Shown in pieces: positions 1 through 64,000 of a stretch of DNA of 64,000 bases. The notes under the pieces were generated by a model. That model was not told where the DNA came from. It saw nothing but the letters and a program-made list of their open reading frames with translations, and ran no database searches. The stretch is taken from positions 896,001 through 960,000 of the forward strand of contig CP182352.1 of assembly GCA_048571215.1 (NCBI GenBank). Reading direction: 5' to 3'. Position numbers and translations under genes: made by a program. Position 1 is the stretch's first letter, and every line of letters starts with the position of its first letter. This DNA is from Halarcobacter sp. GTDB lineage: Bacteria; Campylobacterota; Campylobacteria; Campylobacterales; Arcobacteraceae.

Positions 1-201
1 AGTAGTTGGACTGACATTTAGTTTTGTTGCAAGATGGGTAAGAAACTGTTCGATTTCTAATTTCCTCATATCTTTTGGATGTCGCTTATTATGGTAAAGT
101 ATGTATCTCTTAGCCCAATGTACATAAGTCTTTTCTGTACTTATACTATAGTGTTTAAATCTAATTTTATCTTTCATAATATCCAATAATTTTTTACCCA
201 T
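1..201 (-). CDS. intI: Integron integrase, N-terminal part (gene runs off the window start)
   Basis: Manual translation from the ATG at 201: MGKKLLDIMKDKIRFKHYSISTEKTYVHWAKRYILYHNKRHPKDMRKLEIEQFLTHLATKLNVSPTT. This is the typical IntI N-terminal pattern (HYS..TE..Y..W..R.I.FH..RHP..M...E...FLT.LA....VS..T). GGAGG RBS upstream; divergent from an attC array. Confidence 0.93.
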   Translation of the reverse strand, partial: MGKKLLDIMKDKIRFKHYSISTEKTYVHWAKRYILYHNKRHPKDMRKLEIEQFLTHLATKLNVSPTT

Positions 202-389
202 AATACACCTCCAAATAAATTTAACAAAATGCAGGTTTATCACGATATTGTAATAATATACATATATTATGTACTATTATCATCTAAATATCGATAATAA
301 ATGAACATAAAAACTATATCAAAAACTTAAAATAAATTTAAAAAATATTGCAAATTGCAATATTTTTTATACTAAAATGTACAATAACA

Positions 390-499
390 CCTTATTTAAG
401 GACTTTGCCGTTGTTTTGATATACGACATTTTTTATGTATGTTATTTGTTGATTTTCAGGGTGTTTTATATATAATGTATGTTCAATAAATAGTTGTTC
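390..499 (+). promoter_or_regulatory. attI site and adjacent integron platform (crossover G/TT at 493-494)
   Basis: First GTT core of the array (GTTGTTC 493-499) matches the R'' GAACAAC (519-525) of the first attC. It is preceded by TTTATATATAATGTATGTTCAATAAATA, with a TATAAT at 471-476. Confidence 0.8.
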
Positions 500-680
500 G
501 TTCCCGCTTCGCGTGAACGAACAACGGCGGTGCTGACCACTGAACGTGTCACCCGTCATTTGTCATTCTTCGCTTCGCTACGAACAACAAATGACAGGAG
601 ACACACACTAAGCCATCTTCCAGAAAACACTCCGTGATTTCTGAAATATGACTGAGTGGTGCTCAGCACCGCCGTTATAT
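493..680 (+). mobile_element. Cassette 1: ORF-less cassette (33-bp hairpin plus long branched attC 519-680)
   Basis: GTTGTTCGTTC-CCGCTTCGCGT-GAACGAACAAC, then AACGGCGGTGCTGA...TCAGCACCGCCGTT (14-bp perfect inverted repeat). Near-identical copy at 2384-2571. Confidence 0.85.
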
Positions 681-695
681 TAAGGAAGATAAAAG

Positions 696-1439
696 ATGAA
701 CCCACCAAGAGTATTTATTTCATATTCACATGACTCAGCAGAACATAAACAATGGATATTGGATTTTGCTACAACATTAAGAAACAGAGGAGTTGATGCA
801 GTTTTAGATCAATGGGATTTAAAACCAGGGGATGACCTACCTCATTTTATGGAAACTCAACTTAGTGAAGCTCAATTTATAATAATGGTATGCACAAAAG
901 AGTATGTTGAAAAAGCAAATGCAGGTAAAGGTGGAGTAGGATATGAAAAAATGATAATGACATCTTCTTTACTTTCAAAAATTGATAGTAGTAAAGTAAT
1001 ACCTATAATTCGACAAACTGGAACTGATTTACGACCTACTTTTTTAAGTTCAAAACTTTATATCAATTTTTCAAAAGATAGTGAACTTGAATATAGTTTA
1101 GATGATTTGCTTCGTGTACTTCTAAATGCTCCATTATATGAAAAACCAGAAATTGGATTAAATCATTTTAAACCACTAGAAGGTTCTCGTCCTGATCGTA
1201 TATCAGATGGATTAAAAGAACTTATGAAAGCTGTAGCTTCATCTTATGAAGGAACAGCACATAAATACATTTGGTTTAAAAAGGTTGTATCTACAGTATC
1301 TATGCATAGGCTTACTTTAGATAGATATTTAAAAAAGGCAATAAATGATGGACTTATTAAATGGCACACTTCTGATACTATAATGATTACAGATAAAGGA
1401 CTAGACTATCTAGTTTCACATAGTATTATAGAAGAATAA
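696..1439 (+). CDS. Cassette 2: TIR/SEFIR-domain protein with probable C-terminal winged helix
   Basis: VFISYSHDS...W...F...L...GVD..LDQWDL.PG motif; GVGYE carries the conserved Glu; ITDKGLDYL is wHTH-like. Bounded by GTTATAT (674) and ATATAAC (1441). Confidence 0.88.
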   Translation: MNPPRVFISYSHDSAEHKQWILDFATTLRNRGVDAVLDQWDLKPGDDLPHFMETQLSEAQFIIMVCTKEYVEKANAGKGGVGYEKMIMTSSLLSKIDSSKVIPIIRQTGTDLRPTFLSSKLYINFSKDSELEYSLDDLLRVLLNAPLYEKPEIGLNHFKPLEGSRPDRISDGLKELMKAVASSYEGTAHKYIWFKKVVSTVSMHRLTLDRYLKKAINDGLIKWHTSDTIMITDKGLDYLVSHSIIEE

Positions 1440-1440
1440 A

Positions 1441-1574
1441 ATATAACAAATTGGAGGAGAGAAACGAGGCTATACTACGGAAATTTCAAGCTTTTAAGTG
1501 TCGCGTAAAGAAACTTGAAATCTGAATAATTAAGTACGAAATATCGCCATCGTTCCTCACCTCAGTCGTTATAA
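1441..1574 (+). repeat. attC site (long family)
   Basis: ATATAAC...GTTATAA with internal imperfect inverted repeat (GAGGAGAGAAACGA/TCGTTCCTCACCTC); closely similar to 2256-2390. Confidence 0.88.
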
Positions 1575-1626
1575 TGGTTTAAAATATTAGTGAGTTAGTA
1601 TTTTAAAGAAGTAAAGAAGGTAAAAT

Positions 1627-2241
1627 ATGGATTTAAAAACATTAAATTTTCCAGAACTTATAAGATATTTTGTTACAGGATTTAATTTTTTAGTATTAGT
1701 AGTCAGTCCTATAGTAATAAGTAAAGATTATGGAATTTTTATTGAACTAAATAAAAGTATTTCTTCTATTGTAATTATTACAAGTGCTTTCATAATTGGA
1801 TTTATAATAGATCAAATGAAAATTTATCAATTTATTATTGGATATAGTACAATAAAAAAAGAATTTCGAAACAAAATTCAAGAAGCTCTAAATATTGAAA
1901 ATAAATTTATTAATACATATTTTTCATATATTACAAATTATGCCAAAAAATATAGTTTTTATAATTTGGAAAAAAAACGTGCCGAATGGATATTGGCAAT
2001 TAATACAAGCATTATGCTTATTTTTACCATTATATTTTGGTTCATTTTATACTTATTTGATTTTTTAAATGATATTAATTTTTATATATTTATTATATAT
2101 CCAATTATTGCTTTAAAATTATATTTTACTGCAAAAGAAGAATTAATTAAAAGCAATAAAGAATTTTTATTATTTTGTGAAAAAAATAAACAAAATATTT
2201 TAGATTCAATTGAACTAAAAGAAAAACAAAAGGTTGACTAA
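1627..2241 (+). CDS. Cassette 3: hypothetical membrane protein (about 4 TM)
   Basis: 204-aa ORF with hydrophobic segments, bounded by GTTATAA (1568) and TTATAAC (2256). Confidence 0.8.
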   Translation: MDLKTLNFPELIRYFVTGFNFLVLVVSPIVISKDYGIFIELNKSISSIVIITSAFIIGFIIDQMKIYQFIIGYSTIKKEFRNKIQEALNIENKFINTYFSYITNYAKKYSFYNLEKKRAEWILAINTSIMLIFTIIFWFILYLFDFLNDINFYIFIIYPIIALKLYFTAKEELIKSNKEFLLFCEKNKQNILDSIELKEKQKVD

Positions 2242-2255
2242 TTAATCTAATAATA

Positions 2256-2390
2256 TTATAACAAATTGGAGGAGAGAAACGAGGCTATACTACGAAAATT
2301 TTTAAGCTTTTAATTGTCGCATAATGAAACTTGAAAGTTGAACATTTAATTACAAAATATCGCCATCGTTCCTCACCTCAGGCGTTGTTC
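2256..2390 (+). repeat. attC site (long family)
   Basis: TTATAAC...GTTGTTC; paralogous to 1441-1574. Confidence 0.88.
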
Positions 2391-2571
2391 GTTCCCGCTT
2401 CGCGTGAACGAACAACGGCGGTGCTGACCACTGAACGTGTCACCCGTCATTTGTCATTCTTCGCTTCGCTACGAACAACAAATGACAGGAGACACACACT
2501 AAGCCATCTTCCAGAAAACACTCCGTGATTTCTGAAATATGACTGAGTGGTGCTCAGCACCACCGTTATGA
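2384..2571 (+). mobile_element. Cassette 4: second copy of the ORF-less cassette
   Basis: Identical to 493-678 apart from G671 vs A2562. Confidence 0.85.
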
Positions 2572-2577
2572 AGCAGG

Positions 2578-3279
2578 ATGAAATTTATGACCGAAAAGCC
2601 AGATTATTTTGCACGAACAACTGCTGTGATATCACTTGTTTTTGCTATTGTTGCAATGTTAGTTTCGTATTATCAACAAGAATCAGCTCAACAAGTGCAA
2701 AAAGAACAATTTGAAGTCCTCCAAAAAGAAGAACTTATTGTTAAAGTTAATCCATATATTGATGGCTTTATACGATTAACGAATTACAATTTAGGTCACT
2801 TAGGACATGTAGTTCAAATTCCTTGGAAGATTATCATTTCTAATACAGGAAATCAAAAATTATCAATAACTGATTGTTTTGTAACTCGAGGAGATTCTCC
2901 TGAGTCAATACAATATTCAGGGATATATGGTGGAATTATAGATCAAAAATCAAAAACTATTGAATTTCCTCTTATGCTTGATCCAGGAGAAAGTAGAATT
3001 GTATATATTTTTGTTGGTATCACTGTGCCATCATTAGTTTATCAAACATTATTTTCTTTAGATAAGAATACAACACTTACAGATAGATTAGCAATGAAAG
3101 CATTAGGAAAACAGAGAATTGATTATTATGGAAATCCAGTTGAGTATGAAGAGTTTGAGGGTGGTTTATTTCATTTTGTCGTAAAAGACACTAAAAAAGC
3201 TCAACGTTTTTGGATAAAGTTTACAACTGGTAGAGGAAATATATATTATGGTACAGGAATGGCATACAAGTCAATATAA
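2578..3279 (+). CDS. Cassette 5: hypothetical protein with N-terminal membrane anchor
   Basis: 233-aa ORF bounded by GTTATGA (2565) and TCATAAC (3285). Confidence 0.8.
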   Translation: MKFMTEKPDYFARTTAVISLVFAIVAMLVSYYQQESAQQVQKEQFEVLQKEELIVKVNPYIDGFIRLTNYNLGHLGHVVQIPWKIIISNTGNQKLSITDCFVTRGDSPESIQYSGIYGGIIDQKSKTIEFPLMLDPGESRIVYIFVGITVPSLVYQTLFSLDKNTTLTDRLAMKALGKQRIDYYGNPVEYEEFEGGLFHFVVKDTKKAQRFWIKFTTGRGNIYYGTGMAYKSI

Positions 3280-3284
3280 GAAGT

Positions 3285-3415
3285 TCATAACAAATCCTAG
3301 AAGTGAACGAGGGTATACTTGCGATAATTTAAGCTTTAAAGCCTAAAGAAGTTAAAATATAGTTCAAATAGTCAAGTGGTCAGATACCCTCGTCCACTTA
3401 ATTTGACCGTTATAA
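3285..3415 (+). repeat. attC site
   Basis: TCATAAC...GTTATAA with AAGTG-AACGAGGGTAT / ATACCCTCGT-CCACTT inverted repeat. Confidence 0.85.
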
Positions 3416-3624
3416 AAAGAGTATCATATGAATAAAAAAAATTTTTAAATTACAAATATCGGAAACATCAATGATATAAAGCAATATAATCACATCTTGC
3501 CTGATTCAAAACTAGACCTGATATATTTATCATTTTTATAATCTATTAAAGATATTGCTTACTAATCTAACAAAAGTAATTATATCAAACATAAAAAATA
3601 TTATATATTTTATTAAAATCAGCG

Positions 3625-3728
3625 TATTTATAGGACTTTGTCTAACTTGATATCATAACATAAAAATGTATTATTAAGTAATTTTATGGATAATTAATAT
3701 ATAATGTGTTACTAAGAAATTGGTATAT
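3625..3728 (+). promoter_or_regulatory. Degenerate copy of the attI platform
   Basis: TATTTATAGGACTTTG...ATATATAATGTGTTACTAAGAAATTGGT resembles 393-495; the core reads GGT instead of GTT. Confidence 0.5.
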
Positions 3729-3759
3729 ATTTAAAACTAAACATTTGGAGTTATGAAAT

Positions 3760-4470
3760 ATGGAAATACAATCAACAACACAAACAACTTATACTCAGAA
3801 TTCGCAATCAACCAAAAGTAGTGAAGTATTAAAACTAAGTTTTAAAGTAGAACCGAATAAAGAACTTGATCCTTTAAGTATATCTTTTGAAGAATATAAT
3901 AAATTAACAAAAGAAGATATTGAAATAATATACCAAAATGAACCAAAACCACAAGATGATAAATTGAATGCTTTAAGTTTACATCAACAAGCTAATTGGA
4001 CAGATGATAGTGTATTAAATAAAATACTTTTTGATAATAAAGTCAATGAATTAAAACATGGTGGCGATAAATCGCTTATGACATTTCATGCAATAGCAAT
4101 AGCAGGAATGCCTGATATAAAAAGTTTTATAATTGATCCTGATAATTTTGCTGTTACACCTGAACAAGTTAAAAATAGTCCATTTTTACAAGAGATAATG
4201 AGTAAAAGAGATGGTATAAAAACTAAAAGTCCTGAACCTACAATAAATATAAGAGATTCAAAAGAGCTTGTAGAATATTTTAGAAATTTTGAAAGTTTTT
4301 TTGAAAAACATATAAGAGAAGGATGGACAGGAGCTATTGATGAAAATAAAATATTTGAAAATGTAGAAGATATTTTAACTAGATATGATAAAAAAATAGA
4401 AGAAAATAATGCTATTTTAAATAGTCATACTAAAAATACAAAACCAAATCCATTCGAAGAGAAACTTTAA
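3760..4470 (+). CDS. Hypothetical protein
   Basis: 236-aa ORF with GGAG RBS; no family recognised. Confidence 0.75.
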   Translation: MEIQSTTQTTYTQNSQSTKSSEVLKLSFKVEPNKELDPLSISFEEYNKLTKEDIEIIYQNEPKPQDDKLNALSLHQQANWTDDSVLNKILFDNKVNELKHGGDKSLMTFHAIAIAGMPDIKSFIIDPDNFAVTPEQVKNSPFLQEIMSKRDGIKTKSPEPTINIRDSKELVEYFRNFESFFEKHIREGWTGAIDENKIFENVEDILTRYDKKIEENNAILNSHTKNTKPNPFEEKL

Positions 4471-4485
4471 GTACAAAATAAATAA

Positions 4486-4557
4486 GGATAACAAATAGTT
4501 CAGACTGTGAATTTAGTCCCAAATAAACTAAATTCACAGTAAAAATTCAAATTAACT
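4486..4557 (+). repeat. Degenerate attC-like site or terminator hairpin
   Basis: GGATAACAAAT, then a 14-bp perfect inverted repeat ACTGTGAATTTAGT (4504-4517/4527-4540); ends ATTAACT rather than GTT. Confidence 0.4.
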
Positions 4558-5074
4558 TCCTAAATATCTGATATTTCTTCTTAAATTTTTTAGATATAAA
4601 AATTTTTCTAAAAAAAAAACCAAATAAAGTCCAAACACTAAGATATATTCCTCTATATCTTTTGTAATCTGGGTTAAATCTTTATTTTTTATGGCTAAGC
4701 ATAACTTTTTCTCAAAGATAGTGATACTAAAGCACCGTTTCACTTCACAAGAAACAGATTTGTCCCTATAAGATTTAAAATTATATGTAAATATAATAAG
4801 TGCGTTTTAACTACTCCCTACGAGGTTGAATCTCCATTTTTCTATTTTTCATACAGATAAAAAGGTGCATATTACCTTTATTTACAAAGACAAAAAGATT
4901 TGTGAAATGTTTCAAAAAAGAAGATTGTAATTTAATATTTATACCCTTGTTAGATTGTACTTTATAATACGCTAAATTTATGATATAGTATAAATAAAAT
5001 ATGATAGTTATTAAGATTTAGTTTGCTAATATTACAATCTTTACTAAATTGTATTTTATAAATAGGGGATTAAA

Positions 5075-7339
5075 ATGAAGAAGGGTCTAAGTTTTTCAAA
5101 ACGTTTGTTTTTAAGTATTATGGGGGTAGTTTTAATCTCATCAGCGATTTCTGTATATTTAATACAAGATAAATCATTTGAAAATAGTAAACATACTGCT
5201 GAATTATATATGGATGGTATTGCAGATATTAATGTTCAAAAATCAAAAGATTTATTAAATAAAGCTGTTGTTATTTCTCGTGGATTTGCTTCATATTTTG
5301 AAGTTGCATTGAAAAATAAGCAAGATCTTAAAAAAGAAGATATTAGAGAAGTAATGAAAAACATGCTTTTGAAAAATACTGAAGTATTTGGACTATGGGT
5401 AGAGATAAATGGGGGAATATTATTTAAAACAGATCTAACATTAGCAAATATAGATGGACATGATAAAGATGGAAGATTTGCACCTTTTATTGTGAATGTA
5501 GATGGTAAGATAAGTGTACTTCCTGGTGCAGATGAAAACTATCCAGATAGACCATGGGTAGATGGACCAAAAAAATCTGGAAAAGAGTTTGTCACTAAAC
5601 CATATTTTTATCCAATAAATGGTGTTCAAACATTGATAACAGCTGCGGCACATCCAGTGTATTATAAAGGTGAATTTATTGGTACTGTTGGGGTTGATAT
5701 AGCTTTAAAGAAAATGTCTGAGAGAATAAGAGACCTTAAAATATTTAAAAATGGTTATGCAAGTTTAATTACACAAGAGGGTACAATTGTTGGATATCCA
5801 GATTTAAAATTTTTAAGTAAAAATATAAAAGATATCTCAAAAAATAAATTTTTACTTGATTTACCTAAAAAACTACATGATAATAAAAAACTAGTTTACA
5901 AAGGGATAGATGAGCGAACTGGGCTTATGTCTGAGTTTATTGCAATCCCTTTTCAAATTGAAAGAACTGGTGTTTTTTGGGGTTTAATATTATCTGTTCC
6001 TATAGAAGAATACCTAGAAAATACTATTTATATTAAATGGTTTTCAATCATTTCAGGTATTATTAGCTTTATTTTAGTTGGTATTGTTATTGCTTTTAAT
6101 ACAAGAGCTTTAGATAGGAATTTAAAAAATATCACAAATGGATTAACTTCTTTTTTTAAATATTTAAATAAAGAAACATCATCAACTGAACAAATTAGAA
6201 TCAATTCTAATGATGAATTTGGCGCCATGGCAAAACAGATTAATGAGAATATATCAACTATTAAAATTAAACTAGATGAAGATGTTGCTTTAATTGATGA
6301 AGTTAAAGATGTTGTTGAGCATGTAAAAGAAGGCCGAATTAAACAAACTATTACTAAAAATTCAAAAGATGAAAGTTTAAATGAGCTTAAAGTTATTATT
6401 AATGAAATGCTTGAAATTATGTCTGTAAATATTAGTGATGATTTAAATAAAATATTAGATGCACTTAAATCATATCAAAATTTAGATTTTAGACATAGAA
6501 TTCAAAATGACACAGGAAAAGTAGAAAAAGGATTAAATAATTTTGCAAATATAATAAATGAAATGCTTGTTGAAAATAAAAAAACAGGTTTAGTTCTTGC
6601 CAAAAGCAGTAAAGTGCTACTTGAAAATGTAAATGTTTTAAATACAAATTCAAATACTTCTGCAGCTTCTTTGGAAGAAACGGCAGCTTCTTTGGAAGAG
6701 ATTACATGTAATATTACGCAAAATACTACAAATGTTATAAAGATGGCAGATAATGCTAAAGAATTAACTACATCTGCAAATGAAGGTAAAAGCTTAGCTG
6801 AAGAAACAGTTACTTCAATGAGTGAAATTGACAATCAAGTTTCTGCTATTAGTGAGGCTATTTCTATAATTGATCAAATTGCATTTCAAACAAATATATT
6901 ATCTTTAAATGCAGCAGTTGAAGCAGCAACAGCAGGAGAAGCTGGAAAAGGATTTGCCGTTGTTGCACAAGAAGTAAGAAATTTAGCTTCAAGAAGTGCT
7001 GAATCTGCAAATGAAATTAAATCTTTAGTTGAATCTGCAATAAATAAAACGAACAATGGAAAAGAGATTGCTACAAGAATGATAGATGGTTACCAATCTT
7101 TAAATGGGAATATCTTAAAAACCATTGAACTTATTTCTGAAGTAGAAGTTGCAACAAAAGAACAACAATCAGGAATTGAACAAATTAATGATGCTATCAA
7201 TTCATTAGATAGTAAAACTCAAGAAAATGCTAATATTTCAAATGAAACAAAAAATGTTGCAGATGAAACAGATGAGATAGCTAAAGTGATTGTAAAAAAT
7301 GTAGATGAAAAAGAGTTTATTGGGAAAAATGATATTTAA
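5075..7339 (+). CDS. Methyl-accepting chemotaxis protein with Cache-type periplasmic sensor
   Basis: Two TM segments; [37 protein letters not shown] signalling motif. Confidence 0.95.
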
Positions 7340-7378
7340 TAAAAAACAATATTCAAATTACAGATAATAAACTAATCA

Positions 7379-7508
7379 TATGAAGAATTAAAGATTTAAG
7401 GTGTAGAGTTCACTTCAGTACCAGAACAACAGCCATGGGTGGTATTCTTGTTTATTTTAAAGACCCGGCGGCAACATTATTACACTATTAGAAAGTGGGG
7501 AAGCTTAA
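7379..7508 (+). pseudogene. 3' remnant of a VOC/glyoxalase cassette gene
   Basis: Reads YEELK.*GVEFTSVPEQQPW(fs)GILVYFKDP(fs)GNIITLLESGEA*; the stop overlaps an attC R'' box. Confidence 0.7.
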
Positions 7509-7582
7509 CAAGCAAATGTTGATGGGCGCTGAAAAGCGCGCCTGGACGCTACAAGCATGGTACTTTAAATTTGGTGTTATAT
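7503..7582 (+). repeat. attC site (partly decayed)
   Basis: GCTTAACAAGCAAAT...ATTTGGTGTTATAT, GC-rich interior. Confidence 0.7.
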
Positions 7583-7597
7583 CAAAGGAGATGATAC

Positions 7598-8158
7598 TTG
7601 AAAGTACTAATAGGATTAGTGATTATGGTTACAGTTTCAGTGCTTGCTGGAATTTTTCAAGCCCACCTTCAGAACAAAAAAATTGAATCTGATTTAGCAA
7701 TGGGAGAAAAGATTATGTACTATAGTCAAATCCGAAAAATAGTTTCTATAATTGCAGCTATATTCATGATTGGATTATCTATCTTTTTAATATCATTAGA
7801 TTCATTGCCTAAAGAAAATGGTTTTATTTGGTTTTTAGTATTAGTTGCGATATTCCTATTAGTATCAATTTATTGGGCACTAGAAAGTTTTTTTGTAAAA
7901 ATCACCTTTGATGATCAAGAAATTGTTCTTGAATCTCCATGGCGTCAAAAACGTAGAGTCCTTTTATCGGAACTTACTGGATACAAATATTCTGAAGATG
8001 GTAATTATCATGTGTTTACAACTGAAAGAAAAGGGAAAATTCACTTATCACCTCATTTAAAGGGATTAACAAACTTTTTTATATTGCTTGATAAAAAGAA
8101 AAATGAGTTAAATGAAAGACTTCTGATGCAACTTCGATTTGGAAATATCAGTGACTAA
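7598..8158 (+). CDS. Cassette-derived hypothetical membrane protein
   Basis: 3 TM segments plus a soluble C-terminal domain; starts just after an attC GTT with AAGGAG RBS. Confidence 0.75.
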   Translation: MKVLIGLVIMVTVSVLAGIFQAHLQNKKIESDLAMGEKIMYYSQIRKIVSIIAAIFMIGLSIFLISLDSLPKENGFIWFLVLVAIFLLVSIYWALESFFVKITFDDQEIVLESPWRQKRRVLLSELTGYKYSEDGNYHVFTTERKGKIHLSPHLKGLTNFFILLDKKKNELNERLLMQLRFGNISD

Positions 8159-8279
8159 ATATATACTCTATGTATAAGTTATCTATTAATTAAAATACTA
8201 ATTATAATAAAAGAATCAGTATACTATCCTCAAATTCTCACAAAAATAAATTTGAATAAGTAGTTAAGGGTATAAAAAT

Positions 8280-8651
8280 ATGAAATCAATCAGTAAAGAT
8301 AAAAAATATGTAAATCAATTGGAAGAAATCAATTTATGTATTGATACAACAGAAGAAAAAGGTGGAACAGGGAAATATCCTCGTCCACATGACATACTAG
8401 AAGCAGCATTGGCAAGTTGTATGAATATTATGCTTCAAAAAGAAGCTGAAAAATTAGAACTAATAGATATAAAATTTGAAACAGAAGTGATACTAAATAG
8501 AGAAAATCCAGAAGAAGCTAATTTTGAATATTCATATAAAATAATTGCAAATAAAGATTATGAGGGGTTTAGAAATAGATTTGATAAAGCATTATTGGAT
8601 AGTTCAGTTAAAAATACATTATCAAGACGAATGGTTTTTACAAAAAAATAA
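8280..8651 (+). CDS. OsmC-family protein
   Basis: GG.GKYPRPHDILEAALASC motif; the second Cys is replaced (DSSV). Confidence 0.8.
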   Translation: MKSISKDKKYVNQLEEINLCIDTTEEKGGTGKYPRPHDILEAALASCMNIMLQKEAEKLELIDIKFETEVILNRENPEEANFEYSYKIIANKDYEGFRNRFDKALLDSSVKNTLSRRMVFTKK

Positions 8652-8689
8652 ATAAGGGGATTTTTTACCTTCCAAGTGTAGACTTATTA

Positions 8690-8741
8690 GTTAATTTTAT
8701 ATATTATTTATATATAATATATTACTAATAAATAATTATGC
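8690..8741 (+). promoter_or_regulatory. Degenerate attI-like site
   Basis: TTATTTATATATAATATATTACTAATAAATA-ATTATGC closely matches the minus-strand site ending at 61002; core GTT reads ATT. Confidence 0.55.
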
Positions 8742-8756
8742 TAAGGAGTAGTTGTC

Positions 8757-9332
8757 ATGGACTTAAGAGAGCTTCTAGAAGAGCTTGAGCAACTAGGGGA
8801 AGAGAATGATGCGGCAGAAAAGCAAAGGGAGTTTAAGTATCTTAACATCACGAGGGATACCGGCGAGTTTCTTACCATGCTCATCAAAGCAAGTGCTGCA
8901 CGACAGATTTTGGAGGTTGGAACATCCAATGGCTACTCAACATTGTGGTTAGCATCTGCGCTACCAGAGGATGGACATGTAACTACTCTGGAAGTTTCTG
9001 CATATAAAATTGAACATGCAGTTCAAAATTTTAGGCGGGCAAATCTTGATCATAAGATTACGGTGCTACAAAGCGATGCCTTAGATTATCTAAGCCAAGG
9101 TAATGTGCAGTTTGATTTTATTTTTCTTGATGCTAATCGTTCAAGGTATATTGAGTTTGCTAGCCAAGTAATCGCACGGCTTCGCCCAGGGGGACTACTT
9201 ATATGTGACAACGCTATATCTCATGCCTCAGAAATGGAAGAGTTCATCGGTTTCGTAAAAAATACAGGCGAATTTTCAGTTGTTATTGTACCGATTGGAA
9301 AAGGTGAATTTGTGGCATGCAAAAATAGATAA
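8757..9332 (+). CDS. O-methyltransferase (YrrM/COMT-like), probably cassette-derived
   Basis: ILEVGTSNGYSTLWLA, FDFIFLDA and DNA motifs; visibly GC-richer than the flanks. Confidence 0.9.
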   Translation: MDLRELLEELEQLGEENDAAEKQREFKYLNITRDTGEFLTMLIKASAARQILEVGTSNGYSTLWLASALPEDGHVTTLEVSAYKIEHAVQNFRRANLDHKITVLQSDALDYLSQGNVQFDFIFLDANRSRYIEFASQVIARLRPGGLLICDNAISHASEMEEFIGFVKNTGEFSVVIVPIGKGEFVACKNR

Positions 9333-9383
9333 CTGAGCTTAGCATGAGAAATCGTTTATACTTCTGTGTGCTTGGCGTTATAC
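9327..9383 (+). repeat. Degenerate attC-like site
   Basis: AGATAAC overlapping the stop ... GGCGTTATAC; weak internal pairing. Confidence 0.45.
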
Positions 9384-9401
9384 TGAAAGGAGAATTATGA
9401 T

Positions 9402-10178
9402 ATGAAAATTAAGCATATAAATTTTGGATGGCTTCATGCCCCGCCATTTCCACCTGCATGTTGTCACTGTCTTATGATAACAGATGGTGATCGTGTTGTT
9501 TTAGTTGATTCTGGAATTGGGCTTAAGGATATAGAAGATCCGGTCAATCGTATTGGTCAGGAGGCTATTGATGATGCAGGTTTCAAATTTCTACCGGAAG
9601 TAACAGCAGTGAAACAACTAGAAAACCTTGGCTACAAACCAGAATCAGTAACAGATATTATACTAACACACTGTGATCACGACCATGTAGGTGGTCTTTC
9701 TGATTTTCCCAAAGCACAAGTTCATCTCTCTACAGAGGAGTTAGATAATTTAAGAGCTGAAAATCCACGATATAATTCTGCTCAGTTTTTGCATGGACCA
9801 AGATGGAAAGAGTATGCTAAAAATGACGCATATGTTTTGGGATTACCTTCGCGTATTGTATCCACTTCAATCAATGCAGAGATTCATTTGGTTCCATTAT
9901 TTGGACACACTTTAGGGCATTGTGGTGTTGCAATCAAAACAGTTGATAGCTGGTTACTTCATGTGGGAGATGCATATTATCTTCGACTAGAACTATCTGA
10001 CTCTACTAATCCTGTTAATGAGTTGGCATCTATGCGTGCGGATGATGATGAATTACGAAAAAAATCACTAACCATATTGCGTTCTTTGGATGATAACAAT
10101 CCTTTATTAAATATGGTGGGCTACCATGATATCACAGAGTTACCGGATGATATTCCTTTGTTGTCTGACTTGACATAA
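9402..10178 (+). CDS. MBL-fold metallo-hydrolase, probably cassette-derived
   Basis: THCDHDHVGG, GHTLGH, GDA and terminal His motifs. Confidence 0.9.
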   Translation: MKIKHINFGWLHAPPFPPACCHCLMITDGDRVVLVDSGIGLKDIEDPVNRIGQEAIDDAGFKFLPEVTAVKQLENLGYKPESVTDIILTHCDHDHVGGLSDFPKAQVHLSTEELDNLRAENPRYNSAQFLHGPRWKEYAKNDAYVLGLPSRIVSTSINAEIHLVPLFGHTLGHCGVAIKTVDSWLLHVGDAYYLRLELSDSTNPVNELASMRADDDELRKKSLTILRSLDDNNPLLNMVGYHDITELPDDIPLLSDLT

Positions 10179-10232
10179 GGTATTGTTTAAAAGGGGATAG
10201 GTTGACGCCTACCTCTTAGCATAGTGTTAGAA
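10173..10232 (+). repeat. Degenerate attC-like site
   Basis: ACATAAG at the stop ... AAGGGGATAGG/CCTACCTCTT hairpin ... GTGTTAGAA. Confidence 0.4.
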
Positions 10233-10294
10233 GATAAAATGAAAGTGCACCCAAAGAATGAATCTTCACTTTTTGTATAGTAAAGAAAAGTTGT

Positions 10295-11818
10295 TTATAA
10301 AATACTCTTTGGAACTACTCTTCTAATTTTTACTTTGACTCTTTTTACCAAATCTACTTTACTATCTGGGTTCCATTTTAGAGATATTTTCCAAGCATTT
10401 TCTTCTTTCATCTCTTCTGAGATTCCAGCTTTAATCTCTTTTGCTATTTTTTCAGAAGGGATAATTACAAAATTTTCTGTGTTTAGGTTTGCACTTTTTG
10501 GATCGATATTATATGTTCCAATCACACTTATTTCATCGTCAACAACCATTGATTTTGCATGTAATCCAAATATTGGAGCTTTTTTTAGTTGGTCTTGCAT
10601 TACTTCTGACATGATTTTTTGTCTTATTTTTGCATCAGGTTTAAACTCATATATTTCAATTCCTGTTTTAAGTAGCTCTTCTCTATCCCTTTGGTAGCCA
10701 TTGAAGGCTTCAAGGTTATCTGTAGAGGCTAAGCTATTAGTCAAGATTTTTATTTTAATTCCTTTTTGTGTAAGAGCTTTTAATATTTTTCTTGTCTTTT
10801 TAGTAGTTATTAAATAGGGACTTTGAATATACACAGATTTTTTACTTGATTTTAATAATGAAATAAGTCTATCTGTAGATACTCCTCCCCCTGCTAAAAA
10901 TTTATTTGCAGTATTTTTCCCTGGAATATCTGATATATACTCAACATTGTCAAGCCATTGTATTTTTTTCTCTTCTTGGATTTCTTTAATAGCTTTAGGA
11001 ATATCGTTTATTTTTTTTCTAACAGAGGGGACAAAATTTTTTGGATTGCAAGCATATTCATTAAGTTTTGTAAAAATTGGTGTTTTAGTTTGGGTATTTT
11101 TACTTTTTATTAAATCTTCCACATTTACACTTAAACTATTTTGCCAAAACTCATTAAAAGAGTCTTGTATTTTTTTTGTAATGCCTCCTACTAATAAAAC
11201 ATCTCTATCACGAAAATTATATTTGTGGTCATATCCAAAATACTCATCTGCAATATTTCTTCCTCCTGTAATTGAAACTTTACCATCAACTGTAAATGTT
11301 TTATTATGCATCCTCTGGTTTAGTTTATGAAAATCTGTACTTAGATTTATGATTTTATCAAAGATGTTTTTACCAATATTTGCCATGGGGTTATAGATTT
11401 TTATCTCAATATTTTTATGGGATGCTATTTTTAATAAGTCTTCACCACTAGCTTCAACCATAATATCATCTACAAGTACTCTAACCTTTACTCCTCTATT
11501 TGCTGCTTGGATTAAATAGTTTGTAGCTATTAAACCTATATTGTCAGTTGAAAAAATAAAATACTGTACATCAATAGTTTTTTGTGCTTTTTTTGCAAGC
11601 CATGCACGAGATAACATTGCTTCAATTCCCTGTTCTAATACATATACACCAGTTTTGTTTTTCATTTTATTTTCTACATCTTTTAGATAATAAGATAACA
11701 TTAAATCATCTTTCTTTGAAGTACAATTATCTATTGTGGAAGCAAATAAATTATTATTAAAAATAAAAAATGTAAGTATGATTATATATAGTTTGATTAG
11801 TTTAGTAAAAGTTTGCAA
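10295..11818 (-). CDS. Phospholipase D family protein (ClsC-like)
   Basis: Two HxKxxxxD motifs (HNKTFTVD, HAKSMVVD) and a signal peptide. Confidence 0.92.
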   Translation of the reverse strand: MQTFTKLIKLYIIILTFFIFNNNLFASTIDNCTSKKDDLMLSYYLKDVENKMKNKTGVYVLEQGIEAMLSRAWLAKKAQKTIDVQYFIFSTDNIGLIATNYLIQAANRGVKVRVLVDDIMVEASGEDLLKIASHKNIEIKIYNPMANIGKNIFDKIINLSTDFHKLNQRMHNKTFTVDGKVSITGGRNIADEYFGYDHKYNFRDRDVLLVGGITKKIQDSFNEFWQNSLSVNVEDLIKSKNTQTKTPIFTKLNEYACNPKNFVPSVRKKINDIPKAIKEIQEEKKIQWLDNVEYISDIPGKNTANKFLAGGGVSTDRLISLLKSSKKSVYIQSPYLITTKKTRKILKALTQKGIKIKILTNSLASTDNLEAFNGYQRDREELLKTGIEIYEFKPDAKIRQKIMSEVMQDQLKKAPIFGLHAKSMVVDDEISVIGTYNIDPKSANLNTENFVIIPSEKIAKEIKAGISEEMKEENAWKISLKWNPDSKVDLVKRVKVKIRRVVPKSIL

Positions 11819-11857
11819 TAGTTAGTCCTTTTTTTGATTATACTTTTATTTTAATTA

Positions 11858-12301
11858 TTAGGCCTTGATACGCTCTTGTGAAATCTCATTTATTAATATT
11901 GGACTAGAAAAATCTGTTTGTTTATCTAAAGCTAAAGGAATTAGCCATTTAAGATTTGGGATAATATTATCAGGTAAATTATTGATTTTTACAATAACAA
12001 CTTCTTCTTTTTCAACTGTTTTAACTTGATAAGCAAGATCAGAATAAGCACAATATACATCTAAATCATAATAATTAGCACGATGAATTTTTGCATAACA
12101 AAGCCATTTATCACTTTTGATTGTAACACCTGTTTCTTCTTTAAACTCTCTAACCATAGCATCACAGGATAATTCATTTTCCTCTATTTTACCACCCACT
12201 CCATTCAATAAACCTCTTTGCCATTTTGGATTGATTTTTTTTATTAAAACTACTTGTTTCTTATCTTTTGAAAATAAAAAACCAGTTACATATTTTTTCA
12301 T
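11858..12301 (-). CDS. NUDIX hydrolase
   Basis: GGKIEENE...AMVREFKEETG Nudix box. Confidence 0.92.
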   Translation of the reverse strand: MKKYVTGFLFSKDKKQVVLIKKINPKWQRGLLNGVGGKIEENELSCDAMVREFKEETGVTIKSDKWLCYAKIHRANYYDLDVYCAYSDLAYQVKTVEKEEVVIVKINNLPDNIIPNLKWLIPLALDKQTDFSSPILINEISQERIKA

Positions 12302-12855
12302 ATTTTCACCTTCATATTATTTAGATATTGTTCTTTACTTATATTGTAGTACCAAGAAGTAACTTTTTTATTATTTAATAAATTTAATAACTTTTCTTTC
12401 TTAAACTTATAATAGAATCCACACTTTTCATTTACTCTTTTTGATTTTTCATTTTCTTCAAAGTGACTACACCAGATTAAATCAAGATTCATCTTTTTAA
12501 ATCCAATCTCTAATAAGCCATTTACAGCCTCAGGGATATATCCATTTCCCCAATAATCTGGATTTAGAGCAAATCCAATTTCTTTTTGATTTAATTTAAT
12601 ACAATTTTCATCAGATAAGCATAGATGAAGACCAATTGTACCAATAACTTTATTTTCAGATTTTAAAACTATAGCCAAAACATCATCATCTTTTATAAAC
12701 ATTTCTATGATTTTTTTACTATCATTTTCTGATTTATGAACAGGCCAACCAGCATTTGGTCCAACTAATTTATTTTTTCCATACTCATATAAATCTTTAT
12801 AATCACTAGTTACCCAATTTCTAAGGAGTAATCTTTTTGTTTCAATTTCTATCAT
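12298..12855 (-). CDS. GNAT N-acetyltransferase (RimJ/RimL type)
   Basis: IETKRLLLR, EIGFAL.PDYWGNGY, N.KS.RV.EKCGF. Confidence 0.92.
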   Translation of the reverse strand: MIEIETKRLLLRNWVTSDYKDLYEYGKNKLVGPNAGWPVHKSENDSKKIIEMFIKDDDVLAIVLKSENKVIGTIGLHLCLSDENCIKLNQKEIGFALNPDYWGNGYIPEAVNGLLEIGFKKMNLDLIWCSHFEENEKSKRVNEKCGFYYKFKKEKLLNLLNNKKVTSWYYNISKEQYLNNMKVKI

Positions 12856-13172
12856 ATTTTTCCCAAGATTTATTTTTAGTTTCTTTTAATTTTTTATGCA
12901 TTTTGAATTTTGACTTTGTTTATTAAAAAAATATTTTATCAATATCTAGCAATTGATTATATTAAAAGAATAATATATAATAAGAAATTATATAAAAAGG
13001 CAATCAATGAAATTAAAAGCTTTAGTAGAGAATTATAATGCCAAAAGGAATTGATAAAGAGGATTTGGATATTGTACATCAATTAGCACTTGATGTAGTA
13101 AATGCTACAATGCAAAATGACGATAATTTATATATTTCAAACAAAAAATAGGGAAGTTGAAATTGTTATTAT

Positions 13173-13523
13173 ATGAAAGGAAAAGTCATGAAATCAATTT
13201 ATACTGATGAATTGATCTCTATTACGGATGATGATATCACATTTTTTAATTATTATTTTCCAACATCTAAGAAAAAGGTAATTAAGATTTCAGATATCAA
13301 GAATATTACTCTTCTTAAGCCCACACTCAAAAATGGAAAGTGGCGAATTCATGGAACTGGTAATTTTAAAGTATGGTTTCCAAAGGATATTAATCGACCA
13401 AGGCGAGATAGAATTTTTAGAATCGCTTTAAAAAATCAATGGGTTGATATTGGATTTACGGTAGAAAATGCAGATTTAGTAGAAGAGATATTAAATTCAA
13501 AAAATCTGATTAAAAAAGATTAA
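13173..13523 (+). CDS. Hypothetical protein
   Basis: 116-aa ORF; a more likely start is the second Met after AAGGA. Confidence 0.7.
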   Translation: MKGKVMKSIYTDELISITDDDITFFNYYFPTSKKKVIKISDIKNITLLKPTLKNGKWRIHGTGNFKVWFPKDINRPRRDRIFRIALKNQWVDIGFTVENADLVEEILNSKNLIKKD

Positions 13524-13551
13524 ATAATGGATAAAAATTTAAAGGATAGTT

Positions 13552-13902
13552 TTGAACGAAAATATAATCTATGTATTTATTGCATTAGCAGTTTTTATAG
13601 CTTATAAAAAGTATAGTCAATATAAAGTATTAAAACTTGTTCCATCTTTACTTTTAGAAGGTGGTCAAATTGTTGATGTTAGAAGTGTAGAGGAATTTGT
13701 CCCAGCTCATAAAGATGGAAGTATTAACATCCCCTTAGAGTCACTTAAAAATAAAATGAAAGAGTTAGACAATACTAAGCCTATAATTCTTTGTTGTGCC
13801 AGTGGTAGTAGAAGTGTATTGGCAAAGCGTATTTTATTGGCAAATGGATTTGAAAATGTTCATGATGCAGGAACTTGGAAATCTCTTTTAAAGTTTCAAT
13901 AA
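13552..13902 (+). CDS. Membrane-anchored rhodanese-like protein
   Basis: VDVRS.EEF...H..GSINIPL and CCASGSRS. Confidence 0.92.
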   Translation: MNENIIYVFIALAVFIAYKKYSQYKVLKLVPSLLLEGGQIVDVRSVEEFVPAHKDGSINIPLESLKNKMKELDNTKPIILCCASGSRSVLAKRILLANGFENVHDAGTWKSLLKFQ

Positions 13903-14249
13903 TGAAAATATCTTATCATCGTAGACGTAAAATCAAAACTAGAAGAATAGCCTTAAGGGATTTGATTTTACGAGGTATTAAAGAGCCAAAGGATTTAGCA
14001 AAAGAGTTGAATGTTACAGTTCCTACTATAAAAAGAGATTTGGAAGCACTTAAAACTATGAGTGAAGAAGATTTCACTTTTCAAACTAGACAAAGCTCTC
14101 AAGAGATACTTGATAAAAAAGATACTATATTAAAAATGTTGGATGATGAAGAGTATTATACTGAAAATGGTGATATAAATATATCAAAAATAACAACAGA
14201 ACTAAATACTTCTAGATCAACAGTTATGTCTGTTTTAAATGGTGAATAA
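13902..14249 (+). CDS. HTH-domain protein
   Basis: LAKELNVTVPTIKRDL and a second HTH-like ITTELNTSRSTV; TAATG coupling to the rhodanese gene. Confidence 0.8.
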   Translation: MKISYHRRRKIKTRRIALRDLILRGIKEPKDLAKELNVTVPTIKRDLEALKTMSEEDFTFQTRQSSQEILDKKDTILKMLDDEEYYTENGDINISKITTELNTSRSTVMSVLNGE

Positions 14250-14254
14250 GCTTA

Positions 14255-14814
14255 ATGAATATAGTTTTAGTTTCAGATGTATTTGGCAAAACACCTGCTT
14301 TAGTAAAGTTAGGTGAAGAGCTAATACTACTGTTATCGTCGATCCATATGATGGCAAAAACATGGACTTTAAAAATGAAGCAGAAGCATATTCTTATTTT
14401 ATAAATAAGGTAGGACTTGATAAGTATTTGTCTAAATTATTGGAAGTAATTCCATCTATCTCTTTAGATACTATCTTGATTGGCTTTAGTGTCGGGGCTT
14501 CTGTGATTTGGAATTTATCTGCAAATCCATTAGTTAAGAGTATTAGTTGTGGAATTTGTTATTATGGCTCTCAAATTAGAAATTTTAAAGAGGTAAATCC
14601 TTTATTTGAAGTTGAGTTAATCTTCCCTAAAATGGAGACTCATTTTGATGTATTACAACTTCAATCTGAATTATCTAAAAAAGAAAATGTAAAAACTTCA
14701 AAAGTAGGCTACTTACATGGGTTTATGAATTTTTATTCAAGTAATTATAATAAAGTAGCCTATTGGGAGCAATTAAATTACTTGCGCTTAAAATTTCTTT
14801 TACCTTTTTATTAG
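14255..14814 (+). pseudogene. Dienelactone-hydrolase-like gene with a frameshift near 14323
   Basis: MNIVLVSDVFGKTPALVKLGEEL then, after a frame change, TTVIVDPYDGKNMDF...; GFSVG nucleophile and HGFMN motifs. Confidence 0.75.
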
Positions 14815-14850
14815 AGTTTTTTCATATAATGTATATTTTATAGGTATTAT

Positions 14851-15147
14851 TTGGAGGTTTTTGTGATTTTTTATGAAAAAAACAATGAATTAGATTTGGA
14901 TATAGGAAATAAGCATATTGTACTTCAACGTCGTTATGAAGCAATAGGGGCTATAAATGATTTGTTTATTGCAATTTGGTTTTTAGTTGGGAGTATTTTC
15001 TTTTTGTATGATTCTCTTCTGCACGATGGAACTTGGTTATTTATTATTGGAAGTGCACAGTTTTTAATAAAACCTTTGATTAAAATAGTTAGTTTGATTC
15101 ATGTATCAAGAATATACAAAGAGGAACAAGAGGCTTATAAAAGTTAA
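14851..15147 (+). CDS. YrhK-family membrane protein
   Basis: RRYE....NDLFIAIWFLVGSIFF...GTWLFIIGSAQ. Confidence 0.85.
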   Translation: MEVFVIFYEKNNELDLDIGNKHIVLQRRYEAIGAINDLFIAIWFLVGSIFFLYDSLLHDGTWLFIIGSAQFLIKPLIKIVSLIHVSRIYKEEQEAYKS

Positions 15148-15157
15148 ATACTAAAAC

Positions 15158-16654
15158 CTATATTGGTAAAATTATAAAAAATTTTGCACCTATATAAGTT
15201 TTATTATTAAAGTCTATATTTTCATTTTTTACAAGTATCTCCCCTGAAAAATGTTCATGAATGATTTTTGAACTCATATATAATCCTATTCCTGTACCTT
15301 GACTTTTGTGTTTTGTAGTAAAGTATGGGTCAAATATTTTATCAATAATTTCATCTTTAACACCACCTGCATTATCTTGTATTGTAATAGTTATTTGGCT
15401 ATTTTCTTTTAAAAATCTTATTTCTATTACTTTTTCTTCTATGTGGTTTTCATTTAATATATCTTTTGAATTGTTAAGAATATTTATAAAAACTTGACTT
15501 AATTCATTCATTACACCATCTATTAATAAATCATCATCAGAATGTACTATGTTTAGCGTAATATAATTATTTCTTAAAGATGCTAAGACTATATCAAGAG
15601 CTTTATTTAAAGAAGTCTCAATATTAAAATACTCTTTTTTATTACTATCATCTCTTATGTAATCTCTAAAATCATCAATTGTATTACTTAAATAGTTTGC
15701 ATATTTTATTACACTATCTGAGATTTCTTCTATCTCATTTTCTTCTATAAGGTTTAATTCTTTTCTTAGTCTTAAGCTACTCATTTGAACAGTAATAGAG
15801 TTTAAAGGTTGTCTCCATTGATGAGCAATATTATTAAGCATCTCACCAATTATAGCCATTCTTGATTGATGTTTAAGAAGAATATCTTGTTCGTGGTTTT
15901 TTTCTATTTGAGATTTTAACTTATCAAATAACTTTTTTTCTTTTTTATTTAAATGTTTTAAATCTACTATATTTTTTTCTATATTTTTTGCCATAAGATT
16001 AAAAGATTCTTGCAATTCAAAAGTTTCTTTGCTATCCCCTAAATCTATTCTTTGAGAATAGTCTCCATGGGCAATTGCATTTGCACTATGGGTTAATTTA
16101 ACTAAGTTTTTAATAATCCATTTACTTACAGTTATAAGTAAAATTGCTGACAAAATTAATTCCATTAATGCAATAATAATACTTCGAGTGATCATCTCTT
16201 TTTTTGCTTGTATATAAAATTTTGTGGAAAGACCCAAATAGACTTTACCTAAGGATTGTGAAAATAAGACTATAGGAATATTTGTATCAAATCTTGCATC
16301 TTTAAGTGATTTTTTACTAAAAGGGTTTACCTCTTTTTGTGGTAAATTTGAACAATCATTCCATCCAATAGTAGAGATACAATTATTTTGATTATCAACA
16401 ACTACCAAATAATCAATTGTAGAGATTTTTTTAGTCTCTTTCAAGATTGCATTAATTGTTGCATAATCCATTTGAACAAGAGGGGCTACTAAGGAACTTT
16501 TTAATAATATCTTCTGCTCGTTTAGTCTTATATTGGTTTGAGTAGATAGGTTTTCCTCTAGTTGTTCCACATTTTTTATTACCATTAGTGTGAGCATTAG
16601 ACTCTCAATTAATAAACTAGCAATTACCCACTTCCAAGATAAAGATAATCTCAT
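15158..16654 (-). CDS. HAMP-domain sensor histidine kinase
   Basis: IAHQWRQPL H-box, DNAGG and GTGIGLY. Confidence 0.95.
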   Translation of the reverse strand: MRLSLSWKWVIASLLIESLMLTLMVIKNVEQLEENLSTQTNIRLNEQKILLKSSLVAPLVQMDYATINAILKETKKISTIDYLVVVDNQNNCISTIGWNDCSNLPQKEVNPFSKKSLKDARFDTNIPIVLFSQSLGKVYLGLSTKFYIQAKKEMITRSIIIALMELILSAILLITVSKWIIKNLVKLTHSANAIAHGDYSQRIDLGDSKETFELQESFNLMAKNIEKNIVDLKHLNKKEKKLFDKLKSQIEKNHEQDILLKHQSRMAIIGEMLNNIAHQWRQPLNSITVQMSSLRLRKELNLIEENEIEEISDSVIKYANYLSNTIDDFRDYIRDDSNKKEYFNIETSLNKALDIVLASLRNNYITLNIVHSDDDLLIDGVMNELSQVFINILNNSKDILNENHIEEKVIEIRFLKENSQITITIQDNAGGVKDEIIDKIFDPYFTTKHKSQGTGIGLYMSSKIIHEHFSGEILVKNENIDFNNKTYIGAKFFIILPI

Positions 16655-17488
16655 TTATTTATATAACCTTTTCATAGTTTTATCTACCATTGGGTCAAGA
16701 TCATCTAAATCTTTTTCTTCTATTTTTTTAAATCCTTCTAGTTTTGTAATCTCTAAATGTCTTTTGCCTTCTAAAGATTTTGAAAATGCATCTAATGCTG
16801 TTTCCCAATCTTCTAAAGTGATATCATTTATATCTTTTGCAAGATATATTCTACTTGGTTTTGGCTCGCTTTGATATATTACATGTACTAAGTCTTTATT
16901 TTTTTTTGTTATAAGTTTTATATAATTTGGTAAAGACATAATTATCATATCTGCATTATTGTTTAAAAGTATTGATATGGAACTATCTGTTGCACTTGTA
17001 TAGGTATATTTTATTTTTTCTCCATCTTCAAAGCCTTTTTTTGCTAACCAATCTTGTGCATCCAATGTTGGGAAAGAGACAGGATCTAAACCAATTACAT
17101 GAAATGGAGTCTCTTTGCTTTTTAAAATATTTTTATCGGTTGCTAAAAGAATAGTTGAAAGACCTTTTTTGTAAGTCATTATAGGTGTATAGCCGCCAAG
17201 CTTTTGAGAAAGAACTGCTAAATTAGGTGAAGTCAAAATCAAATCATAATAAGTTCCCATATTAGAACGTTTAGTAAATTCACTAAAGTTCTTTGCTGTT
17301 AAAATATGAACAGGTCTTTTAAAATAGTTTTCCAAAAAAAGTTTCAAATCTTGGTGGGATTGTAAAATAACTCTAGTTGATGAGTGTGGGGCAATACCAA
17401 TTTTGATTGAATTATCTTTGGCATGACAAAGGTTTAATATAAAAAAGATTGATAGAAGCAATAGTTTTAGTTTCATGTTATTATTCAC
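16655..17488 (-). CDS. PhnD/SsuA-type periplasmic substrate-binding protein
   Basis: Signal peptide and IKIGIAP...L..FLE...RPV pattern; abuts the kinase gene. Confidence 0.75.
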   Translation of the reverse strand: MNNNMKLKLLLLSIFFILNLCHAKDNSIKIGIAPHSSTRVILQSHQDLKLFLENYFKRPVHILTAKNFSEFTKRSNMGTYYDLILTSPNLAVLSQKLGGYTPIMTYKKGLSTILLATDKNILKSKETPFHVIGLDPVSFPTLDAQDWLAKKGFEDGEKIKYTYTSATDSSISILLNNNADMIIMSLPNYIKLITKKNKDLVHVIYQSEPKPSRIYLAKDINDITLEDWETALDAFSKSLEGKRHLEITKLEGFKKIEEKDLDDLDPMVDKTMKRLYK

Positions 17489-17752
17489 TTATAAAATATA
17501 ATATTATTATAACAAAAGATATTGATATATTAATTAATCAATTCTTTGAAAAATAAATTTTTATGTGTGTAATATAGTGTATTATCTATTTATATTGATT
17601 ATTTTTTAACTTTTTTAAAATTATAGCATATATATTAAAAATATAATTATTAGTTATTAAGTGGAGTTTTCATATAATAAATATTTTAAATTAATTATTT
17701 AGAATAAGGATAAAAACTGAAAATAGATTCATATAATATTATCTCTGCTTTA

Positions 17753-18115
17753 TTGGCATTTTTTATCTGGGGTATGTGGACTTATTTTATTAATATTAAT
17801 GCTACTAACACACTAACATCAGTTTTAACTCAAGGACTTTATAGCGCAATAATGACTCTTTGTATGGTATGTATTATTGATTATTTTTATAATCTTTTAC
17901 CTAAGAAAAAAATATATTTTATATTGCCCTCTGTTTTTACTGTTTTTATTACAAGTGGAATTATTATAGTTCTACATTATTTTATTCATACTTATGATAT
18001 TTTTAACACTGTGTTTCCAACAGTTATAGTTGCATTTTTATTTTCATTATACACAACAAAAAAAATTAAAGAAGGAAGAGCAAAATGTCTCATGAAGAAT
18101 CAAGAAGACCTTTAA
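17753..18115 (+). CDS. Hypothetical membrane protein
   Basis: Hydrophobic ORF overlapping the next gene; start uncertain. Confidence 0.65.
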   Translation: MAFFIWGMWTYFININATNTLTSVLTQGLYSAIMTLCMVCIIDYFYNLLPKKKIYFILPSVFTVFITSGIIIVLHYFIHTYDIFNTVFPTVIVAFLFSLYTTKKIKEGRAKCLMKNQEDL

Positions 18116-18732
18116 AAGTAAGAAGTACTGCTTGGTCAAAAAATATTGCAAGTTTTTTAAGTAAACAGAATATAACACCAAATCAAATATCACTAGCTAG
18201 TATATTTTTCTCAATTTTAGCATCGATTTGTATTTTATTAATTACCAAAAGTGAAACAAATACAAATATTTGGGTTTGGTCTATTTTATCGGCAGTATTT
18301 ATTCAAATGAGACTTTTATGTAACTTATTTGATGGTATGGTAGCTTTAGAAGGTGGTAAAAGTACAAAATCAGGTGAACTTTATAATGATATCCCTGATA
18401 GGGTATCAGATAGCATTTTATTTATTGCATTAGGATATAGTACTTCATATATAGAAATTGGTTATCTAGCATCTCTTTTTGCTATGATGACAGCTTATGT
18501 AAGGGTTTTGGGAGCTAGTATGAATGCTGGTTCTATTTTTATAGGTCCAATGGCAAAACAACATAGAATGGCTATTTTAACTATTTGTTCATTGATTACT
18601 CCTCTTGAAAATATGTTTATCGAGCACTCATATTATGTTTTATCTTTTGCTCTTTTTATTATTATGCTTGGCTCAGTATTAACTGTTGTAAATAGAGCAT
18701 ATAATATTTATAAAATTTTAGAGGCTAAATAA
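18085..18732 (+). CDS. CDP-alcohol phosphatidyltransferase
   Basis: DGMVA...G.LYND.PDR.SD signature. Confidence 0.92.
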   Translation: MSHEESRRPLKVRSTAWSKNIASFLSKQNITPNQISLASIFFSILASICILLITKSETNTNIWVWSILSAVFIQMRLLCNLFDGMVALEGGKSTKSGELYNDIPDRVSDSILFIALGYSTSYIEIGYLASLFAMMTAYVRVLGASMNAGSIFIGPMAKQHRMAILTICSLITPLENMFIEHSYYVLSFALFIIMLGSVLTVVNRAYNIYKILEAK

Positions 18733-18733
18733 A

Positions 18734-19666
18734 ATGTTTAATATAGCTCAAAATTCTCTTTATGCAATGATTGGTGTTATAGTTTTACTTGTATTATCAA
18801 CTTTAATATATATTTATAAAAGTTCAAAAAATAAGAAAAAAGATTTTACAGAACTAAAACTTCGTATACAATCATGGTGGTGGATGATAGGTATTATTTT
18901 TATTTCACTTAGTATTAGTAGAAATACTGCAATTGTATTTTTTGCATTTTTATCATTCTTAGCGTTAAAAGAATTTTTATCAATAGTTTCAATTAGACAT
19001 GTTGATAGAAGAGCAATATTTTGGGCATATTTAGCTATCCCTTTTCAATATTATTGGGTTAATTTGGAGTGGTATGGCATGTTTATTATTTTTATTCCAA
19101 TTTATTTATTTTTATTTTTGCCTATAAGACTTGTACTAATTGGTGAAACTGATGGTTTTATTCGTTCTGCAAGTATAATACATTGGTCTGCAATGCTTTG
19201 TGTTTTTAGTGTTAGTCATATTGCATATTTAATAGTATTGCCCTCACAAAATAATTTAGCTGGTCCAATTGGAGTTGTATTGTTTTTATTATTTATGACA
19301 CAGTTTAATGATGTTTCACAATATGTTTTTGGAAAAATGTTTGGTAAACATAAAATTATTCCTAAAGTTAGTCCAAATAAAACTTGGGAAGGTTTTCTTG
19401 GTGGTTTTTTTACTATTACTATTATTTCTGGCTTTGTTGCACCTCTTCTTACACCTCTTGATATGATATATGGTTTTATAGCAGGGATGATTATTTCAGT
19501 TGGTGGTTTTTTTGGTGATGTAGTTGTTTCAAGTATAAAACGAGATATAAAAATCAAAGATACGGGGACTCTGATACCTGGACATGGAGGTATCTTAGAT
19601 AGATTAGATAGTTTACTTTATACTGCACCTTTATTTTTTCATTTCATGTATTATGTGAGGTACTAA
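18734..19666 (+). CDS. Phosphatidate cytidylyltransferase (YnbB-like)
   Basis: SPNKTWEG and KD.G.LIPGHGGILDRLDS. Confidence 0.94.
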   Translation: MFNIAQNSLYAMIGVIVLLVLSTLIYIYKSSKNKKKDFTELKLRIQSWWWMIGIIFISLSISRNTAIVFFAFLSFLALKEFLSIVSIRHVDRRAIFWAYLAIPFQYYWVNLEWYGMFIIFIPIYLFLFLPIRLVLIGETDGFIRSASIIHWSAMLCVFSVSHIAYLIVLPSQNNLAGPIGVVLFLLFMTQFNDVSQYVFGKMFGKHKIIPKVSPNKTWEGFLGGFFTITIISGFVAPLLTPLDMIYGFIAGMIISVGGFFGDVVVSSIKRDIKIKDTGTLIPGHGGILDRLDSLLYTAPLFFHFMYYVRY

Positions 19667-19667
19667 G

Positions 19668-20276
19668 ATGAAAAGAATTATAAAAGTTTTATTTTTCGCT
19701 TTTATTATAAAGCCTATTGTTTTTATTATTTTAGGCTTAAATATAAGAAATAGAGATGCGCTTCCTAAAAAAGGTGGTGCTGTAATAGCTGCAAATCACA
19801 ATAGTCATTTGGATACGATGGTTATTATGAGTTTATACCCTTTATCTTTAATACATAAAATTAGGCCAGTTGCTGCTGCTGATTATTTTATGAAAAATAA
19901 ATTTATAGCATGGATTTCAATTTATTGTATTGATATAATTCCACTAGATAGAAGTGGTGCTTCATCTCAAGATGAACTATTTAAATCTTGTCATAAGGCT
20001 TTAGATGATGGTGATATACTTATTTTATTTCCTGAAGGAAGCCGTGGAAAACCTGAGAAAATGAGTAGATTAAAGAAAGGACTTTTTTATCTTTTAAAAG
20101 ATAAAGAAAATATCCCAGTTACTCCTATTTACATGGAGGGTTTAGGAACTGCTTTACCAAAAGGTGAAGCCTTATTTGTCCCCTTTAATTGTAATGTTAA
20201 TATTGGAGATAGTATTACAATTTTTGATAATTCTAAGGAGCTAAATGGTAAGTTGATGGAATTTTTTAATAGTTAA
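19668..20276 (+). CDS. PlsC-like lysophospholipid acyltransferase
   Basis: NHNSHLD and FPEGSR. Confidence 0.93.
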   Translation: MKRIIKVLFFAFIIKPIVFIILGLNIRNRDALPKKGGAVIAANHNSHLDTMVIMSLYPLSLIHKIRPVAAADYFMKNKFIAWISIYCIDIIPLDRSGASSQDELFKSCHKALDDGDILILFPEGSRGKPEKMSRLKKGLFYLLKDKENIPVTPIYMEGLGTALPKGEALFVPFNCNVNIGDSITIFDNSKELNGKLMEFFNS

Positions 20277-20382
20277 ATAAAAAAGAAAGAATATATTTTA
20301 TAAGGAAACAATAAATGGGAATTAAATCTAAAGTTGAGGCACAACAAAGAGTTGAACAAATCAATAATACGCACTAAAATAA

Positions 20383-20667
20383 TTGGAAAGTGAACAGTTT
20401 AATAACTCTAGATTTTTTACAATTGATGCAAGAATTAATCCTAAAATACTTAGAAATAAATATAAAGATAAGACTAAATTTATTATTGCTAAAGGATTAA
20501 TTAGAGTAAACTATATTAACGAAAATGAGGAAATGAAAGTAAATAGTTATATTTCATTTTTAAGTATAAAAAATATTTATATACCTCTTGTGTATCTCAA
20601 ATTATTTGAAAATAACGATAAATATTTAGTAGACTTAAAATATGGAAAAATTTTGAACTATTTATAA
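20383..20667 (+). pseudogene. Probable C-terminal remnant of a DUF4824-like gene
   Basis: SRFFTIDA..P..LRNKY.D..KFII.KG.IR pattern recalled from that family; no N-terminus or RBS. Confidence 0.4.
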
Positions 20668-20862
20668 CTTCTGTTAAGCAGATAGATGATAAGTAAATAA
20701 ATTATTAAAATACGGGAGAGTAAAATACCATTTTTCACAGCTTTTATTATCTTTTCTTTTTTTTCTTTCTCATTAAATTATTTTTATTTATTAAAGGAAT
20801 ATTAACATTTAAGTGGGTAACATCCTTTTTAACTAAACCATACTGTACAGTTATTTTAAGAA

Positions 20863-22179
20863 ATGAGAAAGATGAAAAAAGAAAATATTATTAATATAAA
20901 TTTAATTAAAAGGCTTTTTGTATTTATTGTGGGACTTTTTATTATGTCATTTGGAGTTTCATTTTCCGTTAAAGCAGATATAGGAGTATCGCCAATATCA
21001 TGTGTACCATATATTTATAGTGTATATTTTCCCTTAACTATTGGAGAGTTTACAATACTTTTAAATGTTTTATTTATGGGGATTCAAATAGCAATACTTC
21101 GTAAAGAATATAATCTTTTTCAATTGGTACAACTTCCTGCTATTATAGTATTTGGATATTGTATTGATGGTACAATGTTTTTAATAGAGAGTTTAATACC
21201 TTCAAACTATATAGAACAGTTAATCTTATGTTTAATCTCTTGTGCTGCCTTAGCATTTGGTATTTTACTTGTAGTTAAATCAAAACTTACATATCTTCCT
21301 TTGGAAGGCTTAGTAGTAGTTATATCTAAAACCTTTAAAAAAGAGTTTGGAAAAGTAAAAATATCTATGGATACCTTGATGGTAATATTAGGAGTTATCA
21401 GTTCTTTTGTTTTTTTAAATCATTTAGTTGGAATTAGAGAAGGTAGTATTATTGCTGCTTTATCTATAGGAGCAATGATAAAATATTTTAGTACAAATCT
21501 ACCTTTTATTGAAAATTGGCTTGCTGATGAAGTTACAAAAGAATCAGATGTTGAAGATATTAGTGATAAATATAACAATACTTTTGTGATTACTATCTCA
21601 AGAGAATACGGTAGTGGTGGACATGAAATAGGTAAATATATAGCAAAAGAGCTAGGGGTTGCTTTTTATGATAAAGAGTTAATTGATTTAACTTCACAGA
21701 AAACAGGTTATACCCATGAATATATTCAAGAAAATGAACAAAAACTTACAAACTCTTTATTATATGATTTATATGAACAGAACTTTAATTATGTAAATGA
21801 TGAGTTACCACCTAAAGATGTACTTTTTTTAATTCAAAGTAAGATTATAAGAGATATTTGTGAAAAAGAGTCTTGTGTTATTGTAGGACGTTGTGCTAAT
21901 TTTATTTTAAAAGATCATCCAAATTGCATAAATGTTTTTATCCATGCTAATAATGAATACAGAAAAGATAAAATAAATAAAATCTACAAAGCAAAATCAC
22001 CTTTTGGGGATAATGATTTAAAAGACTCTGATGAAAAAAGAGCAAATTATTGTATGCATTTTACAAAAAAGGATTGGAGAGATGCTACTAACTATCATAT
22101 AACACTTGATAGCTCTTTATATGGTTCAAAAGTAAGTGCAAAAAAAGTTATTGAATTTATAAAAGAAAGAAAAATCTAA
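20863..22179 (+). CDS. YczE/YyaS-type membrane domain fused to a cytidylate-kinase-like domain
   Basis: A.IGVSP and GIREGS membrane motifs; VITISREYGSGG..IG and VIVGRCA. Confidence 0.88.
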   Translation: MRKMKKENIININLIKRLFVFIVGLFIMSFGVSFSVKADIGVSPISCVPYIYSVYFPLTIGEFTILLNVLFMGIQIAILRKEYNLFQLVQLPAIIVFGYCIDGTMFLIESLIPSNYIEQLILCLISCAALAFGILLVVKSKLTYLPLEGLVVVISKTFKKEFGKVKISMDTLMVILGVISSFVFLNHLVGIREGSIIAALSIGAMIKYFSTNLPFIENWLADEVTKESDVEDISDKYNNTFVITISREYGSGGHEIGKYIAKELGVAFYDKELIDLTSQKTGYTHEYIQENEQKLTNSLLYDLYEQNFNYVNDELPPKDVLFLIQSKIIRDICEKESCVIVGRCANFILKDHPNCINVFIHANNEYRKDKINKIYKAKSPFGDNDLKDSDEKRANYCMHFTKKDWRDATNYHITLDSSLYGSKVSAKKVIEFIKERKI

Positions 22180-22228
22180 ACTTACATATTCAGAAAAATA
22201 TGAGAGTTTTCTAAGTATAATATTTCAT

Positions 22229-24748
22229 ATGACAAGTTTACCTATATATAGTGTTTTAGATGAAATAAAACAAACATTAAATCAAAATTCAAATCTTATA
22301 CTTCAAGCTCCTCCAGGAGCTGGAAAAAGTACAGTTGTTCCCATATCTTTATTAAAAGAATCTTGGCTTCATTCTGATGATAAATCTAAAATGATTATAA
22401 TGCTAGAACCCAGACGTGTAGCAGCTAGAATGGTAGCTCAACAAATGGCAAAACTACTTGGAGAAGAATTAGGTCAAAGTGTTGGTTATCAAGTTAAAAT
22501 GGAAAGTTGTTATTCAAAACAAACAAAACTTCTTGTTGTTACTGAGGCTATATTAGTTAGAAAACTACAAGCAGACCAAGCTTTAGAAAATGTTGCTATG
22601 ATTATCTTTGATGAGTTTCATGAAAGAAGTATTCATACTGATTTATCTTTGGCTTTATCTTTACAAGTACAAGAGTTGCTAAGGGATGATTTAAAACTTT
22701 TGATTATGTCTGCAACACTAAATTCTAAAGAGTTAAACACACTTTTAACTAATACTCCTGTTATAACTTCTCAAGGTAGAACTTTTGAAGTAGAAAACAT
22801 ATTTTTAGAACCAAATATAAAACAGCCTGATTATAAATCTATAAATACTATCCTTTTAAATACAGTTTTAAAATCTATAAAAGAGGATGAGGGTGATATT
22901 TTAGTTTTTTTAGCAGGTGCAAGAGAGATAAAAAAATTGCAAGAGTCCTTAGCTGAAGCTTTAAATGGTGAAGATATAGAACTTTTACCTTTATATTCAG
23001 CTTTGAGTAAAGAGCAACAAGATAAAGCAATAAATGGCTCAAACAAAAGAAAAGTAATCCTTTCAACAAATATAGCGCAAACCTCTTTAACCATAGAAGG
23101 AGTAAAAGTTGTAATTGATTCAGGACTTGAGAAACAATCTTCATATAACTATTCAAATGCAATGAATCATCTAAATCTTACTTTTATCTCCAAAGATAGT
23201 GCTGTACAAAGGGCAGGGCGTGCAGGAAGATTAAGCAAAGGAAAATGTTATAAACTGTGGCATAAAGGAAAGATTTTACAAGAATCAACAAAACCAGAAA
23301 TACTAAGAACAGATTTAAGTTCATTTTTCCTTGATTTAGCACTTTGGGGTGTAGAAGATATCAAGGAGTTGAAGTTTTTAGACTATCCTTTTAAAGAGGT
23401 AGAAAAAAGCACAAAAGTTATGTTGCAAGAACTAAAAATGTTAGATGAAAAATATGAGATTACAGTTTTTGGAAAAAAAGCTTTAACTTTAGGTGTTCAT
23501 CCAAGATTTGCTTATATGATATTAAAAGCAAATGAGTTAGGACTTGCATATGAAGCTTCACTTTTGGCTTCACTTTTAAGTGAGAAAGATATATTTAAAA
23601 ACTCATATTCAAATTGTGATATATATTCAAGATTTTTGCACCTTTATGAAAAAGATTTAGATACTTCTTTTATAAACAAATATACAGCAACAACAGTTTT
23701 AAAACAAGCACAATTTTTCTATTCAAAACTAAAGAGTATAGAAAAAATAAATAAAGCCAAAAACAATATTGATGAAGAAGTTTTAGCAGTATTACTTCTT
23801 TTTGCCTATCCAGATAGACTTGCTAAGCAAAGAGGGGTAAATGACAACAGATATAAACTAAGCAATGGTAAAGGCGCTATTTTAAACAGTGAAGATACAC
23901 TATTTAATGAAAGGTTTTTAGTAAGTGCTGTTTTAAATACCCATACAAAAGACTCATATATAAATCTTGCAATTAAAATATCACTAGATAGATTAGAAAA
24001 AGAGTTTAAAGATGATATAAAGATAAAAGAATCAATCACTTATAATAAAGAGAATAAAAAATTTGATATAAGGGAACATCATTGTTTTTATGAGCTTGAG
24101 TTGTATTCAGAACCAATTCCAAATGATGGAAAACATGATTTTAGTGCACTATTTTTAGATCTAATAAAACAAGAAGGGTTAGAGCTTTTAACTTGGAGTA
24201 AAAAAACAATTGATTTACAAAATAGGGTTAATTTTATAAACCAAAATACAAATATCAACTTACCAGATTTTAGTTCAAAGGGTTTATTAAATAATATAGA
24301 TAAATGGCTTAGTCCTTATCTAAATGATGTTAAAACTATAAAAGAGTTAGAAAATTTAGATATTTATACTATACTTATAAGTTATATTCCTTGGGATATG
24401 AGTCAAAAAATAGATACTCTTGCCCCAACACATATAAAGGTTCCAAGTGGTTCAAATATAAAGATTGATTATTCAAATACTCAAACACCTATATTGGCTG
24501 TAAAGATTCAAGAGATGTTTGGTTTAAGTAAAACACCAAAGATTTTAAATAATAGTATAGCTTTACAAATACATCTTTTAAGTCCAGCCTTAAGACCAAT
24601 ACAAATTACATATGATTTAAAAAGCTTTTGGGAAAACTCATATGATGAGGTGAAAAAAGAGCTTTTTTCTAAATATAAAAAACACTATTGGCCCGATAAT
24701 CCTTTTGAGGCACTAGCTACAAATAAAACTAAAAAAAATATGAAATAG
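22229..24748 (+). CDS. hrpB: ATP-dependent helicase HrpB
   Basis: APPGAGKST, DEFHERS, MSAT, QRAGRAGR and C-terminal LLSPA.RP.Q.T.DL..FW...Y..KH.WP. Confidence 0.96.
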   Translation: MTSLPIYSVLDEIKQTLNQNSNLILQAPPGAGKSTVVPISLLKESWLHSDDKSKMIIMLEPRRVAARMVAQQMAKLLGEELGQSVGYQVKMESCYSKQTKLLVVTEAILVRKLQADQALENVAMIIFDEFHERSIHTDLSLALSLQVQELLRDDLKLLIMSATLNSKELNTLLTNTPVITSQGRTFEVENIFLEPNIKQPDYKSINTILLNTVLKSIKEDEGDILVFLAGAREIKKLQESLAEALNGEDIELLPLYSALSKEQQDKAINGSNKRKVILSTNIAQTSLTIEGVKVVIDSGLEKQSSYNYSNAMNHLNLTFISKDSAVQRAGRAGRLSKGKCYKLWHKGKILQESTKPEILRTDLSSFFLDLALWGVEDIKELKFLDYPFKEVEKSTKVMLQELKMLDEKYEITVFGKKALTLGVHPRFAYMILKANELGLAYEASLLASLLSEKDIFKNSYSNCDIYSRFLHLYEKDLDTSFINKYTATTVLKQAQFFYSKLKSIEKINKAKNNIDEEVLAVLLLFAYPDRLAKQRGVNDNRYKLSNGKGAILNSEDTLFNERFLVSAVLNTHTKDSYINLAIKISLDRLEKEFKDDIKIKESITYNKENKKFDIREHHCFYELELYSEPIPNDGKHDFSALFLDLIKQEGLELLTWSKKTIDLQNRVNFINQNTNINLPDFSSKGLLNNIDKWLSPYLNDVKTIKELENLDIYTILISYIPWDMSQKIDTLAPTHIKVPSGSNIKIDYSNTQTPILAVKIQEMFGLSKTPKILNNSIALQIHLLSPALRPIQITYDLKSFWENSYDEVKKELFSKYKKHYWPDNPFEALATNKTKKNMK

Positions 24749-24765
24749 ATAATTTAGGAGAAATT

Positions 24766-25722
24766 ATGAATAGAGTTTACATTACAGATAAGATAACTAA
24801 TCCAGATATAGAAAAAGAGGTTCTAGGAGATGAAATCTCACCTGAACTTCATGAAGATATTGAAGTATTATTAGTTTGGCACAAAAAAATTACAAATGAG
24901 TTTATAGATTCTTTACCAAATCTAAAGGCCTTGGTAAGATATGGCGTAGGTTATGATGTTTTCCAAGATTTGGAATATATCAAAGAAAAAGGGATTTTCG
25001 CTTCAAATACACCTGATTATGGTACAGAAGAAGTTAGTGATACGGCTATTGCAATGATTATGAACATTGCAAGGGGAATTACTAGATATGATTATCAATG
25101 TAGAGAGTATGAAGATGGCACTTGGCAAACTAATACTTTAAAATATATAAAAAGAAATAGTGACTATAAAGTTGGTGTTATAGGGGCTGGAAGAATAGGA
25201 GGAAGCGTAGTCTTAAAAGCAAATGCCCTTAGGTTTCAAACTTACTTTTACGACCCATACCTTTCAAGTGGTACAGAAAAAATGCTTGGAGCAAAAAGAG
25301 TTGATACTCTTGATGAGCTTTTAAAAACTTGTGATATCATCTCTATAAATTGCCCTTTAAATTCAGATACAAATGGTATGGTAAATGAAGAGTTTATCGC
25401 AAAAATGAAAAAAGGTGCCTCTTTGGTAAATACTGCCAGAGGTGCTATAGTAAAAGATTTAGATGTGTTTTATGAGCCTTTAAAAAGTGGTCATTTAAAC
25501 TGTGTAAATCTTGATGTACTTCCAAGTGAACCTCCAAAAGATGGGCAAATGATAGATGCATGGAGGGCAAAAGAAAAATGGTTAGATGGAAGATTTCTTA
25601 TAAATCCACACTCAGCTTTTTATAGTGATAAAGCATATTTTGAGATGAGACAAAAAGCGGCATTAAATGCAAAAAGAGTTTTAGATGGGTTAAAACCTAT
25701 AAATATTGTAAATGGTTTATAA
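24766..25722 (+). CDS. D-2-hydroxyacid dehydrogenase (CtBP-like)
   Basis: RYGVGYD, GAGRIG, NTARG and PHSAFYS. Confidence 0.92.
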   Translation: MNRVYITDKITNPDIEKEVLGDEISPELHEDIEVLLVWHKKITNEFIDSLPNLKALVRYGVGYDVFQDLEYIKEKGIFASNTPDYGTEEVSDTAIAMIMNIARGITRYDYQCREYEDGTWQTNTLKYIKRNSDYKVGVIGAGRIGGSVVLKANALRFQTYFYDPYLSSGTEKMLGAKRVDTLDELLKTCDIISINCPLNSDTNGMVNEEFIAKMKKGASLVNTARGAIVKDLDVFYEPLKSGHLNCVNLDVLPSEPPKDGQMIDAWRAKEKWLDGRFLINPHSAFYSDKAYFEMRQKAALNAKRVLDGLKPINIVNGL

Positions 25723-25815
25723 TAGTATTAATAATTTTAAGTAATAAATATATAATTTTATTATTAGTTTAGAATATTTTATATATAATAATATATTTAT
25801 AATATAAAAGGAAAA

Positions 25816-26682
25816 TTGATGAGATTTTTTATAATACTTACTTTATTCTGTCTTGCAAGTTTTGCACAAACTGATTATCAAAAAAATTTGGAACAAGCTT
25901 ATAAAAATGCAGAATATGCATTGTATAGTGGTCCTCAGGATATAAAAATATTAGATCAGTCTACCTTGGCTCTCCCTTCTGGTTTTGGTTTTGTTCCTAA
26001 AAAGGAATCCTTAGAACTTTTAAAAGCTATGGGAAATACTCCAGGTGATGAAATTGAGGGGATTATCTTTCCATTAAAAAAAGATTCAAGTGGTTTTATA
26101 GTTGTAAGTTATATTGATTCAGGATATATAAAAGATGATGAAGCTAAACAGTGGGATGCAAATGAATTATTGACTAGTCTAAAAGAGGGTACTAAAGCTG
26201 GAAATTCACAAAGAATTAAAATGGGAGTACCTCCTATAGAAGTTCTTGGTTGGATAACTTCACCTCAATATAATGCACAAGAGCATAAATTAATATGGTC
26301 TGCAAAAGTACAAAATATAGGTTCAAATGACTCTAATTATGGAATAAATTATAATACATATATTTTGGGAAGAGAAGGTTATATTAGTATGAACTTTATA
26401 ACTGATTCTATACATATTGAAGCTGGAAAACCAATAGCCAAACAATTACTTTCAAAAATGAATTTTGATGATGGAAAAACATATTCTGATTTTAATGCTG
26501 ATACTGATAAAGTTGCTGAATATGGTCTTGCTGCCTTAATAGCAGGGGTAGCTGCAAAAAAATTAGGTTTATTAGCTGTGATTACAGCTTTCGCAATTAA
26601 ATTTTGGAAAGTAGCATTATTAGGTTTTGCTTTTTTATATAAACCAATACTAAATATATTTAAAAGAAAAAAAGAAAATTAG
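25816..26682 (+). CDS. DUF2167-family membrane-anchored protein
   Basis: GW...P.Y....HKL.W, NYNT..LGREG and DKVAEYGLAALIAG..AKKLGL. Confidence 0.88.
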   Translation: MMRFFIILTLFCLASFAQTDYQKNLEQAYKNAEYALYSGPQDIKILDQSTLALPSGFGFVPKKESLELLKAMGNTPGDEIEGIIFPLKKDSSGFIVVSYIDSGYIKDDEAKQWDANELLTSLKEGTKAGNSQRIKMGVPPIEVLGWITSPQYNAQEHKLIWSAKVQNIGSNDSNYGINYNTYILGREGYISMNFITDSIHIEAGKPIAKQLLSKMNFDDGKTYSDFNADTDKVAEYGLAALIAGVAAKKLGLLAVITAFAIKFWKVALLGFAFLYKPILNIFKRKKEN

Positions 26683-26687
26683 AAAAT

Positions 26688-27404
26688 ATGAAAACACTCT
26701 TACTCCTACTAAGTGCAGGAAAATTAGGAAAAGTTTTTATTACAGGTGGAACAATGGTTTTATCTATTTTTGCATATTCTTTTATTTTTGGAGTTTCTTA
26801 TGCTATAGGATTGGTTTTATTGATATTTATTCATGAAATGGGTCATTTTATTGCGGCTAAACAAAAAGGCTTAGATGTTGGTGTTCCTACATTTATACCT
26901 TTTGTAGGTGCATGGATTAATTTAAAAGAGCAACCAATGAATGTTGAAACCGAAGCATATGTTGGATTTGCAGGTCCTTTTATAGGAACATTAGGAACTT
27001 TGGTTTGTTATTTTTTAGCTAGAGAGTATGAAAGTAATCTTCTTTTGGCATTAGCTTATGCTGGTTTTTTTATTAATTTGTTTAACTTAATACCTATTTC
27101 TCCACTTGATGGAGGGAGAATTACTGCAATTCTTTCTCCAAGAATTTGGTTAGTTGGTATTCCAATTATTATTGGATTTTTTTATTATTATCCAAGTCCA
27201 CTTCTTATTATAATTGTAGTTTTGGCATTTCCTCAGATAATTAAAGCTTGGAAGTATAATCCAGATTTACCTGAAAATAAGAGTTATTATAATGTTACTA
27301 TGGAGAGCAAAGTGACATATTTTATTTATTATATGGGTTTAGTTATTTTTTTAGCATTAATGACCAATAATATTCATATTATGTTAAGTGGTATTCGAAG
27401 TTAA
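26688..27404 (+). CDS. Site-2 protease (M50)
   Basis: HEMGH and NLIPISPLDGG. Confidence 0.94.
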   Translation: MKTLLLLLSAGKLGKVFITGGTMVLSIFAYSFIFGVSYAIGLVLLIFIHEMGHFIAAKQKGLDVGVPTFIPFVGAWINLKEQPMNVETEAYVGFAGPFIGTLGTLVCYFLAREYESNLLLALAYAGFFINLFNLIPISPLDGGRITAILSPRIWLVGIPIIIGFFYYYPSPLLIIIVVLAFPQIIKAWKYNPDLPENKSYYNVTMESKVTYFIYYMGLVIFLALMTNNIHIMLSGIRS

Positions 27405-27542
27405 ATCTTAAAATAAATATTAATTATAGTCATTTTTTTTCTTGGTAATAGTAAAATTATTATATATAAATTCGCTATTTATTCGCATTTAAAATCTTTT
27501 TTATAAATTTTAACTACAATTCTACGAACAAAAAGGTTATAG

Positions 27543-28418
27543 ATGTCAGAAAAATTAAAATCAATAGACAAGGGTGTATTATTTATGCTTTTAAGTGCTT
27601 TACTTGGAGCACTAAATGGAGCAACTGCAAAATTTCTATCTGAGAGTATGGATCCCTTTGAAATAGTATTCTATAGAAATTTATTAGGTTTTATTATTAT
27701 CCTAATTAGTTTAAGAAAATCCCATATATCTTTTGATACTTCAAAGATACATCTACTATTTCTAAGGGGGCTTTTTGGAGCATTGGCTATGGTATTGTTT
27801 TTTTATACCATTGCAACTATCCCTTTAGGGGAAGCTGTTGTTTTAAATAAAACATCACCATTTTTTGTAACTATTCTTGCCTATTATCTAATGAAAGAGA
27901 CAATTACTCTACGTACTTTTTTTGCTCTTATAATAGGATTTATTGGAATACTATTCATTATGAAACCTTTTGATGTAGAGGTATCCCTTGAACATTTTTT
28001 TGGAGTTTTAGGTGGTTTCTTTGCAGCAGCAGCTTATGCAACTATAAAAAAGATAAAAGATATTTATGATGCAAGGCTTATTATGCTTTCTTTTATGGGT
28101 GTAGGTATGGTTATACCTTTAATATTATTTTTATTTACACCTTATGCTAATTTTCAAATACATACTCAAATTTGGGTTTGGGTTTTAGTTGTTTTAATGG
28201 CTCTTGTTTCCACAACATCTCAATGGTTTCTTACCCGTGCATATAGCATTAGTAATGCAAGTATTATAGGAGTTGTAAGTTATACAAATATACCTTTTGC
28301 TGTAGGTTTTGGGGTACTTTTAGGGGATTTGTTGCCAGATTTTTATACACTTATTGGTATTATTTTAATTGTAATAGGTGGAATCTTAGTTACGAAAAAA
28401 TCATCGAAAAAAGGTTGA
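27543..28418 (+). CDS. DMT/EamA transporter
   Basis: About 10 TM segments, two EamA repeats. Confidence 0.9.
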   Translation: MSEKLKSIDKGVLFMLLSALLGALNGATAKFLSESMDPFEIVFYRNLLGFIIILISLRKSHISFDTSKIHLLFLRGLFGALAMVLFFYTIATIPLGEAVVLNKTSPFFVTILAYYLMKETITLRTFFALIIGFIGILFIMKPFDVEVSLEHFFGVLGGFFAAAAYATIKKIKDIYDARLIMLSFMGVGMVIPLILFLFTPYANFQIHTQIWVWVLVVLMALVSTTSQWFLTRAYSISNASIIGVVSYTNIPFAVGFGVLLGDLLPDFYTLIGIILIVIGGILVTKKSSKKG

Positions 28419-28422
28419 TTTT

Positions 28423-29409
28423 ATGGAAAGCAGTGATGTTTTATATCAAAAAATTGCTGATGAATTTAATCTAGGTAAAATATCATTTATTGAAACTATT
28501 CAGATTTTATGGAGTGGTTATGGTAAGTTAGTACGTTTGAAATTTTCAAATAAAAGTATAATTGTAAAACATGTAAAACTTCCAAAAAAATCATCTCATC
28601 CAAGGGGATGGAATACTGACCTTTCACATAAAAGAAAACTTCATTCTTATGAAGTAGAGGTAAATTGGTATAGAAAGTTTAGTAAAAATATAGATAATAA
28701 TTGTCGTATTCCACAAGGTTTAAAATGTATTCAACATGAAAATGAATGGTTAATTGTTATGGAGGATTTAGCAAATATAGGTTTTACTTCTACCCCCTCC
28801 TATGCCTATAAAACACATCTTGAATCTTCCCTTTCTTGGTTAGCAAATTTTCATGCTAAATATATGAATGTAAAAACAGATATTATCTGGGAAATAGGTA
28901 CTTATTGGCATCTAGATACAAGACCTGATGAGTTTAAATTATTAGAAGATAAAGAGTTAAAATCTTTTGCAAAACCTATAGATATTATATTAAATACTAC
29001 AAAATTTCAAACAATAGTTCATGGCGATGCAAAGTTAGCTAATTTTTGTTTTAATTCAGATGGAACATCTTGTGCTGCTGTTGATTTTCAATATGTAGGT
29101 CATGGCTGTGGGATGAAAGATATTTCATATTTTATGAGTAGTACTATTGAACCAGAACTAAGTGAAAAAATGGAAGAATGGATTCTTGATACATATTTTG
29201 ATGCACTTGAAGTTGCATTAAAAAACTATCAACCAGATATTGATATTTTAGATGTAGAAGAGGAATGGAGACCTTTGTTTTGTGTTGCATGGGCTGATTT
29301 TCAAAGATTTTTAAAAGGTTGGAGTCCAAATCATTTTAAAATCAATGAGTATTCAGAAGAACTTACATCAAAAGCATTAGCTTATTTAAAATCTAAAGAA
29401 TCATATTAA
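28423..29409 (+). CDS. Phosphotransferase (APH/choline-kinase-like)
   Basis: LWSGYG, HGDAKLAN and DFQY.G.G. Confidence 0.9.
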   Translation: MESSDVLYQKIADEFNLGKISFIETIQILWSGYGKLVRLKFSNKSIIVKHVKLPKKSSHPRGWNTDLSHKRKLHSYEVEVNWYRKFSKNIDNNCRIPQGLKCIQHENEWLIVMEDLANIGFTSTPSYAYKTHLESSLSWLANFHAKYMNVKTDIIWEIGTYWHLDTRPDEFKLLEDKELKSFAKPIDIILNTTKFQTIVHGDAKLANFCFNSDGTSCAAVDFQYVGHGCGMKDISYFMSSTIEPELSEKMEEWILDTYFDALEVALKNYQPDIDILDVEEEWRPLFCVAWADFQRFLKGWSPNHFKINEYSEELTSKALAYLKSKESY

Positions 29410-29430
29410 AATAATAAGATAAGAAAAATA

Positions 29431-29898
29431 ATGAAAATAAAAATACCAGGAAAAGAACCTTTTGAAATAAAAAGTATAGTGTTTGACTACAATGGCACAA
29501 TTGCAATTGATGGGAAATTAATAGAGGGTGTTTCAGAAAATATAAATGAACTATCAAATGAATTTAATTTTTATGTAATCACAGCAGATACTTATGGGAC
29601 AGTAGAAAAAGAGCTTGAAAATACAAAGTGTAAAGTTATAACTATTGGAAAAAAATCACAAGATATTTGTAAATTAGATTTTATAAAAGAGTTAGGTTCA
29701 AATACTACATTAAGTGTTGGAAATGGAAGAAATGATATGTTAATGCTAAAAGAATCTATTCTTGGAATTGCAATATTGCAAGATGAAGGTTTATGTAGTG
29801 AAACACTAATAAATTCAGATCTTTTAGTAAAATCAATTTTTGATATATTCTCTTTTTTAAAAGATTCAAATAGACTAATTGCAACAATTAGAAACTAA
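29431..29898 (+). CDS. HAD-family hydrolase (soluble P-type ATPase-like)
   Basis: DYNGT, TADT and GNGRND. Confidence 0.9.
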   Translation: MKIKIPGKEPFEIKSIVFDYNGTIAIDGKLIEGVSENINELSNEFNFYVITADTYGTVEKELENTKCKVITIGKKSQDICKLDFIKELGSNTTLSVGNGRNDMLMLKESILGIAILQDEGLCSETLINSDLLVKSIFDIFSFLKDSNRLIATIRN

Positions 29899-30039
29899 TA
29901 ATATTTAACTAATAAAAGATTTATTTTAACTCCTTTAAGCATCTTTTTAAGATAATTAATATATAAATTTATTACGTCTTGAGTTAAGTGTTTTTGTGTT
30001 TTTAAACAAATATAGATTTCAAAAATAAAAGGATTGAAA

Positions 30040-30306
30040 ATGGCTGAAATTACTATGCCTGGTGGTTGGAGTAAGTATCATGAACTTACAGCTGAAGATA
30101 GAGCAGTATTTGATGAAGCGTTAGAAGGATTTAGTGGAGTTCACTATTCTCCTTTTTTAGTTTCTACTCAAATCGTTGCTGGTGAAAACTATAAATATAA
30201 GTGTGAAGCTTCAAAGCCTCCTGCTGAAGTTATGTGGGAAGCTATTCTTGAAATATTTAAACCTTTAGATGGTAAAGCTTATATTGTAAGTATTACAAAA
30301 ATTTAG
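30040..30306 (+). CDS. Small cystatin-like hypothetical protein
   Basis: N-terminal GGW and QIVAG (QxVxG) followed by NY. Confidence 0.7.
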   Translation: MAEITMPGGWSKYHELTAEDRAVFDEALEGFSGVHYSPFLVSTQIVAGENYKYKCEASKPPAEVMWEAILEIFKPLDGKAYIVSITKI

Positions 30307-30391
30307 ATCTTTTAACTCTCCTCTTTTTTTGTAGCTTTACATTTTTAAATGGGGAGAGTTCTTTTATTTTTATATATTCTATTCTTTTATA

Positions 30392-30787
30392 AAAAATTAA
30401 AATCAATAGACAAGGGTGTATTATTTATGCTTTTAAGTGCTTTACTTGGAGCACTAAATGGAGCAACTGCAAAATTTCTATCTGAGAGTATGAATCCCCT
30501 TGAAATAGTATTCTATAGAAATTTATTAGGTTTTATTATTATCCTAATTAGTTTAAGAAAATCCCATATATCTATTGATACTTTAAAGGTACATCTACTA
30601 TTTCTAAGGGGACTTTTTGGAGCATTGGCTATGGTGTTGTTTTTTTATACCATTGCAACTATCCCCTTTTGCAATAGGTTTTGGTGTGATGTTAGGTGAT
30701 TTATTTCCTGATATCTATACTTTTATTGGTATTGTTTTTATTATGATAGGTGGTATTTTAGTTAGTAAGAAGAGTAAACTTAAATAA
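30392..30787 (+). pseudogene. Internally deleted paralogue of the DMT gene at 27543
   Basis: 30392-30665 is near-identical to 27550-27823 and is joined out of frame to a diverged C-terminus (PFAIGFGVMLGDLFPDIYTFIG...). Confidence 0.88.
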
Positions 30788-30893
30788 GATAATTTTTTTT
30801 AAAAAATAATTAAAAAAAATAAACAAAAATTTATCTGCTTATATTTTAATTTTTAGGATATACTGTATCAAGAATATAAATAAAGGAGATGCA

Positions 30894-30995
30894 ATGGCAA
30901 AGGGTAAAGATATACAAAAATCAGTAAAAACAGCACCTGCAAAGTCTATGAAAGAAAAAAGAGCAGAAAAAAAAGCTAAAAAAGCTTCAAAATAG
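30894..30995 (+). CDS. 33-aa lysine-rich small protein (not in ORF track)
   Basis: AAGGAG RBS; MAKGKDIQKSVKTAPAKSMKEKRAEKKAKKASK. Confidence 0.8.
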   Translation: MAKGKDIQKSVKTAPAKSMKEKRAEKKAKKASK

Positions 30996-31153
30996 TCTAT
31001 TATTTATTTAATTTTAAAATTGATTATTTAGATATTTGTAAAAAATAAATTTTTATAGATAATTTTTTTCATATTTAAGGGTGCTTGGTATAGAATGTCA
31101 TATAAATAAATATTCATTCTTTATTGATAATAATTTTTAGGAGCCCCTTAATA

Positions 31154-32041
31154 ATGAAAGAAGATAAAGCTAGTTCTACTGCTTATACTGTTTTACATGG
31201 AATTTTGCATACAATAAAAAATCCAAAATTGAATCATTTAGTTGATAAAGAAACATCTGAAGCATGTATTAAAATACTTAGTGCGACTTCCCAAGGGCAA
31301 AAGTGTCTCGATGAGTTAGAAAATCCAATTAAAAGTAAAATACTTCCTTTTTTAGAGTGGTTATTAATGCCAGGAATTACCCTAAATTATATATTAAGAA
31401 AAAAATTTATAGAAGAAAAAGTTCTTGAAGCTATTGAAAATGGGATAACACAAGTTGTTAATATTGGAGCTGGATTTGATACTTTAGCCTGGAGACTTAG
31501 CAAAAGGTTTCCCTCTGTAAACTTCATTGAAATCGACCATCCAGCTACGAGCAAAGATAAAACTAAAGCTCTTAACGCTTCAGATTCTATATTATCAAAT
31601 CTTCATTTTATTGCAGCAGATCTTAGTAAAGTATCATTAGATGATACACTAACAGAGTGTAAAGGATTTGATTCTAAACTTAAAACACTGTATATCAGTG
31701 AAGGTGTATTGATGTATCTTGATGAGATTCATGTAAGTGGATTATTTGATTCTCTTAGAAAACTTACTGGCAAAGATAGTATTTTTATTTTTAGTTGTAT
31801 GGAACCCCATGAAAGTAGTAAGAATAATATTCGAATACTGCTACATCTTTATCTTAAACTTAAAAATGAAAGCTATCTTTGGTATAAACGTGATACTCAA
31901 TTACCTAGTTTTATTAAAAAACATAACTATACTCTTTTAGAGATGGCAGATAGTGAAGTTTATCGAAAAAAATATCTTCCAGAAGATTATAATGGAACCC
32001 TTCATCAAGGGGAATATATAGTTGTAACGAAAGTGGTTTAA
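31154..32041 (+). CDS. Class I SAM methyltransferase (LCM/TIGR00027-like)
   Basis: QVVNIGAGFDT, EID.P and SEGVLMYL; start set at the ATG after GGAG. Confidence 0.9.
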   Translation: MKEDKASSTAYTVLHGILHTIKNPKLNHLVDKETSEACIKILSATSQGQKCLDELENPIKSKILPFLEWLLMPGITLNYILRKKFIEEKVLEAIENGITQVVNIGAGFDTLAWRLSKRFPSVNFIEIDHPATSKDKTKALNASDSILSNLHFIAADLSKVSLDDTLTECKGFDSKLKTLYISEGVLMYLDEIHVSGLFDSLRKLTGKDSIFIFSCMEPHESSKNNIRILLHLYLKLKNESYLWYKRDTQLPSFIKKHNYTLLEMADSEVYRKKYLPEDYNGTLHQGEYIVVTKVV

Positions 32042-32042
32042 T

Positions 32043-32681
32043 ATGAAATATAATTTTATTCATGTAACAAATAATGAGATTTTAGACAAAGTTCATCGAT
32101 TTAGATACAAAGTTATGCACAATGAATTATCTTGGATTAAAGCCAATATTGATGGAAAAGAAACTGATATATATGATAATTATTGTAATCAGTTTGCTAT
32201 TTTGAATAGTGATGGTGAGATTTGTTGTACTATGCGCCTAATTCATCATTCTCCAATAGGTTATCCTACTGAAAGGTTTTTGGATATAAAAGAGCATTCT
32301 TTTCAACATAATAGGGATAAGTTAGCAGAAATGTCAAGAATATTTATAGATCCTAGATATAGAAATATGCGTGAAACTAAAATTTTTATTACTACTATTG
32401 TTAAAAGTCTTGCATATGAAAAGATTAAACAACATGGTATCGAACATTGTTATGGGATGTTGGAACAAAAGTTTTTGAAGCTTGTTAATATGTTCAAAAT
32501 ACCATATAAACCTATTGGAAAACTTGAACAAGATTATGATAAGTTTAAATATCCTAGTATACTACATGTACGTGAGTTAGAAAAACAAAATCCACAGCTT
32601 GAAAAATACTGGAATGAAAATAAAAATATCTCTGATTTACATTTGGACACAAAAATTAAACCAGAGCAAGTTAGTATATAA
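32043..32681 (+). CDS. GNAT acyltransferase of the LuxI / FeeM N-acyl amino acid synthase type
   Basis: RFRY.V...EL.W, E.D.YD, MRLI and AEMSR..I.P.YR. Confidence 0.8.
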   Translation: MKYNFIHVTNNEILDKVHRFRYKVMHNELSWIKANIDGKETDIYDNYCNQFAILNSDGEICCTMRLIHHSPIGYPTERFLDIKEHSFQHNRDKLAEMSRIFIDPRYRNMRETKIFITTIVKSLAYEKIKQHGIEHCYGMLEQKFLKLVNMFKIPYKPIGKLEQDYDKFKYPSILHVRELEKQNPQLEKYWNENKNISDLHLDTKIKPEQVSI

Positions 32682-32811
32682 ATGATTTATAAATAATCAG
32701 ATATTATTTATTTATTAAGAACAATTAAAGCAGTGAACAGTTTAGTTATGTTAATATAAATTATTAAGTACTTAATAAGCGTCAAGTACACATATATTTT
32801 ACTTATTTTAT

Positions 32812-35079
32812 ATGTTATTTATGAAAAGAAGACTTTTAAGCTTTTCAAATTTAGGGAGAAATAGTTTGCATCATAAGTTTTTTCGGAATTTTTTTAGTTC
32901 TAGCTCACTTTTATTCTTAAGCTTCACAAGTTTAAATGCTCAAAGTAATGATGTCTTAAACTCTATTTCTAACAATATAATTAATAGATTTAATAGGCTT
33001 GCAAGTATAACAAAACAAAATGAACACTATCCTCGCAATGATATTTTGAGTTCTATTACTAGTGATATGGATAGGTTTAATAGTGTTGCAACTATTACAA
33101 AACAAAATGAGCAGTATCAACCATATATTATATCTGTTTTTAAAGGAAAAGAGTTAGAAAAATTAGGTATATCAAATCTAAAAGAAGCACTTATGCTTGT
33201 TCCTGGAGTTGATATGGCTACTGATAACTTTAACAATCAAACCTCTATTTTTCGTGGTTCAAATTCCCTTGCTTATGGTCAAACAAAACTTTTTATTGAT
33301 GATGTATTAGTTAATAACCTTTTTTTTGATGCATATTCTGAATATCTTGCAATGCCAGTTGAGATGATAAAAAGGATAGAAGTTGTAAGGGGTCCTGGAA
33401 GTAAAACCAATGGAGTAAATGCTTATGCAGGATCAATAAACATAATAACTTATGCAGAAGATTTTGAAGGTTTTGAATCAAAAGATAAACTGATTTTTAA
33501 ATATGGTTCATATGATTATAGAATGGGTGGCTTTATTAAAAAATTTAAAACCGAAAATCTTGATGCTATGGTAGATTTTTATTATCAACAAGATAATAAG
33601 AAGCTTTATGCTGGTCCAGATGGTTATTCTCAAGGTTCTATGAGTATTCCAGCTCTTGGTTATGATAATACTGGTTTATCTCAAACAGGTGATGCACCAG
33701 TTTGGTTAAAAGATTACTCTTTAGGGCTTAATCTTAAATATAAAGACTTTTCTTTAAAGGGTCGCGTACTTGAACATTCTCAAGGTAGTGCATATGGTAT
33801 CAATTATTCTTTACCTCAAGATGATGATAGATTAAAATTGCCAAATTATTACCTTGAACTAGGTTATGATAAAAGTTTTGGTGATTATGAGATTGATATA
33901 AAAGCTGGGCTTAAATATGACTCCTTTGATTCTAAAGCAAAATTAGGTCCAGATGGTGTAGTTTTTATGGATTATCCTTTATATATTAATAGTAATAAAA
34001 CAATTATTAATGATGTTCAATTTCTTAATGGTATTTATGGAGAGCATTTAGCAAAACAAAGAACGCTATACCAATCAACTTATCTTACCTATAGTGGGTT
34101 TGAACAACATATTATTACTACAGGCTATAGGTTAATAAGAGAGGAGACTATAGATATGGTTTCAAAATTATCAAATTGGACCACAGGTGATGCTGCACTT
34201 GTGGATTATACAAATACTTTTCCTTTTTTTGATAAAAATGCAAAACGAAACATTCAAATACTCTCTTTGCAAGATGAATTTCAATACAGCAATAATTTAA
34301 GTTTTATCTATGGTTTTAATTATGAACAAACCTCTTATAAAGATGCAGGAATTGAACCTAGAATCTCAATGGTATATCAACAAGATTCAGAAAATATATA
34401 TAAAGCGATTTATAGTAGATCACACAGAAATCCATCATGGCAAGAGATGTTTACTGCAAACAATGAAGCAAGGACTGGTAGTACAGATCTAAAACCAGAA
34501 AAAGTAGATGCCTTTGAATTAGCATATATTAAGAAGTTTTCAAGTGATATATCCTTACAAACAAATTTTTTCTATTTGCAAAATAAAGATCAGATATATA
34601 ACTCTGCTACAGCCCCTTTATATAGAAATGCACTAGATACCGATATTTATGGTTTAGAACTTGAGTACTCTGGACATATAACTTCTTCAGATAAATTGTA
34701 TTTAAATTATTCTTATGTAACAGGTGATTCTAAGATTAAAACAACTGGTGTAGAAACAGATTTAACAAACGTGGCACATCATTTGGCAAAAGGATATTAT
34801 ATCTATAATTTAGATGATGATTTAAGTCTTAGTGGTATTTTAAAATATGTTAGTTCAAAAGATAGAATACCAGGGGATACTAGAAAAAAAGTACCTGCAT
34901 ATACTACTTTAGATACAACACTAAATTATGAAAACCATAAATATGATTATGATATTACATTTAGTATAAAAAATATTTTTGATACAAATGTTGTTTATCC
35001 ATCTACCCCAAATACTTATATTGAAGATTATGCCCAAGAGGGTAGAACCTTTTTAGTAAGTATAAGAAAGGAGTTTTAA
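32812..35079 (+). CDS. TonB-dependent receptor
   Basis: Plug motif IKRIEVVRGPGS...NAYAG.INIIT; C-terminal GRTF...Phe. Confidence 0.94.
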   Translation: MLFMKRRLLSFSNLGRNSLHHKFFRNFFSSSSLLFLSFTSLNAQSNDVLNSISNNIINRFNRLASITKQNEHYPRNDILSSITSDMDRFNSVATITKQNEQYQPYIISVFKGKELEKLGISNLKEALMLVPGVDMATDNFNNQTSIFRGSNSLAYGQTKLFIDDVLVNNLFFDAYSEYLAMPVEMIKRIEVVRGPGSKTNGVNAYAGSINIITYAEDFEGFESKDKLIFKYGSYDYRMGGFIKKFKTENLDAMVDFYYQQDNKKLYAGPDGYSQGSMSIPALGYDNTGLSQTGDAPVWLKDYSLGLNLKYKDFSLKGRVLEHSQGSAYGINYSLPQDDDRLKLPNYYLELGYDKSFGDYEIDIKAGLKYDSFDSKAKLGPDGVVFMDYPLYINSNKTIINDVQFLNGIYGEHLAKQRTLYQSTYLTYSGFEQHIITTGYRLIREETIDMVSKLSNWTTGDAALVDYTNTFPFFDKNAKRNIQILSLQDEFQYSNNLSFIYGFNYEQTSYKDAGIEPRISMVYQQDSENIYKAIYSRSHRNPSWQEMFTANNEARTGSTDLKPEKVDAFELAYIKKFSSDISLQTNFFYLQNKDQIYNSATAPLYRNALDTDIYGLELEYSGHITSSDKLYLNYSYVTGDSKIKTTGVETDLTNVAHHLAKGYYIYNLDDDLSLSGILKYVSSKDRIPGDTRKKVPAYTTLDTTLNYENHKYDYDITFSIKNIFDTNVVYPSTPNTYIEDYAQEGRTFLVSIRKEF

Positions 35080-35712
35080 ATGAAAAAAATTGTTTTTCTT
35101 TATTTAATTCTCATTAGTATTGCTTTTGGCTATAACTATGATGATGTTGTACTAAAAGCCCAAGCCTCTATTTTCCCCAAAGTTATTCTTTTAGATAAAA
35201 AAATAGAAGATAAACTTATTGATGGTAAAATAGTTTACACTATAGTTTATGATAAAACAGATTATATTACAGCTTTATCTATTAAAGAATTTATTAATAA
35301 AAACTTTCAAGGACATTTAGATACTTATGATTATAAGGTAAATTTAGTAGATTTTAGAGATTTTACACTTGAAACAAAAACCTCTGCAATTTATGTACTT
35401 AATCTAAGTAAAAATGTTGAAGAAATAGCAAATATAGCTAACGAAAAAGGGATTATCTCTTTTTCATATGATATTAATAATCTAAAAAAAGGTTTGATGT
35501 TTTCTTTAGTGATTGAGAAATCAACTGTGTTGTATCTAAAAAAAGAGATTTTACTTACTAAAAAAATAGATTTTGTAGATGCTTTATTGCAAATGGTTCA
35601 ATTTGTTGAAAAAGATTATACAGATCAAATAGATAAACAATATTATAACAATATCAATGCAAAAAAATATTATGCAAGTTTATTTTATAATCAAAAAAGT
35701 AGTATTGAGTAA
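35080..35712 (+). CDS. YfiR/DUF4154-like periplasmic protein
   Basis: Signal peptide, size and position between a TonB receptor and a HAMP-GGDEF gene. Confidence 0.6.
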   Translation: MKKIVFLYLILISIAFGYNYDDVVLKAQASIFPKVILLDKKIEDKLIDGKIVYTIVYDKTDYITALSIKEFINKNFQGHLDTYDYKVNLVDFRDFTLETKTSAIYVLNLSKNVEEIANIANEKGIISFSYDINNLKKGLMFSLVIEKSTVLYLKKEILLTKKIDFVDALLQMVQFVEKDYTDQIDKQYYNNINAKKYYASLFYNQKSSIE

Positions 35713-35720
35713 GTTTAATA

Positions 35721-37658
35721 ATGCCAAAAGAAACAAAATCACTTTCTAGTAAAATTGTTTTTTTAATAACAATTATAACTTTAGTCTCTTTTTTACTTAT
35801 TTTTAGTGTTTTTGAAAAAATAAATAAAGAAGCATTTTACAATGTAGAAACTGAAAAAGCAAAATTGGTACTAAATACTGTTGAACCTCTAATAGCACTA
35901 AATATTTATTTAAATCTAAATAATAAAATTGAACAACTAACTAAACAACTTGTTTCAAATCCAAATATATTAGCTATAAAAGTACTAGCAGGTGATAAGA
36001 TAATCAATGAAAGAAAATCAAAAGAGTATGAAAGTAATATTGATGATTCTTTTATTGTTGAAGATCTTATTTATCAACCTAATTCTAAAAAAGAGATAGG
36101 GAAGTTGATTCTTACTTATTCTAATAAGAACTATAATGAATTGATAAATAAATATACTACACTTTTAATGAAGGTGCTTATTTTATTTGGGGTAGTTTTT
36201 ATAATTTTTAGTTTATATGTAAAAAGATTACTTTCCCCTTTACGACAAATTGCAAAGTTACTTAGGGACTATTCTCCTGATAATAATATAAATATACCAT
36301 TTGATGATCAAAATAATGAGATAGGTTTTATTTCAAATGCTTTAAATAATATGCATCATAGAATTGCTCAGTATTCAAAGCAACAAAAAAATATCAATAA
36401 GTATCTTGAAGAAAAAGTGGATGAAAAAACTATTGAGTTGCGTAAACAATTATATACAAATTCACTTACGGGGCTACCTAATAGAAGAACTCTTTTAGAA
36501 GATATTAATCATTATGATGATGGTGCCTTGTTGATAATTAATATTGATGATTTTAAAGAGATTAATGATTTTTTTGGGCATGCTGTAGGGGATAAAATTC
36601 TTATAGCTTTTTCAAAAAAACTATCAGAGATTAATATAAAAGAAGATAATACTAACTTGATACATTTATCTGGTGATGAGTTTGCTTTATTTTTTTTAAG
36701 AAAGCCTTCAAAGAAAGAGTTTATAAAGTTTGCACAAAAACTTATTGAAAATATTGAAAAAATAGTTTTTCACCATGAGTCTAATGAATTATCATTAAGA
36801 GTAACTATTGGAGCTACTTATCAAGCACAAGAGGCTTTAGAAAAAGCTGATATTGCTTTGAAGTCGGCAAAAAAACAAAATAAAGATTTTTTACTATATG
36901 ATGAGACTTTTAATGTAGAACAACAATATAGAAATAATATGGAGTGGACAAAAAAACTTAACTGGGCTATTGAAAACGATAAAATTGTACCTTTTTATCA
37001 ACTTATATTTGATAATAAAACAAATAAGATTACAAGTGCTGAATGTCTGATTCGTATGATTGATAAAGAAGATAATATAATCACTCCTTATCATTTTTTA
37101 TTGATTGCAAAAAAAAGTAAACTTTATTATAAATTGACAAAAATTATGATTCAAAAATCTTGTCAATATTTTCAACATTTAGATTGTGATTTTTCTATTA
37201 ATTTATCAGTTGAGGATTTATTGGATAGAGAGATAGTAGAATTTATTACATATAATATAAAAAAATACAATGTAAATAGAAAAATTGTATTTGAACTTCT
37301 AGAAACAGAAGGTATTGAAAATTATGAAGAGGTTTCCTCTTTTATTAATGAGATGAAATTTTTGGGTTGTAGAATTGCTATAGATGATTTTGGTTCAGGA
37401 TATTCAAATTTTGAGTATCTACTACAACTTAATATAGACTATATTAAAATAGATGGTTCTTTGATAAAAAATCTTGATAAAGATAAAAATGCTCAAATTG
37501 TAGTAGAAACAATTGTTAGTTTTGCTAAAAAACTTAATATTATTGTTGTGGCAGAGTATGTTCATAGTGAAGCTGTTTATGAAAAAGTAAAAGAGTTGAA
37601 TATCGATCGTTCACAAGGATTTTTACTTGCTAAACCTGAAGAAAGTATTACTTTATAA
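35721..37658 (+). CDS. Membrane-bound HAMP-GGDEF-EAL c-di-GMP enzyme
   Basis: LTGLPNR, SGDEF, ECL.R and DDFGSGYS. Confidence 0.95.
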   Translation: MPKETKSLSSKIVFLITIITLVSFLLIFSVFEKINKEAFYNVETEKAKLVLNTVEPLIALNIYLNLNNKIEQLTKQLVSNPNILAIKVLAGDKIINERKSKEYESNIDDSFIVEDLIYQPNSKKEIGKLILTYSNKNYNELINKYTTLLMKVLILFGVVFIIFSLYVKRLLSPLRQIAKLLRDYSPDNNINIPFDDQNNEIGFISNALNNMHHRIAQYSKQQKNINKYLEEKVDEKTIELRKQLYTNSLTGLPNRRTLLEDINHYDDGALLIINIDDFKEINDFFGHAVGDKILIAFSKKLSEINIKEDNTNLIHLSGDEFALFFLRKPSKKEFIKFAQKLIENIEKIVFHHESNELSLRVTIGATYQAQEALEKADIALKSAKKQNKDFLLYDETFNVEQQYRNNMEWTKKLNWAIENDKIVPFYQLIFDNKTNKITSAECLIRMIDKEDNIITPYHFLLIAKKSKLYYKLTKIMIQKSCQYFQHLDCDFSINLSVEDLLDREIVEFITYNIKKYNVNRKIVFELLETEGIENYEEVSSFINEMKFLGCRIAIDDFGSGYSNFEYLLQLNIDYIKIDGSLIKNLDKDKNAQIVVETIVSFAKKLNIIVVAEYVHSEAVYEKVKELNIDRSQGFLLAKPEESITL

Positions 37659-37670
37659 ATAAATAGTTTA

Positions 37671-37745
37671 ATGGGTATTAATCCTTTATATCAAAATATT
37701 GGTGATGAATTAAACTTAGGTAAAATCCTTATTCTCAAAGATTAA
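37671..37745 (+). pseudogene. 5' remnant of a paralogue of the phosphotransferase at 28423
   Basis: MGINPLYQNIGDELNLGKI vs MESSDVLYQKIADEFNLGKI. Confidence 0.65.
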
Positions 37746-37788
37746 CAAACTAGGCATTAATTTATTTAAAAGCTAAAGTACTAGATGG

Positions 37789-38652
37789 TTAGATTTTAAG
37801 CTTATATTGTTTTATAAAAAAATGATGTAAGTATAAAGAGAAGGCTATAACAATACTTCCTAAAATCAATAAAAGATAATTTGTTTGTTTATCCCAAATA
37901 AAAAGATTTACAATAAGTCCTACTGGAACCAAAGCATTATTCATAATAGCTAGTACACCTGCATCAACTTCACATGCACCTTTATTCCATAGAAAATATC
38001 CTAGTCCTGATGCTACAACTCCTAACCAAATTAAAACAGCCCATTGGATTAAAGTAGGTGATAGTTTGTCAGGATTTGCAAACATAATAAAGGCAAGTAT
38101 ACTTACACATAAAGCACCCAAATGAAAATACCCAAATACTTCACTTTGTTTAATATCTTGATATGATTCCATAAGCTTTTTATATGAACTTTGACCTATA
38201 GCAAAACTGATATTTGCACCTTGTACCATCAAAAAACCTATGATAAAATCTTCATTTATGTTATGGTATCTAATAATATATGCCCCTAAAACTGCAAGAC
38301 CTGTACTGATTAGATATAAGGGTTTAAATTGACCTTTAAGTGCATCATAAATCAAAGTTATATAAATGGGAGTAAAAATTGTAAAAAGTAATACCTCTGG
38401 AACACTTAAAAATAAAAAAGATTTGTAGAAAAAAATATACATTATACCTATTTGGATACTACCTATAAACATCAATTTAAGCTTTAGTTTTGTGTCAATA
38501 CCTTTAAATTTTGTTAAAGGCAAAAAGATAAGTGAAGCTAAGATAACTCGAATCAATACTGCAAAATAACTATCAATTCGTCCTGCTAAAATCTCACCTA
38601 TAAAACTAAATGAAAATGCCCAAATAAGAGTTATAATAACTAAATAGCGCAT
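37789..38652 (-). CDS. DMT transporter (YigM/BioP-like)
   Basis: IWAFSFS.IGE.LAG, VPEVLLFTIFTP and SGLGYFLWNKGA. Confidence 0.9.
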   Translation of the reverse strand: MRYLVIITLIWAFSFSFIGEILAGRIDSYFAVLIRVILASLIFLPLTKFKGIDTKLKLKLMFIGSIQIGIMYIFFYKSFLFLSVPEVLLFTIFTPIYITLIYDALKGQFKPLYLISTGLAVLGAYIIRYHNINEDFIIGFLMVQGANISFAIGQSSYKKLMESYQDIKQSEVFGYFHLGALCVSILAFIMFANPDKLSPTLIQWAVLIWLGVVASGLGYFLWNKGACEVDAGVLAIMNNALVPVGLIVNLFIWDKQTNYLLLILGSIVIAFSLYLHHFFIKQYKLKI

Positions 38653-38730
38653 ATATATCCTTCAAAAAAATAAAGCTGACACTATACCATGGATATTATT
38701 AAATAGTCAAAATTATAATAGAATATTACA

Positions 38731-40641
38731 CTATTTAGGAATATATATACTAAAACACGCGCCATCTTTCATATTATTAACGCAGATTTTTCCATTCATA
38801 TATTTTTCAATAACTATTTTACTCATGTAAAGTCCAAGTCCTGTACCATTTAATTCATTTTTTGTACTAAAATATGGGTTAAAAATATTATTTATAATAG
38901 CATTGTCTATACCACCTGCATTATCACAAATTTTTATCTCAATATTTTCATTTTTCTCTTCAATCAATATTATGATTAGTTTTTTTTCTTTTTCATTCTT
39001 TTGGAAAGCTTCTTTTGAATTATTTATTAAGTTAAGTAACACTTGCATCAACTCTTCTTTATGGGTGTAGATTGTTGATTCACATCTATTTTTTATGACT
39101 AGTTGAATATCGTTATCTTTTAGGTTTAAATCTATAATCTTTTTTGTATTTTGTATTATAGTTTCAATAGATATTTTCTCTTTATCTTTTTCAGGAGTGA
39201 AGTAGTTTCTAAAATCATCTATTATTTGAGATAAACTTGATGATTCTTCTAAAATAGATTTAACATTTTTAAGCATACTCTCTTCATCTAAACAGTCAAG
39301 TTCTACATCTGCTATGATATTATTTGCATTCATTGAGATTAAGTTTAGAGGTTGTCTCCATTGGTGGGCAACCATATTTAGTATCTCACCCATTGCTGCA
39401 TTTCGTGATTGTGTTATCATAATCTCATCTTTTTCTTGAAGCTCTTTTGTTGAAACATGAATTAGGTGAGATAATGCTTGTACTGTTGAACTTTCATTTT
39501 CCCCAATATCAGCTATAATCTTTTTTTTATTTAAAGTTGGAGATTCACTTATGGCTAGTATTGTCATACTTTGGTTTAGAAGCTCTTTGTTTTCATAAGT
39601 GGAAAAAAATTCACCATAGGTATAAAAACCGCTTGTTGGTGCAATTTGATTATACATAAGTGTTTCACTTTCAATTTTATCAGGCATAAATCTTCTTCTT
39701 GCCATACAAGAATAGATAAATATACTTTCAATAGCTTGATTATATAGTTTATCAATATGGTGTTGTGTATTACCAAGTATTGCATCTGCTTGACCATAAC
39801 CAAATCTTACTTCATCTTCCTCTTCTAGGTTACCTGCAAATATCAATGAGCCATCATCATTTTTCCCGATTACTGCCCTTGCGATAGTGATACCATTTTT
39901 TTCTAAAATCAATGGAAATTCAATACCAATATGTGGTAGATTTTTACTTATATCTCCACCAAGATAATAGTTATATGTTTCTAAGGCTGTTTTATTATTT
40001 ATTGTATAGACTCTATTTTTATCAGCTTTTGTGATTTTTAATTTTTGACCAATTGGGTGCCAGTTAAAACTATAATCAGTAAATACTTTTAATTCAAAGC
40101 TACTTAAAGATATTCCAACAACTCCATTTAAATATATTGTATCTTTTGTAAACACATAAGTTTGTGTAAACATAGCATTATCACCAGCTAGACCACCCGC
40201 AACTATAATTGTTTTATTAATGGAATGGATCCCTTTAAGATACTCTTCACCATTTCCTAAAAGTCCATCAATAAAAGAGATAATTACTTTACTATCTTCT
40301 TTAATAATATTAGTAGCTAAATTGGCTCCAGCTTCAAAATAATTATCAAATTTATTAGAGATATATGTGTTTAAGCTTACTTTTTCAAATATTGTAAAAC
40401 TAATTACAGCTGAATTAATACTTACTTCACCATCCTTAATCTCTCCATCTGTAGTTGAACCTATCAAAGATGCTAAAGGGAAATTCATTGAAAAAAATTC
40501 TGTTAAATTTTTGATAAAAGTATAATCATTTTTAGAGGTAAATACTTGAATTAAAAGTTTTGAAGAGTCTTGAATATTATTTTTTTTTATAAAATTATTT
40601 AAATCATCATTTGAACTATAATAAGTATTTATCGTTTTCAT
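38731..40641 (-). CDS. FIST-domain sensor histidine kinase
   Basis: GGLAGD, SCMARR, GFYTYGE and VAHQWRQPL. Confidence 0.93.
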   Translation of the reverse strand: MKTINTYYSSNDDLNNFIKKNNIQDSSKLLIQVFTSKNDYTFIKNLTEFFSMNFPLASLIGSTTDGEIKDGEVSINSAVISFTIFEKVSLNTYISNKFDNYFEAGANLATNIIKEDSKVIISFIDGLLGNGEEYLKGIHSINKTIIVAGGLAGDNAMFTQTYVFTKDTIYLNGVVGISLSSFELKVFTDYSFNWHPIGQKLKITKADKNRVYTINNKTALETYNYYLGGDISKNLPHIGIEFPLILEKNGITIARAVIGKNDDGSLIFAGNLEEEDEVRFGYGQADAILGNTQHHIDKLYNQAIESIFIYSCMARRRFMPDKIESETLMYNQIAPTSGFYTYGEFFSTYENKELLNQSMTILAISESPTLNKKKIIADIGENESSTVQALSHLIHVSTKELQEKDEIMITQSRNAAMGEILNMVAHQWRQPLNLISMNANNIIADVELDCLDEESMLKNVKSILEESSSLSQIIDDFRNYFTPEKDKEKISIETIIQNTKKIIDLNLKDNDIQLVIKNRCESTIYTHKEELMQVLLNLINNSKEAFQKNEKEKKLIIILIEEKNENIEIKICDNAGGIDNAIINNIFNPYFSTKNELNGTGLGLYMSKIVIEKYMNGKICVNNMKDGACFSIYIPK

Positions 40642-40843
40642 CTTATTAGCCTTTGTAATATTTTATAAAAAAAATCATTTAAGTTTAATTATTATTAGAA
40701 GCTTACTAAATAGTTAAGTTTTAGTAGATTTATAAATTTTTTAAAGGAATCATATAAAAAAAATATTTTTTATTTTATACACAAAAATAAAAAAAGATAC
40801 TATAATAATTTATATAGTTATTCTTATATCAAAGGAGTAGAAA

Positions 40844-41914
40844 ATGGCTAAGTTAATATTTTGTTTTGATGGGACATCAAATGATCCCTCAGATTCTGCA
40901 GATTTTTTTGAAGATAGTAGCATTAGTAATATTTTAAAACTACATGCTTTATTTGGTGGTACTTTAAGTACTAAGTGTAGTAATAAGATAAATCAACAAG
41001 AGCAAAAAAGCTTTTATTATAGTGGTGTTGGTACAAGGGGAAATTGGCTGAGACAAAAACTTAATGCTATGTTTTCACCTCCACATGGTGAGATGAATGA
41101 GATTATAAAACAAGCAAAAGAGGATTTAAAACAGTTTAAGTTAGGTGATGAGATATATATATTTGGTTTTAGTCGTGGTGCTGCTATTGCTAGAATGTTT
41201 GCAGCAAAACATCTTGATGGCAAAAAGGTTAAGTTTTTAGGAGTATTTGATACTGTTGCAGCTATTAGAGGTTCTTTAGATTTGGATAGATCAACATATC
41301 CAGCTAGTGGAATATTATTTGAAAATGGTACTTTAGGAAAGCAAGTTGAAAAGGCATTGCATCTTCTTTCTATTGATGAAAAACGTTTAGCATTTCAACC
41401 AACATTATTTAATAAAGATGAAAGAGTAACTGAAATTTGGTTTTCTGGTGTTCACTCTGATATAGGAGGAGGGTATTGGTTTGATGCTCTTTCAGATATA
41501 ACACTGGATTTTATGTGCAAGGAAGCTAAAAAACAGGGTTTGAGTCTACTTAAAGCTGATGAGATTGAATATGATATATTTAATGAAGAGGATATAGAAG
41601 ATGAAAATAAAATCTGTATAGATGATATAGAAATAACACCTTTATTAAAAGGAAAATTACATGAACAATTACGCTCTACTATTGTAAATAAAACATTAGC
41701 TCCACGTTTTGTTCGGGTAAATGTTGATGATAAGTATTCAAAGGATCACTTACCAATTATTCATCACAGTGTTTATGAACGGTTTTTAGATGTAACAAGT
41801 TATAGACCATACTCTTTGAGAAATTGTAGATATAAAATCATTTTTAATAATGGAAAAATTGGTGAAGAAAGTTATCTAGGTATAAATGGCTTAAGAAATA
41901 TAAAAGTAGAATAA
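40844..41914 (+). CDS. DUF2235 (Tle1-like) alpha/beta hydrolase
   Basis: CFDGT.N, GVGT, GFSRGA, FDTV and GVHSDIGG. Confidence 0.92.
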   Translation: MAKLIFCFDGTSNDPSDSADFFEDSSISNILKLHALFGGTLSTKCSNKINQQEQKSFYYSGVGTRGNWLRQKLNAMFSPPHGEMNEIIKQAKEDLKQFKLGDEIYIFGFSRGAAIARMFAAKHLDGKKVKFLGVFDTVAAIRGSLDLDRSTYPASGILFENGTLGKQVEKALHLLSIDEKRLAFQPTLFNKDERVTEIWFSGVHSDIGGGYWFDALSDITLDFMCKEAKKQGLSLLKADEIEYDIFNEEDIEDENKICIDDIEITPLLKGKLHEQLRSTIVNKTLAPRFVRVNVDDKYSKDHLPIIHHSVYERFLDVTSYRPYSLRNCRYKIIFNNGKIGEESYLGINGLRNIKVE

Positions 41915-41992
41915 TTGCCTTTATAAACATCCAAATAAAGGACAGTTATTTTTTATTTCAAATAGGATAAAATCAAAACAAAAAAGATAGAC

Positions 41993-42559
41993 ATGTTTAA
42001 AAGTGATGATTATTGGGAAGAAGAGTTTATTGAGTTTGATGATAAGAATTTAGATTCTATCTATTTTGATAACTGCACCTTTATAAAATGTGATTTTTCA
42101 AAAAGTCTTATGCAAGGCTGTAAGTTTATTGAGTGCACTTTTATATCTTGTGATTTATCTTTGAGTGTATTAAAAAATTCCACTTTCAATGATGTAATTT
42201 TTGAAAAATCAAAACTGTTGGGGATTAGTTGGAGCTCCTGTGATGAACCTTTTGACGTAGTTTTTGATTCTTGTAATATTTCACAAAACTCTTTCCATCT
42301 TTTAGATTTACGTCAAATGAAGTTTATTAATTCACTTATAAGAGATACAGGCTTTGAAGAGTGTAATCTTGAACGAGCAATTTTTGATAACTGTAACTTA
42401 GAACAAACAGTTTTTATAAAGAACAATCTACAAAAAGCCAATTTTGAAACTTCAAAAAACTATTTAATTGACCCAAAACAAAATGATATAAAAAATGCTA
42501 TATTTTCTCTTCCTGAGGCTTTGAGTTTTTTAACTCTTCTTCCTATAAAAATAAAATAG
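41993..42559 (+). CDS. Pentapeptide-repeat protein
   Basis: Repeated C.F..CD[FL] pentapeptides. Confidence 0.92.
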   Translation: MFKSDDYWEEEFIEFDDKNLDSIYFDNCTFIKCDFSKSLMQGCKFIECTFISCDLSLSVLKNSTFNDVIFEKSKLLGISWSSCDEPFDVVFDSCNISQNSFHLLDLRQMKFINSLIRDTGFEECNLERAIFDNCNLEQTVFIKNNLQKANFETSKNYLIDPKQNDIKNAIFSLPEALSFLTLLPIKIK

Positions 42560-42672
42560 CTTCTTTATTAGATGATAATCTTTTTCCTTTAATAAAATTT
42601 ATTAATTTTACTTTAAAACTTTTTATATATACTTTCACTATCAAAAAATTAAAAAGAAAAAAAGGAAATAAA

Positions 42673-43269
42673 ATGATAGTAACAAAAAAAGCTCCAGATT
42701 TTACAGCAACAGCAGTAACAGCAGATGGTCAAATCGTAGAGGATTTTAATTTATATGAAAATATTGGTGAAAAAGGTGCAGTATTATTTTTCTGGCCTTT
42801 AGATTTTACATTTGTTTGTCCATCAGAGATTATTGCTTTTTCAAAAAGAGTAGATGATTTTAAAGAGAGAGGTATACAAGTTATTGGTTGTTCAATTGAT
42901 TCAGAGTTTGCTCACTTTGCTTGGAGAGAGACAAAAGTAGAAGAGGGTGGAATTGGAAGAGTTAAATTCCCAATGGTTGCAGATATTACAAAACAAATTG
43001 CAAAAGACTATGATGTATTATTTAATGAATCTGTAGCACTTAGAGGATCATTCTTAATTGATAAAGATGGAACAGTAAGACATGCAGTAATCAATGACTT
43101 ACCACTAGGAAGAAACATTGATGAAATGGTTAGAATGGTAGATACAATGATATTTACAAATGAAAATGGTGAAGTTTGTCCAGCAGGATGGAACAAAGGT
43201 GATGAAGGTATGAAAGCAAATAAAGAGGGTGTTGCTGAATACTTAGGAAAAAATGAAAGTAAATTATAG
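42673..43269 (+). CDS. ahpC: 2-Cys peroxiredoxin
   Basis: DFTFVCPSE and GEVCPAGW. Confidence 0.96.
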   Translation: MIVTKKAPDFTATAVTADGQIVEDFNLYENIGEKGAVLFFWPLDFTFVCPSEIIAFSKRVDDFKERGIQVIGCSIDSEFAHFAWRETKVEEGGIGRVKFPMVADITKQIAKDYDVLFNESVALRGSFLIDKDGTVRHAVINDLPLGRNIDEMVRMVDTMIFTNENGEVCPAGWNKGDEGMKANKEGVAEYLGKNESKL

Positions 43270-43278
43270 GAGATAAAA

Positions 43279-43596
43279 ATGGCAAAATATTTAGAATTAG
43301 ATCAAAGTAATATAGAAGATACAGTAAAAGAGGGTGTGACATTAGTTGACTTTTGGGCACCATGGTGCGGACCTTGTAGAATGATTGCTCCTGTTATAGA
43401 ACAGTTAGCCCAAGAGTTTGAAGGAAAAGCAAAGATATGTAAAGTAAATACAGAAGTTGAGCAAGACTTAACTGTAAAATATCAAATAAGATCAATACCT
43501 ACTATTCTTTTCTTCAAAGATGGTGAAATAGTTGACCAATTAATTGGAACAACTACAAAAGGTGCTCTTGAAGAAAAAATAAATAAATATTTATAA
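43279..43596 (+). CDS. trxA: Thioredoxin
   Basis: WCGPC. Confidence 0.96.
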   Translation: MAKYLELDQSNIEDTVKEGVTLVDFWAPWCGPCRMIAPVIEQLAQEFEGKAKICKVNTEVEQDLTVKYQIRSIPTILFFKDGEIVDQLIGTTTKGALEEKINKYL

Positions 43597-43601
43597 TATA
43601 T

Positions 43602-43631
43602 AAAAAGCAAGGTCTCTCCTTGCTTTTTTTT
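43602..43631 (+). terminator. Intrinsic terminator
   Basis: AAAAAGCAAGG-TCTCT-CCTTGCTTTTTTTT. Confidence 0.85.
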
Positions 43632-43750
43632 GCACTACTAAAATTTTCTAAATCCAACTACAATATTTATAAAATAAATATCTTTTTATTTTCTAAACTT
43701 AAAGATAATTTAGTTAATATTAAATAAGTCATAAAAGAAAAGGATCATAG

Positions 43751-43993
43751 ATGAATATATTAGTTTTTTTATTAATAGGTGCAATTGCAGGTTGGTTAGC
43801 AGGTAATATAATGAGTTCAGGAGGTTTTGGTCTTATAGGAAATATAGTTATTGGAATAGTAGGTGCTGTAATTGGTGGTTTTGTATTTGGCTTACTTGGA
43901 TTATCAGCTGGTGGATTTATTGGTTCAATAATAATGTCAACTGTTGGGGCTGTACTTTTATTGTATGTTGCAAAACTAGTAAAAAAAGCGTAA
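43751..43993 (+). CDS. GlsB/YeaQ/YmgE membrane protein
   Basis: IGAIAGWLA...G.G..GNIVIGIVGA.IGG. Confidence 0.92.
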   Translation: MNILVFLLIGAIAGWLAGNIMSSGGFGLIGNIVIGIVGAVIGGFVFGLLGLSAGGFIGSIIMSTVGAVLLLYVAKLVKKA

Positions 43994-44209
43994 TAAAAAC
44001 ATGTCTTGATATTGATTATATAAAATATAATCTTTAATTAAATTTTTTGATACATTTTTTTAAAGTAACAAAGGTGAAGCTAATTCTTGAAATATATACA
44101 GAGTCTTCATCTATAATAATAAGATTATTGACAACTTATTTATACTGCAATAATGTACTATGTCTAAAAATTTTTAAAATGTATAATTTACCAAAAAGAA
44201 GGGTAAATT

Positions 44210-44794
44210 ATGAATTTTGTATTTTTTCTACTATATTGTAGTTTGATGATAATAACACCAGGCCCCACTAATATTATGATTCTTACAACAGTGCATAATT
44301 ATGGAGTCAAAAAAGCTTTTGAGTTTTCTATTGGTGCATTATTCGCTTTTTTTGTATTATTAAGTGTATCTGTTATTTTTAATTCTATATTAATGAATTA
44401 TTTGCCAAATATTATAGTTGTCTTACAAATAATTGGAGCTATTTATATGTTGTATTTAGCATATCAAATTTTTAAGATAAACAATACTTCAAAAAAAGAA
44501 AATCAATTTTCATCTTTTAAAACAGGTTTTCTTATGCAATTTGTTAATCCCAAACCAGTATTGTTTACATTGACTGTTTTTCCAAGTTTTATTTTGCCCT
44601 ATTATACCTCTTTTTGGTATTTGACACTTTTTGTGTTATTGATTACAATTATTGCTTGTCTTGCTTTTTTATCATGGATTTTATTTGGAAAAGTACTAAA
44701 ATCTTTTTTGGATAGATATAATAAACTAGTAAATAACATAATGGCAATATTTTTAATAATATGTGCTATTGCAATTTCAGGGATATTTAATTAA
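44210..44794 (+). CDS. LysE-family exporter
   Basis: TPGP.N and GFLMQFVNPK. Confidence 0.92.
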   Translation: MNFVFFLLYCSLMIITPGPTNIMILTTVHNYGVKKAFEFSIGALFAFFVLLSVSVIFNSILMNYLPNIIVVLQIIGAIYMLYLAYQIFKINNTSKKENQFSSFKTGFLMQFVNPKPVLFTLTVFPSFILPYYTSFWYLTLFVLLITIIACLAFLSWILFGKVLKSFLDRYNKLVNNIMAIFLIICAIAISGIFN

Positions 44795-44804
44795 ATGAGT
44801 TATT

Positions 44805-45584
44805 ATGGATAAGTTCACTTATAAAAATAGAGTAGATATAACAGCACTAAAAGCAAAAATGGAAAAGTTTTCATATAAAAAACACTCCCATGAAGAGTAT
44901 GCTTTGGGTGTGACTTTAAATGGAGTTCAAAAATATAATTTAGATGGGGTTTCCCAAGCCTCATATAAAAATGGAGTAATGCTTTTCAATCCGGAACAAC
45001 TACATGATGGAGAATCAGGATGTAATGATGAGTCTTTAGATTATGTTATGTTGTATATTAAGCCAGAACTTTTTTTGGAAGCATTAGGTAAAAAAGATAT
45101 GGTAAAGTTTTCCTCTTCTATTGTATATAATGAAAAACTAAAGCAAGATATTATCAATCTATCATCTGCTATTTTATTTGAAAGAGATGAATCTTTATGT
45201 TCCGAATTATTGTTAAATATTACAGATAATTTCTCTACTAATGATTTTATTTTAGATTATAAAAAAGAGAATTTAATTGTCAAAAAAGCTAAAGAGATGA
45301 TTTATTATGAGTTGGATGATGTTTTAAATATAGATGAAATAGCAAAAGAGCTAAGCTTAAGTAAATTTCAATTTATAAGAATGTTTAAGGCAAATACAGG
45401 AATAACTCCCTATCAATTCTTTTTAAATTGTAAATTGATTCATGCTAAAATATATTTAGAACATACAAAAGATTTATATGCTGCTGTTGTGGAGTATGGT
45501 TTTACTGATTTGTCCCATTTTAATAGGCACTTTAAAAGAGTATATGGAGTGACAGCTTATGAGTATATTCAATCTTTAGTTTGA
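44805..45584 (+). CDS. AraC-family regulator
   Basis: HSHEEY cupin motif and GFTDLSHFNRHFKRVYGVT. Confidence 0.94.
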   Translation: MDKFTYKNRVDITALKAKMEKFSYKKHSHEEYALGVTLNGVQKYNLDGVSQASYKNGVMLFNPEQLHDGESGCNDESLDYVMLYIKPELFLEALGKKDMVKFSSSIVYNEKLKQDIINLSSAILFERDESLCSELLLNITDNFSTNDFILDYKKENLIVKKAKEMIYYELDDVLNIDEIAKELSLSKFQFIRMFKANTGITPYQFFLNCKLIHAKIYLEHTKDLYAAVVEYGFTDLSHFNRHFKRVYGVTAYEYIQSLV

Positions 45585-45606
45585 GTAAAAGGGAAGAGGG
45601 AAATTA

Positions 45607-46365
45607 ATGGGAATTTTTAAAATAATTATTTTGTTAAGTTTGTTTTTTAATTTACTATGTGCCAATGATAAAGAGTTGAAAAATATATTTGATAAAACAC
45701 AAGTTAATGGGACCTTAGTTATTTCATCATTAGATGGTAAAAAAGAGTATATCTATAATAAAAAAAGAGCAATGACTAGATATATCCCAGCTTCTACATT
45801 TAAAATACCAAATACACTTATTGCACTTGAGGAAAGAGTGATAAAAGATGAAAATGAGGTTATAAAATGGGATGGAGTTGTAAGGTCTTATGTGGCTTGG
45901 AACAAAGATCAAACTTTACAAAGTGCTATTTCAATATCTTGTGTCTGGTGTTATCAAAGATTTGCAAAAAAAATTGGTAATGATAAATATTTAGCTTATC
46001 TAAAAGAATTACATTATGGTAATGAAAAGACAGGTTCAGATGTGACAACTTTTTGGTTGGAAGGCGATTTGAAAATATCTACATTTGAACAGATAGATTT
46101 TTTAAAAAGGCTTTATAATAATGATTTGCCTTTTAAACAAAAATATATAAATATAACTAAAAAAATACTAACAGTAGAAAAAACAAAAGAGTATACAATC
46201 AAAGCAAAGAGTGGGTGGTCAGGAAAAATTGGCTGGTATGTTGGTTATGTGAAAAGTAAAAAGGGTGTTTGGTTTTTTGCCTTAAATGCTGATATCTCAA
46301 ATAAGCAATTAAAATATAGAAAAGAAATAGTATTGCAAGCTTTAAGAGTAAAAAAAATCTTATAA
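45607..46365 (+). CDS. blaOXA: Class D (OXA-type) beta-lactamase
   Basis: PASTFK, SCV, YGN, FWL.G.L and KSG motifs; signal peptide. Confidence 0.92.
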   Translation: MGIFKIIILLSLFFNLLCANDKELKNIFDKTQVNGTLVISSLDGKKEYIYNKKRAMTRYIPASTFKIPNTLIALEERVIKDENEVIKWDGVVRSYVAWNKDQTLQSAISISCVWCYQRFAKKIGNDKYLAYLKELHYGNEKTGSDVTTFWLEGDLKISTFEQIDFLKRLYNNDLPFKQKYINITKKILTVEKTKEYTIKAKSGWSGKIGWYVGYVKSKKGVWFFALNADISNKQLKYRKEIVLQALRVKKIL

Positions 46366-46433
46366 ATAAGTTCAATTAGTTATAGAGTTGTAATCTTTAG
46401 TTAATATTCTTTTTGATACACTTTTTCTAAATT

Positions 46434-46570
46434 TATTTCTCAGGGCAAGGTGAAATTCCTTACTGGTGGTAACTATACTTAATAGAAGTCCACGAGCGCT
46501 TTATTTTATAAGGGTCAGCAGATTTGGTGTAAATCCAAAACCAACCGTAAAGTCGGGATGGAAGAGAAAA
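46434..46570 (+). promoter_or_regulatory. FMN riboswitch (RFN element)
   Basis: TCTCAGGGCAAGGTGAAATTCCT.ACTGGTGGT...AGTCCACGAGCG...GCAGATTTGGTG.AA.TCCAAAACCAAC.GT.AAGTC.GGATGGAAGAGA, upstream of ribB. Confidence 0.95.
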
Positions 46571-46661
46571 TAATATGTCTTTTTATTGTTAGATGATAAG
46601 GATAATATATTCTATTAGCCCTGATTCAATAAGTTTACTTAAAAACAAAGGTATAACTAAA

Positions 46662-47297
46662 ATGAATCAAATTATGAAAAATAGTGATTTTAAATTAAAA
46701 GTTGATGGTGCACTAAAAACCTTAAAAGAGGGAAAAGGTGTTATTGTTGTTGATGATTATGATAGAGAAAATGAAGCAGATATTATTTTTTCTGCACAAC
46801 ATATAACAAAAGAACAGATGGCTCTTTTGATAAGAGAGTGTAGTGGTATAGTTTGTTTATGTCTACCTAAACAAAAAGTTGATGAACTTCAATTACCAAT
46901 GATGGTTCAAGATAATAATTCTAAATTTCAAACTCCCTTTACTATTTCTATAGAAGCAAAAGATAATGTCACTACAGGTGTGTCAGCACAAGATAGAGTT
47001 ACAACAATAAAATCAGCTATTTCAAAAGATGGTATATCAAAAATCGTTTCACCAGGACATATCTTTCCATTAAGGGCACATGATGAAGGGGTTTTGAAAC
47101 GTGCAGGTCATACAGAATCTAGTGTGGATTTAATGAAATTAGCAAAATTAGAGCCTTATGCAGTCTTATGTGAAATAACAAACCCTGATGGAACTATGGC
47201 AAAAGATGATGATATCAAAAACTTTTCTATAAAATATTCTATGCCTATTATCAGTGTTGAAGATATAATTAATTATAGAAAAACATTCAAGTGTTAA
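46662..47297 (+). CDS. ribB: 3,4-dihydroxy-2-butanone-4-phosphate synthase
   Basis: DD.DRENEAD, TTGVSA.DR, PGHIFPL and R.GHTE; start set after the AAGG RBS. Confidence 0.95.
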   Translation: MNQIMKNSDFKLKVDGALKTLKEGKGVIVVDDYDRENEADIIFSAQHITKEQMALLIRECSGIVCLCLPKQKVDELQLPMMVQDNNSKFQTPFTISIEAKDNVTTGVSAQDRVTTIKSAISKDGISKIVSPGHIFPLRAHDEGVLKRAGHTESSVDLMKLAKLEPYAVLCEITNPDGTMAKDDDIKNFSIKYSMPIISVEDIINYRKTFKC

Positions 47298-47328
47298 AGT
47301 TTTTGTATTTACAAAGTAAAGGGGTAGA

Positions 47329-48246
47329 ATGGAGATTTTAGAGGTATATAAAATTTGGGATAAAGCAGTACACAATGCTTTTACAGACTTGATTTGGTTT
47401 AATAATAGTTGGTATTGCACCTTTAGAGAGGGTGATAATCATGTTTGTGATGAGGGTAAAATACGAATTATTTGTTCTAAAGATACAAAAGAGTGGAAAT
47501 CTGTAGCCTTGATTAAATTTCCAAATGGAGACCTCCGTGATCCAAAACTTTCTATAACAAAAGATAATAAATTAGTACTAAATGCAGCAGCTCGTTTAAT
47601 TCAACCAATTAATGGAAATAAACATCAGTCTTTGACTTGGATCTCTACTGATGGAATAGATTTTGATAAACCTTTCACCTGTACCACTGGACTTGGAACT
47701 TGGCGTTGGAGAATTACAATAAAAGATGATTTAGCTTATAGTATAGCTTATGGTGGAAAAGATATCCAAGGGTGTTTATATAGTTCAAAAGATTGTAAAA
47801 GTTGGGAGATAGTAAAAAACAAGATTTATCCAGATGTAGAGTCTTTTGGAAATGAGAGTTCATTAGTATTTCTTGAAAATGGTGATGCTTATACTCTTTT
47901 GCGTAGAGATAAGGCTAGTTGTACGGCGATGTTAGGTTTTTCTAAACCACCATATACAACTTGGGAATGGAGTGATTTAAAGGTTCGTATTGGAGGACCA
48001 AAGATGATTACTATTCCTAATGAAAAATGTTTTTTAGCAGGTGTTCGTTTAAATGATAAAAGATTACGTACCTCTTTATGTTGGATTGATCCTGAAATGA
48101 GTAAAATAACTGAAGTTTTGACTCTTCCTTCCGGTGGTGATACTAGTTATACTGGACTTGTTTACCGGGAGGGATTCTTATGGGTTAGTTATTATTCATC
48201 CCATGAGGGTAAAACAGCAATATATTTTGCTAAAATAAAAATATAA
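47329..48246 (+). CDS. Sialidase-like (BNR/Asp-box) beta-propeller protein
   Basis: HNAFTDL, FREG..H, DLRDPKL, S.DG..[FW] boxes and GDTSY.G. Confidence 0.8.
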   Translation: MEILEVYKIWDKAVHNAFTDLIWFNNSWYCTFREGDNHVCDEGKIRIICSKDTKEWKSVALIKFPNGDLRDPKLSITKDNKLVLNAAARLIQPINGNKHQSLTWISTDGIDFDKPFTCTTGLGTWRWRITIKDDLAYSIAYGGKDIQGCLYSSKDCKSWEIVKNKIYPDVESFGNESSLVFLENGDAYTLLRRDKASCTAMLGFSKPPYTTWEWSDLKVRIGGPKMITIPNEKCFLAGVRLNDKRLRTSLCWIDPEMSKITEVLTLPSGGDTSYTGLVYREGFLWVSYYSSHEGKTAIYFAKIKI

Positions 48247-48268
48247 ATCAAAAAAAGGATTTAATACT

Positions 48269-49570
48269 TTGGATAATACTAGAACAGTTGGATTATGGGG
48301 TGCAATAGCTATTGGTGTTGGTGGAATGGTAGGAGGTGGTATCTTTGCTGTTTTAGGTGAAGCTGTATCTTTGGCTCACGGTGCAACTGTTATTGCTTTT
48401 GTTTTAGCTGGTATTGTGGCTTTATTTACCTCCTATTCTTATGCAAAACTATCTGTTAAATTCCAAACAAAAGGTGGAACTGTAAGTTTTATTGATGAGG
48501 CATTTGGACATAATTTCTTGTCAGGGAGTGTTAACTTTTTACTTTGGTTAAGTTATTTAGTTACTATCTCTTTATATGCAGTTGCATTTTCCTCTTATTC
48601 CCAAGCTTTATTAGGTTCTTCAAGTACATTATTAAGTCATATATTTGTTAGTGTAGCTATTATTTTACCTTTAATCATAAATCTTATTAGTGCTTCATTC
48701 GTAAGTCGTTCGGAGACTATTATTGTGATTATAAAAGTGGTATTATTGCTTGTTATTATTGCAGTTAGTATATCTTTTTTAGATATGCAAAGATTATCTC
48801 CATCTAAGTGGGAAGGTAGCTTTTCTATTTTGGTTGCAGGGATGATAATCTTTGTTGCATATGAGGGTTTTGAACTTATTGCAAATGCAGCAGAAGATAT
48901 AAAGAATCCAAAATCAAATTTACCAAAAGCCTTTTATGGCTCTGTTTCTTTAGTTATTATCCTTTATATTTCAATTGCAATTATTACAACTGGAACTGTA
49001 AGTGAAGCTCAATTATTAGAGGCAAAAGATTATGCTTTGGCAATTGCAGCTAAACCAGCCTTAGGAGACTTAGGTTTTACTATAGTTTCTATTGCTGCTT
49101 TGTTAGCAACATTTTCAGCTATAAATGCAACTATATACGGAAATGGTAGGTTAGGGTTGATTTTAGCAATAGATGGGGAATTGCCCTCTTATTTTAAAGA
49201 TGAAAAAAATAAAATTCCCACAAGAAGTGTTTTGATAACAGCTATATTTAGTCTAATAATGGCTAATAGTATCGATTTATCACAAATTGCTATTATAGGA
49301 AGTGCAAGTTTTTTATTGATTTTCTTTATAGTTAATATTGCTGCATTTAAACTATATAAACAAGTAGGAGCAAATAAAATTATTGTATTTTTATCTTGCA
49401 TTATTAGTCTTATTGCTTTAATAACTTTACTTGTACATACTTTTTTTACCAATAAACAATCAATAATAATATTTTTGGCTTTTATTGGTGTTTCTATATT
49501 ATTTGAGTATTTTTATGGACGAATGGTGCGAAAACATATGTTTAACAGACCATATGAAGAAAAAGAGTAA
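48269..49570 (+). CDS. APC-family amino acid permease
   Basis: GGMVGGGIF and FVAYEGFE. Confidence 0.92.
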   Translation: MDNTRTVGLWGAIAIGVGGMVGGGIFAVLGEAVSLAHGATVIAFVLAGIVALFTSYSYAKLSVKFQTKGGTVSFIDEAFGHNFLSGSVNFLLWLSYLVTISLYAVAFSSYSQALLGSSSTLLSHIFVSVAIILPLIINLISASFVSRSETIIVIIKVVLLLVIIAVSISFLDMQRLSPSKWEGSFSILVAGMIIFVAYEGFELIANAAEDIKNPKSNLPKAFYGSVSLVIILYISIAIITTGTVSEAQLLEAKDYALAIAAKPALGDLGFTIVSIAALLATFSAINATIYGNGRLGLILAIDGELPSYFKDEKNKIPTRSVLITAIFSLIMANSIDLSQIAIIGSASFLLIFFIVNIAAFKLYKQVGANKIIVFLSCIISLIALITLLVHTFFTNKQSIIIFLAFIGVSILFEYFYGRMVRKHMFNRPYEEKE

Positions 49571-49584
49571 CTTACTCTTTTTCT
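49558..49584. terminator. Perfect palindrome overlapping two convergent stop codons
   Basis: AGAAAAAGAGTAA-C-TTACTCTTTTTCT. Confidence 0.55.
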
Positions 49585-50948
49585 AAGTTATATTTCTCAA
49601 TCTCTTTGATTGTTTTAACAGCTGCAGAAAGCAATGATTCACTAAGTGCTGGATGAATATATAACATCTCTTTTAGGTGTCTAATATCATTGTCTATATG
49701 CATTATAGTTAAGACCTGATGTATCATTGTTGAACTTTCAGGTCCTATCATATGACATCCTAGTATCTCATAATTTTTAGGGTTTATTATAAACTTTGTA
49801 ACAGGGTATTTTAATTTTGTAGACATCGCTTTTGAACTAGCTAGCCAATTTGTAGTTGTAGCTATATACTCTAGGTTTTTCTCTTTAGCTTCTTGTTCAG
49901 TTATTCCAACACTAGCAATCTCAGGATCTGTAAAAACAGCATGGGGCATATATTTGAATTTTAGTGGGTCCTTACAATCTTCAAATAAAACTTTTCCTAG
50001 GTGATTTATCTCATATGCTGCTGCATGTTGTAACATATATTCCCCTGTAGCATCTCCTACTACATAAACACCTTTTGCATCAGTTTCAAAGAATTCATTT
50101 TTTTGTATAAAGCCTCTTTTATCTGTTTTTATTGAGGTGTTTTCCAATTTTAGGCTAGGGGAGTTTGATTCTCTTCCTATAGCATAAAGTACAGCATCAC
50201 AATTATGTTTTTTATTTGTACCATCTTTGTTTTCTAGTATTAAGTCAAATTGATTGTTTTTATAATCGATAGTTTTGATTGTTGTATTAAACTCAATATC
50301 AACTTTTTTACTAAATTGCTCTTTAAATATTTCAGAGATCTCTTCATCCTCTTTATTTAAGATATTTTCACTTCTTACTAAGAGTTTTGTTTTTATTCCA
50401 ACAGCTGAGAAAAAACCAGCTAACTCACAAGCTATAAAACCAGCACCAACTATTGTGATAGATTTTGGAATCTTTCCTTCTAGTGGAAATATATCATCGC
50501 TAGTCCAAGCTTTTTCATGTTCTGGCTCTTTTGGTTTTGTTCCTGTAGCTATTACTATAAGTGGAGCTGTTAGTTGTTCATTATTGACTTTTACAATGTT
50601 GTTTGATACAAAAGAACCTTCACCTCTAAAAACTTCAACATTTTCATTAAATTTATTTTTATACATTTGATCAATTTCTGAAATAAATTCATTTGTTTGT
50701 TTAAATATCTCTTTTGTATCAATATTGTTTATTTTAGAGTCTATAAAATGTCTACTTGATTCTTTTATAGCATTTGCAACATGGGCATACCCTATTAAGA
50801 GTTTTGAAGGGGTACAACCTCTATTTGAACAAGTACCACCTAATGCTGATTTCTCAATAATTGCAATTTTTTTACCTTTTTTTCCAGCACTTGCAGCTAA
50901 ATTACTAGCTCTTCCTGCTCCAATAATTATTAAATCAAATTTTTTCAT
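49572..50948 (-). CDS. Pyridine nucleotide-disulfide oxidoreductase (Lpd/mycothione-reductase-like)
   Basis: GGTCSNRGCTPSK, GAGFIACE and HPALSE; start set at MKKFD. Confidence 0.92.
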   Translation of the reverse strand: MKKFDLIIIGAGRASNLAASAGKKGKKIAIIEKSALGGTCSNRGCTPSKLLIGYAHVANAIKESSRHFIDSKINNIDTKEIFKQTNEFISEIDQMYKNKFNENVEVFRGEGSFVSNNIVKVNNEQLTAPLIVIATGTKPKEPEHEKAWTSDDIFPLEGKIPKSITIVGAGFIACELAGFFSAVGIKTKLLVRSENILNKEDEEISEIFKEQFSKKVDIEFNTTIKTIDYKNNQFDLILENKDGTNKKHNCDAVLYAIGRESNSPSLKLENTSIKTDKRGFIQKNEFFETDAKGVYVVGDATGEYMLQHAAAYEINHLGKVLFEDCKDPLKFKYMPHAVFTDPEIASVGITEQEAKEKNLEYIATTTNWLASSKAMSTKLKYPVTKFIINPKNYEILGCHMIGPESSTMIHQVLTIMHIDNDIRHLKEMLYIHPALSESLLSAAVKTIKEIEKYNLEKE

Positions 50949-51035
50949 TTTGTAACCTTTAATATATAGTATATAAAAATATATAAAACCTTTATTTAAT
51001 ATCATACTAATTAAAATCTTGGTAAAACTATATTT

Positions 51036-51725
51036 ATGAAAGAAAAAATTTATTTAATTCCCGGACTTATGACAGATCAAAGACTTTGGTCAAGATTAGA
51101 TACATATTTAGAAGAGTTTGATTTAGTACATTTACCTATACCAAAGAGTGAACATTTTGATGAGATAATTGAGATTATAGATGATCAAATTGAAGATGAT
51201 AAAATCAATCTATTAGGTTTCTCTTTAGGTGGTTATATCGCTTCTTATTATACTTTAAAGAAATTAGATAGAGTAAAAAAACTATTTTTATTGAGTTCAA
51301 CTCCATCTAATACTGAGCAAAAAGATATTCCAAGAAGAGAAAAAAAACTTCAAGAGGCAAAAAAAAGTGATTCTATTTTATTGGATGAAAACAAAGCTTT
51401 AGATTTACTTGAGATAAAAGATGATGAAGAGCTAGTACAAATAACTTGTTCTATGTTTAACGACTTAGGGAATGAATACTTTGTTCCTCAACTAGCTTTA
51501 ACCTTAAAAAGAGCAGATCTTATGGATGATTTATATAAGTTAAATATACCAGTAAAGTTTTATTATAGTACTAAAGATCGACTTCTAAATCATGATTTAA
51601 TATCTAAAATAAAACAAATAAAACATAACTTTGATTTAGTTTCAAGGGAGGGGATTAGTCACAATATTTCATTAGAATTCCCAAAAGATTTAAGTTTTGA
51701 GATTAAAGAGTGGATGAAAACATAA
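51036..51725 (+). CDS. Alpha/beta hydrolase
   Basis: PGLMTD..LW and GFSLGG. Confidence 0.9.
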   Translation: MKEKIYLIPGLMTDQRLWSRLDTYLEEFDLVHLPIPKSEHFDEIIEIIDDQIEDDKINLLGFSLGGYIASYYTLKKLDRVKKLFLLSSTPSNTEQKDIPRREKKLQEAKKSDSILLDENKALDLLEIKDDEELVQITCSMFNDLGNEYFVPQLALTLKRADLMDDLYKLNIPVKFYYSTKDRLLNHDLISKIKQIKHNFDLVSREGISHNISLEFPKDLSFEIKEWMKT

Positions 51726-51828
51726 AACAGTTTCATATTGTGAAACTCTAAAAAACTACTTCTTTTAGTAAATTTTTTATTAAAATCTATTGGAATATTA
51801 TATAAGAAATATTACAAAAGGAGTGAAA

Positions 51829-52389
51829 ATGTCGAAAAAATTATTGATTATTGCTGGAGATTTTGTAGAAGATTACGAACTTATGGTTCCTTTTCAGTGT
51901 TTGAAAATGTTAGGTCATGAAGTTGATGTTATTTGTCCAGATAAAAAAGCTGGTGAACAAATAAAAACTGCAATCCACGACTTTGAGGGTGATCAAACTT
52001 ATAGTGAGAAGCCTGGTCATAACTTTACTTTAAATGCTTCATTTGATGAAATTGATGAGAGTACTTATGATGCCTTAGTTATTCCAGGGGGTAGAGCGCC
52101 TGAGTATATAAGATTAAATCAAAGGGTTTTAGATATTGTAAAAGATTTTAATGGTAAAAACAAACCAATAGCTTCTATTTGTCATGGTATACAAGTTTTA
52201 GTTGCAGCAGGAATTGTAAAAGATAGAACTTGTTCTTGCTATCCTGCTTGTGCTCCCGATGTAAATATAAATGGTGGAACATGGGTTGATATTGGGGTTG
52301 AAGATGCTTATGTTGATGGAAACCTAGTAACAGCTGCAGCTTGGCCAGCACATCCAGCATGGCTTGCTAAATTTAATGAAATTTTATAA
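51829..52389 (+). CDS. DJ-1/PfpI family protein
   Basis: [16 protein letters not shown] and AWPAHP. Confidence 0.94.
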
Positions 52390-52412
52390 AATTCTTTGAT
52401 AGATAATTATTA

Positions 52413-52447
52413 ACTATAGAAGATATAATTTTTATATCTTCTATAGT
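52413..52447. terminator. 16-bp perfect hairpin between convergent genes
   Basis: ACTATAGAAGATATAA-TTT-TTATATCTTCTATAGT. Confidence 0.65.
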
Positions 52448-52491
52448 ATTATGCAAGAATAGAGGCTAAAGAGGGGACTTTTTTAGCAATT

Positions 52492-53226
52492 TTAGATTTT
52501 TGCATAGTTCAAAAGCTTAGAGTTTGTAATCCATCCTAAAACTTCACTATTTTTTGTTCCATCTTCAGTGATAAATACATCAGAACACAATTTATTCTCA
52601 TCCATTAATCTTTTTATTAAAGATAAATTATCAGTAGGTTTTGCTGTTTCAAAACTTTTAGTAGCATATGTTTTATAGTATTCTTCATTTAATAGCTGTT
52701 TAAGTGTAAGATCTTTCATTGAAGTACCATCCTTTGTATAATTTACAAGGAAATCATCAATTATACTTTTGTGAAGAATATATACTATTTTTGAGTCTTT
52801 GATAAAAGGGATTCTATTAATTTTATTATCTAATTTTTTTATGATATCATCTTTTAGTGAAAGAGTATCTTCATCTTTATTTTCATCAAGCGTAATATAT
52901 GATATCTTTGAAACTAAAGTCATTATATCTTCTGCTTTAGTCGATAGAAGTTTTTCTTGAGGTGTTAATTGTTTTATTAGAGATTCGTTTGTTTTTGCAG
53001 CAGTTTCAAAATTGTCTTTTGAAAAATAGTAAGCAATTACTGCACCGACCCAAGTACTAATAACAGGTAAGATAATTGTAAATAATTCTTTTACATCATC
53101 TGCATCTGTACTTTTAAATATAATAACTAAACTAAATAATACTATTATCCCCGAAGAGATAAAAACCAAATTTTTTGCAATAGCAAATCTATCATCCCCA
53201 CATTCAATATCTTTACTTGTACTCAT
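52492..53226 (-). CDS. 2-TM protein with CBS-like C-terminal domain
   Basis: Two TM helices (ILPVISTWVGAVIAYYFS), AEDIMT and DVFITEDG....VLGWITN. Confidence 0.7.
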   Translation of the reverse strand: MSTSKDIECGDDRFAIAKNLVFISSGIIVLFSLVIIFKSTDADDVKELFTIILPVISTWVGAVIAYYFSKDNFETAAKTNESLIKQLTPQEKLLSTKAEDIMTLVSKISYITLDENKDEDTLSLKDDIIKKLDNKINRIPFIKDSKIVYILHKSIIDDFLVNYTKDGTSMKDLTLKQLLNEEYYKTYATKSFETAKPTDNLSLIKRLMDENKLCSDVFITEDGTKNSEVLGWITNSKLLNYAKI

Positions 53227-53545
53227 TGTAACTCCTTCTATGAGACACTTATACCATATTGTGGTAAATCAAATTTATTAGCTTTTAATGCAACATGAAA
53301 CTTGCAAGAAATTTATTTAATACTTCATTTCCTTTATTTAAGACTGTGTTTTTAACTTACGGCTTTGTATTCTCAAGGTTATTCACCTTTTGGAATAAAT
53401 TTTAAAGAAATACTATAATCATAGTTTTACTTTATCATATAGTAACATATTTAATTATAAAATGGAATAAAAAATAATGTCATTAATTGGTATTATTGAA
53501 AACTGTTTATTCAAACTAAAACTAAAAATTATAAAAAATCCGATC

Positions 53546-53607
53546 ACAGTTGCATCTTGGCAAGTTTATCCCCAATCTTTTGCTAAATTTAATGAAATTT
53601 TATAAAA
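53546..53607 (+). repeat. Direct repeat of the pfpI-like gene 3' end (52330-52391)
   Basis: 28 bp identical (TTGCTAAATTTAATGAAATTTTATAAAA) plus a degenerate upstream match. Confidence 0.8.
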
Positions 53608-53649
53608 ACTTATGCAAGACTAAGTAATTAGTTTTGCATAGGGGCTTTT

Positions 53650-54381
53650 ATGTCTGAATTAAAATCTTTGACAAAGGGTTTGCAAGTTTATAAAGAGATT
53701 GTAAATTATGGTAAACCTATTTTAGCTATTACTTTATGTGAAAGACTAGGTATAAATAAAAGTACCATGTCTAGAATCCTACAAACATTAAAAGATGAAA
53801 ACTATATAAGTTATATAGAAAATACAAATGAGATTATTCCCAATAGTTTAGAAAAAGAAACAACAAAAAAAACAAAAATACAACTACTTGTAGAAAGAAC
53901 AAAACCTTTACTTGAACAGATACATAAAAAGACAAATGAGTGCTCATATTTAGGTATCTTTACCAACAATAAAGTACTTTATTTAAACCAAATTGATAAC
54001 TCATCAAGAAAGGTAAAAACTAGAAATAGTATAGGCTTACAAGCCCCTGCACATACAAATGCCTTGGGAAAATCTATTTTGGCTTTTGGAAATTATGATT
54101 TAGATAGTTTAAAATTAAACTACTATACCCATAATACAATAACAAATATACACGAGCTCAAAAATAGCCTTGAAGAGGTTTTAAAAAATGGCTATTCAAT
54201 TGATAATAGTGAATATGAAGATAATATGTGTTGTGTTGCAGTTCCCCTTTTCAATCATGAAAATATACTTATAGGCTCAGTTGGTATCTCCGGAAGTAAA
54301 AATAGATTAAGTGTTGAAAAATTAAAAAATCTAGGTATGGAAATATCAAAAATAGTAGATAATTATAAACTTATTTGTTAA
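53650..54381 (+). CDS. IclR-family regulator
   Basis: KSL.KGL, HTH, H.NALGK.ILA and GYSID..E....CVAVP. Confidence 0.93.
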   Translation: MSELKSLTKGLQVYKEIVNYGKPILAITLCERLGINKSTMSRILQTLKDENYISYIENTNEIIPNSLEKETTKKTKIQLLVERTKPLLEQIHKKTNECSYLGIFTNNKVLYLNQIDNSSRKVKTRNSIGLQAPAHTNALGKSILAFGNYDLDSLKLNYYTHNTITNIHELKNSLEEVLKNGYSIDNSEYEDNMCCVAVPLFNHENILIGSVGISGSKNRLSVEKLKNLGMEISKIVDNYKLIC

Positions 54382-54431
54382 TCTTTTTTTAAATTAATTC
54401 TAATAATATAAACTATTATAAAGGATAAATC

Positions 54432-55544
54432 ATGCTAAAACTTATCATTATATTATTTTTACCAATAGTACTTTTTTGCCAATCTATTTTAGAGTTTGAA
54501 AATGAAGGGATGAATATAAAAGTTGAAAAACTAGCTTCAAATCTTGGAGTTATTTGGGGGATGACCTTTGTAGATAAAAATAGATTACTCTTCACTACAA
54601 GAGATGGGAAATTTGGATTATTTGATACTAAAACTAAAAAGTTCAAGTACTTAGATAGTCCTTTAAAGGTTTTTGCAAAGGGTCAAGGTGGACTTCTAGA
54701 TGTTCAAACCTCCCCTTATTTTAAAGAAGATAATACAATCTACTTTACTTATGTAAAAACTATTAATGGTTATGGGGCAACTACCCTTGCAAAAGGAAAA
54801 TTTGTAAAAGATAAACTTACAAATATAGAAGATATTTTAGTAACAGATTCAAGAACAGATACAACTAGACATTTTGGAAGTAGAATAACTTTTGATGAGG
54901 ATGATCATATATATTTTTCTATTGGGGATAGGGGAGTTAGACCAAATGCACAGAACCTAAATAATCATGCTGGTTCAATTATAAGACTAAATCTAGATGG
55001 AACTGTACCAAGCAATAACCCTTTTATAAACAAAAAAAATGCCAAAATAGAGATATATAGTTTTGGACATAGAAATCCTCAAGGTTTGTATTATGATAAG
55101 TTGAATAAAAAACTTGTAAGTTGTGAGCATGGACCAAGGGGTGGTGATGAGATTAATATTGTAGAAAAAGGTTTAAACTATGGTTGGCCTACAATATCTT
55201 ATGGTAGAGAGTATTGGAATCCTTTAGCAGTTGGGAAAGGTACACACAAAGAGGGGATGGAACAACCAATACATATTTATGATCCTTCTATTGCACCTAG
55301 TTCACTTCTTGTATACAAAGGTAAAGAGTTTAAAAAGTGGAATGGAAACTATTTTTTAGGGGCATTAAAATTAACTCATCTGAATCGTATAGTATTAAAC
55401 AATAGGGGTGAAGTTATAAAAGAACAAAGATTATTAAAAACACTAAATGAAAGAATTAGAAATATTATACAAGATAAAGAAGGAAAACTTTACCTCTCTA
55501 CAGATAGTGGAAATATATATTTGCTATCACTAAAAGAGAGGTAA
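54432..55544 (+). CDS. PQQ-dependent aldose sugar dehydrogenase (YliI-like)
   Basis: GQGGLLDV, HFGSR, GHRNPQG and EHGPRGGDEIN. Confidence 0.93.
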   Translation: MLKLIIILFLPIVLFCQSILEFENEGMNIKVEKLASNLGVIWGMTFVDKNRLLFTTRDGKFGLFDTKTKKFKYLDSPLKVFAKGQGGLLDVQTSPYFKEDNTIYFTYVKTINGYGATTLAKGKFVKDKLTNIEDILVTDSRTDTTRHFGSRITFDEDDHIYFSIGDRGVRPNAQNLNNHAGSIIRLNLDGTVPSNNPFINKKNAKIEIYSFGHRNPQGLYYDKLNKKLVSCEHGPRGGDEINIVEKGLNYGWPTISYGREYWNPLAVGKGTHKEGMEQPIHIYDPSIAPSSLLVYKGKEFKKWNGNYFLGALKLTHLNRIVLNNRGEVIKEQRLLKTLNERIRNIIQDKEGKLYLSTDSGNIYLLSLKER

Positions 55545-55553
55545 ATCAAATAA

Positions 55554-55754
55554 TTATTCAGTTTTTAAATTTTTAGGTGTACATTTTTTAGAGATGATAC
55601 ACAATGGACAAAAGTCTACAAGTCCTGCTATCAAAGGTATTACACCTAAATAAAACCATACTATTCCTGTAAAAAACCCAATAGCAATCAATACTAATCC
55701 TAAAACAATTCTAAAAGGTCTACAGAAAGCTCTTATTTTATCAAACTTATTCAT
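55554..55754 (-). CDS. DUF2892/YgaP-like membrane protein
   Basis: R.FRIVLG...G.IPL..G...FCPL. Confidence 0.85.
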   Translation of the reverse strand: MNKFDKIRAFCRPFRIVLGLVLIAIGFFTGIVWFYLGVIPLIAGLVDFCPLCIISKKCTPKNLKTE

Positions 55755-55916
55755 TATAACTATCCTTTATAATTTTTTCATAATTATAACTTATGAAACT
55801 TAGCTTTTTTTTAAAATTTAATATTAGAATTTCTTATACTATAAATAAAATATTTTTTAATGCTACGATTTATTGTTATACTTACAATCATAAATATTTA
55901 TTATAAAAGGAATTTG

Positions 55917-56219
55917 ATGGCTAATAAAAAAGATAATAGTGCAGATATTAAAAAACAGTTTGCACAAGTAATATTATATGCAAAAATAAGTGCAGGGATA
56001 TTTTTTGTACTTTTAACGCCAAGTATAGTTATGTTGATTAAGGATAAAACTGAGGTTTTTGGTCAAGACCAAGATTTTTGGTTTAGAGCTGGTATTGCTG
56101 GATTTATAATATATATGGGTTTTACTTTGTTTTTGTGGAAATGTCCTAGTTGTGGAAAATTTCCTGGCCGTGGGTGGTTTAGGAAAAATTGTCAAAGTTG
56201 TGGAGTTGAATTGAGTTAG
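55917..56219 (+). CDS. Membrane protein with C-terminal zinc ribbon
   Basis: 2 TM segments, CPSC...CQSC; start set after AAGGA. Confidence 0.75.
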   Translation: MANKKDNSADIKKQFAQVILYAKISAGIFFVLLTPSIVMLIKDKTEVFGQDQDFWFRAGIAGFIIYMGFTLFLWKCPSCGKFPGRGWFRKNCQSCGVELS

Positions 56220-56902
56220 AACTCAATTTTTTTCTCCACAAATATCTCTTCCAATGTAATATTTGATTGATAAACTAAAACTTCAACACCACTTTTTCTA
56301 GCTTCTAAAAATTTTTCATAATATTTTTTATCAATATTTTTTGCTATATCAAAAGCTAAGTTATCTGTTCTTTGGATTATATATAACATAACAGCTCTAT
56401 GTCCTTGTTTTACCATATCCATTAACTCTTCAAGATGTTTTAATCCTCTTGTTGTAACAGCATCTGGAAAGGCTAGAGTATCTTCAAGTTTTAAACTCAC
56501 ACTTTTTATCTCCACATAACATTTTTGTTCTTCATTTTCTAAAAGTATATCTATTCTAGAATTTTTACCATATTTTTGTTCAGGTTTAATTAAGCTATAA
56601 CCTTGAAGCTCTTTGATGATGCCATTTTCTATTGCTTCAATTGCAATCTTGTTTGCTACACCTGTATTTGTGCAGATTAGATTTTTACCAATTTTAGTTA
56701 GCTCTAAAGTGTATTTTAGTTTTCTTTTTGGATTATCATGAAAAGTTACCCATACAGGACAGTTTGCTTCAATACAACTAGTCATTGCTCCGCTGTTTGG
56801 AACATGGGCAGTTATCTCTTGCTGATCATCTAAGATTATATCAGCTAAAAATCTTTTATATCTTTTTATAAGTTTACCACTATAAAGTTTTTCAAATTTC
56901 AT
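56216..56902 (-). CDS. sfsA: SfsA nuclease-like protein
   Basis: KRYKRFLAD, H.PNSGAM, SRID, VEIKS and FPDAVT.RG.KHL. Confidence 0.95.
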   Translation of the reverse strand: MKFEKLYSGKLIKRYKRFLADIILDDQQEITAHVPNSGAMTSCIEANCPVWVTFHDNPKRKLKYTLELTKIGKNLICTNTGVANKIAIEAIENGIIKELQGYSLIKPEQKYGKNSRIDILLENEEQKCYVEIKSVSLKLEDTLAFPDAVTTRGLKHLEELMDMVKQGHRAVMLYIIQRTDNLAFDIAKNIDKKYYEKFLEARKSGVEVLVYQSNITLEEIFVEKKIEF

Positions 56903-56976
56903 TTAAACTCCTTATAGAGCTTTTATCAAAACTACACTTATAAAAAACTTGGAATAAAAATTGCATATAATTGTAA

Positions 56977-57378
56977 ATGAAAAAATTAAAAGAGTTCAAT
57001 AAAGAAAAACACCTACTTAATTATGAAAAAATGGATGATTTACATAAAGAGTTTTTAGATATTTATAATAGTGTAGATTTAAACTCCATAGAATCAATTA
57101 TAACAAAATCATATGAACTATTTGAACAAAGTAAAAGACACTTCAATGATGAAGAGATTTTAATGGAACAGCATAATTATTCAACCATGAAAGAACATAA
57201 AGATGAACATTCTAAAGTATTAGCTGAGATGGATTATTTCATTAAAAATTCTCAATCTATGTTTGGTAAAAAGATGTTAAAAGCTTATTATGTGGAAAAA
57301 CTACCTGATTGGTTTGATTTACATTTACTTAGTATGGATAGTGATTTAGCCTCTTTTTTAAAAAAGAGTGAAAACTAA
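56977..57378 (+). CDS. Hemerythrin-domain protein
   Basis: MD..H, HF..EE.LM, H...H and W...H...MD. Confidence 0.92.
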   Translation: MKKLKEFNKEKHLLNYEKMDDLHKEFLDIYNSVDLNSIESIITKSYELFEQSKRHFNDEEILMEQHNYSTMKEHKDEHSKVLAEMDYFIKNSQSMFGKKMLKAYYVEKLPDWFDLHLLSMDSDLASFLKKSEN

Positions 57379-57393
57379 TTTAAGGGGAGCTAT

Positions 57394-57582
57394 ATGGGGC
57401 TTTTTGAAGAGAAAATTAAACAAGATATTATGCAGACAATTTTTGCAGACAACTTAAAAATGTATGAGCTTATCGAGGGTAAGTTTGCCCTAAAAGATGA
57501 AGATAAACAAAAACTTTTAGAAAAAATCTCAAATTTTAATGGTGACTTAAATGAACTATTAAAAGATATAAAACTTTCATAG
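57394..57582 (+). CDS. Small hypothetical protein
   Basis: GGGGAG RBS; tight operon spacing. Confidence 0.75.
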   Translation: MGLFEEKIKQDIMQTIFADNLKMYELIEGKFALKDEDKQKLLEKISNFNGDLNELLKDIKLS

Positions 57583-57590
57583 GATATTAG

Positions 57591-58598
57591 ATGATAACAC
57601 CAGCAATAGGAACACAAGAACTTTATAAACAATTACAAACTTTAATAGACACGGATATACCTGTTTTTATACATGGAAGTCCAGGGATTGGTAAGTCATA
57701 TATAGTAAATGATATTGCAAAACAAAACGATTTGCAGATAATTGATGTAAGATTATCTCAACTTGATGCTGTTGACTTAAGGGGAATTCCTACCATTGCA
57801 AATGAGCAAACAAAATGGATGCCACCTGTTTTTTTACCAACAGATCAAAACTCAAAAGGGATACTTTTTTTAGATGAGTTAAATTCAGCTCCACTTTCAG
57901 TACAAGCTGCTATCTATCAGCTAGTACTTGATAGAAAAATTGGTGAATATACTATGCCAAAAGGGTGGAGAATAGTTTGTGCTGGTAATAAGATAAATGA
58001 CAAAGGTATTGTTTTTAAACTACCTAGTCCACTTATAAATAGAATGGTTCATATAGTACTTGAAGCTAAATATGATGATTTTAAAATTTGGGCTATAAAA
58101 AATGAGATACACCCTTTTATAATAGGTTTTTTAGGCTTTAGACCAGATTTATTAAGTACAGAAGTTCCAAGCTCAACAGAGACAAATCCTGCATTTTGTA
58201 CCCCAAGAGCTTGGAATATGTTATCAAATATCTTAAAACAAACAGAAGATATAAAGAGTATAAATCCCATTATTTATGGAAGTGTTGGATATGGAGCTGG
58301 TATTGAGTTTATCTCTTTTGTAAAGGTTTATAAAACTCTTCCAGATATTGATGCTATCTTAAGTGGAAACTCTGATATGGTTCCCCAAGAGCCAAGTGCT
58401 TTATATGCACTTTGTGCAGCAATAATTGAAAAGTATAGTGATACCAAACAAGCAAATAATCTTTTTGAGTATTGTAAAAAACTGCCAGTTGAGTTTAATG
58501 TGATGTTGATTAAGGACTTAATTGTAAAAGATGAAGATATAGCAGAACTTGATAGCTTTGATTCATGGATGGAGCAGTATGGACAATACATCATTTGA
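57591..58598 (+). CDS. MoxR-like AAA+ ATPase
   Basis: GSPGIGKS, LFLDELN, AGN and TPRAW. Confidence 0.92.
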   Translation: MITPAIGTQELYKQLQTLIDTDIPVFIHGSPGIGKSYIVNDIAKQNDLQIIDVRLSQLDAVDLRGIPTIANEQTKWMPPVFLPTDQNSKGILFLDELNSAPLSVQAAIYQLVLDRKIGEYTMPKGWRIVCAGNKINDKGIVFKLPSPLINRMVHIVLEAKYDDFKIWAIKNEIHPFIIGFLGFRPDLLSTEVPSSTETNPAFCTPRAWNMLSNILKQTEDIKSINPIIYGSVGYGAGIEFISFVKVYKTLPDIDAILSGNSDMVPQEPSALYALCAAIIEKYSDTKQANNLFEYCKKLPVEFNVMLIKDLIVKDEDIAELDSFDSWMEQYGQYII

Positions 58599-59808
58599 TG
58601 AACTTTTTCAAAAGATAAGAATAAATTTTTTATTTAATCATCCTTTTCTTTCAGTATTGGCACTATCTATCCCCACACAATTCGGGGAAAATGAAAATAG
58701 TGCCTTTCAAACAAATGGAAATAGAATAAATATTGATTTAAAAAAACTGCAAAAATATAGTGAAGATGAAATAACTTATCTTTATGCTCACACTCTTTTA
58801 CATGTCGTTTTAAAACACCCATATAGACAAAAAACACGGGAGAAAAAACTTTGGAATCAAGCTTGTGATTTGGTTATAAACTTAGTTATGTCAACTTTTT
58901 CAAATGTTGGTTCTATGCCAAATGATGAGGTTTTGGATAGTGATTTAGAACACAAGTGTGTTGAGGAGGTTTATGAGATTCTCCAAAAGCAAAAAGAGGA
59001 ACAAGAGAGTGAATCTTCACAAAATCAAGAGCAAAAAGATGAAGAGATAAAAACAAAACCAAACGAAAAAGGAAAACTAAAATCTTATATCTATGATGAT
59101 TCTAAATTAGATATTGAGGAGGTTGAAAATGAAAAAACTTCCCAAGGTGATAGGGAAAAGCTTGATGGTATTATTATTCAAGCTTTATCTATAGCAAAAA
59201 GAACTACAAATAAATACGCAGGTTTACAAATAGAAATAGATACCCTTATAAAACCAGAAATCTCACTGCAAGATACCTTAAAAGAGTACTTAATAGCCTC
59301 TTTATTTGAAAAAACAACAACATATAATAGACCAAATAAGAGGTTTATCCACAGTGGTTTATATCTTCCTGGAAATAAAAAAAGTGATGAACTTATAGAG
59401 GTATATATTGCCCTTGATAGTAGTTCTAGTGTAACACTTGATGAGTACAAAAAGTTTTTAGGTGTAGTAAAAGATGTGTGTGATGGTTTTTATGAATATA
59501 AAGTAACTGTTTTGCCCTTTGATATAAAGGTAAAAGAGAATCATATTATCAATTTTGATAGTTTTAATCCTTTAGTTGAGGATGATTTATTTATCCCTAA
59601 AAGTGATGGGGGAACTAATTTTGATGAGGTGCTTAGATATTTAAAAAAATCAAGTGATATAAAAAATGATAATCTACTTATGGTTTTAACTGATGGGGAG
59701 TTTGAATTAACAGAAACTTTAGTTTGCAATACTGTTTTTATTATTAGTGAGAAGAAAAATATACAAAGGTTTGAAAAATTTGGAAGAGTTATTCAATTTA
59801 ACCTATAA
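58579..59808 (+). CDS. DUF2201-type metallopeptidase-like plus vWA protein
   Basis: H(T)LLH...H..R, WN.ACD..IN, MIDAS DSSSS, GGT.F and TDG. Confidence 0.88.
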   Translation: MDNTSFDELFQKIRINFLFNHPFLSVLALSIPTQFGENENSAFQTNGNRINIDLKKLQKYSEDEITYLYAHTLLHVVLKHPYRQKTREKKLWNQACDLVINLVMSTFSNVGSMPNDEVLDSDLEHKCVEEVYEILQKQKEEQESESSQNQEQKDEEIKTKPNEKGKLKSYIYDDSKLDIEEVENEKTSQGDREKLDGIIIQALSIAKRTTNKYAGLQIEIDTLIKPEISLQDTLKEYLIASLFEKTTTYNRPNKRFIHSGLYLPGNKKSDELIEVYIALDSSSSVTLDEYKKFLGVVKDVCDGFYEYKVTVLPFDIKVKENHIINFDSFNPLVEDDLFIPKSDGGTNFDEVLRYLKKSSDIKNDNLLMVLTDGEFELTETLVCNTVFIISEKKNIQRFEKFGRVIQFNL

Positions 59809-60481
59809 AGAGGAAGTAGAACTTCTAAAAGATGAAGAAAATTTTGAAATCTTAGGTGATGAAAAATATTTAAATCATCCTGATATGGAGGCTAGACTCT
59901 ATTGGGCTTTTTGTAGACCCAATGGTTCAAGACAGGAGCAAATAGCAGATAGTGAACCTCTTGTATCTATAATGGCATTTAATCACTCAAAATTAAACCC
60001 TTTAAAAAGGTTTGAGTTACTACATAAAGATGTTATAGAAAAAGAAAATTTACGAGTAAAAATTAGAAATAGAACAAGAATGCTTTTTAGAAGTTTAATT
60101 GATGATGACTTTACTGAGTTAAATCAAGTACTAGATTTAGTTCCTGTATTTCTACCCGTAGCTATAGACCAACTAAAAAATGGAAGAAAATGGAATGACA
60201 TAAAAGCTTGTGAGATAGAAGCTACAAAATTCTTAAATCGAGCTAGTGAGTTTATAGATGAAGATTTTAAAACAGCATTATATATAAAGTTAGCAGATTT
60301 TGAAGAGATGGATAATAGTGAACTAAAAGAGCTTTTAGAAAAAACTATTGAAAAAAAAGATTCTATTCATAGGATAATTTTAGATTATTACAAAGAAAAG
60401 AGTATGGAGTGGATTGAGGATAGTGATTTACATATTTTGCAGAAAAAAGGGTTGGAGAAATTGGTAGCTAAGTTGGGTTAG
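59747..60481 (+). CDS. Hypothetical protein
   Basis: Long ORF overlapping the vWA gene end; start uncertain. Confidence 0.8.
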   Translation: MRRKIYKGLKNLEELFNLTYKEEVELLKDEENFEILGDEKYLNHPDMEARLYWAFCRPNGSRQEQIADSEPLVSIMAFNHSKLNPLKRFELLHKDVIEKENLRVKIRNRTRMLFRSLIDDDFTELNQVLDLVPVFLPVAIDQLKNGRKWNDIKACEIEATKFLNRASEFIDEDFKTALYIKLADFEEMDNSELKELLEKTIEKKDSIHRIILDYYKEKSMEWIEDSDLHILQKKGLEKLVAKLG

Positions 60482-60513
60482 TCAAGTTTTAGAGTGTTTT
60501 GGTGGGGTGGTAG

Positions 60514-60577
60514 TTATAACGTTGAGTTCTGCGGGAGCCGCGCTTTTTGCGGCTTCCGTAGAAACGATTTGTTAACT
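60514..60577 (-). repeat. attC site
   Basis: Minus strand AGTTAACAAATCGTTTCTACGGAAGCCGC-AAAAAGC-GCGGCTCCCGCAGAACTCAACGTTATAA. Confidence 0.92.
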
Positions 60578-60580
60578 TAA

Positions 60581-60952
60581 TTATTTTTCTTTTATAAAGT
60601 CCCTAATGGCCTTTTCAAAAGCTTTTAATATCTTCGGACGTTGCTTGTTGCTTACCAATCCTTTAGGTAATTTTTCAAACCACCTTTGCATTTCGCCATG
60701 GTCTCCACCGTATTTCCACAATTCACTTTCTGGTATCTTGGTGCTCGGCTGAATTTTTCGGTCAAAGTGCTCTTTGCAAGCTAGTAATTGTTCAACGCAA
60801 TGAAATTCAAATGTGAAACCGCATTCTTTGACAAAATAAACATCGTAGGGGTCAATTATTTTGTCTCTGCCTTCTGGCGGATTAATTCCTTCACCCCACA
60901 TTTTATTTTTGTGTTTTATCTCGTCATATTTTTCAATCCAATGCTTTGACAT
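60581..60952 (-). CDS. Cassette hypothetical protein
   Basis: Bounded by GTTAACT (61002-60996) and the matching AGTTAAC R'' box. Confidence 0.82.
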   Translation of the reverse strand: MSKHWIEKYDEIKHKNKMWGEGINPPEGRDKIIDPYDVYFVKECGFTFEFHCVEQLLACKEHFDRKIQPSTKIPESELWKYGGDHGEMQRWFEKLPKGLVSNKQRPKILKAFEKAIRDFIKEK

Positions 60953-60995
60953 TCATTTTCCAATTTTTTGGTTTAGTTGTTCATTCAGTTATTAA

Positions 60996-61105
60996 AGTTA
61001 ACTACTTATTGTAATACATTATATATAAATAATGTATAAATTCACATAATAATATAACACTTTTAATGTTAAGATATTAAATTAACTAAAATCCCTTAAA
61101 TAAGG
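60996..61105 (-). promoter_or_regulatory. attI platform copy with no adjacent integrase
   Basis: Minus strand CCTTATTTAAGG...TTTATATATAATGTATTACAATAAGTA-GTT; same motifs and same 103-nt spacing as 390-493. Confidence 0.75.
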
Positions 61106-61295
61106 CAATTTCAATAAAATATTCTATAATATATTTTAATAAGTGATGTTTTTTATCATTTTTTTATATATTTGATTTAGTTTTTAATGTTAGATTATCA
61201 CGGTATATCCTTAATATCTTAACATTTTGTATGACTATTGGATGAAAATCTTAATAGTTTAACAAAATGATAAATATATTATATTGTGATTGGCT

Positions 61296-61618
61296 AAAAC
61301 TATTATCGAAATATTTGAATGTAAATAAACTTTTACTGTACGTCTTGGCTTTCTCGACTTTTTTTTGTGAAAAAAAAAGTAGCAAAAAAATCATCCCGCA
61401 GATTTCGAAGGCGGAAGCTCCCCTCTCTTATTATTCATCCCTTTTGAGTGACTAAAAACTTACTAAAACGTGAGTTTGTCACGTTTCTTTACGCTTCAAA
61501 CAGTTTAGTCACTTGTTTTCAAAAGAGATAAATAAACACTCGGCTTCTCAAATGCGGGAAGATGGGAAACTGACCTTTGCATTTTTTGGTACCATTTTTT
61601 TTGAATTGGTGTAATACT
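61296..61618. repeat. Structured non-coding repeat, copy A
   Basis: Homologous to 61897-62242; nested inverted repeats. Confidence 0.85.
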
Positions 61619-61657
61619 TAATTTATACAAAGAAAGTTTGCAGCTAGTGTATTTAGT

Positions 61658-61818
61658 CCAGACTTTGTTGAAGCCGGAAGTTTTCTAATTATTTTCGGAG
61701 AAGACCGAGGACCGTTCAACTGGATAAAAGGTACTAGATGTACCTTTTAGGAAGGCGTTCCGCAGGTCAGAAGATAATTAGAAAGCTGTAGGGAACTTTA
61801 GCTTCAACAACCGTCTGG
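61658..61818. repeat. Nested palindromic element B
   Basis: CCAGAC/GTCTGG, TTGTTGAAGC/GCTTCAACAA, TTTCTAATTAT/ATAATTAGAAA and TAAAAGGTAC/GTACCTTTTA. Confidence 0.85.
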
Positions 61819-61896
61819 TTGCTTTTTGCCATACTTTTTACAATTAAAAAGTATGAAAGCGGAGAACTTTGTTCTTCAAGACAATTGCATACAATA

Positions 61897-62242
61897 AAAA
61901 CTATTATCAAAATATTTGAGTGTAAATAAACTTTTACTGTACGTCTTAGCTTTCTCGACTTTCTTTTGTGAAAAAGAAAGTAGCAAAGAAACCATCCTGC
62001 GGGTTTCGAAGGCGGAAGCTCCCCGAGCTTTTCATTCATCCCTTTTGTGTGCCTAAAAACTTGCTCTTGTGCTTGCACTCTCTGTGAGAAAACGTTCTCC
62101 CAGAACGTTTCTTTACGCTTCAAACAGTTTAGTCACTTGTTTTCAAAAGAGATAAATAAACACTCGGCTTCTCAAATGCGGGAGAGTGGGATATTGACCT
62201 TTACATTTTTTGATACCATTTTGTTTAAGTTGCTGTTATACT
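61897..62242. repeat. Structured non-coding repeat, copy A'
   Basis: Homologous to 61296-61618, with compensatory stem changes. Confidence 0.85.
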
Positions 62243-62267
62243 CAACAATTATTATAAAAGTGGAGAT

Positions 62268-62765
62268 TCATTTTCTGGGGGTGTCACTTATTTTTGTTGA
62301 AAGTAGATTCCTAATATTTTCAAAATCATTTTTAGATTTAAATGTAGCTTTAGCAATTGAAGATTTTCCGTTTGTATGGTGTATATTTAGAAATATCCCA
62401 TTACCAGCTTTGAATTCCTCTATCTTGCTAATTTGTGAAAAAGGCAACTCTATATGCTTAACCCCAGACCAAGAAAACTTTGGAACTACTATAGATTGCT
62501 CGTTGACAATAATCTTGCGTTTACCCTGAAGTAATGCAAATATCAGGAAGAAACCTAAAAGTACAAAAGCGGCACTAATAAGAAATAATACCCCATAAGC
62601 AACACTAGATATTTCTGGTGATAACCTAATTGATTTAAATAAAACCAAAACTGTATTGCCAGCTACGGCTTTAAGGAAAAAATGTTTTGCCGCTAACCCA
62701 AAGAAAATAATTACTATGGGAGGAACCCATAACATTTTTTTTAACTCAAATACTTGTTGGCTCAT
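62268..62765 (-). CDS. Cassette membrane protein (2 TM plus soluble domain); own attC missing
   Basis: AAGGAG RBS just after attC 62780-62850. Confidence 0.8.
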   Translation of the reverse strand: MSQQVFELKKMLWVPPIVIIFFGLAAKHFFLKAVAGNTVLVLFKSIRLSPEISSVAYGVLFLISAAFVLLGFFLIFALLQGKRKIIVNEQSIVVPKFSWSGVKHIELPFSQISKIEEFKAGNGIFLNIHHTNGKSSIAKATFKSKNDFENIRNLLSTKISDTPRK

Positions 62766-62779
62766 TTGAAACTCCTTTT

Positions 62780-62850
62780 AGCTAATGTTTAAAATGAGCA
62801 ATCAGTAACCCTTGCGTGGGTTACTAATTGGCTCCTCTGATTTGTTAAAT
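62780..62850 (-). repeat. attC site with mutated crossover (ATT instead of GTT)
   Basis: ATTTAACAAATCAGAGGAGCCAAT...ATTGCTCATTTTAAAC-ATTAGCT. Confidence 0.85.
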
Positions 62851-62854
62851 TTCT

Positions 62855-63130
62855 TCATAAATCATCGACCTCGACTTTTCCAAATTCTCCAGTGAGTCTT
62901 TCCAGTAATAGACCCAGAACTTCAAAGTACTCACCTGCTCGATGTGTACATAGTCCATATTCCTCTACTGCTAATTCGAATCTCATTGTTTTTCTATTGT
63001 ACTCACGAATTACCCAAAGTTGTCCATCGTAATCATATTTGCATGAAGTACAAAATTCAGCGAGGAATGCTTTAATTTCATTTGTATTGTTGTGTTCGAA
63101 TTTGAAGCTTTGTGCAAGACCCAATGTCAA
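62855..63130 (-). CDS. Cassette hypothetical protein
   Basis: 91-aa ORF between two attC sites, AAGGA RBS. Confidence 0.78.
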   Translation of the reverse strand: MTLGLAQSFKFEHNNTNEIKAFLAEFCTSCKYDYDGQLWVIREYNRKTMRFELAVEEYGLCTHRAGEYFEVLGLLLERLTGEFGKVEVDDL

Positions 63131-63140
63131 TCCTTTTGTA

Positions 63141-63212
63141 GTTTAACGTTTGAAATGAGCAATCAAAAAGCCGCTCGCAGGTTTTTGATTGGTCTCCTCT
63201 AATTTGTTAGAC
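63141..63212 (-). repeat. attC site
   Basis: GTCTAACAAATTAGAGGAGACCAATCAAAAAC...TTTTTGATTGCTCATTTCAAACGTTAAAC. Confidence 0.92.
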
Positions 63213-63767
63213 ATTGGGATTTTGATCATTTCTAAACTCTCTCACTATTTGTGGAGAACGAAGTTTCCAGATTATCCATCCGAAAAGTGCAGTAAATATT
63301 AAGACGAAAATAACTGAAGCGATTGACATCACGGTCATCATCGTCTCCATTTGAGACTGAAACTCTACGGGAGTATCAGGGGGCAATGGAAAGTCTTGAA
63401 TCATTGCTTCTTGGAAAACGAGACTTGCCAGATTTCAAATAATCCCAAGTGCCAGTAGTGCAATAAATGCAATTCGGGCCCAGTTTTTTCGTTTGAGGAG
63501 ACCAATTGATGCAATGAGAACAAATAAAGAAACCAGAAATACTGCTAGGAAAATTAAATCAAAATGCTTGAACATAAACTGGGCTATTTCAGGAACTGGG
63601 ACTGAACTGTTACTTTCATTCATTAGTTCTTCCACTGGCAGTTTAGGCATAATAAATTGAAACATGATATTTTGCAAGGCAGTAATAAATGTTCCAAATC
63701 CTGCAAATACGATTCCTATCCATGCTAATGCTGTAATAAATGTTGATTTTGAATTTTCTGCTGCCAA
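63207..63767 (-). pseudogene. Cassette membrane-protein gene split by an in-frame TGA at 63437-63435
   Basis: The 110-aa and 65-aa ORFs share one frame (561 nt in total): LGII*NLASLVFQEAMIQDF. Confidence 0.85.
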
Positions 63768-63780
63768 CTTATTTTCCTTT

Positions 63781-63850
63781 GTCTAACGTTTAAAATGAGC
63801 CGATGAATTGCCCGCAGGGTAATTTATTAGCTCCTCTGAGATTGTGAAAG
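63781..63850 (-). repeat. attC site with degenerate R'' box
   Basis: CTTTCACAATCTCAGAGGAGCTAATAAATTACCCTGCGGGCAATTCATCGGCTCATTTTAAACGTTAGAC. Confidence 0.8.
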
Positions 63851-64000
63851 AACTCAGTCTCAATTTATATAAATATTCTACATAAAAACACTTAAAAATA
63901 ATCATCCTAAAAATACTAAAATGTTATAATATATTATATTTTAATAGATGAGAATAATATAGCAAGAGCAATTGATTCTTATGTTGAGATATTAAATATT

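Follow-up and report, generated by a model that had tools for sequence, protein, structure and literature searches.

A 181-bp gene-less integron cassette with a paired spacer and no bulges occurs twice in a Halarcobacter array and has relatives in several families of Campylobacterota

The window analyzed here, a 64,000-nucleotide stretch of Halarcobacter sp. DNA, raises a simple question: what are two gene-less cassettes of 181 bp, each at G|TT crossovers, doing in an intact integron? The 5' part of intI lies at 1-201 on the minus strand (320 aa; the remainder precedes the window, G000:C1:895239-896201, G000 being the host genome), and intI adjoins GMP synthase; the integrase matches VchIntIA (2a3v) with an E value of 2.9e-79. 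A Pc-like promoter, identified by consensus match only (TTGATT-16-TATAAT, 449-476, plus strand; 10/12 matches), lies just 5' of the crossover, G493|T494, of an attI-like site (471-495, plus strand), and the same attI motif precedes the first cassettes at the intI-linked site in 16 related genomes. Right after attI, beside intI, comes gene-less copy 1 (494-674, from TT to G), which would be transcribed from the predicted promoter as a 5' leader. Like copy 1, the remaining cassettes are on the plus strand. Cassette 2 (696-1574) has a TIR/SEFIR-domain gene (696-1439, 247 aa) and an ordinary attC at about 1442-1574 with its crossover at 1568; cassette 3 (1627-2384) has a 204-aa ORF without a Pfam match (1627-2241) and an ordinary attC at about 2257-2384, whose crossover holds gene-less copy 2 (2385-2565, again 181 bp, TT to G). 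The attC directly before copy 2 is 124 bp long and 90% similar to the previous attC. Cassette 5 (2578-3415) has a 233-aa ORF, also without a Pfam match (2578-3279), and an attC-like site at about 3286-3415 that was read by eye and missed by the script attC finder.

An earlier sequence-only reading had described this duplicated cassette, and its description held. Over 186 nt (493-678 and 2384-2569) the copies show a single difference, G671/A2562, at which A in copy 2 is the derived base, G being present in copy 1 and in the copies of two other genomes (G092 and G098). The GC content of the element is 51%, compared to 28.5% for the genome, which has just these two copies among about 38 candidate att sites. 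Since ORFs across the element reach only 50-65 aa and its homologues differ by indels of 1-2 nt, there is no credible gene in it, and a coding element is ruled out. An assembly artefact is likewise unsupported: separate contigs of sequencing run X2 lead into the repeat from each left flank and out of it into each right flank, with a depth of 77.5 on the repeat contig compared to 25-48 on the flanks, although X2 may itself have supplied the assembly and so lacks independence, and run X1 leaves the left junction of copy 2 ambiguous.

The element folds strongly, and better on the bottom strand (-64.2 kcal/mol; z -11.8; 0/200 shuffles as good) than on the top strand (-49.5 kcal/mol; z -8.5); the bottom strand was the more stable in 40/40 homologues. 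The earlier wording "almost fully base-paired" overstates the pairing, which is 84% on the bottom and 75% on the top strand. All of the described parts were located: the 33-nt hairpin, the 14-bp outer stem and both inner hairpins, with the variant base still G-T paired on the bottom strand. Hairpin A (493-525) pairs the 5' end of the cassette with the element's own R'' box through an invariant GTTG/CAAC and a second GTT/AAC, and the covarying triplet between these is paired in 120/120 full-length sites. The left arm (526-536), a 6-nt spacer and L box, is a bulge-less, exact inverted copy of the right arm (662-676, plus strand), whose L' (CTCAGC), 6-nt spacer and G|TT crossover (674|675) keep the same register as the right halves of host attC sites. 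Between them, two long hairpins are read on the minus strand: arm B (546-604), where the bottom strand has G-T pairs and a GNA triloop, and arm C (606-658), where it has a C(GGA)G loop. The attC of the element (519-680) is 162 bp long. An R'' ending in AAC, an R' starting with GTT and an L' 5-6 nt from GTT are invariant columns in 40/40 homologues; R'' is NNNCAAC, not RYYYAAC.

This architecture is conserved. Among the 120 full-length sites the 5' hairpin was paired in all and the spacer fully paired in 119, compared to 0/62 for the spacer of host attC sites. In the structural core, 99.3% of 920 cells pair, with 97 cells changed on both sides, while slid controls gave 32-54%. Mismatches read on the top strand were A.C in 96 cases and G.T in 2, and the bottom-strand loops were C(GNA)G in arm B (36/40) and C(TT)G in arm C (32/40). 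Against a purely bottom-strand reading, the hairpin A loop is GNA mostly on the top strand (49/90, compared to 15/90 on the bottom). In the consensus fold the stem that starts at AAC runs unbroken for about 17 bp, without extrahelical bases on the R''-L'' arm; the place of the distal T may be taken by an unpaired linker of 4-5 nt at the three-way junction. From the pairing of the 5' hairpin and spacer together with bottom-strand folding, the excised circle is predicted to be a closed three-armed ssDNA without unpaired spacer or L-box bulge, its crossover enclosed in about 22 bp of nearly perfect duplex. Hairpin A would then be the clamped R box of this circle and not a separate payload.

Relatives were found at 90 distinct sites in genomes and at 132 or more in metagenomes, almost always in Campylobacterota; distant bodies may be missing from these homologue sets. 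Four rows (L034, L058, L065, L109) were dropped as chance before the 90-site count, and one genome (G081) was left out of the carrier list because its match lies inside an ORF that we take to resemble ftsZ. The element is present in several families of the phylum, including Arcobacter- and Sulfurimonas-type bacteria. Upstream of the 90 genome sites the script found an attI-like site in 42 and an attC in 36, and most of the other 12 were att sites by eye; the 132 metagenome sites followed 96 attC, 26 attI, 8 other and 2 unknown sequences. Homologues lying mostly outside att sites had been named as evidence against a cassette-borne element; nearly all lie directly behind attI-like or attC sites. 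We do not claim enrichment at the first position despite the 42/90 and 26/132 attI-like sites, since the host genome itself has 23 attI-like and 15 attC sites by script and three carriers have an ordinary intI-linked first cassette. For the same reason, and because many copies lie deep in arrays, the copy at attI says little about recent mobility, contrary to the earlier suggestion.

The element keeps its ends and its orientation. Its terminal base is G in 120/120 full-length sites, none of which is an inverted insertion, and no tandem copies were seen among the 132 metagenome sites. At three sites (L019, L032, L080) the target supplies the first base, A or T, and the hairpin partner of that base is still C. 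Full-length copies keep a length of about 180-188 bp across 93 distinct sequences. Genomes have several copies, and near-identical ones lie between different neighbors in one genome, with unrelated downstream genes: identity reaches 95% or more in 11 of 17 pairs from the same genome, compared to a median of 73% between genomes. Among the copies of G000, G092 and G098 identity is 98.9-99.5%, whereas the attI flanks of G000 and G098 are 85% identical (186/220). Many copies are truncated, and there are deletion forms of 47-170 bp as well as fusions of hairpin A to the next ribosome-binding site; we rejected a second IntI cut at the recurrent truncation point GGCGAAG, because it joins the AAGG of that ribosome-binding site. 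The architecture recurs on at least three unrelated bodies. In the class of genome G566, only G566 was positive among 151 genomes.

Carriers coincide with intI. All 9 hairpin-pattern carriers have it, compared to 57 of 184 host-family genomes, and only 9 of those 57 carry the hairpin, in counts where related genomes are not independent. One carrier found by BLAST only (G115, 85% complete) has no intI match, and the intI of G098 is broken. Gly151 of the host integrase aligns with D161 of IntI1, at which the laboratory-selected change D161G rescues bulge-less sites (PMC2095811). Gly occupies this position in 8/8 host integrases, compared to 29/149 diverse IntI, and in 15/17 family integrases, mostly from non-carriers, which rules out specific co-evolution with the element; being clade-wide and present in a fifth of other IntI, it permits the element but does not explain it. 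The equivalent of IntI1 position 109 is E, Q or T in the host clade, neither Pro nor L. For IntI1, attI x attC recombination drops 8.5x10^4-fold when the bulges are removed and the spacer is paired, and attC x attC excision is lost when the bulges are deleted (PMC2727003). Easy excision is argued against by D161G itself, which lowers deletion about 10-fold (PMC2095811).

On balance, and with moderate confidence, we favor a non-autonomous selfish mini-cassette, moved by the host IntI as folded bottom-strand ssDNA; the "minimal parasite of IntI" suggested earlier is this reading, and relatives at N|TT crossovers, carriers with intI, the conserved pairing, the strand bias, near-identical copies within genomes and the decayed forms speak for it. 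Once the bottom strand was exposed, hairpin A would take GTT from the upstream attC, the freed upstream R'' would pair with the element's terminal GTT (mean probability 0.27 in the junction model), and the strand would self-fold into a four-way excision junction. One IntI strand exchange would free a stable, end-less circle while the other strand retained a copy, replicative excision as proposed in PMC3458562. The circle, a fully duplex, attI-like simple site, would re-insert at other attI-like or attC sites, and the clade integrase (Gly at IntI1 161, no Pro at 109) would tolerate its rigid, bulge-less site. Copy number would go up by copy-out, paste-in and down by hairpin-stimulated deletion; effects on neighbors (a less excisable upstream cassette, downstream polarity) would be by-products. 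In the contigs of four runs, which drop rare forms, we found no joint skipping the element, and no excision, circle or insertion was seen. Runs X5 and X6 covered short parts only. The conservation of arms B and C falls outside this mini-cassette model, and perfect palindromes can persist by template switching without selection. A bolder version we hold only tentatively: that the element is a viroid-sized closed ssDNA star that codes for nothing, folds into the integrase's Holliday-junction intermediate, thereby bypasses the attC bulge-and-spacer code and locks cassettes upstream, representing a new class of minimal mobile element with at least four unrelated bodies, of which two are from Campylobacterota, one is from a Deltaproteobacteria MAG and one from a metagenome contig.

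The competitor that survives best, though we think it unlikely, is a regulatory cassette that benefits its host as a recombination lock or as a polar spacer behind Pc, moved rarely by IntI and kept by host selection. The hairpin does compete with upstream att folding, as the sequence-only reading had proposed: in folding models its presence lowered R-box pairing of the upstream attC from 0.60 to 0.04, with a decrease in 39/39 cases that was more than 10-fold in 25/39. Moreover, the site geometry is one that cripples IntI1 recombination, the copy at attI would be a 181-nt untranslated leader behind the predicted promoter, the full-length structure is kept across families, and poorly translated first cassettes reduce downstream mRNA (PMC11511950). 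In contrast, attC hairpins had little polar effect in PMC11511950, a sigma-70 consensus scan gave no promoter match within 494-674, and just two weak terminator-like matches touch the element. The element is also patchy (9/57 intI genomes), many copies are truncated, and the genes beside them are unrelated from copy to copy. This variation likewise weakens the proposed attenuator of the downstream TIR gene, and we rejected any link to that gene.

That another enzyme directed at att crossovers moves the element, for instance an I2-less Xer-like recombinase with bulge-less branched sites or an HUH nuclease, with integron sites merely borrowed, strikes us as quite improbable. It would suit an element that fails two defining features of attC and has in hairpin A an invariant second GTT/AAC for which IntI1 rules give no reason, but carriers coincide with intI, the crossover is N|TT, L' is 6 nt from GTT as in host attC, none of the six other tyrosine-recombinase ORFs of the host genome adjoins any array, and 1.5-kb flanks showed no autonomous or larger gene-bearing form sharing the element's ends.

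We give still less credence to a neutral passenger, a near-immobile degenerate cassette that arose once by inverted duplication of an attC right half, travels with its array and keeps its palindrome by template switching. The exact inversion of the right arm in the left arm fits such an origin, template switching does happen (one relative, L090, has an inverted arm-B loop), and laboratory data predict very low recombination. However, near-identical copies between different neighbors in one genome, the constant length of the 93 full-length sequences, the 96:2 strand bias, which template switching does not lead one to expect, and the at least three unrelated bodies with one architecture all speak against it.

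Least credible, at the edge of what we would entertain, is that the cassette carries a structured non-coding RNA, which would most likely be antisense to the array: covariation is strong, the bottom strand folds better as RNA too (-108 compared to -84 kcal/mol) and a small-RNA cassette is known in Xanthomonas, but the closing of the helices over the crossover has meaning for a DNA circle alone, the four matches to Rfam 15 are weak and all below gathering score, and arms B and C end in C(GNA)G and C(TT)G loops, stable mini-loops specific to DNA. A top-strand RNA or attenuator, as suggested earlier, is weakened further, since all strand-asymmetric features of the inner arms favor the bottom strand.

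The unpaired spacer and bulged bases are held to make attC work, and here is a natural, widespread and strictly oriented family without both. It makes testable how IntI chooses a strand and stops after one exchange without these features, and whether integrons bear non-coding parasites of their own. The element could freeze or silence cassettes in arrays such as this one, where a TIR-domain gene is present, and as a recombination substrate it is compact and orientation-specific. Finders built on canonical attC geometry may overlook it.

Among known systems, the ORF-less cassettes of Vibrionaceae and Treponema are likewise non-coding and in chromosomal arrays (bioRxiv 2023.11.21.568050; PMC8876359). 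Those tested in Vibrionaceae are 491-666 bp long with promoter activity (bioRxiv 2023.11.21.568050), and ORF-less cassettes carry classical attC sites (PMC8876359), unlike the 181-bp element with its non-classical site and no promoter match. The "empty" cassette of Xanthomonas (bioRxiv 2025.06.18.660453) is also gene-less and occurs several times in one array; promoter activity is suggested for it, and a shared architecture is possible. The DUF1874 motif (PMC5737381) is multistem, occurs in consecutive intergenic regions and was proposed as a possible complex ssDNA attC; no integrase was found beside it, and no Rfam match joins the two. Plasmids, phages and viral contigs gave no match to the element. 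IS1111-attC elements and group IIC-attC introns resemble it in their selfish use of cassette recombination sites. They encode a transposase or reverse transcriptase of their own and have their insertion site within the attC stem, whereas the element encodes nothing, sits at the crossover and occupies attI too. With canonical attC sites (attCaadA7, VCR; PMC2727003, PMC5027507) it shares the AAC/GTT R boxes, the G|TT crossover, an L' 6 nt from GTT, the bottom-strand folding bias, a VCR-like branched terminal structure and a single orientation in arrays. It differs from them in having no unpaired central spacer, no L'' bulge and a site of 162 bp, compared to 57-141 bp (PMC5027507), and from gene cassettes in having no gene and only an R-box-clamping hairpin for a body. 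Its host integrase has the Gly of IntI1 D161G (PMC2095811) but, unlike P109L, has E, Q or T at position 109. The closest parallel to its site was made in the laboratory: like VCR mut20 and mut21 (PMC2727003), it is a paired-spacer, bulge-less site, but a natural one, and while mut20 is almost dead with IntI1, the element family is widespread.

The window starts inside an intact intI gene of 320 codons' worth of protein (320 aa; G000:C1:895239-896201, minus strand, G000 being this Halarcobacter genome), whose product matches VchIntIA with E 2.9e-79. Next comes an attI-like site, which has a promoter-like TTGATT-16-TATAAT sequence. Of the five cassettes behind it, the first and the fourth are one gene-less unit (494-674 and 2385-2565) with a sole difference at 671/2562; thus the duplicated 181-bp gene-less cassette described in the sequence-only reading is present in both copies, one base apart. 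That reading also raised the prospect of an assembly artefact. In sequencing run X2, the left and right flanks of both copies all connect to a repeat contig of greater depth (77.5 versus 25-48), which supports two real copies, with the qualification that X2 is possibly the assembly's own source and that a second run, X1, is ambiguous at the left junction of the second copy. The element has a GC content of 51% compared to 28.5% for the genome, which holds no further copies, and the predicted folding energy of its bottom strand is -64.2 kcal/mol (z -11.8), compared to -49.5 for the top. Directly behind the first copy lies a TIR/SEFIR-domain cassette (696-1439; Pfam TIR_2, E 6.6e-21), possibly an anti-phage gene.

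The element consists of hairpin A (493-525), in which the cassette's 5′ end pairs with its own R'' box, followed by arm B (546-604) and arm C (606-658). Comparison of 120 distinct full-length sites, which comprise 93 sequences, shows hairpin A's variable triplet paired and the terminal base G in all 120, the 6-nt spacer fully paired in 119 (all Watson-Crick in 116), and no inverted insertions. In an alignment of 40 sequences, 99.3% of 920 core cells pair and both sides change in 97 cells, with 32-54% pairing in slid controls, although related sequences inflate these counts. In contrast, the spacer is fully paired in none of 62 host attC sites (1-5 of 6 positions paired), and the usual bulges are visible by eye. 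The right half of the element keeps the normal register (CTCAGC, 6 nt, GTT); the left half is the right half copied inverted, and the bulge-free stem of ~17 bp ends at a three-way junction. In the circular form, hairpin A and the outer stem are a single duplex with the crossover internal, and 84% of the bottom strand is paired. Several copies depart from this plan. L077 (231 bp) and L129 are longer variants whose arm B has gained two additional hairpins; in L090 (CP093061.1), the interior of arm B is inverted relative to every other copy, a sign of within-hairpin template switching; and L007 (G100:C7:5311-5341) has hairpin A only, its arms lengthened by 8 bp of sequence that repeats the end of the preceding attC in inverted form, and is possibly a template-switch remnant showing the origin of the symmetric left arm.

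Such sites present a paradox with respect to IntI1, for which recombination is reported to drop 27-fold when the attC spacer is paired, 6-fold when the bulges are deleted and 8.5x10^4-fold when the two changes are combined, with no attC x attC excision after bulge deletion (PMC2727003). A D161G variant selected for bulge-less sites recombined 10- to 500-fold better, with deletion ~10-fold lower (PMC2095811). In the G000 integrase, as in seven element-adjacent integrases, the residue at IntI1 position 161 is Gly and the one at 109 is not Pro. Since Gly161 also occurs in 29 of 149 diverse IntI and in 15 of 17 family integrases, mainly from non-carriers, on sequence grounds it is a permissive background only; this background plus junction folding may resolve the paradox. 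Before the catalytic-tyrosine helix, the G000 integrase reads KSIEPTMIY (DVKTTQIY in VchIntIA), and the proline may affect activity.

In folding models of 39 sites, restricted to those pairing at 0.2 or more when empty and including one (L031) that is actually attI-preceded, pairing of the upstream attC R falls from 0.60 to 0.04 when the element is present, and the upstream R'' has a 0.27 probability of pairing with the terminal GTT of the element. This conformer would be a four-way junction resembling an excision intermediate, tethered on one strand, so that bulge-mediated synapsis may be unnecessary, as far as equilibrium folding can indicate. The modelled fall in R pairing also favors the recombination lock suggested by the sequence-only reading. 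We consider it unlikely that the element is a host-beneficial lock or polar spacer, the latter recalling the polarity reported for poorly translated cassettes (PMC11511950), and we lean toward selfish, IntI-driven spread.

An intI match was found in all nine family carriers of the hairpin pattern, compared to 57 of 184 genomes overall. The intI of G098, a genome with a copy, is broken, and no intI match was found in G115, the carrier detected by BLAST alone. None of the other tyrosine recombinases of G000 adjoin its arrays. Movement by another enzyme has a slightly smaller chance than the host-beneficial role. In three copies (L019, L032, L080) the first base is not G, yet its hairpin partner remains C, which fits an N/TT crossover.

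BLAST matches occur in 9 of 184 family genomes (one spurious), and the hairpin pattern in 9 of 184 family genomes (reversed-pattern control, 0) and 9 of 401 class genomes. A scan of GTDB species genomes yielded 94 stretches, with titles mainly of Sulfurimonas, Arcobacter, Halarcobacter, Sulfurospirillum and further Campylobacterota. A handful of short contigs assigned to Flavobacteriales, Gracilibacteria or Phycisphaerae carry att sites of Campylobacterota type and may be mis-binned. Metagenomes gave at least 136 stretches, with 2-3 copies on several 2-6 kb contigs, and the plasmids, phages and viral contigs searched gave zero matches. After removal of four chance rows, the upstream neighbor at 90 distinct genome-derived sites was attI-like in 42, attC in 36, other in 10 and unknown in 2; for 132 metagenome sites among the matches listed, it was attC in 96, attI in 26, other in 8 and unknown in 2. 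By eye, attC right ends account for the majority of the "other" rows; the assignment is doubtful for L082 and L129, and L055 has no evident att site. L055 is a shortened copy, a possible off-target insertion, followed by an ORF that we take, by eye, to be transposase-like. In the complete genome CP093061.1, four of the eight matching stretches lie at attI-like sites. A divergent version on the same plan occurs in several copies behind attC sites in one Deltaproteobacteria MAG and in 0 of 150 other genomes of its class, and two further unrelated bodies (L032 and L081; L211) share the plan.

Within genomes, 11 of 17 pairs are at least 95% identical; the between-genome median is 73%. Identity is 98.9-99.5% among the copies of G000, G092 and G098 but only 85% between the attI flanks of G000 and G098. 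One copy in CP093061.1, titled Arcobacter, has a Sulfurimonas copy as its nearest relative (92%), and genes downstream of copies are mutually unrelated. Many copies are deletion forms of 47-170 bp, almost all of them distinct and several with hairpin A fused to the next ribosome-binding site, a pattern suggesting that the palindrome erodes where it sits whereas the full-length form continues to move. Enrichment at the first position is not evident: the element occupies just one of 23 attI-like matches in G000 (15 attC matches with a conservative finder), and 11 of 30 in five genomes picked as carriers. That the element is a neutral passenger we regard as improbable.

The bottom strand is the more stable in 40 of 40 sequences (mean -60.8 versus -48.4 for the top), and in a Watson-Crick-only fold, single mismatches are top-strand A.C 96 times versus G.T twice. 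On the bottom strand, arm B is capped by a GNA loop in 36 of 40 sequences and arm C by C(TT)G or C(GNA)G in 32; these are probably DNA-specific stable loops. The hairpin A loop shows the opposite trend: of 90 sites, 49 have GNA on the top strand and 15 on the bottom. A non-coding RNA is very improbable.

Some 20 attI-like modules in G000 lack an integrase gene. In each of them a TATAAT box precedes the crossover by 17 bp, and their upstream sequences, over at least 250 bp, form several families of mutual homologs (67-98%). The modules stand at the start of short arrays and also occur inside arrays; examples lie at window 8713-8737 (C1:904735) and at C1:963110, 966922, 1465089-1472890, 1711229-1720192, 1803472-1809967 and 1938566-1940122. 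A single integrase seems to serve these many promoter-attI platforms, which may be compared with the attI-type cassettes described in PMC12901181. Five identical stretches at 762 bp spacing (G000:C1:3227521-3230569) form a tandem repeat that matches the attI pattern by chance and probably belongs to a large repetitive gene. A conserved "half site" follows cassette genes at window 4487-4570, at five other places in G000 and at L007. In it, a TAAC resembling an attC left end is followed by a hairpin rich in AT and then by an extended conserved tract. The half site terminates arrays, no GTT right end was found at it, and it may be a terminal, non-recombining module.

We found no description of this family in the open-access literature, and supplementary cassette lists for Xanthomonas and Vibrionaceae could bear on its novelty; excerpts of PMC10295459 and PMC8618304 mention no comparable element. 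A new class of self-assembling ssDNA parasite is conceivable but doubtful. Reported gene-less cassettes include Vibrionaceae examples of 491-666 bp that carry promoters (bioRxiv 2023.11.21.568050), ones with a classical attC (PMC8876359), and an "empty" cassette repeated inside Xanthomonas arrays (bioRxiv 2025.06.18.660453), which, compared by its description rather than its structure, is likewise gene-less and repeated; replicative duplication of cassettes has been proposed (PMC3458562). Against the defining attC features given in PMC5027507, the element's site passes tests of R box, register and strand and fails those of spacer, bulge and length, and a multistem ssDNA attC would be rare according to PMC5737381. 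Judged by its sequence, the element behaves as an integron cassette, yet with a non-canonical attC site.
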